In this document: positions 1-64,000 of the stretch, piece after piece | Position numbering within the stretch: position 1 is the stretch's first letter | How the letters are laid out: the number at the start of each line of letters is the position of its first letter | Source of the DNA: Bdellovibrionales bacterium | Lineage (GTDB): Bacteria > Bdellovibrionota > Bdellovibrionia > Bdellovibrionales > JAMPXM01 | Length of the DNA: 64,000 nt | NCBI GenBank assembly: GCA_043739185.1 | Contig: JAYUEN010000029.1 | Location: 1-64,000, forward strand | Reading direction: 5' to 3' | Position numbers and translations under genes: made by a program | Notes under the pieces: generated by a model | Databases searched by the model: none | The model's input: the letters and a program-made list of their open reading frames with translations, nothing else | Told to the model about the DNA's origin: nothing

Positions 1-1212
1 GTGAAGGTTCACCACCTCTTCATCGATGATAACCTCTTTCACGTTCTGTTTGGAAGGAATTTCGAACATTATATCCATCATTGAACTTTCTAACACGCCC
101 CTTAAACCACGAGCTCCGGTCTTACGAATGAGTGCTTGTTTGGCAACTGCCTTCAAAGCTCCCTCCGTAAATTTGAGCTCAACTTTTTCATATCCAAATA
201 GTTTTTGATACTGTTTGGTTAAAGCATTTTTAGGCTTCACTAAGATATCAATGAGTGCTTGCTCTTCAAGCGGATCGAGTACTGCTACCACTGGCAAGCG
301 ACCAATAAACTCAGGAATCAGCCCATACTTCACAAGATCATCTGGCTCTGTAAACTGTAGAACGTTGATGTCCTTAGACTTTTCGGAAGTCGTTTTAATA
401 TCGGCAGTAATTCCTAGAGCTTTATTAGATCTACGGTTTTCAACAACTTTATCCAGACCGACAAAGGCGCCGCCCACAATAAACAGGATGTTGGTCGTGT
501 CGACCTGAATGAACTCTTGTTGTGGGTGCTTTCTTCCCCCTTTGGGCGGGAGATTTGCCACAGTACCTTCTAATATTTTAAGCAGGGCCTGTTGAACACC
601 TTCACCACTCACATCGCGAGTGATACTTGGATTTTCTGATTTACGGGTGATTTTATCGATCTCGTCGACATAAATAACCCCCTTCTGACATTTTTCTACA
701 TCGTAGTCTGCCGCTTGTAGTAAATTCAGAACCACATTCTCGACGTCTTCACCAACATAGCCCGCTTCAGTCAAAGTCGTTGCATCGGCCATCGCAAAAG
801 GCACATTTAATACTTTAGCAATGGTTTGCGCGAGCAAAGTTTTTCCGGAACCAGTCGGACCGATCAAGAGAATATTGCTCTTCTGAAGTTCAATATCGTC
901 CTTTTTTCCGCCCAAGGCATTGACTCTCTTATAGTGATTGTGAACCGCAACTGAAAGTGCACGTTTCGCACGTTCCTGACCAATAACGAAATCATCTAGA
1001 TGGCTCTTAATATCAATTGGCTTTGGCACTTTGAGCGTTGGACGAGTATGATCTTCGCGGTCCCGCTCTTCGGCAATAATGTCATTACAGAGTTCAATAC
1101 ATTCATCACAAATGTAAACCCCTGGGCCGGCAATCAATTTTTTTACTTCGTTCTGGCTTTTTCCACAAAAACTACAACGCAAAAGTCCTGAGCCAATTTC
1201 TTTTTTATTCAT
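1..1212 (-). CDS. clpX: ATP-dependent Clp protease ATPase subunit ClpX (3' end outside window)
   Basis: Absent from the ORF track. Hand translation from ATG 1212 gives [42 protein letters not shown] (C4 zinc finger), then Walker A GPTGSGKT and Walker B IYVDEIDK. Overlaps the clpP stop. Confidence 0.97.
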
Positions 1213-1834
1213 TTGCTTTTCCTTTGTCGGCTGCATTTCCGGTGCCTTTGCGGAACTTAATAACTTGATCAACAATTCCAAAATCAACAGCTTCAGCTGC
1301 GCTCATATAATGATCGCGATCCATTCTCTCGTCTAATAGTGCATGTCCCTTGCCAGTGTGGTTGGCATAAATTTCGGTCATGCGCTTTTTGGTATTGATC
1401 ATTTCACGAGCGTGAATTTCGATATCACTCGCTTGCCCTGTCAATCCTCCCATTATATGGGGTTGATGGATCATAACTCGAGCATGTGGAAGTGCAAATC
1501 TCTTGCCCTTCGTGCCCGCGGCTAACAAAAGTGAACCCATGCTGGCCGCCAGCCCGATGCAGATGGTAGCAACATCACATTTCACAAACTGCATAATATC
1601 GTAGATTCCTAAGCCAGAAGAAACTGAGCCTCCCGGGCTGTTGATGTAGAGTTGAATATCTTTATCAGGATTGTCGGCTTCAAGAAAAAGCATTTGAGCA
1701 ATAACAATATTGGCAATATCATCATTGATCGCCGTACCGAGCATGATAATTCTGTCTTTTAAAAGACGAGAGTAGATATCGTAACTACGTTCACCGCGAG
1801 AAGTTTGTTCGACCACCATTGGAATTAACGGCAC
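1205..1834 (-). CDS. clpP: ATP-dependent Clp protease proteolytic subunit
   Basis: [23 protein letters not shown], catalytic AASMG and MIHQP motifs. Confidence 0.97.
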
Positions 1835-2096
1835 TTTTGCATCCCCTTGTTGACATTGAAAACAATTATCAAAAACTCACGCACTCTCTTTAGAAAAACC
1901 GCAATCCTAGAATGCTTATCTTCGACAAATCCCTGCGGTTTCTCTTCGGCATATTGGAAGCCTACTTTAAAGACTATTTAGATCCCGTCAAAAAAATAAA
2001 TTATGTTAAATTTGCGTCGCAAATATTGCGGCAGTTTGAGACAAAATTTCTTGGGCTAGGTGCGAAAAAAAGTGAAATGGAACAGCATAAAGGCTT

Positions 2097-2120
2097 TTAT
2101 CGGCGATTGGGCTGTGCTAG
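2097..2120 (-). promoter_or_regulatory. Possible sigma28-like promoter facing clpP
   Basis: GCCGATAA on the minus strand (2104-2097); the -35 element is weak (CTAG). Confidence 0.3.
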
Positions 2121-2148
2121 GACTAAAGGCTCGTTAAATTAGAGGAGA

Positions 2149-3696
2149 GTGTCAAAAATGAAATTAGAAATCAAAAAATCTTCTTTGGAGAATTTAGGGG
2201 TTGATACCTTAGTTGTATTTGCTTCAAAACAACCCGTGTCCAAAGCTAAAAAGCCAAATTCAAAAAAGGATGCGGCGCCACATGTTCATATAACCGGAGT
2301 GAGCAAAGCTATTCATTCTAAAATCGATTCAGCAGTCGAGCAGGGTGCGTTTTCTGGCGCAAATAATGAGTGTGTATTTTTTAGAGACGCCCATCTCTCT
2401 GGCGCAAAACATTTGCTTATCGTGGGTCTAGGCTTTGAGAAAAATTTTGATCATGAGATTTTGCGTCAAGCGGCTGCAAGTGCTTTAGGAAATTTAAAAG
2501 CACAAAAATCTAAAACTGCGGCAATCGCTTTTGATTCGCTCCCACATAATTCACTTAGTGGAGATGTGATCACACAAGCTTTGACTGAAGGATTTCTTTT
2601 AAGCGACTACAGCTTTACTGACTTTAAGAAAAAAACTGAAAATGGCACCAATGTCGAAAAGATTTTAATTGTATGTTCCGGAAAATCAAAAAGCTTTTCG
2701 AAGGGCATTGAACTCGGCACCGTCTTAGCAGAATGTCAAAATTTTGCTCGTTGGTTAGGAGATCGCCCAGGCAATCGTATGACACCATCAAATTTGGCTG
2801 ACGAGGCAGTAAAAGCTGCAAAGGGCACCAAACTTAAAGTTAATGTTTGGGATAAAGCTCGTATCAAAGCTGAAAAAATGGGTTCCTTCTTAAGTGTTTC
2901 ACTTGGAAGTTCAGAAGAACCCAAATTTATTATCATGGAATATAGTGGCGCGAGCTCTTCTAAAAAACCAATTTGTTTAGTTGGCAAGGGTCTCACTTTT
3001 GACTCGGGTGGAATTAGCATCAAACCAAGTGCTGCCATGGAAGAAATGAAATACGATATGTGCGGTGGTGCTGCGGTCATCGCAAGTATGATTGCAATCG
3101 CTAAATTAAAATTGAAAGTAAATGTCATCGGCCTTGTGCCTGCGACGGAAAATATGCCAGGTCCAGCTGCAAATAAGCCAGGTGATATTGTGATTGCGAG
3201 AAACGGCAAATCAATTGAAGTTAATAATACCGATGCTGAAGGTCGCCTGATTTTAAACGACGCTCTGGTTTATGCTTGCGAACAAGATCCGGCATTAATT
3301 TGTGATATCGCAACTCTCACAGGCGCCATGGTAGTTGCTCTCGGTAATATTCATACCGGATTTTTCACGCGCAATAATAAATTGGCTGAAAAAGTTGAAG
3401 ATGCCGCAACTACGACTGGCGAATTGGTTTGGCGTATGCCGCTCACCGATCTGCACGTTAAAGATATGAAGGGAACTTACGCTGATCTTTCAAATATAAG
3501 CTCAGGAAAAGGTGCTGGCTCAGCTACCGCAGCAGCCTTTTTAGAGCAATTTGTAGACTCTGAAATTCCTTGGGTTCATTTCGACATTGCGGGCACAGGC
3601 TGGCATTGTGGAGATCGCCTTTCTTACGCTCCAAAACGTGGAGCCACCGGAGTTATGGTTCGAACATTTGTACAATTGGCAATCAATCATTCATAG
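2149..3696 (+). CDS. pepA: Leucyl aminopeptidase (M17); start may be ATG 2158
   Basis: VGKGLTFDSGG, MKYDMCG and NTDAEGRL metal-binding motifs. Confidence 0.95.
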   Translation: MSKMKLEIKKSSLENLGVDTLVVFASKQPVSKAKKPNSKKDAAPHVHITGVSKAIHSKIDSAVEQGAFSGANNECVFFRDAHLSGAKHLLIVGLGFEKNFDHEILRQAAASALGNLKAQKSKTAAIAFDSLPHNSLSGDVITQALTEGFLLSDYSFTDFKKKTENGTNVEKILIVCSGKSKSFSKGIELGTVLAECQNFARWLGDRPGNRMTPSNLADEAVKAAKGTKLKVNVWDKARIKAEKMGSFLSVSLGSSEEPKFIIMEYSGASSSKKPICLVGKGLTFDSGGISIKPSAAMEEMKYDMCGGAAVIASMIAIAKLKLKVNVIGLVPATENMPGPAANKPGDIVIARNGKSIEVNNTDAEGRLILNDALVYACEQDPALICDIATLTGAMVVALGNIHTGFFTRNNKLAEKVEDAATTTGELVWRMPLTDLHVKDMKGTYADLSNISSGKGAGSATAAAFLEQFVDSEIPWVHFDIAGTGWHCGDRLSYAPKRGATGVMVRTFVQLAINHS

Positions 3697-3704
3697 GAGG
3701 AAAT

Positions 3705-4121
3705 ATGAAAGCGTTATTACTGGTTAGTGGATTTTGTTTTTTAGCAATGACAAGCTTTTCAGCACAGGCAGCGGATGCTCTACCAAAAGGATCGAAAGTG
3801 GGCTTTGTATCGCCAAAAGATGGCGCCACTGTCACCGCAAAATTTACTGCTAAATTTAGTGTTGATGGACTTAAAATTGAAAAAGCTGGCGCCGTAAAGC
3901 CCGGCACCGGCCATCATCATTTGATCATTGACGGCCCCGGCACTCCCGCGGGACAAATTGTTGAAAAGGATTCAACTCATATGCACTATGGCAATGGCCA
4001 AACTGAGGCAGAATTAACTCTTACTCCTGGCAAACATACTTTGACTCTTCAGTTTGCTGATGGCGCTCATATGTCCTACGGTCCTGAAATGTCGAAGACC
4101 ATCACGATTACAGTAAAATAA
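3705..4121 (+). CDS. Secreted DUF4399-family protein
   Basis: AGGAGG RBS before ATG 3705, signal peptide, GHHHLIID / HYGNGQTE / PGKHTLTLQFADGAH motifs. Confidence 0.8.
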   Translation: MKALLLVSGFCFLAMTSFSAQAADALPKGSKVGFVSPKDGATVTAKFTAKFSVDGLKIEKAGAVKPGTGHHHLIIDGPGTPAGQIVEKDSTHMHYGNGQTEAELTLTPGKHTLTLQFADGAHMSYGPEMSKTITITVK

Positions 4122-4128
4122 GGAATTC

Positions 4129-4200
4129 GGGGGCCGGCACACTGTGGTCGGTCAACTGAAACGGCGACCGCTAACCGATTCGGTAGCGGCTGCCTTGGAT
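4129..4200 (+). repeat. Structured GC-rich intergenic element, copy A
   Basis: GGGCCGGCA...AACTGAAACGGCGACCGCT...GCGGCTGCCTTGGAT; shares blocks with 4926-4997 and 14694-14780 and contains two hairpins. Confidence 0.7.
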
Positions 4201-4206
4201 CACTGC

Positions 4207-4503
4207 TCACTTCATCTTAGTCAATTTATAAATCATCCCGCCCAATTGATCTGCCAATTTAAATGATTCTTTTTGCTCAAGTATCGTCAATAAGCTTTGC
4301 ACCTCTTTCAGTGAAGCATACGAAATTGAGTAAAATCTTGCTCGCTCTTTTGAGCTTGGCCGTGCTGATCCTTCGCTTAAATTTAAAACAACACTTAGGC
4401 TTGCCCTTTCAAGCTGATCTTTGAGATAGGCCTTCGCCTTAATGTGTTCGCATCTTTTGTAAAGCTCAAGTGCCATTTGGTACGAACGAAAATCTTTCAA
4501 CAT
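4207..4503 (-). CDS. Four-helix-bundle protein (23S rRNA IVS-protein / TIGR02436 / Avd-like), copy 1
   Basis: 98 aa from ATG 4503; FRSYQMALELY...LKDQLERASLSVVLNLSEGSAR...RFYSISYASLKE family signature. Confidence 0.9.
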   Translation of the reverse strand: MLKDFRSYQMALELYKRCEHIKAKAYLKDQLERASLSVVLNLSEGSARPSSKERARFYSISYASLKEVQSLLTILEQKESFKLADQLGGMIYKLTKMK

Positions 4504-4504
4504 A

Positions 4505-4613
4505 TTTGTATCCTTTCGGTTTTCGCAAATTCGATTTTGAATTTCGCGGTTTCGCTTGCGACTAAGAACCGCGAAATTCAAAATCGAATTTGCGAAAACC
4601 GAAAGGATACAAA
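4505..4613. repeat. Perfect 47-bp inverted repeat (4505-4551 / 4567-4613) with 15-nt spacer
   Basis: TTTGTATCCTTTCGGTTTTCGCAAATTCGATTTTGAATTTCGCGGTT and its exact reverse complement, checked base by base. Confidence 0.97.
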
Positions 4614-4910
4614 ATGCTAGAGAATTTTAGAAGTTACCAAATGGCACTTGAGCTTTACAAGAAATGCCGAACACAGAAATTGCCAAGATTCCTCAAAGAC
4701 CAGCTTGAAAGGGCCTCAAGTAGCATTGTCTTAAATCTAAGTGAGGGCTCCGCCCGAACTTCGAAAAAAGAGCGAGCAAGATTTTATGTGATTGCATTTG
4801 CTTCGCTTCGTGAGGTGCAAGCTTTAATTGAGATGGAGGAAAGCCTTAAAGATTTGTTTCCAATTGCAGATAAATTGGGTGCGCATTTGTATAAACTGAC
4901 GCGAAATTAA
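4614..4910 (+). CDS. Four-helix-bundle protein (IVS/Avd-like), copy 2
   Basis: 98 aa from ATG 4614; same signature; about 63 of 98 residues identical to copy 1 by manual alignment. Confidence 0.9.
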   Translation: MLENFRSYQMALELYKKCRTQKLPRFLKDQLERASSSIVLNLSEGSARTSKKERARFYVIAFASLREVQALIEMEESLKDLFPIADKLGAHLYKLTRN

Positions 4911-4925
4911 GAAAGAGAAACATCA

Positions 4926-4997
4926 GGGCCCGGCAAACGGGCCGCTGATAACTGAGACCGAAACGGCCAACCGCTGCGGCTGCCAGCTGCCTTGGAT
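4926..4997 (+). repeat. Structured GC-rich intergenic element, copy B
   Basis: GGGCCCGGCAAAC...AACTGAGACCGAAACGGCCAACCGCTGCGGCTGCCAGCTGCCTTGGAT; same orientation as copy A. Confidence 0.7.
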
Positions 4998-5007
4998 TTT
5001 AGATTTG

Positions 5008-5787
5008 TTACCACTTCATCGAAATCGGAATCGATGTAATATCCTTGATCTCATGCTCATCCACTTCAATACCATCGCCGGGATGATTGTCTCGCAAGAG
5101 CTTAACTGATTTTAAAACCCAATTCTTTGGCCAACTTTGACCCATATTTTCAAAATGAAAACTGACGCTGGATTGATCATAGTTGAGATCCATATCTGAG
5201 GGTCGCTCATTTAAAATTTTATTCACTGGAATACTAATTAAGGAAATCTTGTTTAAGTCAGCGCTCACTTTGCAGGGCCCTTCTACTCGCAGAGTGGGAA
5301 TTTCTCCACTGGCAGCAATGCCTTCCGCCTTAAAAGTTAAAGTTACCCGCTCATAGAAGTCACACGCGAAAATCCTTCGATTCCCTTCGCCTTTGGTCAC
5401 AAAATGCCCAAGCTCAATCGAGACTCTTCCATTTTCATTTGTAATATTAGCTTCTTCAATCAGTCGTCTTTGTGAACGCATTTTGAGAGCGCTACCTTCG
5501 AGTTGAGAAAAATCAAAAACTTTACGAATGGCCGCAGGATTACGATTTTTTTCAAGAATTTGAGAATTTGAGATGAAGATCACGCCGTCCCAAGATTGCA
5601 TTTGAGAATACACTCCAAAGAGTGCGGCAAAACCAAAAATTATGAGTGAAAAAAGAATCTTATTTTTCAAAACCTCTCCACAAGAGACATCGTTCTCCCT
5701 ATGGCTATTATCGGCATTTTGGGAACAGACCCTTAGAAAGCACTTAAAAAAAACTGTCTCGGCTTGAGACAGTTTGAAATTCAGCAC
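5008..5787 (-). CDS. Hypothetical membrane-anchored protein (true start probably the TTG near 5670 after GGAGAGG)
   Basis: Long ORF with an N-terminal hydrophobic segment; the ORF's 5' extension overlaps a terminator and a promoter motif. Confidence 0.7.
   Translation of the reverse strand: MLNFKLSQAETVFFKCFLRVCSQNADNSHRENDVSCGEVLKNKILFSLIIFGFAALFGVYSQMQSWDGVIFISNSQILEKNRNPAAIRKVFDFSQLEGSALKMRSQRRLIEEANITNENGRVSIELGHFVTKGEGNRRIFACDFYERVTLTFKAEGIAASGEIPTLRVEGPCKVSADLNKISLISIPVNKILNERPSDMDLNYDQSSVSFHFENMGQSWPKNWVLKSVKLLRDNHPGDGIEVDEHEIKDITSIPISMKW
5708..5735 (-). promoter_or_regulatory. Sigma28-like promoter
   Basis: TAAG-N16-GCCGATAA on the minus strand, just upstream of the likely start. 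Confidence 0.45.
5745..5775 (-). terminator. Intrinsic terminator after gshA
   Basis: AAACTGTCTC/GAGACAGTTT 10-bp stem followed by a U-tract on the minus strand. Confidence 0.75.
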
Positions 5788-5798
5788 TGGACTTCAAT

Positions 5799-7043
5799 TC
5801 ATTTGAGATAAGACTTATAGTTTACTTTCATAAATTCAGTTTCTCGACCAATGGCCAGCAAACCCAGTCGCGCGACACAACCATAAACATTTTCAAGTGG
5901 ATGCTCCTCGACACTTATATTTAAGTCTGAAACACAAAGTCTTTTGTAGATTGCGCCCGGACTATTTAAACTTTCAGTTTCATCTTTATCGGCGTGTGTT
6001 CTTAAAAAGCCGCCAGCAAGCTTACAACCTATTAGGTAGATCGCAGGCTCTGCGGTGATACCTTCTGCACGCGTGATCGACGGAACGCCCTCTTGAATAA
6101 TCACTTCCTCAACATCGCGTCCGCCCTTTGCGGCCTTCATCTTTTTACGAGATTTATAATTAAAATTTCGTACTTCGTTAGCAGAAGCAACTTTGACTAC
6201 ACCCAATCCGTAAGTTCCCGAATTATTTTTAATAAATACAAAGGGCTCACCGGCGATTTGAAATTTTCGATATTTCTCTTTGATTCGGGCGAGCATTTCA
6301 TCAACCTTTTGCGCCAATTGCTCCTTACTTTGATCGTCCGCTAAATCAAAGTGCGAATACAGCTCGGTTTCAACTGTTAAATTCCAGGGATCTATATCAA
6401 TTAGCTTTGCAAACTCAGTGGCAATCTCATTGTAAAATTTAAAATAATTACTTTTCTTTCTTTGGTACCAGCCCAATTCTCTCGGCGGGTTCATCGGACT
6501 CAATATCTCAGCGCCCCATTCCGCATAATACTCTGAAAAATCATTGTTGCTCACAATGAGGTCACTTTCAAATTCACATGCCGTAATTTTTTGATTTTCA
6601 AAATAGGCCGGACATACACCCAGCCGCTCGCCAGCCGCCGTTTGCATTTCAAGGGCCCCACTATTCTTGGCCCGAGGAATAGCGATTTGCACATTGAGAT
6701 CAGCTTCTGTCATAATCTTTTTTAACGAGGCAATATTAGACCAATAGTAAGGATTGTTGGTATGTTCTTCGGTTAGCAAAAGAATTTTTCGAACCGCTTT
6801 GCCATAGTGGCGGTCAATATAATAGCGCATCAATTCCGGCGCATGTTCTTGATCGGTTGGGCAAATATTATTAAAGCCCGCCGGATAAATATTGGCATCT
6901 ACATTTGTAATTTTGAAGCCGGAGTCACGAATATCGTAGCTCGAATAAATTGGTACCTGATAGGTATCACGCTTCGACCGAAACCAAACTTCAACTTCTT
7001 TCATTTTATTTACAATTTTTTGGTGAATTTCTTCTTTTATCAT
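5799..7043 (-). CDS. gshA: Glutamate--cysteine ligase, GshA (PF08886-type)
   Basis: PIYSSYDIRDSGFK..VDANIYPAGFNN, KNNSGTYGLG, IIQEGV and ESLNSPG motifs. Confidence 0.85.
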   Translation of the reverse strand: MIKEEIHQKIVNKMKEVEVWFRSKRDTYQVPIYSSYDIRDSGFKITNVDANIYPAGFNNICPTDQEHAPELMRYYIDRHYGKAVRKILLLTEEHTNNPYYWSNIASLKKIMTEADLNVQIAIPRAKNSGALEMQTAAGERLGVCPAYFENQKITACEFESDLIVSNNDFSEYYAEWGAEILSPMNPPRELGWYQRKKSNYFKFYNEIATEFAKLIDIDPWNLTVETELYSHFDLADDQSKEQLAQKVDEMLARIKEKYRKFQIAGEPFVFIKNNSGTYGLGVVKVASANEVRNFNYKSRKKMKAAKGGRDVEEVIIQEGVPSITRAEGITAEPAIYLIGCKLAGGFLRTHADKDETESLNSPGAIYKRLCVSDLNISVEEHPLENVYGCVARLGLLAIGRETEFMKVNYKSYLK

Positions 7044-7057
7044 AAATTCCTAACTTT

Positions 7058-7837
7058 TCATTTATACTTTGTTTGAATTTGATTTAAAAAAATTTGGTCT
7101 CGACTGACTAAATCTGCTGCACCAGCCACACTTGCCGCAAATAAAATGAGATTGAGTCCTGGCACCCACATCAAAAGCCCAATAGAAAGTGCAAAACCAA
7201 AGAACTGCGGCAAATGCGTGAAAAAATAATTTATCCTTTGAGAAAGACCTAAATTCAGGAGGTCCAAAGAATAGTCCGTCGAATCGTAGGCCATTATCAT
7301 AAAAAATCCGAATGCTGCCACGACATTTATCACTGGTACGAAAGAGAAAACAAATAAGATGACACCGATAACTGCGAAAACAAAAACCTCAATTAGATTC
7401 ACGGCGGTCGTGCGAAAGCTCAAAAATATCCAATGAGCAATTGAAAGTGACTCGGCTTTTTTAACACCGCGAATTTTGAATACTTGATTGGCCAGCAAGC
7501 CATAAAAAGGTGACGCCAATAACTTGGTCATTAAAAATAGCAAATAGACACTCGCAAGAAGCATTGCCAAAACGACCAAGAGCACTAAGCTACTAACAAA
7601 AAATTGCATGAAAAAATTCTGAGAGGTAAATCCTAGTGTGTGAACAAAAAAGTCCTCAAAATATTGGTGAATCGGCCCATAGTGAGGAAATACATAACTG
7701 AAAAACCCAATAAGTGAAAGAACTCCCAGCAAGATCGGAGTACCTGCAATGGCCATCGTTTTTTTAGAACCGAACAAGAGTCCGATTCCTCTAAAACTGG
7801 CCAAAAATCCATTTAAAAAATCCTTAAACATTTGCAA
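7058..7837 (-). CDS. EI24/CysZ-like membrane protein
   Basis: Multi-TM protein with ASPFYGLLA and FVPVIN motifs. Confidence 0.7.
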   Translation of the reverse strand: MQMFKDFLNGFLASFRGIGLLFGSKKTMAIAGTPILLGVLSLIGFFSYVFPHYGPIHQYFEDFFVHTLGFTSQNFFMQFFVSSLVLLVVLAMLLASVYLLFLMTKLLASPFYGLLANQVFKIRGVKKAESLSIAHWIFLSFRTTAVNLIEVFVFAVIGVILFVFSFVPVINVVAAFGFFMIMAYDSTDYSLDLLNLGLSQRINYFFTHLPQFFGFALSIGLLMWVPGLNLILFAASVAGAADLVSRDQIFLNQIQTKYK

Positions 7838-7843
7838 GCCTAC

Positions 7844-9028
7844 CTAAAGATTGGGGTCTTTTTTTTCAATTGAAACCGGAGATTTTTTGGACTCGTCAAC
7901 AGTCGGCTTCGTCACTTTGTGTTGCTCGATGTAATCCTGTTCAAGAATTGAATTCGGCTTGACCACTTTACCCTGTAAATGATGTTGGTGCGCCTTCGAA
8001 CTGTCTGTCACTTCTTGGCCAATCTTGGCTTGATTTAAAATTTTCATCACCTTTTCTTTGGTTTTGGCCACACTCGCAAATATTTGACGTGTGAGTAAAT
8101 TTTGATTGGGTAAGTCAGGCCGCTCATAGATTTTCATTTCATCTAAAACGCGATAAAATTCTTGCGCAAGCTCCCACTGTTTTTCTTGAGCCAATCGAGC
8201 CGCCGAAATCGGATCCTCTTCGTTTTTAAGTAGCCTAGATTTTGCAATGACATCTAGAGTCCTCGCATAGGTATTTATCAACTCTTGAGAGGATTTTTGC
8301 GACCAGCCTGTTTCACCAATTTCAGACGCTTCAAGTAAGTAAACTTGAGCTTTTGCTAACGGGCGCAAAACACTTGCAACATCTTCAAATGCCATTTTTC
8401 TCAAAGAAACCTCACCCATATAATAGAGGGTGCGCGGTAACCATTCTGGAATTTTATTATTTTGAATTTCTCGCTTCAACAAACGCACGCCATCTTCGGC
8501 CTGAGTATAGTAAACTCTGGCTTGTTCAAAATTGCCAAGGGCAGCAAAGGCTCCTGCTATGCGCGCAGGAATTTCAGCGGTCGCCACTTCCCGAGAGAAA
8601 TATTGTTTTCGCTGATAACTGTCGAGTAAACTAGCCAGCGCATTGATGCGATCACCAAGCGCTTCATAGGAAAAAGACAATTGGTAAAAGGCTTGAGCTT
8701 GTAGCTCCGGAGCGTGGCCACTCGTTTGAGTCGCCACCAATCTCAATTGATCAACCGAATCTGCATACATTTTGAGTCCAAAAAAACTTCTCGCCAAATT
8801 AAAATGGGCGAGTTGAGAATATGGCGTGGTGGGCTCTCGCACTAAAAATTTTTCATATAGAAGTTTGGCCTCTTCAAATTTTTCATTTTCTAGAGCTTGA
8901 GTCGCCTCAGCATAAAGTTTTGGAGTTTGATGATTGATCTGCCTTAAACTTGGATCCTGCAAAAACTCATAGGACCTATGCAGCGAACCGCATCCAGACA
9001 AAAGAATGATGAATACAAAAAATCTCAT
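7844..9028 (-). CDS. TPR lipoprotein (BamD/YfiO-like N-terminus)
   Basis: Lipobox LSGC followed by TPR helices (EPTTPYSQLAHFNLARS). Confidence 0.7.
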   Translation of the reverse strand: MRFFVFIILLSGCGSLHRSYEFLQDPSLRQINHQTPKLYAEATQALENEKFEEAKLLYEKFLVREPTTPYSQLAHFNLARSFFGLKMYADSVDQLRLVATQTSGHAPELQAQAFYQLSFSYEALGDRINALASLLDSYQRKQYFSREVATAEIPARIAGAFAALGNFEQARVYYTQAEDGVRLLKREIQNNKIPEWLPRTLYYMGEVSLRKMAFEDVASVLRPLAKAQVYLLEASEIGETGWSQKSSQELINTYARTLDVIAKSRLLKNEEDPISAARLAQEKQWELAQEFYRVLDEMKIYERPDLPNQNLLTRQIFASVAKTKEKVMKILNQAKIGQEVTDSSKAHQHHLQGKVVKPNSILEQDYIEQHKVTKPTVDESKKSPVSIEKKDPNL

Positions 9029-10128
9029 TTCATCCTTTCACTTTGAGCACTGGCTAAGCGATCGCTCAATTCGAGAAGGTCATCAATTCCGCAAATATCT
9101 TGGCCATAATCAGGAATTCGAAAAATCTTTACGTTGCGCTCAAATCCCGCCGCAAAATCATCGTACAATTTGTAGCGATTGGCATAGTAGCTTCTAAACT
9201 CATTGTAGTATCTTAATACTTTTTGGTAAACCTCTTGATTTTGCAAAGATGGATTGGCTATTACGTTTGAAGCCCAAAGAGGATAGGCACGGTTAATAAT
9301 GACTGCATCGAGTTGGTATTTCATTTTTGAGAATCGCTTCTGGAGCACATTGGCTTCTTCAAGCTTTGCTGAGTCAAAACTTGTTATGAGCACAAAGCTG
9401 GTGGTCTTATTGGCTAGTAACTTTTCGACTTTTTCACTGCGTTCACGCAAAATTTTCTGTACTGACCTGATGGCGACAAAAAAGTCGACGAGCTCCTCAA
9501 TGAATTCAGCTCCAGTTAAAATTTCGAGCGACTTAAATACCGTTTTAGTTCCTTTATAAATCAAATTTGAAATGAATCCGGTGGGTTCTAATTCAGGTGC
9601 TGCAAACCACTTGGTATTTGAATCTTGAAACAAATTGATGATGCGACGAGGAGCTACGAAAAAATCTAGCGCATGCTTTGTCGGAGGCGTATCCAATATA
9701 ATCAAATCAAAATTTTTAGATTCATATTCTTGCAGCAATTTTTCAAGCGCAGTGAATTCTTGAGATCCACTCAAGGTCGTCGAGAGCTGTTGATACAAAC
9801 GGTTCTTAAAGATTCTATCAACAACGCTTTTGTTACCGGAGTATTTTGATATGAAATCATCAAATATTTTTTTTGACTGAACAATCCCGGCATATACTTC
9901 ACCCTTTAAACTGGGCGTTTCAACCTTAGTTATTTGATCACTGCCCGGCTGAAGTCCAAGGCTTGTCATGAGTCTTTGAGCTGGATCGACAGTCAAGACT
10001 AAAACTTTCTTTCCAAAACTCGCCGCTCGCAAGGCCAAACCGGCAGAGATAGTCGTTTTACCGACTCCACCAGAGCCCGCACAAATTATGACTTCACTGT
10101 ATTGAAGACTGCCGTCTAAAGAGCTCGT
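9025..10128 (-). CDS. ArsA/Get3-like ATPase, second of pair; probable non-canonical ACG start at 10128
   Basis: P-loop CAGSGGVGKTT lies upstream of the ORF-track start (10038); VDPA and DTPPT motifs; AAGGAG RBS 5 nt before the in-frame ACG. Confidence 0.8.
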   Translation of the reverse strand, partial: TSSLDGSLQYSEVIICAGSGGVGKTTISAGLALRAASFGKKVLVLTVDPAQRLMTSLGLQPGSDQITKVETPSLKGEVYAGIVQSKKIFDDFISKYSGNKSVVDRIFKNRLYQQLSTTLSGSQEFTALEKLLQEYESKNFDLIILDTPPTKHALDFFVAPRRIINLFQDSNTKWFAAPELEPTGFISNLIYKGTKTVFKSLEILTGAEFIEELVDFFVAIRSVQKILRERSEKVEKLLANKTTSFVLITSFDSAKLEEANVLQKRFSKMKYQLDAVIINRAYPLWASNVIANPSLQNQEVYQKVLRYYNEFRSYYANRYKLYDDFAAGFERNVKIFRIPDYGQDICGIDDLLELSDRLASAQSERMK

Positions 10129-11021
10129 ATGAACTCCTTATCCGCGCAAAGTTGTACAATTTCCTTGGCATCATTTGAAAAAACCAAGGGCAAATCGTAC
10201 ATGGTTTTTTGAAAATTCTTCTGCTTAACCTCAGCTAAGAATTTATTTTGACGTTCTATGCTGGTTTTCAAAAATACTGAAAACTCATTGAGATCGGAGC
10301 AAGAGGGGTCCTGAATCAAATGCGTTAGTGCTTCGAGATTCACCGGGGAATAGAGCGTTTTATTGCTAAAAATATCTGGCTGAATTTTAAGTTCGGCTTG
10401 CATGGCCGCAGCTAGCTCAAGCGATTCAATCACCGGCATTTCTTCAAGCAAAGTAACAATATGGTAAGAGCAAAAGTTTGGGTTTTTTAAAACCTCATAA
10501 ATTTCACTCGCGTTGCGACCCATTGGACCAAAGGGAATCGCATCACGAAGTCCTCGGGCTGCTCGAAAAAGCGCCAAAGCATGTCCGGTAGAGTAACAAT
10601 CTACAATAATTCGCTTATAGTGTAGCGGGGGGCCAATACTTCTGATTCCGCTGGTAATTTTACCAAGAATTGCAATTTCATTTAGTCCTGGGGCAACGTT
10701 TACCAATGCTCGCATGACATTGTTTTCAAAAAATAGGTTCAAGAGCTTTTCAAGCTTGAGGTAATGAACGATATATTCGCGCAAACAGGTCTCGCCGCTC
10801 CACAAAGCCACCTCGAAACCTAGTCCAGTTTCAACTGGCTTATGCCCTACTCTCTTAAGGCCAAAAAAGTCGCGAAAATAGCTGCTTTCGCCAATCTCAA
10901 GCAAAAGTACATTTTCGCCCATTCTTGCCTTGGCTAAGGCCATGCTGGCAGCAAAGACAGACTTTCCGACGCCCCCCTTGCCAGTAACGAAATTTATCTT
11001 TTGTCCAATACTCATTTGCAT
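10116..11021 (-). CDS. ArsA/Get3-like ATPase, first of pair
   Basis: TGKGGVGKS, APGLNEI, DCYSTGH and EEMPVIES motifs. Confidence 0.85.
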   Translation of the reverse strand: MQMSIGQKINFVTGKGGVGKSVFAASMALAKARMGENVLLLEIGESSYFRDFFGLKRVGHKPVETGLGFEVALWSGETCLREYIVHYLKLEKLLNLFFENNVMRALVNVAPGLNEIAILGKITSGIRSIGPPLHYKRIIVDCYSTGHALALFRAARGLRDAIPFGPMGRNASEIYEVLKNPNFCSYHIVTLLEEMPVIESLELAAAMQAELKIQPDIFSNKTLYSPVNLEALTHLIQDPSCSDLNEFSVFLKTSIERQNKFLAEVKQKNFQKTMYDLPLVFSNDAKEIVQLCADKEFIRAL

Positions 11022-11143
11022 CCTGGCTTTTAGTTACGAAAGCCCCTTGCCTTTGTTTTGGCCATCTCCTATTATCTCCCTTCGAAAATATCACATTTAC
11101 AATATGAGATAACTGTTAATTATCGATAAATATCGGAGAAGAG

Positions 11144-12457
11144 ATGAAAACTAGCCTCGAAAAGATTTCGACCTTAGAACGTAAACTCAATATTGAAGTT
11201 CCTCTTTCAGAAGTTCAAGCGGCATTTGAAAACGCCTTTAAACAGGTTCAAAAACAAGCCAATATTAAGGGCTTTCGCAAAGGTAAGGCTCCAATCGGGA
11301 CCATTAAATCTATCTACGGTGGACGCATTAAACAGGATGTCATTCAGGACCTCATTCAAAAGCATTATCCAAAAGCCGTTGATGAGCATTCCTTAGATCC
11401 AATTGGGTATCCCGCTATTGAGTTCGATGAGTTTGAAGACAATAAGAACTTTAAATTTACCGCCGAATTTGAAGTTAGACCCGAAGTAAAGGTTGTTCAC
11501 TTCAATGGTCTAGAAGTGAAAAAAGAGAAGCTTGGCACCAGCGATAAATTTGTTGAGGACACGCTCAATTCATGGAGAAATATGTTCGCCCAAACGGTCC
11601 CTGTTCTCGAGGACCGTCCTGCGCAAAAAGGCGATGTTGTGGTAATTGATTTTTCATCCGATTTTGAACTCACTGGTAACGGAGAAAAACAGATTTTAGG
11701 ACACGAACTTGAACTCGGCTCCGGACAAATGATTCCTGGCTTTGAAGAAGGTATCGAAGGGATGAAAGTCGGTGCCACCAAAGATGTGACTGCAAAATTC
11801 CCAGACGCTTATCAAGTTCCCGAATTGCAGGGAAAAGACAAGGTCTTCACAATTAAAATAAATGCACTTAAGAAAAAAGACCTTCCGAATTTAGACGACG
11901 AATTTGCGAAAAAAATGGGTCAAGGTCAAACTTTAGCCGAATTGAAAACTCGCGTTTCAGACGACTATAAAAAGCGTGAAGAGTACCGAATTCGCGAGGA
12001 CCTGAAAGGTCGCCTCTTGCGTGTTTTGGCAGAGAAAAATCCTGTGACTGTTCCGAAATCACTTCTGACTGAACAAAAAAATATGTTGATCAAAAACTTT
12101 GAGCAACGTTTGGCCCAACAAGGTATGTCGAATAAAGAGTACGAAGCTTACAAAGAAAAGTGGGATCAAGATTTCTCAAACACTGCTAGCTTTATGATTC
12201 AATCAAGCTTTCTCATTGATGAATTGGCTAAACAAAACAATTTATTTGTTACCAAAGAAGAACTTGATCAAGCCATACATGCCAATGCTGGCCAAATGCA
12301 AGGTAAAAAATTGGATGCCGAAACCGACACCAATATGCGAAGACAAATGGCTTATAAATTGACTGAAGACAAAGTGGTCGAATTCTTATTGAGCACAGCA
12401 AAACTTAAAGAAGTTGATGCGAGTGAGTTTGTAAGTGAGAACAAAGAGATGATGTAG
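11144..12457 (+). CDS. tig: Trigger factor
   Basis: GFRKGKAP ribosome-binding motif; FKBP domain MIPGFEEG. Confidence 0.95.
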   Translation: MKTSLEKISTLERKLNIEVPLSEVQAAFENAFKQVQKQANIKGFRKGKAPIGTIKSIYGGRIKQDVIQDLIQKHYPKAVDEHSLDPIGYPAIEFDEFEDNKNFKFTAEFEVRPEVKVVHFNGLEVKKEKLGTSDKFVEDTLNSWRNMFAQTVPVLEDRPAQKGDVVVIDFSSDFELTGNGEKQILGHELELGSGQMIPGFEEGIEGMKVGATKDVTAKFPDAYQVPELQGKDKVFTIKINALKKKDLPNLDDEFAKKMGQGQTLAELKTRVSDDYKKREEYRIREDLKGRLLRVLAEKNPVTVPKSLLTEQKNMLIKNFEQRLAQQGMSNKEYEAYKEKWDQDFSNTASFMIQSSFLIDELAKQNNLFVTKEELDQAIHANAGQMQGKKLDAETDTNMRRQMAYKLTEDKVVEFLLSTAKLKEVDASEFVSENKEMM

Positions 12458-12463
12458 GCTGTT

Positions 12464-12502
12464 GAATTCGGGGCCGTGTAAAGGAGCTCAACTCCGCGGC
12501 CC
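12464..12502. terminator. GC hairpin between convergent genes
   Basis: GGGCCGTG...CGCGGCCC stem; begins GAATTCGGGGCC, similar to the sequence leading into repeat copy A. Confidence 0.45.
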
Positions 12503-12515
12503 TCTCGCCTCAATG

Positions 12516-12935
12516 CTATTTTTTCTTTTGAGCTTTCAATTCAATTTTTAAATCTGCTTTTCCGGGTTTTACTTTTGAGTTTTTAGGATCCGTGCCCATT
12601 GGGCCGCTTTTATCCAAAGCGTCTCCGCTCGCTGTATATCTTGCCAAAATCGACATTTCACCTTCAAATTTCCCGCCCATCATCGAATTGCCAGGTCCAA
12701 TCGAAAAGCTCTGCGGAAATTTGGGTTGCGCAATTCGCAAGACCGCAAGCGGAGGCACTCCTGGCTTTGCCTCACCTGGTGCTCGAGCAACAATAAATAA
12801 GACTCCGGTTGGGCTCAAGCTCTTTTCGAGTTCTTTTGATAATGTCACCACCCCAGAAATGCTGTCAGCTTCAGCAAAAGCGAATGAGCCTAGCATTAAA
12901 AAAAATAAAACCAAAAATGAACTTTTCATCACCAA
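12516..12935 (-). CDS. Secreted protein resembling the CcmI/CycH C-terminal domain
   Basis: Signal peptide; VLFIVARA...PPLAVLR...FPQSFSIG..NSMM...ARYTASGDA. Confidence 0.65.
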   Translation of the reverse strand: MVMKSSFLVLFFLMLGSFAFAEADSISGVVTLSKELEKSLSPTGVLFIVARAPGEAKPGVPPLAVLRIAQPKFPQSFSIGPGNSMMGGKFEGEMSILARYTASGDALDKSGPMGTDPKNSKVKPGKADLKIELKAQKKK

Positions 12936-12939
12936 CTCC

Positions 12940-13923
12940 TTATTTTGCAGGAACTACCACTTGATCAATGGCTCCAAATAAATCTCGACCATTTACATCT
13001 TTCATTTCGATTCGGACCCGATCTCCAACTTTCATGAAGGGAGTTTTCGCTTCTCCATCTTGAATTTGCTCAAGCACTCGCTTTTCAACTAAACATGAAC
13101 TCCCGCGTTCACGCTCTTCATTTGATACTGTGCCACTGCCGATAATTGTACCGGCCTGTAAATTTCGCGTGCGCGCCGCATGCGCAATTAAATCGCCAAA
13201 ATGAAAATGCATGGCCCCTGCATTGGCGGTACCAAATGATTCTCCGTTAAATTTTACGAGTAATGGTAAATGCACTCTCCCGCTTTTATAGGCCTCTCCC
13301 AATTCATCAGGAGTCACGGCAAATGGTGCAAAGGCAGAGGAAGGTTTACTTTGAAAAAAACCAAATCCTGCGGCCAACTCCTCAGGAATCAAACCGCGCA
13401 ATGAAACATCGTTTACGATTACAAAAAGTAAAATATGATTCAATGCCTGCTCGGGTGATACTCCAAGTGGAACATCATTGGTTATAACTGCTACCTCAGC
13501 TTCGAAATCTGTACCATGAGCAAAATCGACTTGAGGAATCGGAGCGCGCGGTGCTAAAAAATCATCGCTTCCACCTTGATACATCAGTGGCACTGTATTT
13601 AAAGTCTCTGGCAAAGGCGCTTTTCTTGCCATTCGCACTAGTTTAATATGATGAATAAAAGCAGACCCATCGGCCCATTGAAAACTTCTCGGAAGTGGTG
13701 AGTGAAAGTGATTCTCGTCAACCGCAAAGGTACCTGTTACTTCACCGTTATTAAGGGCATCGTAAAGTCTCTGCAATTTGACATTCGTATCGCGCCAATT
13801 TTCGACAGCAGTTCGCAGATTTCCCGCAATATGAGTTGCTAAAATTCCTCTTCGGCCATCCCGACTCACGACGACCAAATCACCGTCTCGGCTCACCTTG
13901 CTTTTTAAAGTTCCAAGTCTCAT
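12940..13923 (-). CDS. Fumarylacetoacetate hydrolase family protein
   Basis: DFEAEVAV, NDVSLR, QSKP and GTIIGSGTVS motifs; divergent from maiA. Confidence 0.9.
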   Translation of the reverse strand: MRLGTLKSKVSRDGDLVVVSRDGRRGILATHIAGNLRTAVENWRDTNVKLQRLYDALNNGEVTGTFAVDENHFHSPLPRSFQWADGSAFIHHIKLVRMARKAPLPETLNTVPLMYQGGSDDFLAPRAPIPQVDFAHGTDFEAEVAVITNDVPLGVSPEQALNHILLFVIVNDVSLRGLIPEELAAGFGFFQSKPSSAFAPFAVTPDELGEAYKSGRVHLPLLVKFNGESFGTANAGAMHFHFGDLIAHAARTRNLQAGTIIGSGTVSNEERERGSSCLVEKRVLEQIQDGEAKTPFMKVGDRVRIEMKDVNGRDLFGAIDQVVVPAK

Positions 13924-14013
13924 TTTGCTTTTAAGCCCCTCATTTTAAACTTTTGCTTTCGACTCGTTGCTTGTAACGAATTCTTCACTTAATGTCTATA
14001 AGAGGAGAAAAAA

Positions 14014-14670
14014 ATGCCTAAATTTGAGCTTTATAGCTACTACCGTAGTTCAGCCTCATTTCGCGTTCGAATTGCCCTTAATTTAAAGAAGGCAAACTAC
14101 AATCTCCGCCCGGTCAATTTGATCAAAAATGGTGGCGAACAAAAGAGTGAGGCTTATCGCAAATTGAATCCAAGCAGCCAGGTGCCAACTCTCATTCACG
14201 GAAATCACATTATTGGCCAATCAGTTGCAATTATAGATTACCTTGATTCTGTTATTAGTGAACCCAGCTTATTTTCAAAGGATAATTATATTCGAGCTCT
14301 TCAACTTCAAGCTTGTGAGATTATCAATAGCGGTGTTCAGCCACTTCACAATATGGGTACCTTAAACGAACTTGGAGCGCAGGCTGGCTTTGATCAAACA
14401 AAAAAAGATGAATGGGCCACACATTGGATTACCAATGGAATGAGAACTTTCGACAGCTTCATTGCTCCCTATTGTAAAAAATATTGTTTTGGCGATGAGC
14501 CAAGTGCGGTCGACTGTTTTATGATTCCTGGTCATTATAATGTTCTAAGATACCAAATTGAAGAGTCTAAATTTCCTAATTGTATGCGAATTGCAAAAAA
14601 TTGTTTGGATTTAGAAGCTTTTCAAAAAGCCCATCCAAATGCTCAGCCGGATTTTCCTGCGCCGAAGTAA
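14014..14670 (+). CDS. maiA: Maleylacetoacetate isomerase (GST zeta)
   Basis: LYSYYRSSASFRVRIALNLK, QPLHN and AHPNAQPD motifs. Confidence 0.92.
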   Translation: MPKFELYSYYRSSASFRVRIALNLKKANYNLRPVNLIKNGGEQKSEAYRKLNPSSQVPTLIHGNHIIGQSVAIIDYLDSVISEPSLFSKDNYIRALQLQACEIINSGVQPLHNMGTLNELGAQAGFDQTKKDEWATHWITNGMRTFDSFIAPYCKKYCFGDEPSAVDCFMIPGHYNVLRYQIEESKFPNCMRIAKNCLDLEAFQKAHPNAQPDFPAPK

Positions 14671-14693
14671 GGCCGAACCGAAGCCGTTTAGAC

Positions 14694-14780
14694 GGCAGCC
14701 GCAGCTGTTGGCTGTTTTTCTGTATCAGTCGCAGTTTTTAGTTTCGGTGACCGAAGCCAGATACCGGTTTGCCAGGCCCC
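14694..14780 (-). repeat. Gene-free copy C of the GC-rich intergenic element
   Basis: Minus strand reads GGGGCCTGGCAAAC...ACTGATACAGAAAAACAGCCAACAGCTGCGGCTGCC, matching both ends of copy B. Confidence 0.7.
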
Positions 14781-14781
14781 G

Positions 14782-15750
14782 TTACTCCGCTCTTCGTTTA
14801 ACTAAAAACACAAATCGTATCGCCATTGCAAACAGTACGACGCCGGTCAAATGATGTAAAACCGCGCCCCATGCGGGTAAATACAATTTCAAATTAAGTA
14901 CGCCCCAAAATATCTGAAGCGTTACGAGCATAAATAGCAATTTCGAATTGAAAAAAATCTTAGGATTTAAATGTTTGGTTTTCTGATCAAAAGAGGCCCA
15001 CAAACGAATTGCAAAAACACTCAAGGCCAAAAAGTAAGCGAACATGCGATGAATGACTTGAAGACCGAGCGTACCGGTTAAACTCGGGAACCAAAGGCCA
15101 TTGCATTTAGGAAAATCTAGACAAACCAAACCCGAATAAGTACTTGCAACAAATCCACCCAAGAGAAGCTGAATAAAAACTAGAATTGGCAAAATGCAAA
15201 TGAAGTAATAAATAACATCCTTCTTTATACTGGGCTCAACGAGAGTTGGTAAACTCTCTTCTTGTAGCCGCAAGGTGGTCCATAAAATACTCGCCATAAA
15301 CAGAGCCGCCAGCGCCAAATGTGAAGTGACAATTACGCTTTTTAAAAGGAGTAAAACTGTAAGTCCGCCCATCACGATTTGGCTGAACAAAAAAAACAAG
15401 GCTATTAGACTCATTCTCTTAGTCCATTTTGAAATGCTTGAACTCCGCAAAATAGTGATCAGACAAATTAAAAATAAAATTGTTTCAAAGCCTGCGTAGG
15501 CACGATGAATAAACTCTAAATAAACGCCAAAATGATATTCGGGTATCATTTTACCATAACAAAGCGGCCAATCCGGACAGGTCAATCCCGCATTCATGGT
15601 TCGAACAAAGGCACCAAAGGCCATCAATGCAATAATTGAAACAACCAAAATTTGCATACCCAAAACCAGACGTTTGGGAAATTCATTCAGTTGTAAAGAG
15701 TTCGATGGCGATTTATCCGGAGCTTCTCTTTTCAAAAAACCCTCTGCCAT
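14782..15750 (-). CDS. ctaA: Heme A synthase (COX15/CtaA)
   Basis: AGLTCPDWPLC and EFIHR motifs, conserved His residues. Confidence 0.92.
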   Translation of the reverse strand: MAEGFLKREAPDKSPSNSLQLNEFPKRLVLGMQILVVSIIALMAFGAFVRTMNAGLTCPDWPLCYGKMIPEYHFGVYLEFIHRAYAGFETILFLICLITILRSSSISKWTKRMSLIALFFLFSQIVMGGLTVLLLLKSVIVTSHLALAALFMASILWTTLRLQEESLPTLVEPSIKKDVIYYFICILPILVFIQLLLGGFVASTYSGLVCLDFPKCNGLWFPSLTGTLGLQVIHRMFAYFLALSVFAIRLWASFDQKTKHLNPKIFFNSKLLFMLVTLQIFWGVLNLKLYLPAWGAVLHHLTGVVLFAMAIRFVFLVKRRAE

Positions 15751-16592
15751 TTATCAATGACCGGAGCGATTAAAAAAGCCAACATACTGAAGTTGGTCCA
15801 AAGAAAAAATGCAAGCCATCCGCTCTTAGCTTGAGATCGGTAATACTTAGAAAATCCTACTGAGACCATTAATACAAATGGCAGAACCAAATATAGATAA
15901 GCATAGTGAGTTGAAGTAAACCACGGAGACGCTAGTGCCAAACCTAGATAGGCAAATACATATAGTCCGATATGAAATAAAGTACCGTGCGTTCCGATTG
16001 AAAGTGGCAATACCGGGATTCCGCCCTTCTGATAGTCCTCTTGATACTTAATGGCGAGCGACCAAAAGTGCGGCATTTGCCATAAAAACATGATCAAAAA
16101 TGCGTACAAACATTCTGAAGTGAAAATGACCCCACTGCTAGCAGCATATCCTATGACCACGGGCAAAGCTCCAGGGAGTGCTCCGGGTACAGCTCCAAAA
16201 CTAAGTCTTCGCTTCCAGTACAATGTATAAACACCATTATACAAAAAGAAAGTAAGCAAACACACAGCCGTTACCAACCAACTAATGTAAATCGAGGCGG
16301 CAAGACCTACGGAAATTAACAAAAAACCGATCAGGTAGGCTGATCGTCTTGATAATTCTCCTGTTGGAATCGGACGATTCTCAGTGCGAGGCATGACTTC
16401 ATCGATCTTGGCTTCTTGAGCCTGATTGATCGCAAAACTTCCAGCAGAAAAGAAATAAAGAGCCACTATTGTCGCAAGCAATCGCCAATAGTGAACGGGT
16501 CCACCTTGAAAGCCCAAAGCATAGCCAAGCACTCCGCTAATAAGAACGAAGACCACTATCCCGGATTTGGTAAGAGTCATAAAGCTTTTCAT
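15732..16592 (-). CDS. ctaB: Protoheme IX farnesyltransferase
   Basis: IDEVMPRTENRPIPTG and FLWQMPHFWSLA motifs. Confidence 0.93.
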   Translation of the reverse strand: MKSFMTLTKSGIVVFVLISGVLGYALGFQGGPVHYWRLLATIVALYFFSAGSFAINQAQEAKIDEVMPRTENRPIPTGELSRRSAYLIGFLLISVGLAASIYISWLVTAVCLLTFFLYNGVYTLYWKRRLSFGAVPGALPGALPVVIGYAASSGVIFTSECLYAFLIMFLWQMPHFWSLAIKYQEDYQKGGIPVLPLSIGTHGTLFHIGLYVFAYLGLALASPWFTSTHYAYLYLVLPFVLMVSVGFSKYYRSQAKSGWLAFFLWTNFSMLAFLIAPVIDKWQRVF

Positions 16593-16617
16593 TTGGCCTA
16601 CATATTATTTAAAAGTC

Positions 16618-16932
16618 TTAGAGTACGTTGTGCTGAATGATTCTGGTTAAATCATCAATTCGGCAAAAGAAGTACATCACGATCAAGAAAAATACCGCGC
16701 ACAAGATGGCCGCGCGATTTAATTTATTATCATATTTTAAATGCATAAAGTACGCGAGTACCAAAAAGGCCTTCACTGTGGCAATTCCAAAAGCAATAAT
16801 TGTATTCCATTCACCGAAATCAAATCGTGAAGCCGCAACCGTAATCACTGTTAAAATAAGCAGAGTTACAAATACTTTGATATAGGTCGAAAACTCAATG
16901 ACGTGGTGGGCATCTGAATGCTGTTGTGACAT
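16618..16932 (-). CDS. Cytochrome c oxidase subunit IV family
   Basis: Three TM helices, KAFLVLAYFMHLKY motif. Confidence 0.88.
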   Translation of the reverse strand: MSQQHSDAHHVIEFSTYIKVFVTLLILTVITVAASRFDFGEWNTIIAFGIATVKAFLVLAYFMHLKYDNKLNRAAILCAVFFLIVMYFFCRIDDLTRIIQHNVL

Positions 16933-16944
16933 ATGCGTGTCTCC

Positions 16945-17598
16945 TTAAGATACCAAGTAGAGTAAAGGGAATAAATAGATCCAGACCAAATCTACCAAGT
17001 GCCAGAACAAACCAACACCTTCGACCGGAGTATAAAAATTAGGACCGAATTCGTCGTTCAATGTTCTCTTAAGAACCCAGCCAATCAAGCACATGCCGGC
17101 GACCACGTGAATTCCGTGCAAGCCTGTCATCATAAAATAAAAAGAGAAATAAAGCGGAAGATTTTTTACTTCGCCGAGTTCACCGTGAAACCACGAGCCA
17201 GGCAAAAGACCTTCGTGAATTTTGTGAGAATACTCAATATATTTGACGCCCAAAAATACAAAACCAAATAGGATTGTTAATACCAACATCAAAACCGCTT
17301 TAGATTTTTCACGCTTCTGAACGTAATAAATACCGAGAGCCATCGTCAGGGAACTCGTAATCAGTACCACTGTATTGAGCGCCCCTAGTCGCCAATCCAA
17401 AAATTGCGATCCGGCCTTAAATAGCTCAGGATACTTCGCATGAAAATAGGCATAGGCTACAAATAGTCCACCAAACATCAGAACTTCGGTGCAAAGAAAT
17501 GCCCAAATTCCCTGTTTACTGCTTTCGTATTCATGCTCAGCACTATCGTAGTGGTGAGCATAATGATGTTCGTGAGACGTTGGTTTAACGGTATTCAT
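16945..17598 (-). CDS. ctaE: Cytochrome c oxidase subunit III
   Basis: [18 protein letters not shown] and WHLVDLVW motifs. Confidence 0.93.
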
Positions 17599-19183
17599 AT
17601 GGACCTGCTGTTACGACTGGGGTTTTTAAAAAGTTTTCATGAGGTGGCGGAGATGCTGTTGTCCACTCAAGAGTTTTTGCACCCCACGGATTTGCAGAGG
17701 CTTTCTTACCCTTGAGTAAGGCGTGAATGATAGTGATCGCGCCGATCAAAAATCCAATTCCTATCAGATAGGCTCCGATCGAAGAGATTTGATTGAACGA
17801 GGTATAAGCCACATGGTAGCTCGCATATCGACGTGGCATGCCCTTGGCTCCCAAAATAAATTGAGGGAAAAAGGTCACGTTAAAGCCGATAAAGATAAAT
17901 ACAAAAGAAGCTTTCGCGCCAACTTCATTGCACATCTTGCCGAACATTTTTGGAAACCAATAATAAATACCACCCATGATGGCCATCAGAGTCCCGCCCA
18001 CCATGACATAGTGAAAGTGTGCCACCACAAAGTAAGTATCAGTCAAATGCACATCTAATGCGATTGTGGCTAAGAAGATTCCGGTTACTCCACCGATGGT
18101 GAACAAAAACATAAAGCCAATTGCAAAAAGCATAGGGGAAGCCAAATTAATATTGGCTTTGTGCATAGTCGCTACCCAATTGAAGGTTTTGATCGCTGTT
18201 GGAACGCCTACTAGCATGGTAATAAATGAAAAGATCAGTCCCACTACTTCTGATTGACCGCTCACGAAAAGATGATGACCCCAAACAAAAAAGCTGACCG
18301 CTGCAATCGCTAAACTTGAATAGGCAATCGCGGTATAACCAAAGATAGTTTTACGAGAAAAAGCCGTGATCAATTCACTGATAATTCCGAACGCTGGCAA
18401 AATCATAATGTAAACTGCCGGATGTGAATAAAACCAAAAGAAGTGTTGATACAATACCGGATCACCTCCCAAATTAGGGTCAAAGAATCCGATGCCGAAA
18501 ATATTCTCCATGGCTAATAGCAAAACTGTGATGGCTAAGATTGGAGTAGCCAATACTTGAATAATGGCCGTTGAGTAAAGTGCCCACACAAATAGTGGAA
18601 TACGATTCATGGTCATTCCGGGACATCGCAATTTATGAACGGTAACGATAAAATTTAAACCCGTAAGAATAGATGAAAACCCGGCGACGAAAACGCCAAA
18701 GCCCATAAGCATAACTGCAGGCTTTGTTTGAATTGAATACGGAGTATAAAAAGTCCAACCGGTATCGGCGCCACCAAAAAAGAGCGAAGACAAAGCAATC
18801 GCAGCTCCAACCAACAAACAATACCAACTCAAAAGATTGAGGCGTGGGAAGGCCACGTCTTTAGCGCCAATATGCATAGGCATAATAAAATTACCCAAAA
18901 AGGCGGGAATTCCCGGAATGATCACCATGAAAACCATGATAGCTCCATGATAAGTCATAACTCGATTATAGGTTTCAGCGGGAAACAAGGCCATGGTGCC
19001 AGTGAGCAGTTCCGTGCGAATCAGTAATGCGAAGATTCCGCCTACTAAGAAAAATGCCATAACCGTTATGAAATACAAAATCCCAATGCGCTTATGATCT
19101 AAAGTAGAAAGCCACGACCATAAACCCTTTTCGTGGTTGAGGTAGTTTGAATTCTCGTCGTGCGCGGCATGAGCCATTTTCAT
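17585..19183 (-). CDS. ctaD: Cytochrome c oxidase subunit I, type A2
   Basis: [15 protein letters not shown] (YS motif of A2 type), VWGHH and AHFHY. Confidence 0.97.
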
Positions 19184-19247
19184 TCCCCTTTTTTTAATCT
19201 AAAATCGAAAACCCAAATTCAATAAATCAGCAAACAATTCACCAGAC

Positions 19248-20354
19248 TTACTTAATTGTTTTAATAAATTCAATAATTGCAGTGATATCTTCGTCGGTGA
19301 CTTGACCTTTAAAAACCGGCATGACCCCCGACGGGAATGTCTTTACGATTTTGGCGTTTGGATCTAGTATTGATTCACGAACATAATCTTCGTTGACCGT
19401 TACTTTTTGCCCATCGGCCATTTCTTCACTTCGACCCCAGAGTCCTTTGAAAGTAGGGCCTACTACTCGAGAGCCATCTAAACTATGACAACCGATACAA
19501 GCTTTGCCGGCATACAAGGCACGGCCTTTTTCTGCGAGTGAAAGTGCGCCACCAGCTTCTGAAGACAACCATTTTTCAAAGTCTTCAGGAGAAACAACCT
19601 TGACCATTGCGCGCATGCTTGAATGCCCACCGCCACAATACTCCGCACAGAAAACATAAAAATCGCCGAGTTTGTCAGCCTTAAAGGTCAAAGCGGTATA
19701 GCGACCCGGAACCACGTCTTGCTTTACGCGAAAGGCAGGTACGAAGAAACTATGAATGACGGCGCGATCACCGGGATCGGTTGATTCTGGATTGATTTTG
19801 GTTGAGGACATAATGAGTTTTACATTTCGACCCATCGGCACAACAAGAGTTGCAGGAACTTTATTATTACTTGCATCCATTGAAGTGACGGACTCTTTGC
19901 CATTCTTGTAAACAAACTTCCAATCCCACTTTTTAGCAAAGACATGAACTTCTAAAGAGTCGGCGGGATAGCTTCGCATTTGATCATAAACATACCAGCC
20001 CCAAGCAAATACAAACATAAAGATGACAAACGGAATAAAGCTCCACAAAAATTCAAGCGTGTGATTGTGGGTGATATAAGCTGACTTCTGATTGGTCGGA
20101 GATCTCTTGTACTTAATGACAAAATAGATCATGCCGCCAACGACTATAATAAATGAGATGAGGCTCGACCAAAGCAAGAAGGAATAAATATTGTCGACCT
20201 GAACGGCGACTTCAGTCGCTTGTGGCGGCATAAAAACATCACCATCAGCCCTGGCCACAGATTTCAAAAATAATCCATTTAGCAATAATGCTAGGAAACC
20301 AAATCGAGACAAGCCCTTCACAATCCACTCCTTCACGTCCGCTCCTTCAATCAC
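19248..20354 (-). CDS. ctaC: Cytochrome c oxidase subunit II with fused cytochrome c (caa3)
   Basis: CuA motif CAEYCGGGHSSM plus C-terminal CIGCH. Confidence 0.95.
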   Translation of the reverse strand: MIEGADVKEWIVKGLSRFGFLALLLNGLFLKSVARADGDVFMPPQATEVAVQVDNIYSFLLWSSLISFIIVVGGMIYFVIKYKRSPTNQKSAYITHNHTLEFLWSFIPFVIFMFVFAWGWYVYDQMRSYPADSLEVHVFAKKWDWKFVYKNGKESVTSMDASNNKVPATLVVPMGRNVKLIMSSTKINPESTDPGDRAVIHSFFVPAFRVKQDVVPGRYTALTFKADKLGDFYVFCAEYCGGGHSSMRAMVKVVSPEDFEKWLSSEAGGALSLAEKGRALYAGKACIGCHSLDGSRVVGPTFKGLWGRSEEMADGQKVTVNEDYVRESILDPNAKIVKTFPSGVMPVFKGQVTDEDITAIIEFIKTIK

Positions 20355-21184
20355 TTCCCAAATCTTCGGTTCTTCAAAACATTGGGAAGAATCACAACTA
20401 GTAGTAACAACGCTGTCAACGCCCCTGCAATTCGTGCAATTTTCATTACCGCTGGACTAAATTTTCCGGTCTTATTATCCCAGTGAAAACAAAATAACAT
20501 CAATGAATCGACGACATTGCTTATACCGCCGCCTCGAGCCTCAATGAGCGAAAGTTTCAAGGTCTGAGAATCAAATTGAACACCCTTGAGATAGCGAGAG
20601 ATTTTTTCGTCTGGCGTTACAACATAGGCGGCTGAGGCATGGGCAAACTGTTTTTCCTCAGGCGCCCAACGAAATGAAAAACCAACTTGTTTTGCCAAGG
20701 CATCAACTGAATTTTTGTCGCCAGTTAAAAAATGCCAGCCTTCAGCTGCGCCAACTCTTCCGAACGCAGCAACCATATTGTCTTTTTTTGCTTTAGCCAA
20801 AGGAGGCTTCTCTTTAATGTCGAAACTGACGACGACCCAATCATAATCTTTGCCAGGAACCAAATCGATGCCTTTAAGCCCCTCGCTGAGTCCATTTAAG
20901 TGATAATTACACAAGCCTGGACATGCATAATATGCCAAATCAAGCAATACGGGTCTGCCAGCTTTAAAAAAGTCTCCGAGTTTTACCTTTGCGCCATTTT
21001 CATCAGTAAAAATGAGGTTGGGATCAACTTTTTCACCAAGATGCTCAACAATTGCCAAGCCATCAAATTCCTTTGGTGTTTCATTTTCAGTTCCCGCCTT
21101 CAAATTGCTTTCACGTGCAAGCGCAAGATGCGCCACGCAAGCCAGTAATAGGATGATGAGAATTTTGAAATGATGACTCTTCAT
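20351..21184 (-). CDS. SCO family copper chaperone
   Basis: YYACPGLC motif, WHFLTG and AHASA. Confidence 0.9.
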   Translation of the reverse strand: MKSHHFKILIILLLACVAHLALARESNLKAGTENETPKEFDGLAIVEHLGEKVDPNLIFTDENGAKVKLGDFFKAGRPVLLDLAYYACPGLCNYHLNGLSEGLKGIDLVPGKDYDWVVVSFDIKEKPPLAKAKKDNMVAAFGRVGAAEGWHFLTGDKNSVDALAKQVGFSFRWAPEEKQFAHASAAYVVTPDEKISRYLKGVQFDSQTLKLSLIEARGGGISNVVDSLMLFCFHWDNKTGKFSPAVMKIARIAGALTALLLLVVILPNVLKNRRFGK

Positions 21185-21186
21185 TT

Positions 21187-21759
21187 TTAATCCAGTGTAG
21201 GTGCTACTTTTTTCAATTTTGCTTCATCATCGGCAACTTTATTTTGGGTAATTGAACGAATAAATGCGACCAATGCCCAACGATCGCCTTTTTTAATCGT
21301 AGCCTTCCAGGAGGCCATTGAGCCGCCGGGAATACCATTCTGAATGACATCATATAGACCGAGCGAGGTTCCGCCCTTTTTCCATTTGCCTTCAATTAAA
21401 TTTCTGGGTTTTGGATTCAAACTTGCGCCGGCAACGCCGTCGCCCTTACCTTCAGCTCCATGGCACATGGCACAGCTGGTTTGAAATACTTGTTTGCCAT
21501 GGTTGACGATTTCAGGAGTTGAAATCCATGGCTCTTTTATCGTCGCCATATCTAGTTCTGCAACTTTTTGTGCAGGCGCAGCTCCACCAGGGTTCGCTTG
21601 TGCCGACTCATTAATTTCTTTTAAATCAATTCCTTTTGATAGAAATACAAGAGCGATAAAAAAACCTATGGTGAAAACCATGGTGAAAATAAAAACTTTC
21701 ATTCCCGCTGGATCTACATCATTTTGTCCGAAATCATTTGGATCTTTATCAGATGCCAT
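21187..21759 (-). CDS. Membrane-anchored monoheme cytochrome c
   Basis: TM helix, CAMCH, distal Met; AGGAGAGG RBS before ATG 21759. Confidence 0.9.
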   Translation of the reverse strand: MASDKDPNDFGQNDVDPAGMKVFIFTMVFTIGFFIALVFLSKGIDLKEINESAQANPGGAAPAQKVAELDMATIKEPWISTPEIVNHGKQVFQTSCAMCHGAEGKGDGVAGASLNPKPRNLIEGKWKKGGTSLGLYDVIQNGIPGGSMASWKATIKKGDRWALVAFIRSITQNKVADDEAKLKKVAPTLD

Positions 21760-22092
21760 TCGCCTCTCCTCTAAATTCAGCTCATTCACATACAAACGAA
21801 AAACATTTTCAATACCGAAACTAGGACGCCAAAATTTTAAGTATTGGCGCTATAGCCAAACTTAGCAAAGAGGCAAAACTCGCATTTCGTCATCATCGCT
21901 TGCAAGATAAAAAAAAATAATTCAGTCAATAAATCTCATCTTGGTTTAATTAAATCAAGAAAATCTCATATTTATAGGTTTTTCTTTTTGCCAGGGGCGG
22001 TGCCCCCTTGTTTGCAAATCGCAGCGTGATTTTTAGGCAATATTTTGACGAAGTTAAATTTTTTTTGAGCTCGAAAAGTTAAGGGAGACAAT

Positions 22093-22893
22093 TCAAACGC
22101 GAAACCAATCACAAGTGAGACATGCGAGCTCCTCAGCTTTTGAAGGCCCCACTAGGTTTCTCTGTCTGTCGATCAATTTCAAAATGAGAGCTTTAACCTC
22201 CTCAAAATCGGTGAGGCTTAGTGATTGAATCGCCGTATAGTGAACCCCATCCGACTCTTCAAGTTGACTGTCCATGATGGCACGACTCCGCCAATTCTGA
22301 TGATTCGCGCCCGTGAGGAGTGAGCGCTTAGGCAAATGCATTCCCTTACCGCTCGGAAGCCAATCCAAGCCCTGCCTCTTGACCAGATTCAAGCGCTCCA
22401 ACTTTTCAAGTTGTGAGCGCACCAGTTGGAACGACAAATTCAGGCGCTGACCAATGGATTCGATTTTTCTAAAAGCTTCAATATCGACCAATATGTGAAT
22501 GGCAGATGTCATCCAATTTGAATAATAAAGAGCTTGAGCTTCTACATCTTGAAAAGAATTAGAACGAAATCGCTGCTCTAGATTTGCCTGTGAGGTTTTG
22601 ATTTCACTAAGGCGATTTGTTATTTTTTTCACAAGCGGTGGAAAGCTTGTTCGTCCGAGATGCACAAGCTGAATTAAGTATTCACTTTCGCTTTCACTCA
22701 AATTCCAGAATAGGGCGAGTTTCATGGCATGTTCGGGTGTAAAATGAACTTGTCCTCTTATGACTTGAGAAAGATAAGATTTTTGGCAACCCACCTCTTT
22801 TGCTAAAAGTGTCAGGTATCCACGTTTTTCAGAATTTTCTTTAATTTGTGATTTTAGAAGCTCTTGGTAGTCGCCAAACTCAAATATATTCAT
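22093..22893 (-). CDS. TIGR02147/DUF4423-family HTH-like protein
   Basis: MNIFEFGDYQELL...SYLSQVIRG...YYSNW...NWRSRA pattern. Confidence 0.8.
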   Translation of the reverse strand: MNIFEFGDYQELLKSQIKENSEKRGYLTLLAKEVGCQKSYLSQVIRGQVHFTPEHAMKLALFWNLSESESEYLIQLVHLGRTSFPPLVKKITNRLSEIKTSQANLEQRFRSNSFQDVEAQALYYSNWMTSAIHILVDIEAFRKIESIGQRLNLSFQLVRSQLEKLERLNLVKRQGLDWLPSGKGMHLPKRSLLTGANHQNWRSRAIMDSQLEESDGVHYTAIQSLSLTDFEEVKALILKLIDRQRNLVGPSKAEELACLTCDWFRV

Positions 22894-23006
22894 ATATGAG
22901 GTTGTTTGTTACTAAGTTAGTTCCACAGTTGATACTATTTTAATAAAATTGATCTATCGCATCATAACAATCAATGCTATAAGGATAAAAAATAAAAGGA
23001 GCATTT

Positions 23007-23411
23007 ATGGAACTCAAATTATTAATTGTCAGTATTTTTAGTTTTTCGAACTTGGCCTTTGCAGGAACTATTTCTTCGGGTGGTCATATTGGCTATCTCT
23101 ATAGCGCCGTTTGCCATACGCGAAATCTGAGTCATTTCGTTTACGTAGGCTTAAAGGACCAGCAAAATAAATTTAAGGTTGAAATTCGCAATCAAGACTC
23201 AACCGATCCCGCGAGCCTCTTGAGATCGCTAAGCGCTCACCAGAATTTTACCCAAGCTCAAGGCGCACATTTTTCTGTTAGCGGAAAAGACTTTTCAATT
23301 GATATACGAACGGACCTTCGAATTCCGGGTGGAGCCGGAGCGCCAGGATCGGTTAATATGATAATATCAGGCAAACCAATCGTTCAAGACATTGCCTGCG
23401 AAGTTTTTTAA
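23007..23411 (+). CDS. Hypothetical secreted protein
   Basis: AAGGAG RBS, signal peptide ending AFA, one Cys near each end. Confidence 0.75.
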   Translation: MELKLLIVSIFSFSNLAFAGTISSGGHIGYLYSAVCHTRNLSHFVYVGLKDQQNKFKVEIRNQDSTDPASLLRSLSAHQNFTQAQGAHFSVSGKDFSIDIRTDLRIPGGAGAPGSVNMIISGKPIVQDIACEVF

Positions 23412-23441
23412 CCAGGTCAAATTCACATTCCGCATTTTTAT

Positions 23442-23469
23442 AAAGGAGGCCATTGAGTCTCCTTTTTTT
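23442..23469 (+). terminator. Intrinsic terminator
   Basis: AAAGGAGGC...GTCTCCTTT stem followed by a T-tract. Confidence 0.75.
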
Positions 23470-23725
23470 ATTTCTCACTTGGACTGAAGGTTTTTGCTTC
23501 AATTCATTGCTAGTTCAATTATGAAACCATTTGAATAAATTTCAGTTTTTTGTGGTTCAATAGTGGAGCTGCTTTCATGGCCACAGTTTTATAGACGCGC
23601 CTGCTTCGTCGGCAGCGTAATTTTCATAAGCTGAAGTCAGGCATACTTCTGGCAATATCCTCGCTCAATAGGCCTCTTATACTAAATAAAAAAACATTCT
23701 CGAAAGAGAAGAAAAGGATTATCTT

Positions 23726-24121
23726 ATGAAAAATTTAGCGTTGCTCGCACTGGTTTCTGTTCTTCAAGTAAGCCCAGCTTTTGCACTTGTTCGCATGGTT
23801 GAAGCTTGTCACACCTCTAACGGTGAATACAGCATCAGCATTATCGACAACCAAGGAATCGGCCCAGTTCGTAAGAGCCACTATGTTGCAACAGTTTCAG
23901 ATAGCACGGGCAATCCAATTGCAAGCTACAATGTCAATCCTCCTCCTGCAGTTCAGTCTGCTAGCTTTGGCAGAAGTCCATATACCGATGTACTGACTCA
24001 AGGACATCAATTTAGCTTGGCTTTCCCTTCGACAAATTTCAATCATACTTCGGTTCTCTTTGCCATTCAAAATGGCAATGTTTACCGAAGCGATGATGTT
24101 GTTTGTAATCACCTTTTATAA
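23726..24121 (+). CDS. Hypothetical secreted protein
   Basis: Signal peptide ending AFA, one Cys near each end, size similar to the upstream gene. Confidence 0.75.
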   Translation: MKNLALLALVSVLQVSPAFALVRMVEACHTSNGEYSISIIDNQGIGPVRKSHYVATVSDSTGNPIASYNVNPPPAVQSASFGRSPYTDVLTQGHQFSLAFPSTNFNHTSVLFAIQNGNVYRSDDVVCNHLL

Positions 24122-24342
24122 GTTTAAAAATGACTGTGCCTTCGCGCTTCGCGAAGGCTCACTCCTCCTCTAGAAACATAAGGAACCAAAGAATTCTCTA
24201 ATACCTTTCCCAATCTAGGCTTTGAATAGGCCATTTTTGAACTGATTTATTGCTAAAAAACCCATTCGACTTGCGCCTTTAATATTTGAATGTTACCTGC
24301 TGCCTCGGGGATTCATTGATTTTCAAACGGGTGGGGGTTTAC

Positions 24343-26055
24343 TTGAAAGAAATATCGTTCCGAATTATCGCATTATCTTTTAGCTTCTTTTTGGTCACGG
24401 CTTGCTCACTGCAAGAAACGCCTTCAAATATTCAGGGTTTCGCGGGAGCACTTCGCCCATTGACTTCGAACGAACGCGCACAAGATTTTGATCAAATGAT
24501 CACGCTCTTTAAAGATTATTATGGTCCATACAGCTACAAGGAAAAAACCCTCGGCATAAAAATTGAAACTTTGGCTGCGGATTTAAAAGTTAAAGCCATG
24601 GCTGCCCAAACCGACGAAGAATTTGCAGGCTATGTTATGCAATTCGGTGCCGCGCTTAAAGATGGCCATGTGCAGATAGCTATCGAAAATACTTCAACAG
24701 GAGTTTCAAAATATTCAATTCCACTTATCCTAACTCCCGTTGAAGGCAAAGCGATGGTAGGAAATGTTGATCCCGATCTAGCAAAGGCATTTCAAATCAA
24801 TTATGGAGACGAAGTTCTAGAAGTCGATGGCAAAAGCCCATTCAATTACTATTTGCCTATTGCACTTAAGTATCGCTCATTGGCGCGCACTGAAAGTGAG
24901 CAACATTATATTATTTATTCTCTTTATAGACCCTCATATATGACCGAACTAAAACCGACTGAAAGAATGGTCCGCCTGAAACTTAAAAAAGCAGATGATA
25001 GCATCAATATTGTCGATATCCCTTGGCAAGAATCAAAGTACAACAAAGATCTTGATGGTCTCATGCCTGTTCACGGTGATTTTGATATGCGAGTGCCGTT
25101 TGCAAATGATCTCAATCACGTGGTTCAGAATAATATCAAACAAATGGGCGATGTGAATCCGTTCTTTCTCACTCCACCTGTTCAATCGGTATTTAATTTT
25201 GTAAAAGTTTATCCGAGCGATGCGGCTCGCAAAAAATTTGAGCTGGCTGAAAAAGAAACTCCACCGATTTATGCTGCTCTTTACAAATTTAAAGGCAAAA
25301 GTATTTTACTGGTCCGCCAAGCAACTTATAGCCCTTCGGATTTTTCAAGTGCCGTCTATATGAAGGCGTATATGGCCTTAATGAGTGAGTATCAGGATCT
25401 GGCTGATGTCTTGGTTCTAGATCAAACCCATAATCCTGGCGGCAGCTATTGCGCAGATTTTTACAATTTGTTTTCACGAGATCAGGATGTTCAATCTGCT
25501 GAGCTCTTGCATGCCGATCGAAAATGGATCAATGATTTAAAAGTAAACTATGTTTTGCAAAATCCTCATCCTCCAATTTGGGATGCCTTGAGCCTTGAAA
25601 GCTGGGGACTCTCTGTTGAACAGGCCTACGATGCGGGTCAAAGTCTCTCGATACCAATTCCACTATTTACCGGAAGTTTTTATGTTACAAAGCCAAACTT
25701 TCGCTGGTCAAAACCGATGCTGGTATTGATTGATGAATTGGCTGGTAGCTGCGGCGATATGTTTCCGATGATTGTAAAAGCCAATAAACGTTCACAAATC
25801 TTTGGTCAAAGAACTATGGGCTTGGGCGGAAACGTTGAAGAGGTTGGCGTCTTAAGTAATTCTCGGATTAAATTGAGTCTCACGCGCGGAATGTTTTATC
25901 CCTACAATCCAAATCGTGGGCCACTTGATTCTGAATTTATCGAAAATAATGGGGTCACTCCTGATCTTCCTTATACTCATACCGTAGAGGACTATCGAGG
26001 GGGCTTTTTAAAGTATGTGAAGAGCTTCAGCGAGGCGGCGATCCTTCAACACTAA
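24343..26055 (+). CDS. S41 peptidase with PDZ, CPAF-like lipoprotein (start uncertain; ORF track begins 24286)
   Basis: Lipobox VTAC, LKDGHV, DQTHNPGG, catalytic GSCGDMFP, TMGLGG and IENNGVTPD. Confidence 0.85.
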   Translation: MKEISFRIIALSFSFFLVTACSLQETPSNIQGFAGALRPLTSNERAQDFDQMITLFKDYYGPYSYKEKTLGIKIETLAADLKVKAMAAQTDEEFAGYVMQFGAALKDGHVQIAIENTSTGVSKYSIPLILTPVEGKAMVGNVDPDLAKAFQINYGDEVLEVDGKSPFNYYLPIALKYRSLARTESEQHYIIYSLYRPSYMTELKPTERMVRLKLKKADDSINIVDIPWQESKYNKDLDGLMPVHGDFDMRVPFANDLNHVVQNNIKQMGDVNPFFLTPPVQSVFNFVKVYPSDAARKKFELAEKETPPIYAALYKFKGKSILLVRQATYSPSDFSSAVYMKAYMALMSEYQDLADVLVLDQTHNPGGSYCADFYNLFSRDQDVQSAELLHADRKWINDLKVNYVLQNPHPPIWDALSLESWGLSVEQAYDAGQSLSIPIPLFTGSFYVTKPNFRWSKPMLVLIDELAGSCGDMFPMIVKANKRSQIFGQRTMGLGGNVEEVGVLSNSRIKLSLTRGMFYPYNPNRGPLDSEFIENNGVTPDLPYTHTVEDYRGGFLKYVKSFSEAAILQH

Positions 26056-26068
26056 GGTGTCACTAGGT

Positions 26069-27742
26069 CTAGCGCTTTGGACGATTTGAATCGCTGCCAG
26101 AGGCCTTTTTTAGATCGAAGGCCTCTAGTTTAAATTTTGGACTAAACTTTGAGTTCACTGCCAACTCAACATTTGAACTGTCATTTAACTGAACAATTTT
26201 GTGGCCTGCATCTTGGGTCAATTGCTCCCGACCGAGAATCTGATAAAGTTCTTTTATCTGAGTATTTAAATTCACAGACTTTTGCGAAAGCTCCTGGCTG
26301 CTTTTCGCAATTGCTTCAGAATTCATAACTTGAGACTCCGTTGCTTGATTGAGAAAACCAATGCGACTGGATACCTGCCGGATTCCATGACTTTGCTCTC
26401 GAGAGGTCTGCAATACAAATTCACAACTCTCGAGGATTTTTTCCGTTGATTTGATAAGCTCGCGCATTTTCCTTACGGCTAAATCGCAGAGTTCCGCACC
26501 TTTTTTTACTCGGAGCCGATTGACGTCGATGACCTCCCTTGATTCTTTCATGGCCAATTTTACTATTGCGGCGACTTCAATTGCCGACTTTCCGCTTAAG
26601 GCTGCAAGGTTTCCTACTTCTTGAGCGACGACCCCAAATCCTCGCCCCATTTCTCCCGCACGCTCAGCCTCTACGGATGCATTGAAGGACAAAATTTTTG
26701 TTTGAAATGCAATATCGTCAATGACTTCGGTTTTCTCTCCGATTTCATGAATTCGAGTTGCAAATACTTCGATCTCTTCATTGGATTGCAAAATTTCTTT
26801 CATCGACTCTGAAAGCGAAACAATCGTAACATTGGTTTCTTGCGAAAGCCCTCGAGCATATTGAGCACAATCGAGACTTCCTTGCGTATTTTCGACATTC
26901 TTCTCAATGTTTTCAGCAATCTCTTCAAGCGAGACCGAAGTCATTTTAAAAGTTTGCGACTGCAAAACTGATTTTTCTGAAAGCTGTAAGGTATTTTGCG
27001 AAAGAACTTCGGATAGGTTTGTAACTTTTTGAATCGACTTTTCTAACTTAATTGCAAATTGGCGCAATTTTTTCGTCACCAAAAAAATCAGTCCCGGCGC
27101 GCAGATCCAAAAGAGTCCAAGCAAAAAGAAAGTCGTTATTGCAGATTTTGCAGCTATGGCGGGGCGATTGTTTTTTTGTCCGTGCGCTACCAAAAGGGGC
27201 CGAAACTGAGCAAACATTTTTTCAACCTGAAAAGTAGCAGGACTAAGCTTAGTCTGAAAAGCTTTTTTAGCGAGCAGATCAGATTCAAATTTAGATTCTT
27301 TAACTAAAGATAAAAATTCTTGAGATTTCTGTGCCAGCTCTTCTAAGTCCGTGTGAGTTGCGGCGAGATGTTCTCTGGTTTGATCGCTCCATTTTAAACT
27401 CTGCAGTTTTTCGATTTTGAGTAGCGCATTTTTGAGATTTACTTCAGAGCTTTCAAGTAGATGAATTCTCGCATTTGGATCGAGGTCGGTTAATAGCGCC
27501 TGAAGCGCATCGGCGCGAAATTCACCAAGTGCGACATTTGCATCCCCAAAATTTTGAATAGCTATACCTTGTTCAGAAAGTACTTCCTTCTTTTGAGTCT
27601 GCTCAGCATTTGTTAAAGCGGAATTATAGAGATACATCGCAAGCTGAGTGCCTGCACTTAATACTAAAATCATAATCAATTTAAGTTTTATGCCCCTAAA
27701 CCAGCTTAAAAAATTCAAAGCAAGACTCCGTTTCAATTTCAC
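26069..27742 (-). CDS. Methyl-accepting chemotaxis protein
   Basis: Two TM helices and [33 protein letters not shown] signalling hairpin. Confidence 0.93.
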
Positions 27743-27760
27743 ATAGATCTCTATTTAAGA

Positions 27761-27781
27761 TTTCGGAGTTACTAAGCTTTA
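27761..27781 (-). promoter_or_regulatory. Sigma28-like promoter of the MCP gene
   Basis: TAAA-N11-CCGAAA about 20 nt upstream of the start; MCP genes are typical FliA targets. Confidence 0.5.
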
Positions 27782-27859
27782 ACCTAAATTTTTTAGAGGT
27801 TTTTCACGATTAACTGTGAGCGAGGTCTTGGGCGGATTTGCCTGACGGTTTGATTCGAA

Positions 27860-29191
27860 CTACTTCTTTTCGAAAATCATCTTTAGTCGAGCTAGACTAC
27901 TAGACAAAAATTCAGGTTCTTTAAAAAATACGATACCCATAAAAACGAGATTCGCCATTGCGAGTACCAGAAATACTTGGGGCACACTCCATTTTTGCTT
28001 CAACAGCTGCATAAGTAAAACCGCTGCCAGAACCATAAAGACCGCATTGAGCACATTGTTGGCTGCAATGATTCGAGACCTAACTTCGCTTTGGGTGCGA
28101 ACCTGCAATAGTGTGTAGAGGGGAACGATAAAAAATCCGCTGAATAGCGACAACAAGAGCAGATCAAATACGATCCGAAAAGAAGCTGTAGATTCAAAAA
28201 ATTTTGCAATATTGAGATAATTCTCAGCCGTAGGCACAACTAGATTTGGCTGACCGACAAAAAAGAGATCGAAGCTAAATAGACTCATACCGAGAGTCCC
28301 AAAAACCACCAAACTTAAATCGACATTTTTTCCGGTTAATTTCTCACAAAAGAGTGAGCCCACACCAATTCCTATCGAAAAAATGGCTAAGAATAAGGTT
28401 ACAATCGATGCCCCTGCGCCTAAAACTTCTTTGCAATAGATCGGAAAGAGCGAGAGCATGACCGCACCAAAAAACCAAAACCAAGAAATTGAATAAATCG
28501 AAAAAAGGACCGAAGAATTTTGCTTCGCAAGCTGAAAAACTTTTAAGGTTGGGGTCACAGGATTCCAATTAATTTGAATTTTTGAATCGACCGCAGGAGC
28601 TTTCGGAACAAAACGGCTCATTATAAATCCCAGAATCGCAACAACGAGGAGTCCTATACTTACTATAATATTAGCATGTGCTTCGAGATTAATGAGAACG
28701 CCGCCGCATATGGTACCGAGTAGAATTGCCAGAAAAGTTCCGGCTTCAATAAGAGCGTTGCCGGCTAACATTTCTTCATTTTTCAAATGCTGGGGCAAAA
28801 TACTATATTTCACCGGACCAAAAAATGCCGAGTGTGTCCCCATTAAAAAAAGCACCAGAAGCAAAAAGGGAAACTGCTCAAATACCAATCCTACAAAGGC
28901 CAAAGTCATAATTAAAATTTCTGCGAACTTAATAATTGAAATAATTTTAGTCTTTTCAAATTTGTCAGCAATTTGCCCTGAAGTTGCAGAAAATAGAAAA
29001 AACGGCAAAATGAATATTGCACCAGAAAGCGCAACCATTTGAGAAGAGGCAATTCCCATGATTTGCTGAGCTTTGTAGTTGATCAAAATCACCAGCGCGT
29101 TTTTGAAAAAATTATCGTTGAATGCGCCCAGAAACATTGTCCAAAAAATGGGGTAAAATTTCTTTTCTGTGAGAAGTCTAAACTGACTCAA
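27860..29191 (-). CDS. MFS transporter (LplT/Aas-associated type)
   Basis: FLGAFNDNFFKN, FGPVKYSILP and RIIAANN motifs. Confidence 0.88.
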   Translation of the reverse strand: MSQFRLLTEKKFYPIFWTMFLGAFNDNFFKNALVILINYKAQQIMGIASSQMVALSGAIFILPFFLFSATSGQIADKFEKTKIISIIKFAEILIMTLAFVGLVFEQFPFLLLVLFLMGTHSAFFGPVKYSILPQHLKNEEMLAGNALIEAGTFLAILLGTICGGVLINLEAHANIIVSIGLLVVAILGFIMSRFVPKAPAVDSKIQINWNPVTPTLKVFQLAKQNSSVLFSIYSISWFWFFGAVMLSLFPIYCKEVLGAGASIVTLFLAIFSIGIGVGSLFCEKLTGKNVDLSLVVFGTLGMSLFSFDLFFVGQPNLVVPTAENYLNIAKFFESTASFRIVFDLLLLSLFSGFFIVPLYTLLQVRTQSEVRSRIIAANNVLNAVFMVLAAVLLMQLLKQKWSVPQVFLVLAMANLVFMGIVFFKEPEFLSSSLARLKMIFEKK

Positions 29192-30288
29192 GTGAGAAGT
29201 TCTTCAGGGACTGAGCCCTCAAGTATGGCCTTTGCTAGTTTAATATGATCCGGATGACCTACTAAACGAGTCATATTTTGAGCATCCATCTGTTGCGGAT
29301 CCAAACTATTCTTTTTTAAATCTAATACCATTTTATGATTTTCTCTTAAGATATCCTGAGAAATCGATTTATCTGCGATTGCCTTTTCAATAATTTCAAA
29401 TGCCTGCGGGGGCGATTCGAATTCGTTACAAAACAGAAGTATATTACAGCCGGCCTTTAGCGAGCCCAATACGATGGTCTTCAAATCATAATGCTTGGTA
29501 AGCGCTTTCATCCCAAGATCATCGGTTACTATCAAATTACGATATCTTAGCTTTTGTCTGAGAATATCTGTGATCATCTTTTTAGAAAGTGTTACCGGCC
29601 AGTCTGGATCAATTTTTGAAAATTTAATATGAGAGGTCATAATCATATCGAGACGCGCTCGAATTACTTTTTTAAAGGGAATAAGCTCGCAGTTCTCTAG
29701 CTCTTCGAGAGTACGAATCTCGACTGGCAATTCTTCATGGCTATCGAGCAATGTATTGCCGTGACCAGGAAAATGTTTGGCGACCGGGATGATTCCTGAT
29801 TTGATATAACCTCGCACCACCGCTGAAGCTATTTTTGCCACCTCTTCAGGATTGTGAGAAATGGCACGATCTCCGATCACGGTGTTTTTAGCATTTGTTA
29901 AAACATCAACTGAAGGTGCAAAATTTAAATTAATGCCGACTGACTTGAGTTCAGCCCCCATTGAAGATGCGAATTTAAAGGCGACCGAAGTGGAGTCAAT
30001 CTTTCCCAATTGAGCCAAGGCTGGCCACTGTGTAAAGGGGGGAGGAAGTCGATGCACTCGACCACCCTCCATATCGACTGAAATAAATAGTGGCGCTTTG
30101 TCAGTCGTCTTGGATCGCAATGAATTTAACTCAGAAGTCAACGCATGCAATTGCTTTGGAGATTCAATATTTCTCTTAAATAGACAAATCCCACCAATAT
30201 TGTGATCTACAATGAACTGACTCTCTTCTTTTAAAAGAGAAGTTCCCTGAATTCCGATTATAAAGTTTTGCCCAATAATATTTTTCAT
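29188..30288 (-). CDS. nagZ: Beta-N-acetylhexosaminidase (GH3)
   Basis: DMEGGRV, KHFPGHG..DSH and TDDLGM motifs. Confidence 0.92.
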   Translation of the reverse strand: MKNIIGQNFIIGIQGTSLLKEESQFIVDHNIGGICLFKRNIESPKQLHALTSELNSLRSKTTDKAPLFISVDMEGGRVHRLPPPFTQWPALAQLGKIDSTSVAFKFASSMGAELKSVGINLNFAPSVDVLTNAKNTVIGDRAISHNPEEVAKIASAVVRGYIKSGIIPVAKHFPGHGNTLLDSHEELPVEIRTLEELENCELIPFKKVIRARLDMIMTSHIKFSKIDPDWPVTLSKKMITDILRQKLRYRNLIVTDDLGMKALTKHYDLKTIVLGSLKAGCNILLFCNEFESPPQAFEIIEKAIADKSISQDILRENHKMVLDLKKNSLDPQQMDAQNMTRLVGHPDHIKLAKAILEGSVPEELLT

Positions 30289-30348
30289 TTTCTTGAAATT
30301 AATATGAACACGTCTCAAAAGAGAAATCAAATATTACAAATTCAAAGC

Positions 30349-31146
30349 TTAGAAATTGGACGAGGCTTTTTTTTGAAAGGATTGAGTTAAAAGGTTCAAA
30401 GACAAGACCAATGCAAATATTGCGAGGGCCGGAAAGAAACTTACATGAGGTGCCAAATCCATAATTTTTCTTCCGGCATTCAGCAGCCCCCCCCATGAAG
30501 GGGTATCAATCGGCGCACCAAGACCAAGGTAACTGAGCGCCGACTCAGCTAAGACCACACTTGAAAACGCCAAGCCCATTTGTACTAAGAGTAAGCCCAT
30601 GATATTCGGCAGAAGATGATAAACAAAGATGCGAGGGACACCGGCACCAAGGGCAATCGCAGCAACAATCGAGTCTTCATTCTTCATGTGCATGATCTCT
30701 GATCGCACCAAGCGAGCAAAGGATGTCCAGCTCGTAAGACAAAGGGCAAAAATGAGATGGGGAATAGATGGTCCCAAAACACTGACTAAAAAAAGATTGA
30801 GCAAAAATCCTGGAAAGGACATAAAAACCTCAGTCACTCTCATGAGAGCGAGATCAAAAAGGCCGCCCTTCCAACCGCTAAACATACCAATTGTTACGCC
30901 TAACAAAGCTGAAATGAAAACTACCAATATTGATATTTCGAGGCTCGTTGCAGCACCTTTTGATATGAGAATGAGAATGTCACTGCCGTTTTGATCGAGT
31001 CCGAAAAGATGTTGCCAACTTGGAGTTTGAAAGCGCAATGCCAAATTCATTTCGACATTCTGTTGCTCACCCCAAATGGCAAAAGCACATATCATAAAGA
31101 AGATGGCAGCACCAATTTTTGATTTTGTGCTCCAATTTGGATTCAA
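30349..31146 (-). CDS. dppC: Peptide ABC transporter permease (DppC-like)
   Basis: HLFGLDQNG, ARLVRS and ESALSYLGLG motifs. Confidence 0.85.
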   Translation of the reverse strand: MNPNWSTKSKIGAAIFFMICAFAIWGEQQNVEMNLALRFQTPSWQHLFGLDQNGSDILILISKGAATSLEISILVVFISALLGVTIGMFSGWKGGLFDLALMRVTEVFMSFPGFLLNLFLVSVLGPSIPHLIFALCLTSWTSFARLVRSEIMHMKNEDSIVAAIALGAGVPRIFVYHLLPNIMGLLLVQMGLAFSSVVLAESALSYLGLGAPIDTPSWGGLLNAGRKIMDLAPHVSFFPALAIFALVLSLNLLTQSFQKKASSNF

Positions 31147-32063
31147 GTGCGAAGCCTAGGTTGAAGAATCGGGTAGATGAGATCGAGCAGAAAATGAACC
31201 ATGGCATAAATAAGAGCCGTAACCAAAACACAATGTTGAACCAGGGGATAATCACGGCTTTGAACCGCTTGATAAAGTAGGGTCCCTAGACCTGGCCAGT
31301 CAAATATACTTTCTACAATCAGTGCGCCGCTGAGCAAAGCACCCAATTGCAGACCAATCACACTCGCGATTGGCGTCATTGAATTTTTTAAAATATGTAC
31401 GAAATAAATTTTAGAAGCCGGTAGACCCTTAGCACGTAATACTCTTACAAAATCTTGATTGAGATAGTTTGAAAAACTCGATTTAGTGAATTGAATAAGG
31501 ACCGAGCTAAGCCCTACAGCAAGTGTGAATGCAGGCAAAAGAACAGACAGCGCAGAGTCATTTCCGCCAATGGGTAACCAATGATGATGAATGCAAAAAT
31601 ACAATATGAGAATGGGTGCTAAAAAAAAACTCGGCAGTGAAACCATAAAAACACAAACAAGCGAAAGGATTCGACTCCAAAGAAAATGCTGATACACAGC
31701 TGCCATCATCCCCAAAGGGAGCGAAATTACGACTGCAATTAATAGGGCACTCAAAGCTAGCAGCAGAGTATTCGGCAGTCGTTCTGAAATTTCTCGGTAA
31801 ACATTTTTATGGTTAAATAAAGACTGCCCCCATTCAAGCCGGACCAAACCTTTTATAAAAACAGAATACTGTATCACTAAATTTTGGTCTAAACCTAGAG
31901 CCTCACGAAGAGAGGCCCGATCAATTTGTGTGGCTTGATCTCCCAAAATCATATCGATGGGATCACCTGGCAATGCGTGAATCATTAAAAAACTCAAAGT
32001 AGCAACGGCCCAAACCATCACAATCGAAAAAACGAATCTCCGAATGTAATATGAAAGGGCCAT
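31143..32063 (-). CDS. dppB: Peptide ABC transporter permease (DppB-like)
   Basis: PGDP, LRAKGL, VESIFDWPGLG and RDYPLVQ motifs. Confidence 0.88.
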   Translation of the reverse strand: MALSYYIRRFVFSIVMVWAVATLSFLMIHALPGDPIDMILGDQATQIDRASLREALGLDQNLVIQYSVFIKGLVRLEWGQSLFNHKNVYREISERLPNTLLLALSALLIAVVISLPLGMMAAVYQHFLWSRILSLVCVFMVSLPSFFLAPILILYFCIHHHWLPIGGNDSALSVLLPAFTLAVGLSSVLIQFTKSSFSNYLNQDFVRVLRAKGLPASKIYFVHILKNSMTPIASVIGLQLGALLSGALIVESIFDWPGLGTLLYQAVQSRDYPLVQHCVLVTALIYAMVHFLLDLIYPILQPRLRT

Positions 32064-32065
32064 AC

Positions 32066-33097
32066 CTATTGATTTTTCTCTTCTTCAGTTGGCGGAGCGG
32101 CACTTGGCGGCGGAGGCGGAGGTAACTTCGATTTGACCATTATTCCTTGGCCACCCCTGACACCACTTTGTTTTAAATTTTCTGAAGCGGGTACCGACTT
32201 TTTCTCGGCATTTGCCTTTTTCTTTGCTGCATTGGCTGGTGTATTGGCCTGATCTGAATCACTTCCTAAAACTTCTTCTAAAGTTTTAGATCCTGCAAGT
32301 GCTTGTTTTTTATAAAGAGCATTGTCCTTGCCTACCGGAATGCTACCAAAAAGAAGTGCCATATTTGAATTGCTAAATTGAAATTGATCGACGGCTTCGG
32401 CTTGTGTTGCAACAATTTTTAACTTCAATTGCGAAGTCGGCATCCGAACCTCAAGCATATCTCCACTAGCGGTCATAAGACTTACAAACTGATCTTTATC
32501 ATAACGATTGAGGATCTTATACGCTGGTATCGATTCATAGTCTTCTTTCGACTTGATATAGGCTTCACCCGGATGAACTTCGGCACTCTCTTCGCTAATG
32601 GCTTTGTAGGCATAGTGCTTCTCAAGCTTGAGTCCCTCCTTTGAGTTTAAAATAGCAAATGGTAAAAACACGGATAAGTACGTGCCCTTTGCAAGGCTTT
32701 TGGTGATATCATATTCTTTTTTTCCCTCGAGAACCTTGGCTTTTAAAACATTTTTTTGAATGCTCGCCTTGATATTTTTAAAACTGCTCGCCTGCGTTTT
32801 GGGATCAATTGAAGCCAAGGTATATTCATATCCAAGCGGAGTTAATTTTGCATCCGAACGAGCTTTGATACTTTCGCTGGTATCTTTTTCAGCGGTTTTG
32901 ATCTTCACATAGGTGGTGGCTATAAATTCAGATTTCTTCTTATCGAATTCGTAACGTTCAATACTATAACCCACGGGCATATCGGCTAAAAAAATCTTGT
33001 AATAAGCTTCAAAAATAATATCTGCTTTGGCCTGATTGGTAAAACTAAGCAAACTAAACGACACAAAGACAACTGCTAAAAAACCTCTTTGGACCAT
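32066..33097 (-). CDS. Hypothetical secreted protein with Pro-rich tail
   Basis: Signal peptide, 343-aa ORF, PPPPPP near the C-terminus. Confidence 0.7.
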   Translation of the reverse strand: MVQRGFLAVVFVSFSLLSFTNQAKADIIFEAYYKIFLADMPVGYSIERYEFDKKKSEFIATTYVKIKTAEKDTSESIKARSDAKLTPLGYEYTLASIDPKTQASSFKNIKASIQKNVLKAKVLEGKKEYDITKSLAKGTYLSVFLPFAILNSKEGLKLEKHYAYKAISEESAEVHPGEAYIKSKEDYESIPAYKILNRYDKDQFVSLMTASGDMLEVRMPTSQLKLKIVATQAEAVDQFQFSNSNMALLFGSIPVGKDNALYKKQALAGSKTLEEVLGSDSDQANTPANAAKKKANAEKKSVPASENLKQSGVRGGQGIMVKSKLPPPPPPSAAPPTEEEKNQ

Positions 33098-33204
33098 AGT
33101 CGGTGTCCTTTCATAAATGGGCTTAAAAATTATAGTTTCGCCAAGTAAAAAGCCTAACAGGCCAATGACCTTTCTGCAAACTTTGTGATAAGCTTATTTT
33201 TAAG

Positions 33205-35295
33205 ATGTGGCAAAAAATATTTACTCCAACAAATAAACGAAAAAACAATATTTTAATTGGGCTCAAAAATGAAAATGGCCAAATCGCAATTTTCATTGCG
33301 TTGATCTTCCAAGTGCTATTTATTTTTTTCGCTATGCTCATCAATGTTGGCTTAATTGTTCATGATAAAATTAATCTACAAAATTCGGTTGATCTTGCGG
33401 CCTACTACGGTGCTGAACGCCAAGCTGAACTGCTCAATGAAATCGCCCATATCAATTATCAAATTCGTCAAGAATACAAATTGCTCGCTTGGCGACAACG
33501 GGTTTTGGGTAGCTATACATTTAATATGAATTCGCGCATGCCAATGGCGCCAGCTGATATTCCCGATACCGATATGCCGGCAGTTTGCGTAGACCATCCG
33601 GGCTGGAAAGAAGTCTTCGATGTGAAGCCCACTGATCCCACCGATTATTGCCAATCGCCGACGACGCAAAAACCGGGCGTGCCACAATACAATGTGGTTG
33701 CTGGATGGCTTGGCATTCACAATACTCTCGCCAATTTCTTCGGAAAAGTTACGGACTCTGTAATTGCTGGCTGTAATGCTGTCGGCCCCTTGAATTGGTT
33801 TACCGCAAGTATTTGGCTCTATGAATACAAACAAGCCGTACTGATGCGCTCGAATTTGATTCGGGCGATTGCAAGCAATCTTTCTCAACCTGGCGCAACT
33901 TTTACAGATCTATATAGTGGGCCCGTAATCGACGGAGTGAGAAAAACATTTTTAAAGAATCTCACTGAAGCCAACCGGGTATCGATTTCATCGAGGGCCA
34001 ATGATAAAATTGATAATCCAGGAGATTTCAAATTCATAAATAGTCTGAGCTCTGATATTCCCGGCGGCTGCCAGGCAATTAATAATGAAAATCCCTATTG
34101 GCTGCATGAAAATCAGATTTGGCCTAAAGTCACCTATGTCAATTCGGCTTCAACATCAACCGGCGCGTGCAGTACTTTTGTTCAATTAGTTGAAAGCCCG
34201 CCACTCTCAGGTTTGGGAACATATGATCCAACTGTGGTTACAGAACTAGCCAAGATTGATTCGGGTGAACCCAATCCCAATGTCGGAACTCATACCATGC
34301 CTTACTCATCATTGGGCTTTGAAAAAAACCCTTGGTGCCTGGCTTATGTCGGAGTCAAAGCAACTACGAGGCCGCGCAAACCCTTTGCTCCATTTGGTAA
34401 ACCTGTGGCTTTACAGGCTCGCGCCTTTGCCTCGCCCTTCGGAGGAAGAATCGGGCCCTGGGTGAAATCAAATTGGGCCACTGGATCCGATCACTCAAGC
34501 GGTAATTCAGTCGATCCACTTGTTGTTCCTCGGATTGAGGACGGCGGAAATCCTCCGGCAGCGGTGAACATCGCGAGCTCCGCCATTCCAAATTATTCGC
34601 GTTACCCTGGCGACCAGTGGGGCCTTCGTTCACAACTTGAACATTATTTGTATGGATTGAGTTATTTGAGCTTTGTGCTTCCGAAAAAAAATCCAAATTA
34701 TCCTCTTTTGCTACCCATGTATTCTTATAATCATCTCATCAGCCCGGCCAATACAGATTCGCTTTCTCAAGGCGGTGGCAATATTGGAGCGGCAGCTCAA
34801 GGTTTGCGGGCGCTTGAGAATATGGCCGTCTCTCCTGATCTTTTCGATATAACTTATTATTCGATTGATGCCGACTACTACGGTAGCTATTTTAAACCCT
34901 TATTTACTACGATCAGCGATTTGGGTTCCGCAGCCTTGCCGCCATATGATAACTGGAATGTGCGTGAGCAAATGTATCTCGCAAAAGCCAAACTGTATGA
35001 CAAACATATCCCGGGGGTGAATTGGCTTGTACCCAATCTCGATTATTTATTGACCGGCTGGACCCAAGGGAAAACCGGTGACTATGGACTCTCACCTGCA
35101 CAATTTGCACAATGTTCTGTGCATCCGAATTACAAAGACAATTGGCCACCGACGCCCGGCTACTGTGTTATTGGTGGCCGCACGGGTTATTCAGTACGTT
35201 TGATCGGAAGAAAATATTTGAATTCTTCAAAGCTTGAACTTGGAGGAAATGGGGTTACTGGTAAACTTAAAAATCCTCCGCCCTCAGGATGGTAG
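33205..35295 (+). CDS. Tad/Flp pilus TadG-like protein
   Basis: N-terminal NENGQIAIFIAL...INVG...KINLQNSVDLAAYYGA Tad motif. Confidence 0.8.
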   Translation: MWQKIFTPTNKRKNNILIGLKNENGQIAIFIALIFQVLFIFFAMLINVGLIVHDKINLQNSVDLAAYYGAERQAELLNEIAHINYQIRQEYKLLAWRQRVLGSYTFNMNSRMPMAPADIPDTDMPAVCVDHPGWKEVFDVKPTDPTDYCQSPTTQKPGVPQYNVVAGWLGIHNTLANFFGKVTDSVIAGCNAVGPLNWFTASIWLYEYKQAVLMRSNLIRAIASNLSQPGATFTDLYSGPVIDGVRKTFLKNLTEANRVSISSRANDKIDNPGDFKFINSLSSDIPGGCQAINNENPYWLHENQIWPKVTYVNSASTSTGACSTFVQLVESPPLSGLGTYDPTVVTELAKIDSGEPNPNVGTHTMPYSSLGFEKNPWCLAYVGVKATTRPRKPFAPFGKPVALQARAFASPFGGRIGPWVKSNWATGSDHSSGNSVDPLVVPRIEDGGNPPAAVNIASSAIPNYSRYPGDQWGLRSQLEHYLYGLSYLSFVLPKKNPNYPLLLPMYSYNHLISPANTDSLSQGGGNIGAAAQGLRALENMAVSPDLFDITYYSIDADYYGSYFKPLFTTISDLGSAALPPYDNWNVREQMYLAKAKLYDKHIPGVNWLVPNLDYLLTGWTQGKTGDYGLSPAQFAQCSVHPNYKDNWPPTPGYCVIGGRTGYSVRLIGRKYLNSSKLELGGNGVTGKLKNPPPSGW

Positions 35296-35297
35296 AC

Positions 35298-36311
35298 TTA
35301 GAGAATAAGATCATCTCGATAGGTTTTCGCTTTTAGATTGACGTTTGAATTCACAACTACATTGTTTAGTTCGCAGTGATCAGGAACCTCTACTTTGGCT
35401 CCCAAGACTACAAAGCCATTGAGCTTGGCTTTTTTAGAAATCATGGCACTCGAATCAGCAAAAACTAAATTTGAGTTATTAGCATCTAATTTTAATTTAG
35501 AATCTTTAGCAAAATCACAAAACAAAAACTGTAAAAAAGCATCGTTGGAATTTTGAGAATAGGCCCGCAGCACCTCATGAGTGGACTTTAGGTAATCCTT
35601 AATATTGCCGGTTTCGTGCCAGTCACAATCGTCGATAAATACTTCTATCTTTTCACCTTTGAGATGGGCAGTCATCACGGCATCATAGAGAATATTGCTT
35701 TCACCTTCTGGAAAATATTGAAATGCTCTTTTGTTCATAAGCATTACGCCCACATAGTGTAGTCCCTCGAGACTTGATTCAAGGCAGGCCGGAGATGAAA
35801 GCTTACTTGGGCTCACTTTACCAAAACCAAAGACCTCTTTCAGGGGGTTGGCCCAAACGCCGCCAAATTGACTCCCAACACGAGGGTCTCGCTTGACCAG
35901 CAAAGTCGCCATGGCGCCAGAACTTTTGTGTTGCTCTAGCATATCATCTAAGAGACTTAGACGATTTGGCAAAATAACTTCATCGCCGTTTAATATAAAA
36001 AAATTTTCCTCGCTCTGTAAATATTGACGTGCAAACCAAAGCCCACCGCCACTGCCCAAGGGCTTTTCTTTTTCAAAGCTCAAGGTCGTTTTGACTGAAG
36101 TATATTCCTTTGCAAGTTTAAGAATTTGTTCTGGCTTGTAGTGAGAATTGATAATGCATTCTTCAAGTGCAAAACTCTTAGCGGCTTTCAAGAGTGCCAG
36201 CGAATAATAAAAAAGCGGAATATTAAGAAACGGAATCGCTGGTTTTGCCAAGATATTCGTATAGGGGCTTAATCTCGTTCCCAATCCTGCTGCGAGAATA
36301 AAGGCTTTCAT
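35298..36311 (-). CDS. Sugar-phosphate nucleotidyltransferase (MurU-like)
   Basis: ILAAGLGTRLSPYT...KP motif; directly downstream of an AmgK-like kinase. Confidence 0.8.
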   Translation of the reverse strand: MKAFILAAGLGTRLSPYTNILAKPAIPFLNIPLFYYSLALLKAAKSFALEECIINSHYKPEQILKLAKEYTSVKTTLSFEKEKPLGSGGGLWFARQYLQSEENFFILNGDEVILPNRLSLLDDMLEQHKSSGAMATLLVKRDPRVGSQFGGVWANPLKEVFGFGKVSPSKLSSPACLESSLEGLHYVGVMLMNKRAFQYFPEGESNILYDAVMTAHLKGEKIEVFIDDCDWHETGNIKDYLKSTHEVLRAYSQNSNDAFLQFLFCDFAKDSKLKLDANNSNLVFADSSAMISKKAKLNGFVVLGAKVEVPDHCELNNVVVNSNVNLKAKTYRDDLIL

Positions 36312-37351
36312 ACAAATTTGTGCTCAAAAAGCCCGTTGTCGTTTAAAACATCATAAAATAATTTATACTCATTGAACTTTTCAAGACTGCTGCGAACTCT
36401 CGACAAGGTATTATGCAGATATTTAAGATAACGAGTGTCTTGTCTTAAATTATAAAAGCTTGAAAAGCTGCCACAGGCCTTAAAACATCTTTGGATACTT
36501 TGAATTTCATAGACATGATCAAACTCAGCGCGAGATAACTTTGCCAAATTCGTTTTTTTGCCGGCCAAATTTCGACCCTGCAAATAGTAATCGATCAGTT
36601 GGCTTTCGATGCTTGAATCTATATCAACGTAGGAGTCTCTTAAGAGACTTACTAGATCGTATTGTATGGCGCCCATGCGCGCATCTTGAAAGTCGATCAC
36701 CCGCATTTTACCATGCTTGATCATGACATTGCGTGAATGATAGTCGCGATGAGCAATGAATTTGGTTTCAGAATTAAGGGTCTCACAAATCTTCAAAAAC
36801 AATTTGTCGATATCTTGAGAAAGCTTACTTGAGAACTTCAAATCACAAAGCTTGAGCAATAAATGGTCGCGACCATAATTCATTTCCCAAAGCAGTTTGT
36901 CCGTATCAAAAGCAATTTTAAAAGCCACACACTCTGAAATATCAGCACTCGCTTCGTAGTGAATTTTGAGAAGTTCATCGATTGCCAATTTATAATAAGG
37001 CAGGACAAGTTCTTGATTTTGATTCTCCCAAAATTTTCGCTCCAGCGTAAGATCGCCTAAATCTTCAAGTAAAACCAAGCCGTCTGCAGGAGATTTGGCA
37101 ATAACGGATGGTACTTGAATTTGGTGTTTCGCAAAATGATCTAAAACATTTAAAAAAGGATACTTACCGTCATCTACGAAGGGATCCCAATCCATTAAAA
37201 CCCAAGAATCATTTTCAGCAACCACACGAAAATAACGCCGGCTCGAGGCATCGCCCGCTAATGCGAAAATTTTATAATCGCGAGGACCAAGACCTTTGGC
37301 CACAAAACTAAGATATTTTTGAAATGGATGAGATTCTGAAGTCTGCATCAT
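36308..37351 (-). CDS. amgK: Anomeric MurNAc/GlcNAc kinase (AmgK-like, APH fold)
   Basis: GDASSRRYFR, LEDLGD, HRDYHSRN and IDFQDA motifs. Confidence 0.85.
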   Translation of the reverse strand: MMQTSESHPFQKYLSFVAKGLGPRDYKIFALAGDASSRRYFRVVAENDSWVLMDWDPFVDDGKYPFLNVLDHFAKHQIQVPSVIAKSPADGLVLLEDLGDLTLERKFWENQNQELVLPYYKLAIDELLKIHYEASADISECVAFKIAFDTDKLLWEMNYGRDHLLLKLCDLKFSSKLSQDIDKLFLKICETLNSETKFIAHRDYHSRNVMIKHGKMRVIDFQDARMGAIQYDLVSLLRDSYVDIDSSIESQLIDYYLQGRNLAGKKTNLAKLSRAEFDHVYEIQSIQRCFKACGSFSSFYNLRQDTRYLKYLHNTLSRVRSSLEKFNEYKLFYDVLNDNGLFEHKFV

Positions 37352-37390
37352 TCAATGCTTGCAGACAGATCTCATAAAGTCCAATTGACT

Positions 37391-37648
37391 TTATTCTTCG
37401 CTAGAATTTCTGGGCCTAAATTTAACAACTGTGCCGTTGCTCATAGCTATTTGGGAATTTAATTCTGCTAATTTGAGTCGTTCAATTTCAATTTCATTTT
37501 TTACTTTTTCTGAAATTAATTCAGATTTTAGTTCCGCTAATAATGATTCGGTATGAATCTTTTCTCCCGCCGAAAGTCGGGCGCTCTGATTCACTTTTTC
37601 GATCATTTGGTTCAAGCTTTCGTTGATCTGCTCATTGGTTCGCATCAC
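37391..37648 (-). CDS. Small hypothetical coiled-coil protein
   Basis: AAGGA RBS, 85-aa charged helical ORF. Confidence 0.55.
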   Translation of the reverse strand: MMRTNEQINESLNQMIEKVNQSARLSAGEKIHTESLLAELKSELISEKVKNEIEIERLKLAELNSQIAMSNGTVVKFRPRNSSEE

Positions 37649-38127
37649 ATTTATCCTTAAAGGCTCACTGAAAGGCCGTTACATACAAGATTATTCAGTT
37701 GCCTTCTACTTAGCAGCAAGCGTACCAAAGTCAGTTTCAGCACCAAAATTGTTCGAGCTGACTACTAGTTGAACGTGATTTTTTGGAGACTTTGTGACAC
37801 CAGCTTTGTAAGTTCGAAATATCCTTGATCAATTTTCAACACACTTTTGGTTCAAGACAATGTGATCAGCTGATTTCGCAAAAGTTAGTCCCCTCTCATT
37901 GGATTTCAGCTCAAAAAGCCTGAATAAGTTTTCGACAATTTACCTGAAAGCAGCCACGGGAAAACACTAAGGACTTAGAACAATTGGAGAAGAGGTTCGT
38001 TCTCCGCGAACTCAAACTTGGTATACGGCGGTATTGAGCTGTTTAGCCACTTAGCAAGCCTTTGAAGAAAGATTGATTCACCCAAACTCTTTGAATGTAG
38101 AAAAAATGAACGTTAAACTCATTCAAT

Positions 38128-38661
38128 ATGTTTTTCTTCCTTATTTTCTTTAATCTTTTAGGACTCAATATGCCCAGTTGCCCTCAGGCATTCGGAGAAC
38201 AGACAATGAAAAAATCTCGAGAGATCGCTATCACTCAAATTTGCCTTGCCTTTAGCCAGGCAGAAGCAGACGCACAGAAAAAAAGACAAATGCAAAAACA
38301 AGAAGATAGCCAGAAAAGGCCCTCCGGACCATTTTTGAATTTGAAGCAAGGCGACGAAACTCCGAGTGAGTTTATTAAATTCATTCAAGATCTGTCGGTT
38401 TCTTCCTATGCAATACAATCAACAGCACAAGAGAAGAAGTTTTATGACAGAATCAATTCACGGCGAGAGAAGTTTCTTTCAACGATGATGCAATACCTAA
38501 AGGAAGGCCCCTTGACTAATTAAGAACTCGATAGAGAACTTAGCGCATTCGTGAAAGAAATGAATAAGTCTTCAGATAAGCTTTTGGAGGCGCACACGCC
38601 TAAAACTTGCCAAATCGGACTGTCGACTTTGGACACCTTGATTCGTGAAATGGCCAAATAA
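38128..38661 (+). pseudogene. Secreted hypothetical gene with in-frame TAA at 38521-38523
   Basis: The frame stays open for 45 more codons after the stop (ELDRELSAFVKEMNK...TCQIG...MAK*), ending just before the next gene. Confidence 0.55.
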
Positions 38662-38701
38662 AAGATTTGTGCCTTTTATGGCTCGCAGTTATAAAGCCTA
38701 A

Positions 38702-39292
38702 ATGAAGAATTTTAGCTCAATGAAGGTCTATTTTCGAGCGGTCTCCTTACTGATAAGCTTAGCAATGGTTTTGGCCGCCATCGCATATCTACATGGCGGA
38801 AGTTTTCGCACCCTGATTGAATCTAAGTCGCGAGAATGGGGCTTCGGAGGCGCTGGGGAACACGCACTCATTGTTACCAAAAGTACCTCTTTTAGGCTAT
38901 GCAGAACCCGTATAGACTCCATTGAATGGTCTAACCATGTTCGCATATTTGAAGACAAAACCGGAACTAAAGCGAAGTGGATGTCTCAAGCCAGTTCAAG
39001 CGCCAATGCCCGGGAATTAGATTATCTCGATATTGAAAAGTGGTTTGGAATTAATTGTGAGGTCAGAGTCAGACCGTGGCCAGAGGCCAATCAGTCCCGC
39101 CTCGCGAAGCAAATTGACTTCGTAGTCTTTCACTTTGTAGATGGAGCTACTTCCCACATTAAAAGAACCCTAGATGCGGGCTTTTTATTTGATCAAAGCT
39201 TTTTTAAGAGTACTGAACTAGCCAACTCCTTGAGTGAGCTTTACCAACTCGGAAGCATTGACTTGCCAGAGCCTCGCCCAGAATCACATTAG
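38702..39292 (+). CDS. Hypothetical membrane-anchored protein
   Basis: N-terminal TM helix, 196-aa ORF. Confidence 0.65.
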   Translation: MKNFSSMKVYFRAVSLLISLAMVLAAIAYLHGGSFRTLIESKSREWGFGGAGEHALIVTKSTSFRLCRTRIDSIEWSNHVRIFEDKTGTKAKWMSQASSSANARELDYLDIEKWFGINCEVRVRPWPEANQSRLAKQIDFVVFHFVDGATSHIKRTLDAGFLFDQSFFKSTELANSLSELYQLGSIDLPEPRPESH

Positions 39293-39343
39293 GAGTTGCC
39301 CGCTAAAGCGGCACAAATTGCTAGCTCGGGACCTCTTGATATC

Positions 39344-39372
39344 TTGACAAAAAATGCGCTTTTCAATACTTT
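39344..39372 (+). promoter_or_regulatory. Sigma70 promoter of tRNA-Asn
   Basis: TTGACA-N17-TACTTT. Confidence 0.7.
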
Positions 39373-39389
39373 GTCCCTTCCGCTGTTGC

Positions 39390-39465
39390 TCAGGTGTAGC
39401 TCAGTTGGTAGAGCAAGCGGCTGTTAACCGCTTGGTCGGCGGTTCGAGTCCGTCCACCTGAGCCA
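39390..39465 (+). tRNA. tRNA-Asn (GTT)
   Basis: Acceptor TCAGGTG/CACCTGA, D-arm AGCTCAGTTGGTAGAGC, anticodon loop CTGTTAA, GGTTCGAGTCC T-arm, encoded CCA. Confidence 0.97.
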
Positions 39466-39578
39466 TTTCTATCTCTAACTTATTTCATTTAATCTCGTGG
39501 TATATTCTTGTATCGACGTCGCTCTAAGGTGGCCGCGGATTCGCCGGCATTTAGCCGACTCATCCTATACTTGTAGGA

Positions 39579-40022
39579 CTAGGCGAAGTCTTTTAACAAT
39601 ATTTTTTTACGTGCGGATGCTGTTGGTGACTTTATTAAATCACCGAGTGATTGCCGATTGAGACTCGAAATAAAACTTGAAAAGGCTTCTTGTATAGAGA
39701 TTTCAAGGGCGCAGACTCCTGCAATCGGGCAAGTATTGGTTTTACGGTTAAAGCATTCAACAAGATGAAAGTTCGCCTCGGTGAGAAGTACAATATCGCC
39801 AATTTTCATTTTTAAAACATGGGGCTCAAGGTCGAGTCCTCCAGACTTTCCTTTTACTGAACGAAGCATTTTTCTTTTTGCCAATTGATGAACAACTTTT
39901 ACCAAATGGTTTCGTGAAACCTTAAAATTCTGAGAGATCTCGGCGACGCTTGCACGCTCATTTTTGATCGCCAAGTAGAGAAGAACTCTCAGTGAGTAGT
40001 CGCTAAATTGAGTGAGTTTCAT
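39579..40022 (-). CDS. nsrR: Rrf2-family regulator, NsrR-like
   Basis: MKLTQFSDYSLRVL, SRNHLVKVV, and three Fe-S Cys (ECF...TCPI...C). Confidence 0.8.
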   Translation of the reverse strand: MKLTQFSDYSLRVLLYLAIKNERASVAEISQNFKVSRNHLVKVVHQLAKRKMLRSVKGKSGGLDLEPHVLKMKIGDIVLLTEANFHLVECFNRKTNTCPIAGVCALEISIQEAFSSFISSLNRQSLGDLIKSPTASARKKILLKDFA

Positions 40023-40104
40023 ATCTTTAATTTACCCCGTAAAATCATAGGTTTGCTCGAGTGCTCGATCTTCTATTTTATTTTTGCGGCAAATGTGTTA
40101 TCAT

Positions 40105-40127
40105 AATATATATCTAATATACATATT
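40105..40127. promoter_or_regulatory. NsrR-type operator
   Basis: AATATATAT-CTAAT-ATACATATT, a 23-bp imperfect palindrome resembling the AANATGCATTT 11-1-11 box, between nsrR and the divergent gene. Confidence 0.6.
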
Positions 40128-40154
40128 ATAGTTTCTAGACGCGGGGGAGGTCAA

Positions 40155-40589
40155 ATGCAATTACGAAAAGCATTTTTGCTTATCTCTGGTTTCTTTTTTT
40201 TCTTTGGCTGTTCTGACCCGGATGTACCGACGTCACCAAAAACGAGTGGTTCAAAGAGTAGCACGCCTCCAGTCAGCCAATCTATAAACAAATGGACCAT
40301 TGCACCGCCTGCAAAAATTTGCGGACCCAGCGGATATAGCTTCTTGATCTCGCAATACATAGGACCCAATTGCGCTGGTTGCCACTCGCCAGGAAGCTTT
40401 ACCAAAATGCCTTTTGTCGACACCGATCTAGCAAGCGCCACAAGCGCGGCGCTAGGCCTGGGTGAAGCGAGATTTTTGGCAAAATGTATTGCTAATAATT
40501 TTTGTGGTCCCTATTGTAATTTAGATCCCAAAGGCGAAGTATATTCTGGGATCCTTGAGTGGTTTGGTTCTCCAAATGTTTGTCCTTAA
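40155..40589 (+). CDS. Cys-rich lipoprotein with one c-type heme motif
   Basis: Lipobox FFGC, CAGCH, additional Cys residues. Confidence 0.7.
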   Translation: MQLRKAFLLISGFFFFFGCSDPDVPTSPKTSGSKSSTPPVSQSINKWTIAPPAKICGPSGYSFLISQYIGPNCAGCHSPGSFTKMPFVDTDLASATSAALGLGEARFLAKCIANNFCGPYCNLDPKGEVYSGILEWFGSPNVCP

Positions 40590-40601
40590 AAGGTAATTAT
40601 T

Positions 40602-40982
40602 TTGATCCATTATTTTAGACGTCACCATTCTTATATGTGGAGATATCTTAGTCGGCTCTTGATTCACTTGTTTCGGCGGCCCGTATTTCCGTTTTTAGTG
40701 GGGCTTTCTCTCACGATGATTTCAGTTTTTAGTGTTTTGATTTACTTTATAGAAAGCGATGCGAACCCCATGGTTCGTAGTTATCTCGATGCAATTTATC
40801 TTAGCGTCGCACTTTTAACAACTGTGGGTTTGGGCGATGTGCATCCCATTACTTCGCTGGGAAAATTCATGACGATATTCATGATGCTCTTAGGGGCATT
40901 TTTATTTGTTTCATTTACTGGCGTCATTTCATCTTCGCTTCATGCCATCGAGCATGAGGCTGAAGAAGCTACAAAAGATTAA
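40602..40982 (+). CDS. Minimal two-TM potassium-channel-family protein
   Basis: DAIYLS..LLTTVGLGDVHPIT..GK pore motif. Confidence 0.85.
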   Translation: MIHYFRRHHSYMWRYLSRLLIHLFRRPVFPFLVGLSLTMISVFSVLIYFIESDANPMVRSYLDAIYLSVALLTTVGLGDVHPITSLGKFMTIFMMLLGAFLFVSFTGVISSSLHAIEHEAEEATKD

Positions 40983-41048
40983 TAGACTTTTTATCATTTC
41001 TTTTTACTCGCAATATTTTGTCATATTATATCGGTTTGAAGTTTCAAA

Positions 41049-42494
41049 TTGAAGTTGAAAGAGAAGTCAGGCGTGACAAGAGAAAATATCAAGAGCGGTC
41101 CGAACAAAATAAATCGAAACATAATGCCGATTCTCATTTGCCTTACTTTGGGCGGAAGTGGCTTGGCTTCGATGCTTGTATCTTCAATTGTCTTTTTGGT
41201 TATTGGCTTGGCATTTTCTTGTCTCTTTTTACTCACACATTTTTCAATAAAGAAAATTTTTATTGAGCTGACAAATTCTGAAATTGTTTATCAAGGCACT
41301 TCAGAAACGCAGCCTGTTCGCATTAAAGTGTCAGATGTAATGGCGGTTCGACTTACTAACTTTGTGCGCAGCGATTCAGAGTGTATTTGTCTGCTCGACG
41401 CGAAGTCGAATCCTTTGGGCTATATTGGCCAGGATTTTCAAGATTGGCCAAAGATTCGAAAATGGTTGTTAACCGGTCCGTGGAAGCAGCTCTCGGAACT
41501 TGAAGAGTTTAGTTATGAAGGAATTCGCGAAGCTCTGAACTGGTTGCTTCGCGATTTTGCCGGTAAAGTTCGACTTGCTGTCTTGCTGTATGGCGCTTTC
41601 TTTCTCGTTGTAAAAATGTGCTTCCTTTCACTGAGCTCGACTCAAGGAAGTTCGGGTCAGGTGGGACTGATTCTTTGGGCCACGAGCTCGTTGATGGCAA
41701 TCGCAATTTATTGGTATTTTGGCTCAAAAGAAATTCGCAAGCGCATTTTCCCCGATTTTGGCATTTGTTTGTTATTTCTTGTATTTAATTTTTTCTACTG
41801 TGATTTGGCGGTGATACCTCTATCCAGCCTAAATAATATGAAACAGATTCAAATTTTTAAATTGCCGATTGCAAAGCTTTTTCACACCGATCTTGGGCCC
41901 TTTCATTTCTGTAATGTGCAGGTACCAGCTTTTCCTATTTACAATTTTCGGACTGAAGATTTTTCGAAAGAGTTGAATTTACCTCAAAGCCTATGTCTCA
42001 ATTTAAAATCAGGCTCAAATATTTGGCTTCAATATTCGCAGGGCAATTGGGGTCAGATTTGGATGCACGTCTCAAATGAAGCCCCCAAAGATCTTGATAT
42101 TCCAGTACTTGATTATGAATTACTTCGAAGTACTTATTTTAAGGATCAACAAAAACATATCGACGAAATTAATATTCAAACTAAACTTAATGAAGCCAAA
42201 TTCAATCAAGAGCTAGCAAAAAACTACGGCCCAGAAAAACCTTGGATTATGCTGGCGGCAATGCCCTTTCCCATTGAAGGAAATACCAAGGCTCCTTCTG
42301 TCGAAGTCGAACAAAAATTGAATTTGCTCGAACAGTGCACCCACGTGAAACTATTAGTTGCCACTGATTCAATTCGAAGCAATTGGAGGATTGGCCGTCC
42401 GTTTAAGACAACTCAAGATGCCAATCAATGGCTGCCTCAAGCAAAAAAATGCGCTGGTGAAGACGCTCATCTTGAAATTCTTTTTTCTTTTTAA
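41049..42494 (+). CDS. Hypothetical multi-TM protein, possible C-terminal SPOR-like domain
   Basis: Several hydrophobic segments; C-terminal WRIGRPFKTTQDA...EDAHL. Confidence 0.6.
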   Translation: MKLKEKSGVTRENIKSGPNKINRNIMPILICLTLGGSGLASMLVSSIVFLVIGLAFSCLFLLTHFSIKKIFIELTNSEIVYQGTSETQPVRIKVSDVMAVRLTNFVRSDSECICLLDAKSNPLGYIGQDFQDWPKIRKWLLTGPWKQLSELEEFSYEGIREALNWLLRDFAGKVRLAVLLYGAFFLVVKMCFLSLSSTQGSSGQVGLILWATSSLMAIAIYWYFGSKEIRKRIFPDFGICLLFLVFNFFYCDLAVIPLSSLNNMKQIQIFKLPIAKLFHTDLGPFHFCNVQVPAFPIYNFRTEDFSKELNLPQSLCLNLKSGSNIWLQYSQGNWGQIWMHVSNEAPKDLDIPVLDYELLRSTYFKDQQKHIDEINIQTKLNEAKFNQELAKNYGPEKPWIMLAAMPFPIEGNTKAPSVEVEQKLNLLEQCTHVKLLVATDSIRSNWRIGRPFKTTQDANQWLPQAKKCAGEDAHLEILFSF

Positions 42495-42507
42495 CTAATT
42501 TAGGATA

Positions 42508-43803
42508 TTAGCGCTCAAATACCGGGGAGAGAGTTCCGTTTGTCGAAAGCATTTGGTGCTCCATTCGCTGGATACTTTTTCCACCGCTCAAGCTTTGTTC
42601 GAAGCCGGTAGACAACTTAAGTATAGTATCTCTATGGCTTGATTTGCTTAGAAAAAGCTCTCGCCATTGAGGAAAGGCTAAAACGGCATCGAATAATAAG
42701 GTCATTTCATTGCCGTTTTTTATTGGCTTAAGCGTTTTCAGATACTTTGAGTCCAGTTTATAGTCTTGTATCTTTTCATTCCAAGTACTGCGAGACAGCA
42801 TCAATTGGCTCAAGGCTTGGCCAAAATATTTTTCTAACTGTCTTTCTGCTTTTGCATTTTCACCAACTAATTTCACTTTTAAAATCATCGGCAACAAGAG
42901 TTCCCCTGGCAAATCAACGCCATGTCCGCGCGCCAAATAGAGCTCAAGCAATACTTCGTTTGGTCGCTCGATTGCGATACTTTCCCGAAAGCTTTTCCAG
43001 GAGGGAGCACTCCCGTATCTCTTTTCGAGGTCCGCTTCTGTAACGCCCTTTGCAAGCAGTTTTTTGAATACACGATCGATTGCTTCATTGGTGGGTTGCA
43101 ATTTCCTCTTTTCATATATTGCAAATGCCAAGGGGCGATTCACGCCACCGGATTCAAACAATGGCGAACCGTGATCAAGCAAAAACTCTGCTTTGTCTAT
43201 TGAACTATTGAGCCCCCCAAAAACTAAATTGCCCTCATAGTCCACCGTATTGAGTTTGATGCCAAGCCTGACGAGTGTTTTGGTGAGTTCCGATTGAACA
43301 TCATATTCCAATGCGCCATAACTTAGATGTCGCAATTCTTCAACGAATGCTGAAGACGAAATGTTCACTCCGGCCGAAACAATTGCCTTTACTTTGTCCA
43401 TTTTGGTTTCAAGCGAGTTATTGACACTCGTTAACATCGTTTTAAAGGGCGTTCCTTTTGAATAGGCATTACTCAGAGGATCGGCACCATGCCTTATAAA
43501 TTCAATAATTATTTCAGAAGTAGACCAAACCATAATGAAGTGCATCGGCGTTGCCCAAAGATATCCGGGCTCATTCAAATTTATTTTTTTTTGCGTAAGA
43601 ATTTCCCGTACTTTAGTCAAATTATTGTTTATCCCAGCTTCGGTGAGTTCGACTACTTGAGGGTCTTTGAAAAACTTCTTAACATCGGCAAGTTTCATTT
43701 CATTTGCTCCCCACGCCAATTGAGGCCCCGTAGACAGGAATAAAAAAGTAACAAGGCAAATTGATTTCAATCGGGATAAGTACTTCGTAATTGAATTACT
43801 CAT
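42508..43803 (-). CDS. Secreted ankyrin-repeat-like protein
   Basis: Signal peptide; INLNEPG..ATPMH...HGADP and GTPF repeats. Confidence 0.65.
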   Translation of the reverse strand: MSNSITKYLSRLKSICLVTFLFLSTGPQLAWGANEMKLADVKKFFKDPQVVELTEAGINNNLTKVREILTQKKINLNEPGYLWATPMHFIMVWSTSEIIIEFIRHGADPLSNAYSKGTPFKTMLTSVNNSLETKMDKVKAIVSAGVNISSSAFVEELRHLSYGALEYDVQSELTKTLVRLGIKLNTVDYEGNLVFGGLNSSIDKAEFLLDHGSPLFESGGVNRPLAFAIYEKRKLQPTNEAIDRVFKKLLAKGVTEADLEKRYGSAPSWKSFRESIAIERPNEVLLELYLARGHGVDLPGELLLPMILKVKLVGENAKAERQLEKYFGQALSQLMLSRSTWNEKIQDYKLDSKYLKTLKPIKNGNEMTLLFDAVLAFPQWRELFLSKSSHRDTILKLSTGFEQSLSGGKSIQRMEHQMLSTNGTLSPVFER

Positions 43804-43980
43804 TTTTATTTAGCCTTTTCTGTTTTTGCATTTCTTGAAACTAGTAAATCACAATTATTTTGAAAATTTGTAAAAATGATGGGTGTTTTTGGAGTTTTAA
43901 CTAATTTACCACTTCGGACGCGGCGCAGTTTGAGCATTAAAAGTAATTTTTAGCCAGATCCACAAAGTCTTGCTAGACTT

Positions 43981-45255
43981 TTGCAAATGCCAAACGCAGA
44001 TCAACTTCAAAACAAAACTCTAATTATTGGCGGCGGAATCATTGGACTCTCAACCGCCATCGAACTTGCAAAGTCTGGCGTTCAGGTCACTCTACTTGAA
44101 AAAAATGAAGTCGGCCGCGGCTGTTCTTATGGCAATGCCGGTTGGCTTACTCCCTGCTTTGCTTTGCCTCTCCCCATGCCAGGATTGTTTTTTCGCTCTA
44201 TTGGGTGGCTGTTTAATCCCAATGGTCCGCTTTATATCCAACCCTCGTTTTCACTTGATTTGCAGCGCTGGCTTTTGAGATTTGTAAGCTCGATGACAAT
44301 GACAAAAGCTATTCCGGCCACTGAATTTTTAGTTAAGTTATCGATGTTGAGTCTCGAAATTTATAAAAATTTGGCGATTGAGTTTCCTGAAGAGTTTTCT
44401 TTTCAGCAAAAGGGCCTCTTGATGGTGGCCGAAAGCGGAACCGGAGTCAAAAGCGTTCAGCAGGAGCTTGATTTCGTAAAACGTTTCGGGGTCAGCGGCG
44501 CCGTTCTCAATCCAGAAGAAATTAAGCATCTCGAGCCCGCTCTAATTGGAAAATATTTGGGAGCTGTTTATTTCGAAAATGAAGCACATGTTGAACCCTT
44601 TCAATTGATACAAGTACTTAAGAAAAAAGCCCTCAAACTCGGCGTTGATATTTTAGAGCATCACGAATTAACAGATTTTGAAACTCACAATGATCAAATC
44701 GTAAGTGTGCATTCAAATGCCAAAGTATTTTCTGCTCAAAATTTTATTTTAGCCACCGGAGCTTGGTCTAAGAAGTTAGGTAAATCTCTTGGGCTTTCAA
44801 TCCCAATTTTAGGCGGCAAGGGTTACTCAATGTTGGTACCTCAAGGCGGTCAGCCACTCGCACATCCGGTGATGGTGATTGATCGAAAATTGGCAATGAG
44901 TCCCTATAAAAATAAGATACGTATCGCCGGAACGCTAGAACTCGTCGATCAAGACTTTTCACTAAACCGAAGAAGAGCGCAAATTTTACTTGATGGCGCC
45001 AATACACACTTAAATATTCAGCAAGCACAGAGCCTAGATCAAGTTGAAGACCTTTGGTATGGCTTGCGCCCTTGCACACCCGATGGACTACCAATGATGG
45101 GCTATTCAAATCGATTTAAAAATTTGGTCATCGCCACGGGCCACCAGATGTTAGGTGTGCAAGCCGGAGCGGGAAGTGGTCTTGCTCTTGCGAATCTTAT
45201 TTTAAACAAACCTAATCTGATTGATTTAAAATTGGCAAATCCAAATCGTTTTTGA
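43981..45255 (+). CDS. FAD-dependent D-amino acid dehydrogenase family protein
   Basis: GGGIIG, CSYGNAG, GKGYS, GLRPCTPDGLP and ATGH motifs. Confidence 0.9.
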   Translation: MQMPNADQLQNKTLIIGGGIIGLSTAIELAKSGVQVTLLEKNEVGRGCSYGNAGWLTPCFALPLPMPGLFFRSIGWLFNPNGPLYIQPSFSLDLQRWLLRFVSSMTMTKAIPATEFLVKLSMLSLEIYKNLAIEFPEEFSFQQKGLLMVAESGTGVKSVQQELDFVKRFGVSGAVLNPEEIKHLEPALIGKYLGAVYFENEAHVEPFQLIQVLKKKALKLGVDILEHHELTDFETHNDQIVSVHSNAKVFSAQNFILATGAWSKKLGKSLGLSIPILGGKGYSMLVPQGGQPLAHPVMVIDRKLAMSPYKNKIRIAGTLELVDQDFSLNRRRAQILLDGANTHLNIQQAQSLDQVEDLWYGLRPCTPDGLPMMGYSNRFKNLVIATGHQMLGVQAGAGSGLALANLILNKPNLIDLKLANPNRF

Positions 45256-45402
45256 TAGGACTTCAAAGAGACTGCCTAAAGGCGAAGTTGAATTCCTAAA
45301 TATAGATTCCATGACGTTGAACTATCTCAGCCAGCCCTTCAGTGGGTTTAGACATCTTGGCTCAAGCCTCCCGCCCGCCTCTGATTGACAATGAAACTAT
45401 TC

Positions 45403-45433
45403 AGCCGAAGGTCGAGTGTCTTTCGGCTTTTTT
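45403..45433 (+). terminator. Intrinsic terminator
   Basis: AGCCGAAGG...CTTTCGGCT stem followed by a T-tract. Confidence 0.7.
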
Positions 45434-45615
45434 ACTGGTCTGATAGTGCGTTCGCTTTTGAAGACGGCGCGCGAAGAAAGAATCGAAGTCCACTCCATCA
45501 ATAATTAACAAATATTAGTGAATATTTTCTTGAACTTCAAAAAATTGATTCTCATAATAGATCAAGCGCAAAAAAATTAATAAGTTCTATAATCAGAACT
45601 TTTCAAGGAGGAAAA

Positions 45616-47217
45616 GTGAGAATTGCTATTACTACGGCTCTAACAATATTAAGCTTAGGCGGATTTGCCTACGCACAAACAGATACGGCGACAGGAAATA
45701 AAGGCGGTGGCGACTGGACTCCAGCAAAGTGCGAAGCCCAATTGCCTGCTGTGAAGAAATATGGCGAATCCTGCGTAAAGATCAAAGCACTAGATAAGAG
45801 ACAAGCTTGTGTTCACGCAGCTGATTCAAAGTTTCCTCCGGGACTTTTTAAATCTTGCGGTTCGACATTTGATCCTCTTCAAACTGAATTAATGGCGGAA
45901 GAGAAAAAATTGTATCCAACTCAAGCCACTGCTTTCGACCACGGCGGAAACAATAATGGCGGACCAAACAATGGACCAAATGGTGGCCCAGGAATGAACG
46001 GCGGACCAAACGGCGGCCCCGGCATGAATGGTGGACCAACTAATACTGCTACAAATAATGGTCCAAACGGTGGTGGAAATAATCAAAATTATAATCCTGC
46101 CGACTGGAATGATTCAAAATGCCAAGCTCAGATTCCTAAAGTTACAAAAGGTGCTGATGCCTGTATGAAAAAGAAAGATGCTGGCAAACGCGCCGAGTGT
46201 TTTGATAAAGTTGGCAAGCAAATGCCAAATGGTTTCTTTGATGCTTGTCGCACACAAGTTGAGCCGCTTAAACAGGCTTATATGACAAAAGAAAAACAGT
46301 TGTATCCAAATCAGCCATCTGGAATTGACCACGGCGGAAACAATAATGGCGGACCAAACAATGGACCAAATGGTGGACCAGGTAATATGGCCAACAATAA
46401 TGGACCAAATGGTGGACCAAACAACGGAACAAATGGTGGCCCAGGTATGATGAACGGCGGACCAACTGGTACCGCAACAAATGGTGGACCAAACGGCGGC
46501 CCAGGCATGAACGGTGGACCAACTAATACTGCTACCAATGGCGGACCAAATGGCGGCCCAGGCATGAACGGTGGACCAACTAATACTGCTACCAATGGCG
46601 GACCAAATGGCGGCGGAAATAATCAAAATTTTAATCCTGCTGACTGGAATGATTCAAAATGCCAAGCTCAGATTCCCAAGGCCACAAAAGGCGCTGATGC
46701 TTGTATTAAAATGAAAGACGCTGGCAAACGCGCCGAGTGTTTCGATCAAATTGGCAAACAAATGCCAAATGGTTTCTTTGAGGCTTGTCGCACATTAGTT
46801 GAACCTATTAAACAAGCCTATATGACGAAGGAAAAACAATTGTATCCAAATCAGCCATCTGGAATTGACCACGGCGGAAACAATAATGGCGGACCAAACA
46901 ATGGACCAAATGGTGGCCCAGGTAATATGGCCAATAATAATGGACCAAACGGCGGCCCCGGAACTAACGGTGGTCCCGGCATGATGAACGGAAAGAAAAT
47001 GGATTGCGGAAAAGTGGTTGCAGACACCAAGGCAAAAGCCATTAAGTGTTTGGCAATTAAGACCGCGGCTAGTCGCAAAGAGTGCGGCGATAAAGTCGGC
47101 CAAACTCTCGGCCAAACTGGCGCAGACCAAGCTTGCCACGATCAGGTCAATCAACTTCATCAAGATATGATGAGCCAAGAAAAACAGAAGTACCCAACTC
47201 AGGATTCTGTTCTGTAA
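45616..47217 (+). CDS. Secreted protein with four Cys4 helical repeats separated by Gly/Asn/Pro linkers
   Basis: AAGGAGG RBS, signal peptide, C-x13-C-x11-C-x15/16-C...EKxxYPxQ four times, GGPN repeats. Confidence 0.85.
   Translation: MRIAITTALTILSLGGFAYAQTDTATGNKGGGDWTPAKCEAQLPAVKKYGESCVKIKALDKRQACVHAADSKFPPGLFKSCGSTFDPLQTELMAEEKKLYPTQATAFDHGGNNNGGPNNGPNGGPGMNGGPNGGPGMNGGPTNTATNNGPNGGGNNQNYNPADWNDSKCQAQIPKVTKGADACMKKKDAGKRAECFDKVGKQMPNGFFDACRTQVEPLKQAYMTKEKQLYPNQPSGIDHGGNNNGGPNNGPNGGPGNMANNNGPNGGPNNGTNGGPGMMNGGPTGTATNGGPNGGPGMNGGPTNTATNGGPNGGPGMNGGPTNTATNGGPNGGGNNQNFNPADWNDSKCQAQIPKATKGADACIKMKDAGKRAECFDQIGKQMPNGFFEACRTLVEPIKQAYMTKEKQLYPNQPSGIDHGGNNNGGPNNGPNGGPGNMANNNGPNGGPGTNGGPGMMNGKKMDCGKVVADTKAKAIKCLAIKTAASRKECGDKVGQTLGQTGADQACHDQVNQLHQDMMSQEKQKYPTQDSVL
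46076..46950 (+). repeat. Intragenic duplication at 540-bp offset plus exact 57-bp tandem repeat (46501-46557 / 46558-46614)
   Basis: Direct comparison of 46076 onward with 46616 onward. Confidence 0.9.
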
Positions 47218-47237
47218 TTATTATTTCGAAATTACGC

Positions 47238-47271
47238 AAAAGGGGCTGAAATTTTTCAGCCCCTTTTTTTT
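47238..47271. terminator. Bidirectional intrinsic terminator
   Basis: AAAAGGGGCTGAAA/TTTCAGCCCCTTTT stem between convergent genes. Confidence 0.9.
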
Positions 47272-47317
47272 GCCAAAGAGGGTGTTTAAAAGTCCGCCTT
47301 CAAACTTTCAATAATTT

Positions 47318-48130
47318 TTACGATTCTTTAGAAAAAATAAAGCGGTCGAAGACACGACCTAAGAAAAATCCTAGAAATGCAAATGCAGTTACTGCGACAA
47401 CTAAATTCCTGATACTAAAAAGTGCCCCAGTATCCTCACCCTTCCACTGAAAAAATGCGCTCGCAGAAAATAATAAGGTCAAGATTGCTGCATCAATAAT
47501 AATAGCTTTTCGCCCTTGCCGCTTATCTAATTCACGAAATTGAATTATTTTGTCACTGCTCAGGATAGGCAATTCTTTTAGAACTAATTTTGATTTCAAA
47601 GCCTCTGTTTTCAGCGAGCTCTGCTCTGAAAATAAGACCGGAATCAGGCTGACGCCTTTTTTTAGAACTTTTTCACCAGCTTCTTCATTTGGAACGTACT
47701 TCTTTGCATATTCGAGTAAATTCGAATAGAGCACACTATCATGAATAGATATTCCGAATTGAGTTTTCAAATAGTCCGGCATTGAGTTTTGAACGCGATT
47801 GAGCAGATCGCTCCAGTTCACTATGGGTAAATCAATGCGCTCTCCGGTGGAAGGATTTTCGCCTTTTTGAGACAAAATAAAAATTCCCACGCCGCCAACC
47901 ATTTTGGTGATTTCCTCAGCCAAAATATAACCGTCTAAATTCGGAAGTGAATAAGTTGCCACCACAATGTCTGGACGTAGTTGCGCAAACTCACTAAGGG
48001 CACGTCGCCCATCTTCACAAACGCTGATTTCAAGCTCGACCTTGGCAAAATGCTTTTTTAATTTCTGCGACATTTGATGGGCGAGCTGAGAGTCGGTCAG
48101 GGCCAATAGTATTTTAAGTGATTGGCTCAT
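47318..48130 (-). CDS. Pseudo-receiver domain protein with two C-terminal TM helices
   Basis: REC-like DGRRAL..PDIVVATYSLPNLDG with Thr at the phospho-Asp position. Confidence 0.7.
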   Translation of the reverse strand: MSQSLKILLALTDSQLAHQMSQKLKKHFAKVELEISVCEDGRRALSEFAQLRPDIVVATYSLPNLDGYILAEEITKMVGGVGIFILSQKGENPSTGERIDLPIVNWSDLLNRVQNSMPDYLKTQFGISIHDSVLYSNLLEYAKKYVPNEEAGEKVLKKGVSLIPVLFSEQSSLKTEALKSKLVLKELPILSSDKIIQFRELDKRQGRKAIIIDAAILTLLFSASAFFQWKGEDTGALFSIRNLVVAVTAFAFLGFFLGRVFDRFIFSKES

Positions 48131-49074
48131 AGGTCCTTCTGAATTTCTGCAATCTTGCGATTGGATTCTTGCAGGCGTTTGGAGAATATCTTGAAGATAT
48201 CCATACTTCGATGAGGTTCCGCGTACATGAGTTTCATAAAATCAATGCGATCAAAAGAAATACATGAGGTGTGAGTCTTTGCAATGAGCGATGCCGTTCG
48301 CGGCTCGTTGGTTACCATTGCTATTTCGCCAATAAGGTGGCCCTTACCGATACTACTCAAAGCCAAAACCTCACTGGTCCCTTGAACGGCAACCTCGACC
48401 TCTCCCTCTTCTATCAGATAGGCCGTCGAGCCCTTTTCACCTTGAACTACGAGAATTTCGCCGGGCTCAAAAATCGACATATAAAAAACTTCTTGAAAAC
48501 GAATGATTTCTTGATCCGAAATATTTTGAATAAACTGCGAATAAAAATCTCGCAGTTTGATCGACATCGGTACTACTCTCTGTCCGAGCTCTTGAGACTC
48601 AAAGGGATCTTGCAAGGCTTGAAATCCGATCTCTGTAAGGCTTTCAATCAACTCTTCCGGACATAAACAAAGTGCAAAACTAAGCTTTCGTCTTGCCATC
48701 AAAATTAAAATCATGCGAAAGATTTGTTTGCGAAGCAGGTGATTGCCGGCAAAATCTTTAAGCATTGCCAGCATATCTACAACAAAACAAACTCCTTTTA
48801 GATTTTCAGTTGCCTCTTGAAAATTAAAACCAATATTTTGAATAGGCTCGAGTGCTGAATACTCAGAGGCTCTTAAACAGGCCACGGCAGCAGCATTGTT
48901 ATAAGCAACTACATTGATCGTATTCGGGAACAAATCGACCGGGTCAACAAGCTTGCGAGTAAACTGAAACATTTGTGCTGGTTGTCTTCCGGACTCTTCA
49001 AGAACGCGAAAGCGCAATGCCAAAATGTCATTTAGTTCTTTTGCGCTTTTTGCTTGAGTGATGACTGTTGCCAT
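48127..49074 (-). CDS. GNAT/N-acyl synthase-like domain fused to a cyclic-nucleotide-binding domain
   Basis: ILALRFRV...VDPVD...ACLR at the N-terminus; QGEKG..AYLIEEGEV...GEIAM...PRTAS at the C-terminus. Confidence 0.8.
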   Translation of the reverse strand: MATVITQAKSAKELNDILALRFRVLEESGRQPAQMFQFTRKLVDPVDLFPNTINVVAYNNAAAVACLRASEYSALEPIQNIGFNFQEATENLKGVCFVVDMLAMLKDFAGNHLLRKQIFRMILILMARRKLSFALCLCPEELIESLTEIGFQALQDPFESQELGQRVVPMSIKLRDFYSQFIQNISDQEIIRFQEVFYMSIFEPGEILVVQGEKGSTAYLIEEGEVEVAVQGTSEVLALSSIGKGHLIGEIAMVTNEPRTASLIAKTHTSCISFDRIDFMKLMYAEPHRSMDIFKIFSKRLQESNRKIAEIQKDL

Positions 49075-49126
49075 TTTATTTCCAAATAAAATTGAGAAGA
49101 TTTACCATTCATGTTTATTATATAGC

Positions 49127-50479
49127 ATGAAGATAACTCTACAAATGTTAATAAAAGTAGTTGCGTTGCTTGGACTTTCGTCGATACCAACACAGCTGTG
49201 CTTGGCAGATTCCGAAGATCAACTCGTTGAGATTGTGAACGAGGGATTGAGGAATGCATACGATATTAAATCTCAACAACTCAAATTAGAACAATCACGA
49301 AATTTGCTCAAAAACTCATATTACAATTTACTTCCGAAAGTGACTCTTTCTGGTGGGCGAACGATCACGACCACTGAATCACAACCGAGCGGCTATATTC
49401 AAGCCGATACAACTGCACAAAGTAGTGCTTCGGCAGCAGCGAGCTGGACACTTTTTGACAATTATCAGTCGATTCGAAATATTCAAACATCAGAGGCCAC
49501 CTATGAAGTGACCCAAAAGCAAACCCGCAAACAAGTGCAAAGCTATATATTGAATTTATTGAATCTCTATTTGCAGTATCAATTATTACTGAGTCAAAAA
49601 ATCACCCTCGAAGATTCTTTGAAGCAAAACAAGTGGACGCAAGAAGAGTCCGCAGCACTGGTTGCAGCTGGAGCACGGACCAAGCTTGATTCAATGGACG
49701 CTGAAATTGCTGTGGTCACAACCGAGAGAGATTTACTCGAGCTAAACAATAGCATTGACTCTTCGGAACGAAATATTTTTGCTATTTTAAATTCAGATCG
49801 CTATAAAAAACTTCCGGTCATCGATCTCATCAAACTAAAGCCATTTTATATGAAAGACTTTGATAAGAGAATTTCTTCAATACGCGAGCAAGCTAAAAGG
49901 GATTTGGAGTCGGTCAATCCAGACCTTCAAATTGCACATCGGCAACTTGATATTTCACTGATGAATCTCAAACAAACTAAGTTGGGATATTGGCCGTCTA
50001 CCAATTTGGTACTAAGCCATAGCGTTGACTTAAGCAATTTGGTTCAAGCGCCAGCCGTTGGAATGAGTGCCCTCCCTCTCAATACCTCAAGTATTCAATT
50101 GCAATTTTCTTGGCAACTATGGGATTGGTGGATCACTCCCCGAAATATTGATAATGCTCAGAAGGACTATGAAATTTCGCGCTTTCAATACAAGCAAGCT
50201 TTATTGCAGACCAATTCAGATGTTCAAAATTCTATTGATGCTTACGATGTTTTAGAAAAGAGTATTTATGCTTCAAATCTCGCGCTCGACAAAGCTAAAA
50301 TTCAAATGTCTTATTCACGCGAAATGTTTCGCCTTGGCCGAATCACCCTACTGGTCATGCAACAATCTGTCAGTCGATTTCGCGATGCCCAGATTGCACT
50401 CGCAACTCGCATGGAGTCTAAATACATTCTGGCGGCCCAGATATTAGACAAAATGGGATATGAACTGATGCCAAATTAA
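49127..50479 (+). CDS. TolC-family outer membrane efflux protein
   Basis: Signal peptide, LLPKVTLS, SWTLFD, AGARTKLD and FRLGRIT repeats. Confidence 0.85.
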   Translation: MKITLQMLIKVVALLGLSSIPTQLCLADSEDQLVEIVNEGLRNAYDIKSQQLKLEQSRNLLKNSYYNLLPKVTLSGGRTITTTESQPSGYIQADTTAQSSASAAASWTLFDNYQSIRNIQTSEATYEVTQKQTRKQVQSYILNLLNLYLQYQLLLSQKITLEDSLKQNKWTQEESAALVAAGARTKLDSMDAEIAVVTTERDLLELNNSIDSSERNIFAILNSDRYKKLPVIDLIKLKPFYMKDFDKRISSIREQAKRDLESVNPDLQIAHRQLDISLMNLKQTKLGYWPSTNLVLSHSVDLSNLVQAPAVGMSALPLNTSSIQLQFSWQLWDWWITPRNIDNAQKDYEISRFQYKQALLQTNSDVQNSIDAYDVLEKSIYASNLALDKAKIQMSYSREMFRLGRITLLVMQQSVSRFRDAQIALATRMESKYILAAQILDKMGYELMPN

Positions 50480-53400
50480 AATTTATTTGCTTTTGAAAAG
50501 GCTTCGCCTTCAACACTAGGATCCACAAAAAAATCTTTTATACGCTCTTCGAGTTCATCTAAAAACTCAAAGGCCATAGGCAAAATCACTAAGGTTATGA
50601 GCGTAGAGAAGAGCATACCACTGATGATTGAAACTCCTAAACTTGCATAGGGAATTCCCATGAGTTTCGACTGCCCCAGTGCCACTGGAAGAACACTTAT
50701 TATCTGAATGCTTGCGCTCATAAGCACTGCCTTCAATCTGCGCGCACAGCCGATGACGACTGCTTCTTCTCGCTTATAGCCTTGGGCTTTCAAATGCAGA
50801 ATCAAATCAATTAAGATAATCGCACCGTTCACACCAATTCCAACTAGAATGACGAGACTCAGCCTAGCCATTACATCCAGATCCATTTTCATTAGATAGA
50901 GCCCCGCGCAGCCAAAAATAATGGCCAACGGCACCGTAAAAAGAATCGCAAAAGGAATAAGAAAGGACTCAAACATACTAGCCAGCAAAAGATAAATAAG
51001 CAGAGCTGATAGCAGAATAATAAAGTTACTTTTATTTTGCATATCTTCAATATGCTTTTTCGACTCATCTCGGGGCGGCCCATAACCTTTGGGAAACTCA
51101 AAGCGACCAAAAACTCGATTCAACTCACTACGCGCGTTTTGAAATTCTTGATCACTTAAGGCCTCATCAAAATAGGATACAATTCGCAATTTAGAGGTTC
51201 CCGCTTGGCGACCAATGGAGCGAATAAAGGACATGGGCATTATTTTTCCGAGGTCATCTACGCGAATGGATTGGTGGTTTTTATTTGTCACACGCAGGTT
51301 TTTAAAATCTTCAAGCGCCCACTCACCACCAGATGGTTCGAGTGAAATCTTGGCGGCCACCACCTGGCCATTTAAATTTAAATTGCTCACCGATACTGAG
51401 CCCATTGACGCCGAAATTTCTTTGGCGATTTCACTCAGCGACATTTCAAATTGAGCGACTAAAACATCAGCGGGAATAAAAACCAAATCACGATTGCCAT
51501 TTTCTTCCCGATCTAATTTAACGCTGTCGACGCCTTTTACCTTTTCAAATCTTTTTTTCAATTCTTCTTCAAGCACCATCAGACGCGCTGTCTTCGGTCC
51601 TGAAATATTAAATATTTGGGAGCGCCTGGCCTTGGTTTGAACACCACCAATTTCACCCATTTGCGAGCTGAAGCCTGCAAATTTAGGGAATTTCTGAAGA
51701 ACAGATTCAAGACGACCCTGTTGGGCTGCAATGACTTGATCTATATCGCGGCCGCTCTTTGGATAAACCAAAAAACTACCCTGCAGAAAATGAGAATTAA
51801 AGTCCGAAACAACAAAGCTAAATCGCACTTCACTTTGATTTGCCAGAAGAATTTTCTCGCAATCTGAAAAAATCTTCAGTCGCTGCGCCTCAGGTACCTC
51901 GGGAGTGAATTTCAAAAAAACAGTGGTGAAGCCGTCCTTAGGACTCTCAAGGTCGGTCTGATTGATATCTACAATCTTATATGCGGTCAACGTGACAAAG
52001 GCCAAAACACAAACGGCTATGGGCTTCTTTCTTTTGCGAATGGCGCGAAAAAATTGGATGACTCTTTCAGGCGGCCGCACTGGCCGGGTGTCTTTTGCTA
52101 TATAGCCGGTTTTTCTAAATGAAATACTTAAAATTGGAATTATAAAGAGAGCCACCAAAAGCGAAGAACCCAATGAGCAAAGTATTGGTATTTGAAAAGC
52201 CTTTAACAAATCTGTAAAGCTATCTCCACTTTCTAAAAACGCCACTGGTAAGAAAATGATGGCATTGGTTAGGGTTGCCATGAGCAAGGCATTGGATACA
52301 TCTGATGCCGCCTCACCCACGGCTAAGACACGTTTGGACTTATGCTTAAGTTCTTCAATTCTTCCTACTATTAAGACGGCATTGTCGATCACCATTCCAA
52401 TGGCCAAAATCAATCCCGAAAGAGTCAGAATATTAAGACTTTCTCCCTTGGCAAATAACAACAAAATAGTAAGCATCAAACTTATAGGAATCGCGATTGA
52501 AATTAATATAGTTTGCTTTAACTTACGCAGAAATAAAAACACCACCACAAAGGTAATGAGCATGGCTTCGAAGAGTGACTTAAAGACTTCACCAACTGCC
52601 TGGCGCAAGTCATCTGTCTTATCATAAATGACTTCAAACTTAAGATGCGAAAGCGAGGAGTTCTCGCTTTTGATCTTCTCCATTAGGCTTTTGAGATGTT
52701 CATTCAGCTCAAAAAGATTGGCTGAATCTTTGTTAAATACTTCTATAAAAACCGCATCCTCACCGTTTTTATGAACCAGTTGGGTTCGGGCGGTATCAAC
52801 GACTCGCTCCTGACTCAACTCACTTAGATTGAGGGCTGAATCTTTTGCTAAACTATGACTTCTGATTTGGCTCAGATCACTGGTGATTTGCCGCGCCTTT
52901 ATAGCCGAAACAAAATCATGGGAGCCGAGTGCGGCCTCGCCAATAGATTCTCTAAAATTCTGAAAGTTAAGTCGCGCCGTAAATTCAGGTCCCGACATAC
53001 CAAATTGATTGACTCGCGCCAAAGGCACTTCGTACTCGTAAATGATGGGATCAAGTCCAATGACTTCGATCTTTGAAATCTCAGCCACCGATTCAAGGCG
53101 AATTCGCAAATCATCTTTGATTAAGGATACCGGATTTTTAATATTGTTATCATGAGTGATCGAGAGTTTTAAGACCGCATTGGCATCCGGATTGAGGCGT
53201 GAAATATCAACCCTTTTCATATCTAGGATTTGATGGGACTCAAGCTCCTGCAGGGCTTCTTGCAAATTGAAAACAGCCAAATCGAGATTGGTTTTTGCTT
53301 TATAAGTTAGTGATACCGAAGTGCCGCGACTATTTGTCGAAGATGAATAGTCTACTAAGCCAGGCAAGGTTCTAACAATTCCTTCAAGCGGAATCGTCAA

Positions 53401-53637
53401 AGCCATTTCGACTTTTTCAGGAGACGAATTTTCAGGCCCGTCGACCCGCAAAAACAAAAAGGCAGGAGTGCTTTCACGCGGCATGACCTCAATAGGAATT
53501 CTCAAGCAAGCAAAAACCGCCATCCCAAAAATAATGGCAATCAAAATGTGGATAGAAAAAGTCTTTTTGTGAATGAGGCGACCAATCCAATTTAGATTCT
53601 GCGCTTGATCAGGCTTATCCTTCTGCACGGGCCTCAC
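50476..53637 (-). CDS. RND permease (AcrB family), second subunit
   Basis: GMVIDNA, VNGAIILID and RRLKAVLMS motifs; 1053 aa. Confidence 0.9.
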   Translation of the reverse strand: MRPVQKDKPDQAQNLNWIGRLIHKKTFSIHILIAIIFGMAVFACLRIPIEVMPRESTPAFLFLRVDGPENSSPEKVEMALTIPLEGIVRTLPGLVDYSSSTNSRGTSVSLTYKAKTNLDLAVFNLQEALQELESHQILDMKRVDISRLNPDANAVLKLSITHDNNIKNPVSLIKDDLRIRLESVAEISKIEVIGLDPIIYEYEVPLARVNQFGMSGPEFTARLNFQNFRESIGEAALGSHDFVSAIKARQITSDLSQIRSHSLAKDSALNLSELSQERVVDTARTQLVHKNGEDAVFIEVFNKDSANLFELNEHLKSLMEKIKSENSSLSHLKFEVIYDKTDDLRQAVGEVFKSLFEAMLITFVVVFLFLRKLKQTILISIAIPISLMLTILLLFAKGESLNILTLSGLILAIGMVIDNAVLIVGRIEELKHKSKRVLAVGEAASDVSNALLMATLTNAIIFLPVAFLESGDSFTDLLKAFQIPILCSLGSSLLVALFIIPILSISFRKTGYIAKDTRPVRPPERVIQFFRAIRKRKKPIAVCVLAFVTLTAYKIVDINQTDLESPKDGFTTVFLKFTPEVPEAQRLKIFSDCEKILLANQSEVRFSFVVSDFNSHFLQGSFLVYPKSGRDIDQVIAAQQGRLESVLQKFPKFAGFSSQMGEIGGVQTKARRSQIFNISGPKTARLMVLEEELKKRFEKVKGVDSVKLDREENGNRDLVFIPADVLVAQFEMSLSEIAKEISASMGSVSVSNLNLNGQVVAAKISLEPSGGEWALEDFKNLRVTNKNHQSIRVDDLGKIMPMSFIRSIGRQAGTSKLRIVSYFDEALSDQEFQNARSELNRVFGRFEFPKGYGPPRDESKKHIEDMQNKSNFIILLSALLIYLLLASMFESFLIPFAILFTVPLAIIFGCAGLYLMKMDLDVMARLSLVILVGIGVNGAIILIDLILHLKAQGYKREEAVVIGCARRLKAVLMSASIQIISVLPVALGQSKLMGIPYASLGVSIISGMLFSTLITLVILPMAFEFLDELEERIKDFFVDPSVEGEAFSKANKF

Positions 53638-56600
53638 CCTTGGTCATACGAACATAAATAATTGGGACAACGATCATGGTTAAAATTGTTGAACTCAAAT
53701 GTCCGCCAATGAGAGTCACCGCCAATGGACGTTGCATTGAGGAACCTTGTTCTCCAAATGAAAGCGCCATTGGCACAAGGCCTAAAATATTTGAAGCCGA
53801 GGTTACCAAGATCGGGCGCATTCTACGCTTTGTCGCTTCGGTAATGGCCTCTGTTAAACTCTTACCCTCAAGACGCAATTGATTGGCAAAATCAACCATC
53901 ACAATTGAAGTATTCACGCTACTCCCAACCAGAATAATGAAACCCACAAAAACCAAGGCTGAAATATTCAAATTGAAAAGCAAAAGAAAAACTGCAACCC
54001 CACTCAAACACATCGGTACTGCGAATAAAACAATGATGGGCTGAACCAGGTTTTCAAATTGTGCCGCCAACATAAGGTATATAAGAAATATCGATAGTCC
54101 CACGGCGACCAGCAGACTTTGGGTGCTCTTCTTGCGCTCATCGTCTTGCCCGCCCATTTTAAATTGAAAGTCTTTGTCTTTTACCTCTTTCTTAAATAGG
54201 GCTTGAATCTTTCGCGAAGCCCCTTCGAGATCCTCTTTAAAGAGATTTGCCGAAATGATGCTCATGCGTTTTCGATTATTATGATAGATGGCACCCTGAA
54301 TTTTATTTTCTTCAATATCGGATACTTGCGATAGGTATACGCGCTTTTCATCTTCTTGGGGTAAGTTGAAATATTTTATTTTTTCGACCGAATTGAAGTA
54401 GTCGCTACTTATAGATACATGAGTCGGAAGGTCCTCGCCTTTGAAATTGAGCGTCCCTGAGCTGAGGCCCGTTAGCATGGGCTTAATGCTGCTGATAAAA
54501 CTCTGCGAATCGAGATTGAACCAGTTGAGGCGATCCTTTGCAAACACCACATTGATTTCAGAAACGTCTGGTTTCAAATTCGATTCGACATCAATTAGCC
54601 CTTCAAGTTGCAAAGCCAGTTGTTTGGCGCGACTGGTTTGCTTTTTAAGTGCCTCTAAGTCTTCATTGTAAATTTCGATTTGAATGGGCTTGCCTTCACC
54701 TATCAAAGCTTCCTTTTGACGATTGAAGCTTAAATCCGGAACTTTCAAAAAATAAGAATTTATTTTCTTTGAAAGCTCTAAGCTATCAACTCCGGCCGTC
54801 GTAATTCTGATTTTCGCTCGATGCGAACCATTGGTTCCTATGGTACTTGATATTCCCGACACACCTTTTATTTTAAGAAGATCCGCTTCAAGCTTTTTGG
54901 TTTGGGCCTCGGTCACGTCGATGATTTGACCTGGTAAAAATTCGATATCATAAATCAATCTACTATTCGATTCGTCGGGAAAAAGTTCGGCACCGCGAAA
55001 GCTTAAAAATGCAATGCCAGCAACGCTCAGCCACAACGCCCACTGCAGCGTAGTGCGACTGTCTTTTATGATTTTGGGAATGAATATCCCAAGAAAGTTT
55101 TCAGAATTTAAAAAGGCTTTAGCAAAGACTGCAAGCATGGGTTGAACCCACTTGAAATAAAAGAAGCCCGCGGATTTCTTTATGATTTTAACATACTTTG
55201 AAAGCTCTTTGCCAAAGAGGTCAGCGAGCACAGTGCCAAATATCTTAAATACCAAAATTTGTTTTTTTAGAAAGTCGGCGAGATAGTTCTTTAATCCCTT
55301 TGTATAAAGAGGTTCGCCAATGACGCCGCGAAAGTTCATCCATAAACTTTTCACTTTTTTAGCATCAAGATTTAAATTGAACTGTGGTGAAATCGAAAGC
55401 GAACTCAACATAGGAATCAAGCCAATAGCCACAATGAGCGAGGCGATCATTGAGTAACAAATGGTAGCGGCGACATCTCGAAAAATTTTTCCTATGCTGC
55501 CCTCAACAAAGGCGAGTGGACCAAAAACCGCAACGGTTGCAAGGGTGCTTGCTATGATCGCACCTGAAACTTTCTGGGCACCCCAAAGGGCGGCTTGTCT
55601 TTTATCTTTTGTTAAAAGGCTTTGTGCATTTATGTTTTGCAAAACCACTGTCGAGTTATCGACTAGCATACCGACGCCGATTGCAAGGCCAGCCAAGGAC
55701 ATTAAATTAAAAGTAATATTTGTGAAATACATGAGAATGAGCGTGATCATCAAAGACAGCGGTATCGAAATCGTGATCGCAAAGCTCGGCCAAGCCTCTT
55801 GCAACATAATGAAAATGACAATGGCAGCGAGAATTCCACCATCACGAACAGAATGAGATACGTCGTCGATCGAAGCTTTGATTTCCTTTCCTTGATCATA
55901 TAAAATTTGTGTTTCGAGATCGGCCTGATTTTCTTCATTGAAAATTTCAAGGGCTTCTTTTATGCCATCTGCAACTTTAACGGTATTGGCATCGGCATCT
56001 TTCCGGACCTCAATAACCAAGCTTTCATCTGACTGCAGATGAGTCCGAATATTTGGCTTCTGAATGACCTCATTAATTTGTGCAATATCGATTAACCGAA
56101 GAGTCTTATTGCGCTCTCTCTTTACAACCAATGACTTCAACTCTTCAATGGTCTTAATACTTTGACCAAGTTTGATGCTGGTACTTTGCCCTTCGAATTT
56201 TATTTCTCCGGCAGAGTAGCTCTTGTTTTGAGATTGAATGAGATCCGGAATAGATGAAATCTGCACTCCATAAGAAAGAGCGGCGTTCGGATCTACAACG
56301 ATTTCAAGTTGTTTGGTTGGAGCCCCTAAAAGATTTGCTAAAGCGACTCCATCTACCGATTCGAGTTTTCGGATCAAAGTGTCCTGTAGGATGCGTGCGA
56401 GTTCGAGCTGCGAAAGACTTTCGTTTTTTTTCTTAATTGAAACTCGAATAACTGGCTCTGAGCCAGCTTGTACGCGAACAATTTTTGACTTTCCAGCGCC
56501 TTCTGGCAGACCCGCAGCCTCTAATTTGTCTCTTAAAATCGAAACCATTTCTAAGAAATCAAGCTTCGCACTAAAAACCAATCTGACTTCGGAGCGTTCA

Positions 56601-56851
56601 CGCTCCGAAGTAGAGGTCACGCGCACCAAACCTGCGATAGTACTGATGGCACGCTCGATGGGTGTGGTTACCAATGTTTCAATTTCTTCTGGAGTCGCGC
56701 CACGAAATTCGGTTATGACACTTACTTCTGGCGATTGGATGTCAGGTAAAAGCTGCATAGGAATTCTCTGGGCCGCAATCATGCCGAGAACTATAATGCC
56801 AATACAAATCATAAAGACAGCAACTGGCCGTCGAACTGAAAATTCAATCAT
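53615..56851 (-). CDS. RND permease (AcrB family), first subunit
   Basis: GATPEEIE, GMLVDNS and RMRPILVT motifs; 1078 aa. Confidence 0.92.
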   Translation of the reverse strand: MIEFSVRRPVAVFMICIGIIVLGMIAAQRIPMQLLPDIQSPEVSVITEFRGATPEEIETLVTTPIERAISTIAGLVRVTSTSERERSEVRLVFSAKLDFLEMVSILRDKLEAAGLPEGAGKSKIVRVQAGSEPVIRVSIKKKNESLSQLELARILQDTLIRKLESVDGVALANLLGAPTKQLEIVVDPNAALSYGVQISSIPDLIQSQNKSYSAGEIKFEGQSTSIKLGQSIKTIEELKSLVVKRERNKTLRLIDIAQINEVIQKPNIRTHLQSDESLVIEVRKDADANTVKVADGIKEALEIFNEENQADLETQILYDQGKEIKASIDDVSHSVRDGGILAAIVIFIMLQEAWPSFAITISIPLSLMITLILMYFTNITFNLMSLAGLAIGVGMLVDNSTVVLQNINAQSLLTKDKRQAALWGAQKVSGAIIASTLATVAVFGPLAFVEGSIGKIFRDVAATICYSMIASLIVAIGLIPMLSSLSISPQFNLNLDAKKVKSLWMNFRGVIGEPLYTKGLKNYLADFLKKQILVFKIFGTVLADLFGKELSKYVKIIKKSAGFFYFKWVQPMLAVFAKAFLNSENFLGIFIPKIIKDSRTTLQWALWLSVAGIAFLSFRGAELFPDESNSRLIYDIEFLPGQIIDVTEAQTKKLEADLLKIKGVSGISSTIGTNGSHRAKIRITTAGVDSLELSKKINSYFLKVPDLSFNRQKEALIGEGKPIQIEIYNEDLEALKKQTSRAKQLALQLEGLIDVESNLKPDVSEINVVFAKDRLNWFNLDSQSFISSIKPMLTGLSSGTLNFKGEDLPTHVSISSDYFNSVEKIKYFNLPQEDEKRVYLSQVSDIEENKIQGAIYHNNRKRMSIISANLFKEDLEGASRKIQALFKKEVKDKDFQFKMGGQDDERKKSTQSLLVAVGLSIFLIYLMLAAQFENLVQPIIVLFAVPMCLSGVAVFLLLFNLNISALVFVGFIILVGSSVNTSIVMVDFANQLRLEGKSLTEAITEATKRRMRPILVTSASNILGLVPMALSFGEQGSSMQRPLAVTLIGGHLSSTILTMIVVPIIYVRMTKGEARAEG

Positions 56852-56891
56852 GGACTTAAATTATAGATTTTAATTCACGAAAAAATAAGGC

Positions 56892-58181
56892 CTATTGAAC
56901 GATTTCGACCTTTGAACCGTCTGCAAGCGCGCCCTGGCCCGTAACCACTATAAGATCAAATTGCTCAATGCCACCGATGACTTCAACAGATTTTGCATCT
57001 TTCAGTCCCAGCTTGACAGGAATTTTTTGTACCCGCTGGATATCAGAATTAGCTGAGTCCGTTTTCCCTATACTATTTACGTCGCCGGACCCCTTAGCAT
57101 CAGACTTAGACGCTGGCGTGCGCTCATTTGAAACTTCTGAATTTTGAATGCGATAGACAAACGATACTTTATTTTCAAAAACAATGGCTTGTTGCGGAAC
57201 CACCAATGCGGTCGGTGACTGGTCAATCGTCATACTGACTTCGACATACATTCCTGGCACCCAAGACTTAGGTGTATCTTTCGCATTGATTTCAACTAAG
57301 ATAGAACCCGTTTTAGGATCTACTATCGGAGCCACCGCTTGAATGCGCGCCTTTGATAATTGAACAACTTTTGCGCCGGCGGCATCGAGTTCGCTGCGCA
57401 CAAGTTCAACCTCATCACCTTTATTGAGTTTGGTCGCAATATTTTGCGGAATATAAATCGCTATTTTCATTTCAGATATATCCGCAACTTTTATAAAATA
57501 CTGATTTGAATTATCTATATAATCGCCATTCTTCATACTGATTTCAGAAACCAGACCATCAATTGGAGTTTCTAAAACATCCGTATTCTCCATCTTAGCG
57601 ATTTGGGTACGAATCTCTTGGGCGCGAAATTCAAGTTTGCGTTGCTTGAATTCCTTTTCAGACACAAAGTTTTTTCGCGCAAGCGCCATGGTGACTGCGA
57701 AATCCATGGTGCGAAGTTGCGAATCAATTTTATCAAGCTCGCTTTTTAATTGTTGCAATTCTGAACTTAAAAAGGCCAAGGTCTCGCCGCTTTTTACATG
57801 TTGACCAACTTCGACACTGAGTTTTTTTACTGTCGCTGTTTGGCTGGGGCGAATGACCACTTCTTTCCAGGACTGAAGATAGGCTTGGGTAGAAAAAACA
57901 TTTTTGATGCCTTGAACAACTGCGCTCTCAACACCCACACTATAAACTCGATCTTTTGATTTAACTTCAGATTGAACTTCTGAAACCTTGAAGTCTTTCA
58001 AAAAGTGAAATCCCGATTGCATTAAGTATCCGAATATAAAAGAAGCCAAAACAAATTTCTTAGCAGTGCGAGGCAAATGCTGCCAAGTTCGCTTTTTCCA
58101 AAGCAAGAAGGCTTTAGACTTTCGTCCAAATGAATGAACCATGTTGTGTATTGATTTCTTAAGTTCCATGAAGTTTTTCAC
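56892..58181 (-). CDS. RND periplasmic adaptor (MFP)
   Basis: Lipoyl/hairpin motifs VEVGQHVKSGE, TPIDG, PIVDPKTG and PGMYV. Confidence 0.9.
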   Translation of the reverse strand: MKNFMELKKSIHNMVHSFGRKSKAFLLWKKRTWQHLPRTAKKFVLASFIFGYLMQSGFHFLKDFKVSEVQSEVKSKDRVYSVGVESAVVQGIKNVFSTQAYLQSWKEVVIRPSQTATVKKLSVEVGQHVKSGETLAFLSSELQQLKSELDKIDSQLRTMDFAVTMALARKNFVSEKEFKQRKLEFRAQEIRTQIAKMENTDVLETPIDGLVSEISMKNGDYIDNSNQYFIKVADISEMKIAIYIPQNIATKLNKGDEVELVRSELDAAGAKVVQLSKARIQAVAPIVDPKTGSILVEINAKDTPKSWVPGMYVEVSMTIDQSPTALVVPQQAIVFENKVSFVYRIQNSEVSNERTPASKSDAKGSGDVNSIGKTDSANSDIQRVQKIPVKLGLKDAKSVEVIGGIEQFDLIVVTGQGALADGSKVEIVQ

Positions 58182-58213
58182 TCAAAGCCTCAATCTTAAA
58201 TTCATATACAGAC

Positions 58214-58236
58214 TTATCGGCAGGACTAGAATTTTA
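58214..58236 (-). promoter_or_regulatory. Sigma28-like promoter of the MFP-RND operon
   Basis: TAAA-N11-GCCGATAA about 30 nt upstream of the MFP ORF. Confidence 0.55.
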
Positions 58237-58435
58237 TGAAGCTTGGAGCTACGTCCACCCCAGAACGCGCTGCATCAAGGGCTGAAAAGAAGGGCGGCTC
58301 TACGGAAAGAGGTTTTTCTAGCTATATAGACTTTAGACAATTTTTCAGGCTTTAAAGCTTAATAGATGTACTTTCTATACCCCCATTGAAAAAATGAATT
58401 CGCAATATTTAAAACACAAGCCTGGGAGATTTTTT

Positions 58436-58567
58436 ATGAAAAAGGCCGCGTATATCTTTGCTCTTTTGGGAATCGGCATCTCACTATCACTTTTTATTAA
58501 CGCCTGTTCGAAGTCAGATGATGTTGCAACCGCAACTTTAAGTCTGGCTCCAAAAGTAAGTCCTTAA
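58436..58567 (+). CDS. 43-aa lipoprotein-like small ORF
   Basis: GGGAG RBS; MKKAAYIFALLGIGISLSLFINAC-SKSDDVATATLSLAPKVSP*; below the ORF-track cutoff. Confidence 0.6.
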   Translation: MKKAAYIFALLGIGISLSLFINACSKSDDVATATLSLAPKVSP

Positions 58568-58605
58568 ACTCAAAATATTTTTTAAAACTTTGGAGCACCA
58601 CTTTT

Positions 58606-59703
58606 ATGAATAAATTTTTACCCGTCCTATTAAATGTTTTTTTACTCGCAATCTTCGCTACGCAAGCAAAGGCCGCCTCAGGAGACGCGAGTTTTACTCC
58701 GACTGGCTTTAAAATTCCCATCATGAAAATTACCATTTCAAAAAACACCGGCTCCGTTGGCTCGGCGTTTTCGGGCTCCAATGAAAATGTATTATATAAA
58801 TGCTCTTCAACTACTGAGGCCAATTGCCTAATCGATTTGGGAAGCCAATCAGACCTCGATAAAATTGCAGCTGGCGCAGCAAATGCCCTGATTCTGACTG
58901 GCACCTATGACCAATTAGCGGTTTATACCTGTGCCGACGGAAAAGGTGGCTCAAGCTCAACTTCGGTTTTTATAAATGGTAGCTTCTCTGCCGGTGCCGG
59001 CCCTACGACATATTATACAGATCCCAATGCAGCCAATACCAATGGCGTGAGCTCGGCAATTTCAGGTTCTGGTTTTGCTGAAATTCCAACCTGGGGCTGC
59101 GCAACTCAAGTTGTGCCGATGCCAAGTCCTCTAGTGGTTTCAGCCAATCAAGCGATTAAAATGAATCTGTTGGTTGATATTAGTTTCTTAGGAAATTCTG
59201 GTTCGTCAACCTCTCCTGGAATGGGCGGCTGCAAAGTTCAAACCGGCGGGGGTGCGCGTGGGGTATGTGCGAGCTTTCCGGTCATGACACCTTATGTAGG
59301 ATCGGCAAGCACTTCTACCAAAAGATTTAAAATGGCCTGGAATAATTCAGGTGTCGGCAGTGTCGTAGACAATAAAGCCAATGCCATTATTATTGTTCCG
59401 ATGGCTGGAACCACCCCCTTGATGGCATTTTCACGCCCCTTTTCGAGTGAAACCTCAGCGACAATGACTTCAAATGGTTCTGGCCCCTCTGATGCGACAT
59501 ATGGTGGAGTTGCTTTAGGCAATGCCACCGACGTATCGACCTATAAGGTAAACGCTAACGGCAGCCTTTCCTTTCAAGTCGGAGGCTCACTAGACAATTA
59601 CAGCGGCGCTTTTACTGCTTTTCAGCTAATTGATCACACGAGTACTGCCACTTATAAAAATGTCCCGGGCACCACTTGGTATTACCATGCGATCTTATTT
59701 TAA
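58606..59703 (+). CDS. Secreted Ser/Gly/Thr-rich hypothetical protein
   Basis: Signal peptide ending AKA, paired Cys, beta-rich composition. Confidence 0.75.
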   Translation: MNKFLPVLLNVFLLAIFATQAKAASGDASFTPTGFKIPIMKITISKNTGSVGSAFSGSNENVLYKCSSTTEANCLIDLGSQSDLDKIAAGAANALILTGTYDQLAVYTCADGKGGSSSTSVFINGSFSAGAGPTTYYTDPNAANTNGVSSAISGSGFAEIPTWGCATQVVPMPSPLVVSANQAIKMNLLVDISFLGNSGSSTSPGMGGCKVQTGGGARGVCASFPVMTPYVGSASTSTKRFKMAWNNSGVGSVVDNKANAIIIVPMAGTTPLMAFSRPFSSETSATMTSNGSGPSDATYGGVALGNATDVSTYKVNANGSLSFQVGGSLDNYSGAFTAFQLIDHTSTATYKNVPGTTWYYHAILF

Positions 59704-59731
59704 CTTGCCAAATGCTGAGTTGAACGCATAT
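59704..59731 (+). promoter_or_regulatory. Possible sigma32-like promoter of htpG
   Basis: CTTGCC-N15-CGCATAT immediately upstream of a heat-shock gene. Confidence 0.35.
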
Positions 59732-59759
59732 TCCTCTTATACCAGGAGGAATTTTCGTT

Positions 59760-61676
59760 ATGGCCAAACAAACTCAGTCGTTCAATGCAGAAATTAAACA
59801 ATTATTAGACTTGATGATTCACTCTCTTTATTCGCATAAAGAGATTTTTTTAAGAGAGCTGATCTCAAATTCATCTGATGCAATTGATAAACTTAAATTT
59901 GAAGCATTAACCAATCCGCAATTGGTTACAGAAGGTCATGCCTATCAAATTCGTCTTGAAGCAGATGCAACTGCAAAAACCTTGAAAATCATCGATTCAG
60001 GAATCGGAATGAGTAAAGATGAAGTCGTTGATTATATCGGAACCATCGCACGTTCTGGGACCAAAAAATTTGCACAATTAAATGAAGAGCTTAAAAAACG
60101 TCCGGAACTTATAGGCCAATTCGGCGTAGGCTTTTACTCCTCTTTTATGGTTGCCGATCGCGTGACTTTGCATACTCAAAAAGCCGGCTCAACAATGGGC
60201 GCGGTGTGGGAATCTAGCGGTGACGGCACCTATAGTATCGACGAAGTGCCAAGACCAAATGGTACAGGTACCACCATTACCCTTCATTTGAAAACTTTTG
60301 CCGAAGAAGAAGAAGTTCAAGATTTTAGCGATGAATATGTTTTGAAGTCTTTAATCAAAAAATATTCTGACTTCATTGCCTATCCGATCTTAATGAAAAC
60401 CTCTAAGACTGAGCCCGCCGCTGAAAATGCTGAGCCGGTCATCACCATTGAAGACGAAACCTTAAATAGCCAAAAAGCACTTTGGTTGAAATCAAGTTCT
60501 GAAATCACTGAAGATGAATACAAAGAGTTTTACAAACACCTTACCCATGATTGGAATGATCCAATCAAGCACGCTCATTTTCGTGCCGAAGGAACTCTTG
60601 AATTCAATGCCTTACTTTATCTTCCGGGCAAAAAACCATGGAACTATAATACCAAAGAGGGCGATTATGGTCTGAGCCTTTATGTAAAACGTGTTTTCAT
60701 TATGTCCGACTGCAAAGATTTGGTTCCCAGCTATCTGCGTTTTGTAAAGGGAATGGTCGATAGCTCAGATCTTTCACTCAATGTCTCCCGCGAACTTCTG
60801 CAACACGATCGTCAGGTCACACAAATTCGCAAAAGTATCACCACCAAAGTTTTGTCTTTGTTAAAAGATCTTTTGACAAAAGATCGTACAACCTATGAAA
60901 ACTTTTGGACTGAATTTGGCTCTACTTTAAAAGAAGGCATTCCAAACGATTCTGGCAATAAAGAGAAGATTCAGGATCTTTTATTATTTCACACCACGGC
61001 TTCTGACAAATTGACGACTTTAGAAGACTATGTAGGACGCATGAAAGAGGCCCAAAAGAATATATTTTTCATGACTGGCGATAGCCTTTCGCAAATCACC
61101 AACAGTCCTTATTTAGAAAAATTAAAAGAGAAAAACTATGAAGTTCTCCTCTTAGTTGATCCGGTTGATGAATGGGTCACCGAGAGTCTTCGTGATTACA
61201 AAGGCACGCAATTGCAGTCGATCACAAAAACCGGCCTTGAGTTAGATTCTCCTGAAGAGAAACTAAAAAAAGAAGAGGACAAAAAGAAGGCCGAAGAAAA
61301 ATTCAAGCCGCTTATCGAAAATTTGAAAAAGTGTCTTGAAAAAGAAGTTAAGGACATCGTGATTTCGGATCGCTTGACTGAAACTCCAGTTTGCTTAGTC
61401 AGCGGACAACAGGATTTATCGGCCCATATGCAAAAAATTCTGTCGCAAGTTGGCGGCGCTTCTCAAGCCATGAGCAAACGTATTTTAGAAATAAATCCTC
61501 AGCATCCGTTGTTTGAACGCATGCTCGAATTGTCAGAGGAAAACCAAAAGAAATGGGCCGAGATTCTTTATGGTCAGGCACTTTTGACTGAGGGCTCGCA
61601 TTTGACCGATCCCGCAAAGTTTTCGCGCCAAATCGCAGACCTTATGATGGCTGCCTCGCAAAATAAAATTCAATAG
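59760..61676 (+). CDS. htpG: Chaperone HtpG (Hsp90)
   Basis: YSHKEIFLRELISN, IGQFGVGFYS and LNVSRE motifs. Confidence 0.97.
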   Translation: MAKQTQSFNAEIKQLLDLMIHSLYSHKEIFLRELISNSSDAIDKLKFEALTNPQLVTEGHAYQIRLEADATAKTLKIIDSGIGMSKDEVVDYIGTIARSGTKKFAQLNEELKKRPELIGQFGVGFYSSFMVADRVTLHTQKAGSTMGAVWESSGDGTYSIDEVPRPNGTGTTITLHLKTFAEEEEVQDFSDEYVLKSLIKKYSDFIAYPILMKTSKTEPAAENAEPVITIEDETLNSQKALWLKSSSEITEDEYKEFYKHLTHDWNDPIKHAHFRAEGTLEFNALLYLPGKKPWNYNTKEGDYGLSLYVKRVFIMSDCKDLVPSYLRFVKGMVDSSDLSLNVSRELLQHDRQVTQIRKSITTKVLSLLKDLLTKDRTTYENFWTEFGSTLKEGIPNDSGNKEKIQDLLLFHTTASDKLTTLEDYVGRMKEAQKNIFFMTGDSLSQITNSPYLEKLKEKNYEVLLLVDPVDEWVTESLRDYKGTQLQSITKTGLELDSPEEKLKKEEDKKKAEEKFKPLIENLKKCLEKEVKDIVISDRLTETPVCLVSGQQDLSAHMQKILSQVGGASQAMSKRILEINPQHPLFERMLELSEENQKKWAEILYGQALLTEGSHLTDPAKFSRQIADLMMAASQNKIQ

Positions 61677-61693
61677 CGAGCGCTAACATCAAT

Positions 61694-61721
61694 GCTGTCC
61701 GGAGTCTCATCTCTGGACAGC
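61694..61721 (+). terminator. Hairpin after htpG
   Basis: GCTGTCCGGAG...CTCTGGACAGC stem, no clear U-tract. Confidence 0.45.
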
Positions 61722-61749
61722 GCTCCGAAATTGAGATCTAATCTTTCAA

Positions 61750-62721
61750 ATGCGAATTTTACTTTCATTGATTATTATATTGGTATGCCGTTTTGCATTT
61801 GCAGAATTGTGTAATCCCGATCAGCAGTTTTGTGCGAATGACCATCATCATTCAAGTTCAAGTAGCAATCATCCAACTTCAAGTAGCCGCTTTAATTTCA
61901 ATCCTTCAACCGTTCCTATTAGTCGAGGCCTTGGCTTAGAATTTATTTTTTTTAAAGGTACTGACTTCGCGTTGGTGACCGGGACTGGTCGAATTGGCGC
62001 TGCGATTTCGCCTTCAAATAGTGATGAAACCTTTTTCGGGGCTGCTGCTTTTGAATCGACCTATGATTTTCAAAACCGAAAGATGAACCAAACAAAGTAT
62101 GCTTCACAAAAATATACCTTGGCCACCGCTTTTAATATTTATAATAATGAAGAGAGTGGCTTGAGCCATCTCGCTCTTAATCTTGGGGTGATGGCAAAAT
62201 ACAATACCGTCAGCCAGTCGATCTCGCCTGGTGGGGGCCTTAGCGGTCTTATGGGTCCTTTGAGTTTTAGTTATGCGGTTTTTCGCGATGAAAGCGATGT
62301 CGATTTAAATTATTATATTGTTGGTGGCAAAGAAAAAGACCTTTACCAAGTTGCAACCTATTCACTTGGCCTATCACTCGGCAGCCTCTCATTAGACTAT
62401 TCAGTATTTAGCTTAAGCTTGAACGATCAACAATTCTCAAATGGAGGCCTGCCCTACTTATCCGACGCTTATCCTGCAACCATTTCAGTGGCAACCGCAA
62501 CGCTCTTTTATCAAAGACTCATTATGACTCTCGCGGCTCGCAAAGAAGACTCCGACCGACCTGCTTACGATTATAGTACGCAATCCTTGTCTACCCAAAG
62601 AATTAAGAATGAGAATTTCGGATCTCTACAATGGGTTGCCTCGCAACACTTGTTTTTGGGTGCATTTTATAATTACTATTTGTTACGCGAACTTTCATTT
62701 GGACTGACCTTATTTTTTTAA
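61750..62721 (+). CDS. Putative outer-membrane beta-barrel protein
   Basis: Signal peptide, amphipathic strands, C-terminal Phe. Confidence 0.65.
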   Translation: MRILLSLIIILVCRFAFAELCNPDQQFCANDHHHSSSSSNHPTSSSRFNFNPSTVPISRGLGLEFIFFKGTDFALVTGTGRIGAAISPSNSDETFFGAAAFESTYDFQNRKMNQTKYASQKYTLATAFNIYNNEESGLSHLALNLGVMAKYNTVSQSISPGGGLSGLMGPLSFSYAVFRDESDVDLNYYIVGGKEKDLYQVATYSLGLSLGSLSLDYSVFSLSLNDQQFSNGGLPYLSDAYPATISVATATLFYQRLIMTLAARKEDSDRPAYDYSTQSLSTQRIKNENFGSLQWVASQHLFLGAFYNYYLLRELSFGLTLFF

Positions 62722-63200
62722 ATTTCGTAATGCAGGCGAAGCGAGCAAATCGATACAGGTCCCCGATCGGAATTAAAAGCCGGATGTTGCACATATTGAA
62801 AATCACCGGTCATATCCAAAGCTTTTGTAATATTAAAAAGATAATAAATTTCGGCAATTTCTTCAGGCGCATAGTTCAACTTTCCGTCCCCAATCAGAAA
62901 TCCGATACCTCCAGCTGAAAGATAGTCTCGATGATCTTGGCTCAAACCATTGATTAAAAGCGCAAAGGCTAAATTATCTGTAGGCCTACGCCATGAAGTT
63001 CCTTTCAAACTTAATCCGAAGCTCAGCGATTGGTCGATTTCAGTAAAATTCCAGGTTTCAGTCTTTCCGTCATCCCAAGAAGCTCTTAAAAATCCGCCCC
63101 ATTCGCTACTAAAGTTTTGTTCTGAATTGATGCCCAACCCGTACTTAATACTTAAGACGCGGGCCTTGGTGATGTCCATATTGTACGCCGGCGGAATGCC
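62718..63200 (-). pseudogene. C-terminal fragment of an OprB-family carbohydrate/metal porin
   Basis: KYGLGINSEQ, DGKTETWNFTEID, GDGKLNY and PAFNSDRGPV..LRLHYEI motifs; no signal peptide or N-terminal part. Confidence 0.7.
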
Positions 63201-63250
63201 CGACTCAGAAGTCTTCCAGATTTTACCAACTAAAAAACGAAAGAATCCAT

Positions 63251-64000
63251 CTAAGCTTCGGCGAGACTCTTGATATGATTTAAGACTCTCATATGAATAT
63301 TATGAATAAAGTAGCGGCCATACCATTGCCAATACCATCCCGGATGAATATCCATTTCATACCAAGTGCGACCCTCGAGAAGAGTTTTCCCGTTGGGAAG
63401 TGAAATCAATCTAAACTCCCCTCGTACCGAGCGAAAATATCCATTGAGATGAGGGGCATCGACATGATCATAAAAAGAAAGCTCCCTCATTGGTGGCGGC
63501 TGATATTGGACATCAAAGGCCAAACGATTTGGTTCGCTCCATAAAGTGATTGGTTCGACAAATGCTCCAGTTGAAAATTCGCATCTCCGAACCGCTCCCA
63601 CGCCCTGCCCTGCAATTCGTGCTCGTACCGGGTAAGAGACGCCCAATCTAAAAAGCCAATCGCTAGGTTGAGTTGGAGGCAAATCTGAAAACTGAATGAC
63701 ATTTGGCCAAACTTTTTCAGGTGGCACAGAAATCTCAACACTTGATAAAACCATATCGGAGTGTGCGCTCTGTCCAAAGTGCGCTTCTGAAAATGCCATA
63801 ATCGGTAATACGAAAACTAAAAATACCGGGGTCGCGGTTTGCGGTTTTCCGTAACTTGCGATTCCTTTACCTAATATTCCGCCTAAGACTGCAAGAACAA
63901 TACTTATAGGCAGTGACATGGCCAAACAAATTATTCCTTCGAGTGCAAAAAGTAAGAGAAGTAGGTGAATCAAGATTACTGTAAGCGCCACAGGCCAAAT
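63251..64000 (-). CDS. Membrane protein with SRPBCC/polyketide-cyclase domain (5' end probably outside window)
   Basis: EGIICLAMSLP TM region; PPEKVW, GVGAVRRCEFSTG and TLLEGRTWY motifs. Confidence 0.8.
   Translation of the reverse strand: MWPVALTVILIHLLLLLFALEGIICLAMSLPISIVLAVLGGILGKGIASYGKPQTATPVFLVFVLPIMAFSEAHFGQSAHSDMVLSSVEISVPPEKVWPNVIQFSDLPPTQPSDWLFRLGVSYPVRARIAGQGVGAVRRCEFSTGAFVEPITLWSEPNRLAFDVQYQPPPMRELSFYDHVDAPHLNGYFRSVRGEFRLISLPNGKTLLEGRTWYEMDIHPGWYWQWYGRYFIHNIHMRVLNHIKSLAEA

Follow-up and report, generated by a model that had tools for sequence, protein, structure and literature searches.

A divergent pair of four-helix-bundle genes between C-N-G repeats in a Bdellovibrionales genome: a probable member of a mobile family without a transposase of its own

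Introduction

Proteins of the four-helix-bundle family PF05635/TIGR02436 are widespread, and to our knowledge the DGR helper Avd is their sole characterised relative. We know of no catalytic role for the fold. In the stretch of Bdellovibrionales DNA analysed here (64,000 nt, the window), two genes of this family diverge from a long hairpin and are enclosed by direct repeats, between two host genes that converge on them. The locus raises the question of what such a cassette is, whether it moves and, if so, by what means.

Genomes and definitions

The source genome of the window is called G000 and the contig carrying the window copy C29; G001, G002 and G003 are congeners. All genomes compared are fragmented assemblies, in which shared hairpins can cause mis-joins, and completeness is 97.65% for G000 and 88% for G002. 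FHB denotes a four-helix-bundle gene, F1 and F2 are the two paralogue clades, and a unit is one complete C-N-G repeat. Units were counted with flank profiles over the whole of G000, halves being counted apart among the 158 matches. A sequence-only model, R1, was trained on G000 units and scored over 41 genomes. ISL3 ends were scored by alignment against a 99% background. From the surveys of hairpin arms and arrays, 12 of 28 relative loci were omitted as apparently redundant. Papers are cited for their available passages.

Anatomy of the window copy

The features of the locus, and one further repeat in the window, are as follows.

3705..4121, + strand: host gene DUF4399, outside the element (Pfam)
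4122..5007, no strand: whole insertion, 886 nt, bounded by the stops of the converging host genes
4126..4200, + strand: repeat A, a complete phased C-N-G unit (unit HMM; R1 E 3.5e-8)
4207..4503, - strand: FHB1 (F1 clade), 98 aa, PF05635/TIGR02436 (HMM, tree, dN/dS)
4505..4551, no strand: left hairpin arm; its - strand has the ribosome-site motif of FHB1
4552..4566, no strand: polar hairpin loop, 15 nt, reversed in G003:C165
4567..4613, no strand: right hairpin arm, with AAGGA at 4603-4607 ahead of the FHB2 start
4614..4910, + strand: FHB2 (F2 clade), 98 aa (HMM, pLDDT 94 model, fold match 2GSC)
4922..4997, + strand: repeat B, a second complete unit, direct to A (unit HMM; R1 E 1.9e-10)
5008..5787, - strand: host gene for a conserved hypothetical protein of 259 aa, outside the element
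14671..14781, - strand: solo gene-less unit directly after the COX15/CtaA stop (unit HMM; R1 E 2.4e-15)

The two hairpin arms (4505-4551 and 4567-4613) are 47 nt each and 100% identical, and the folding z of the hairpin is about -16. Each arm end consists of an AAGGA motif resembling a ribosome site and the start of one FHB gene. FHB1 and FHB2 are 65% identical. Repeats A and B lie in direct orientation, agree at 52 of 75 positions (69%) and have a 12-nt end that is an exact repeat; repeat A holds 12 CNG motifs, mostly 6-7 nt apart. A preliminary description of the window, made from the sequence, had the layout right: a divergent FHB pair around a perfect 47-bp inverted repeat, bracketed by direct repeats, both genes of 98 aa, and an insertion of about 870 bp between convergent host genes, which are DUF4399 and the 259-aa ORF with 886 nt between their stops. 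Every motif that it listed as common to A and B was located. Its repeats are real but are not private to the locus: A and B belong to a genome-wide family, which has three R1 matches in the window (A, B and 14671-14781).

The 259-aa host ORF has no Pfam or NCBIfam match. Over positions 4000-5100, Rfam returned only hairpin-driven matches of miRNA type, all below gathering scores, and no rRNA. A scan for sigma-70 promoters and terminators gave counts at chance (1 against 1.8 and 2 against 1.4).

The FHB proteins

Both proteins exceed the family cut-offs in HMM searches, as the proposed four-helix-bundle assignment had it: FHB1 and FHB2 score 60.3 and 56.2 bits against a PF05635 cut-off of 33.8, and 62.3 and 57.9 bits against a TIGR02436 cut-off of 24. 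Among the matches returned, the closest relatives with a name carry the labels Bdellovibrionales, Oligoflexia and Bacteriovoracaceae. The structure model of FHB2 has four helices (pLDDT 94), and its best fold match is 2GSC (Xcc0516; TM 0.84), followed by 2RLD and then by Avd (4DWL/8UB7), with which it aligns at TM 0.67-0.68 and 11% identity. Xcc0516 is described as a homopentamer in the available part of PMC4990558, an RNA stem-loop is touched by each of the five protomers of Avd, which grasp RNA bases (10.1101/2023.10.23.563531, as far as available), and the homology of Avd to the FHB family is stated in PMC10053308. The predicted complex of F1 with F2 scored 0.00, with a mark of 0.34, and counts neither for nor against a complex.

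Across the sampled members of the phylum, the F1 and F2 genes form separate groups with similar sub-branching; the F1 group has a support of 93/90, and the inner F1 and F2 clades are starred. Where computable, the dN/dS ratio is 0.02-0.12, and between copies inside G000 it is about 0.02-0.03. FHB1 and FHB2 are old paralogues, both under strong purifying selection, and judging from the tree their split predates the genus. The simplest explanation of such selection on dispersed copies would be that the proteins promote the spread of the copy that encodes them; it could instead reflect a benefit to the host.

Insertion polymorphism

The preliminary description had pointed to the DUF4399/hypothetical junction as a place to look for empty sites. 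The site is empty in the congener G002, where the same host stops lie 3 nt apart (contig C423), against 886 nt in G000. G003 is uninformative there, since the junction coincides with the ends of both its contigs, and G001 has no match to either host gene. Further empty sites were found in G000 for the cassettes at G003:C165, G002:C17 and G003:C198, and in G003 for the cassette at G000:C215 (42 nt). When 12 congener cassette sites were mapped to G000, six were without a detected unit and the other six held a unit, a partial unit or a phased array, five in the same orientation and one in the opposite; the baseline for this comparison is 158 units per 3396 long ORFs in G000, and a thirteenth, ambiguous site (G002:C300) was set aside. 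The site of the G000:C155 cassette, behind a gene that resembles tpiA, holds a solo unit in G002 and a deleted, ISL3-ended remnant in G003. Each of these copies is in the sequence style of its own genome, so shared sites may be collapsed old insertions, repeated targeting or conversion.

The window unit is an insertion, dispersed and polymorphic, and it is highly probable that this copy belongs to a mobile family. Further copies have the same leader hairpin and the same flanks, for which the preliminary description had suggested a search. The rival view of an ordinary vertical gene pair, born of a local inverted duplication and flanked by repeats by chance, could appeal to the 65% identity of the genes and to their purifying selection. 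It is excluded by the empty G002 site and by the many copies at unrelated loci, an F1/F2 split apparently older than the genus also stands against it, and we give it next to no weight.

Cassette copies and the repeat family

G000 has nine FHB-bearing loci. Two are intact pairs (C29 and C215), and the remaining seven are internally deleted, frameshifted or cut. FHB matches number 12 in G000, 17 in G002 and 15 in G003, with none in G001. The flank profiles found 158 unit matches in G000, mostly gene-less, against none in a locally shuffled genome, and only 2 of the 158 lie inside ORFs. Of the 154 units that were scored, 52 start no more than 30 nt from a stop on their own strand, and 30 finish no more than 30 nt from a stop on the opposite strand; 71 of the 101 units that could be classified are downstream of a gene that reads into them. 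Intergenic phased chains of at least nine CNG number 82 in G000, and 77 of these are on units.

R1 matches occur in 3 of the 41 genomes (at least 89 in G000, 85 in G002 and 72 in G003), which are kin, and there are none in the congener G001, which also has no FHB match. Among these 41 genomes, R1 thus found the repeat family only in those with many close FHB matches. Because R1 was built from G000 units, its absence from other genomes partly reflects divergence.

Two architectures are seen. In the first, a full unit stands on either side of the pair (the window, G003:C165, G002:C17); in the second, the C215 type, the pair lies between a left half and a right half, and copies with ever larger internal deletions form a series that ends in solo units. 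The flanks of G003:C165 are nearly identical and each is the only match of the other in G003, so direct flanks are made or homogenised within the element. Neighbouring unit pairs 200-1600 nt apart number 12 and enclose FHB loci in seven cases and unrelated host-like genes in five.

The repeat at 14694-14780 had been likened to the single repeat that excision of such a copy would leave. The site of this solo unit (14671-14781) is without it in G001, G002 and G003, and the eight best matches of the unit include neither A nor B; it is therefore an independent insertion and no scar. The more general idea that the genes are lost to leave one repeat stands in part, in that gene-less repeats lie at 6 of 12 congener cassette sites. 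Recombination between A and B would not be the only route; the one visible in G000 is internal deletion of the half-flanked form. No B-to-A circle or empty-site joint was found in the contigs of four DNA runs from one study, and contigs drop rare forms.

Few intact coding copies, many dead copies and about 150 gene-less miniatures form the pattern of a master/miniature mobile family. The window pair is likely a rare protein-coding master of the repeat family.

The C-N-G pattern

Units carry C-N-G mostly every 6-8 nt. The C and G are conserved at 0.93, the middle base at 0.56 and the other columns at 0.71 (16 motifs in 56 units). In 36 units, RNAalifold and pair counts gave no covariation and no consensus structure (-0.33 kcal/mol). 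The left and right halves of a unit are loosely complementary: 80.6% of cells pair, which greatly exceeds the slid controls and is no better than the pairing of shuffles (251/500). A left-right hairpin in which N.N mismatches are free would also accommodate the conserved C and G.

Of 93 FHB gene rows from relatives, which are partly redundant through duplicates and kin, 67 have a phased CNG chain after the stop, against 2 of 80 host ORFs; the other 26 FHB rows have no significant array. By eye, three single FHB genes with arrays (L021, L027 and L038) adjoin the 3' ends of tRNA-like genes on the opposite strand.

The hairpin and its loop

In 31 of 34 divergent-pair rows, the arms are 18-47 bp long with few or no mismatches. 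Arm sequences vary among copies, and they do so in concert: 49 changes are on both arms against 6 on one arm, in nine ungapped and non-independent comparisons, of which the three most diverged overstate joint change. The loop is polar, 11-15 nt long and better conserved than the arms. A like loop is found in opposite orientations in five pairs of copies (window/G003:C165, G003:C304/C124, L113/L116, L117/L118 and G002:C219/C368); in single-gene relatives, by eye, the loop mostly keeps a single orientation with respect to the gene. Long arms, such as those in the window, make mis-assembly possible. The contig over the loop (4522-4596) has a depth of 4.5 against about 11 in X1, with its orientation not assignable. 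Template switching is reported to perfect inverted-repeat arms (PMC5941160, in the part available) and to invert spacers (PMC8604942, likewise), so loop flipping can be passive.

At L061 (G002:C300:268-1377), two F2 genes form an inverted pair (identity 91 of 97 aa, dS 0.34) with inverted flanks. Its two sides map to different G000 contigs, as from two cassettes recombined through the hairpin or from a mis-join.

Comparison with known systems

The window element lacks the defining features of an IVS, of REPIN/RAYT and of a DGR, and the window copy lacks those of an ISL3 MITE. The 23S rRNA IVS (S23p, PF05635, in Coxiella and Leptospira; Xcc0516) resembles the cassette in protein family and fold, and also in its short tandem repeats by the ORF and its sporadic distribution, as far as the available text of PMC4990558 goes. 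However, the IVS lies inside rRNA and the cassette between protein genes. The flanks of the IVS are inverted and form a stem around the ORF, whereas A and B are direct; in copies with a left half, a pair and a right half the ends could pair, but no covariation is seen. Unlike the IVS, the cassette has two divergent old paralogues around one hairpin and a large family of gene-less repeats. Coxiella S23p is described as decaying, whereas the cassette genes are under purifying selection.

REP and REPIN-RAYT systems share with the cassette some 150 short, intergenic, lineage-specific repeats at gene ends and a rare repeat-flanked coding locus. The flanked gene is an HUH nuclease in REPIN-RAYT and a four-helix bundle in the cassette. 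In the available part of PMC6006769, the REPIN/RAYT hallmark is a short hairpin with the tetranucleotide GT[AG]G at its foot; cassette units have a phased C-N-G pattern and neither this foot nor a covarying stem. With ISL3 MITEs/tIS (mobile insertion cassettes), one cassette subfamily shares ISL3-like ends and a perfect 9-bp duplication, but the window copy and most units are without both ends and duplications. Avd resembles FHB2 in fold and is a basic pentameric barrel that binds nucleic acid and helps a mobile system; the RT, template repeat and variable repeat of a DGR are all absent from the cassette locus, and G000 has no RVT_1 match. Repeats homogenised by template switching are like the cassette in their perfected arms (PMC5941160) and inverted spacer (PMC8604942), to the extent that these sources are available, and differ from its conserved polar loop, the turnover of its arms and the ribosome site on each arm. 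In the literature covered, which took in few subscription journals, no description of the cassette or of FHB-tied arrays outside rRNA was found.

A possible mechanism of spread

Our preferred reading, held tentatively at a probability of roughly 0.45, is that the cassette is a transposase-less master whose ring-forming proteins bind C-N-G arrays and aid a nuclease or recombinase acting in trans in copying the element to gene ends. The reading draws on the insertion polymorphism, the multi-copy dispersal and the deletion series down to solo units, together with the co-occurrence of repeat and cassette, the purifying selection and the concerted change of the hairpin arms. By analogy with 2GSC and Avd, FHB proteins may form pentameric rings. 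Such rings might bind the phased C-N-G arrays as single strands and recruit or position the cutting or recombining activity, and the DNA bounded by the repeats would then be copied to new gene ends. An FHB protein would in this way benefit the spread of its own copy. In host read-through transcripts, the hairpin may hide both ribosome sites and so silence translation. Correction of the arms and flipping of the loop would both proceed through template switching during replication.

A bolder version is doubtful. It holds that PF05635 proteins are themselves the mobility factors, that a C-N-G-reading ring spreads the cassette and its approximately 150 miniatures, and that the invertible 11-15-nt loop is a switch of paralogue expression that needs no recombinase. 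Were the spread driven by FHB proteins, the system would be REPIN-like but would depend on a protein other than an HUH enzyme. The FHB genes here come with a candidate ligand in the C-N-G array, with empty and filled sites, with intact and dead copies, and with 150-copy miniatures that track the genes. A role for FHB proteins outside DGRs and an IVS-like spread without a transposase can thus be tested in binding and mobility assays.

Other sources of mobility

The preliminary description had called the cassette a mobile or RNA-based element and a self-contained spreading unit with no transposase or RT in cis. The lack of both enzymes in cis at the window cassette is confirmed, and insertion, dispersal and mobility are borne out. 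Self-containment is in doubt, one subfamily having moved with ISL3 ends. The RNA route would be without its enzyme, because there is no RT family match in G000 or G002. RVT_1 has no match in G000, G001 and G002 and one in G003, where L235 (G003:C64:1293-1985), the sole match among the four congeners, lies in a 523-aa open frame. IS110 (PF02371) was rejected as a common mobiliser, with no match in G000 and G003 and two each in G001 and G002.

The cassette and solos may instead be passengers of a non-autonomous transposon derived from ISL3 (MITE/tIS), copies of the window type having lost their ends. G000 has five PF01610 matches, and units have outer ends similar to the end that stands ahead of the C405 transposase; likeness to the left end in 20 of 158 units and to the right end in 31 of 158 exceeds the 99% background. 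An intact cassette at G003:C304 has both ends (0.74 and 0.78) and a 9/9 target duplication, and a duplication with at most one mismatch is found in 2 of 10 double-ended elements against 0 of 90 cross pairs. However, both ends pass in only 4 of 158 units, 8 of the 10 double-ended elements have no clean duplication, and the window, C215 and C155 copies are at background for both ends; at the window copy, the end scores are 0.22 and 0.17 against a 99% background of 0.36 and 0.39, and there is no target duplication. G002 has at least 85 unit matches but no PF01610 match (the assembly is 88% complete), whereas G001 and G004 carry ISL3 but no units. For seven of 11 ISL3 ends, the distance to a unit is at most 55 nt, while 1.1% of random positions lie within 150 nt of one, so targeting of the repeats by ISL3 can account for a capture that came second. 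ISL3 seems to use the repeats as targets and to have picked up one lineage, and an origin of the whole family from it is unlikely. Rather improbable is an RNA-level, IVS-like element, tolerated because read-through transcripts fold back and are cut by RNase III, with the arrays as processing signals and with spread by ordinary recombination and horizontal transfer. It would suit the Coxiella 23S IVS, which has the same protein family and short tandem repeats and is excised by RNase III (PMC4990558, available part), the downstream position of 71 of the 101 classifiable units and the mostly uniform loop orientation, by eye, in single-gene relatives. Against it, the cassette is not set in rRNA, the units lack a consensus structure (-0.33 kcal/mol) and RVT_1 has no match in G000, G001 or G002; passive recombination also fails to explain entry into non-homologous sites such as the 3-nt empty site.

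An HUH transposase of the Y1 type might also act on the units in trans, as in REPIN/RAYT, with the FHB pair as cargo. The copy number, size and post-stop position of the units are REP-like. G000 has 11 Y1_Tnp genes, of which three lie no more than 700 nt from a unit (p 0.018); Y1 is present in 19 of 21 FHB-positive against 10 of 20 FHB-negative genomes, kin among these not being independent, and it alone among the tested enzyme families is present in G000, G002 and G003 and absent from G001. Against this, of 19 Y1 loci three have units on one side and none is enclosed by them, no unit is near any of the eight Y1 loci in G002 and G003, and the sole G003 Y1 groups with a G000 gene flanked by a different, 46-copy repeat. 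The unit consensus has no GT[AG]G foot and no covarying stem, and 26 other genomes have Y1 without an R1 match. We regard this explanation as quite improbable, and the preferred reading remains that of ring proteins assisting an activity in trans.

Several ISL3 and Y1 copies were seen along the way. ISL3 has an 8-bp target duplication, and duplications of 8 and 9 bp were read at two ISL3 copies. One G000 copy (C116:51400-51805) sits, with an 8-bp duplication, inside a tandemly repeated region beside a tRNA-like sequence. ISL3 ends lie beside or inside units at C188:45834, C196:96, C342:99, C387:89, C452:977, C181:99 and C405:9948 in G000, and just inside the left end at C405:9948-9990 and C452:977-1010 is a 9-mer that we take to resemble a DnaA box. 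At 63190-63247 (- strand) of the window, an ISL3-like left end is joined to the first half of a unit, truncated. Eight Y1/HUH copies of about 179 aa that are 88-95% identical (L041-L047 and L049, on G000 contigs C31, C113, C156, C167, C356, C224 and C298) have a common leader and no obvious shared right end, and form an expanding non-IS200 Y1 family. A different Y1 gene, L040 (G000:C386:67300-68000), has a second repeat on its flanks, the 21-nt core of which is present in 46 copies in G000; this gene is likely a RAYT.
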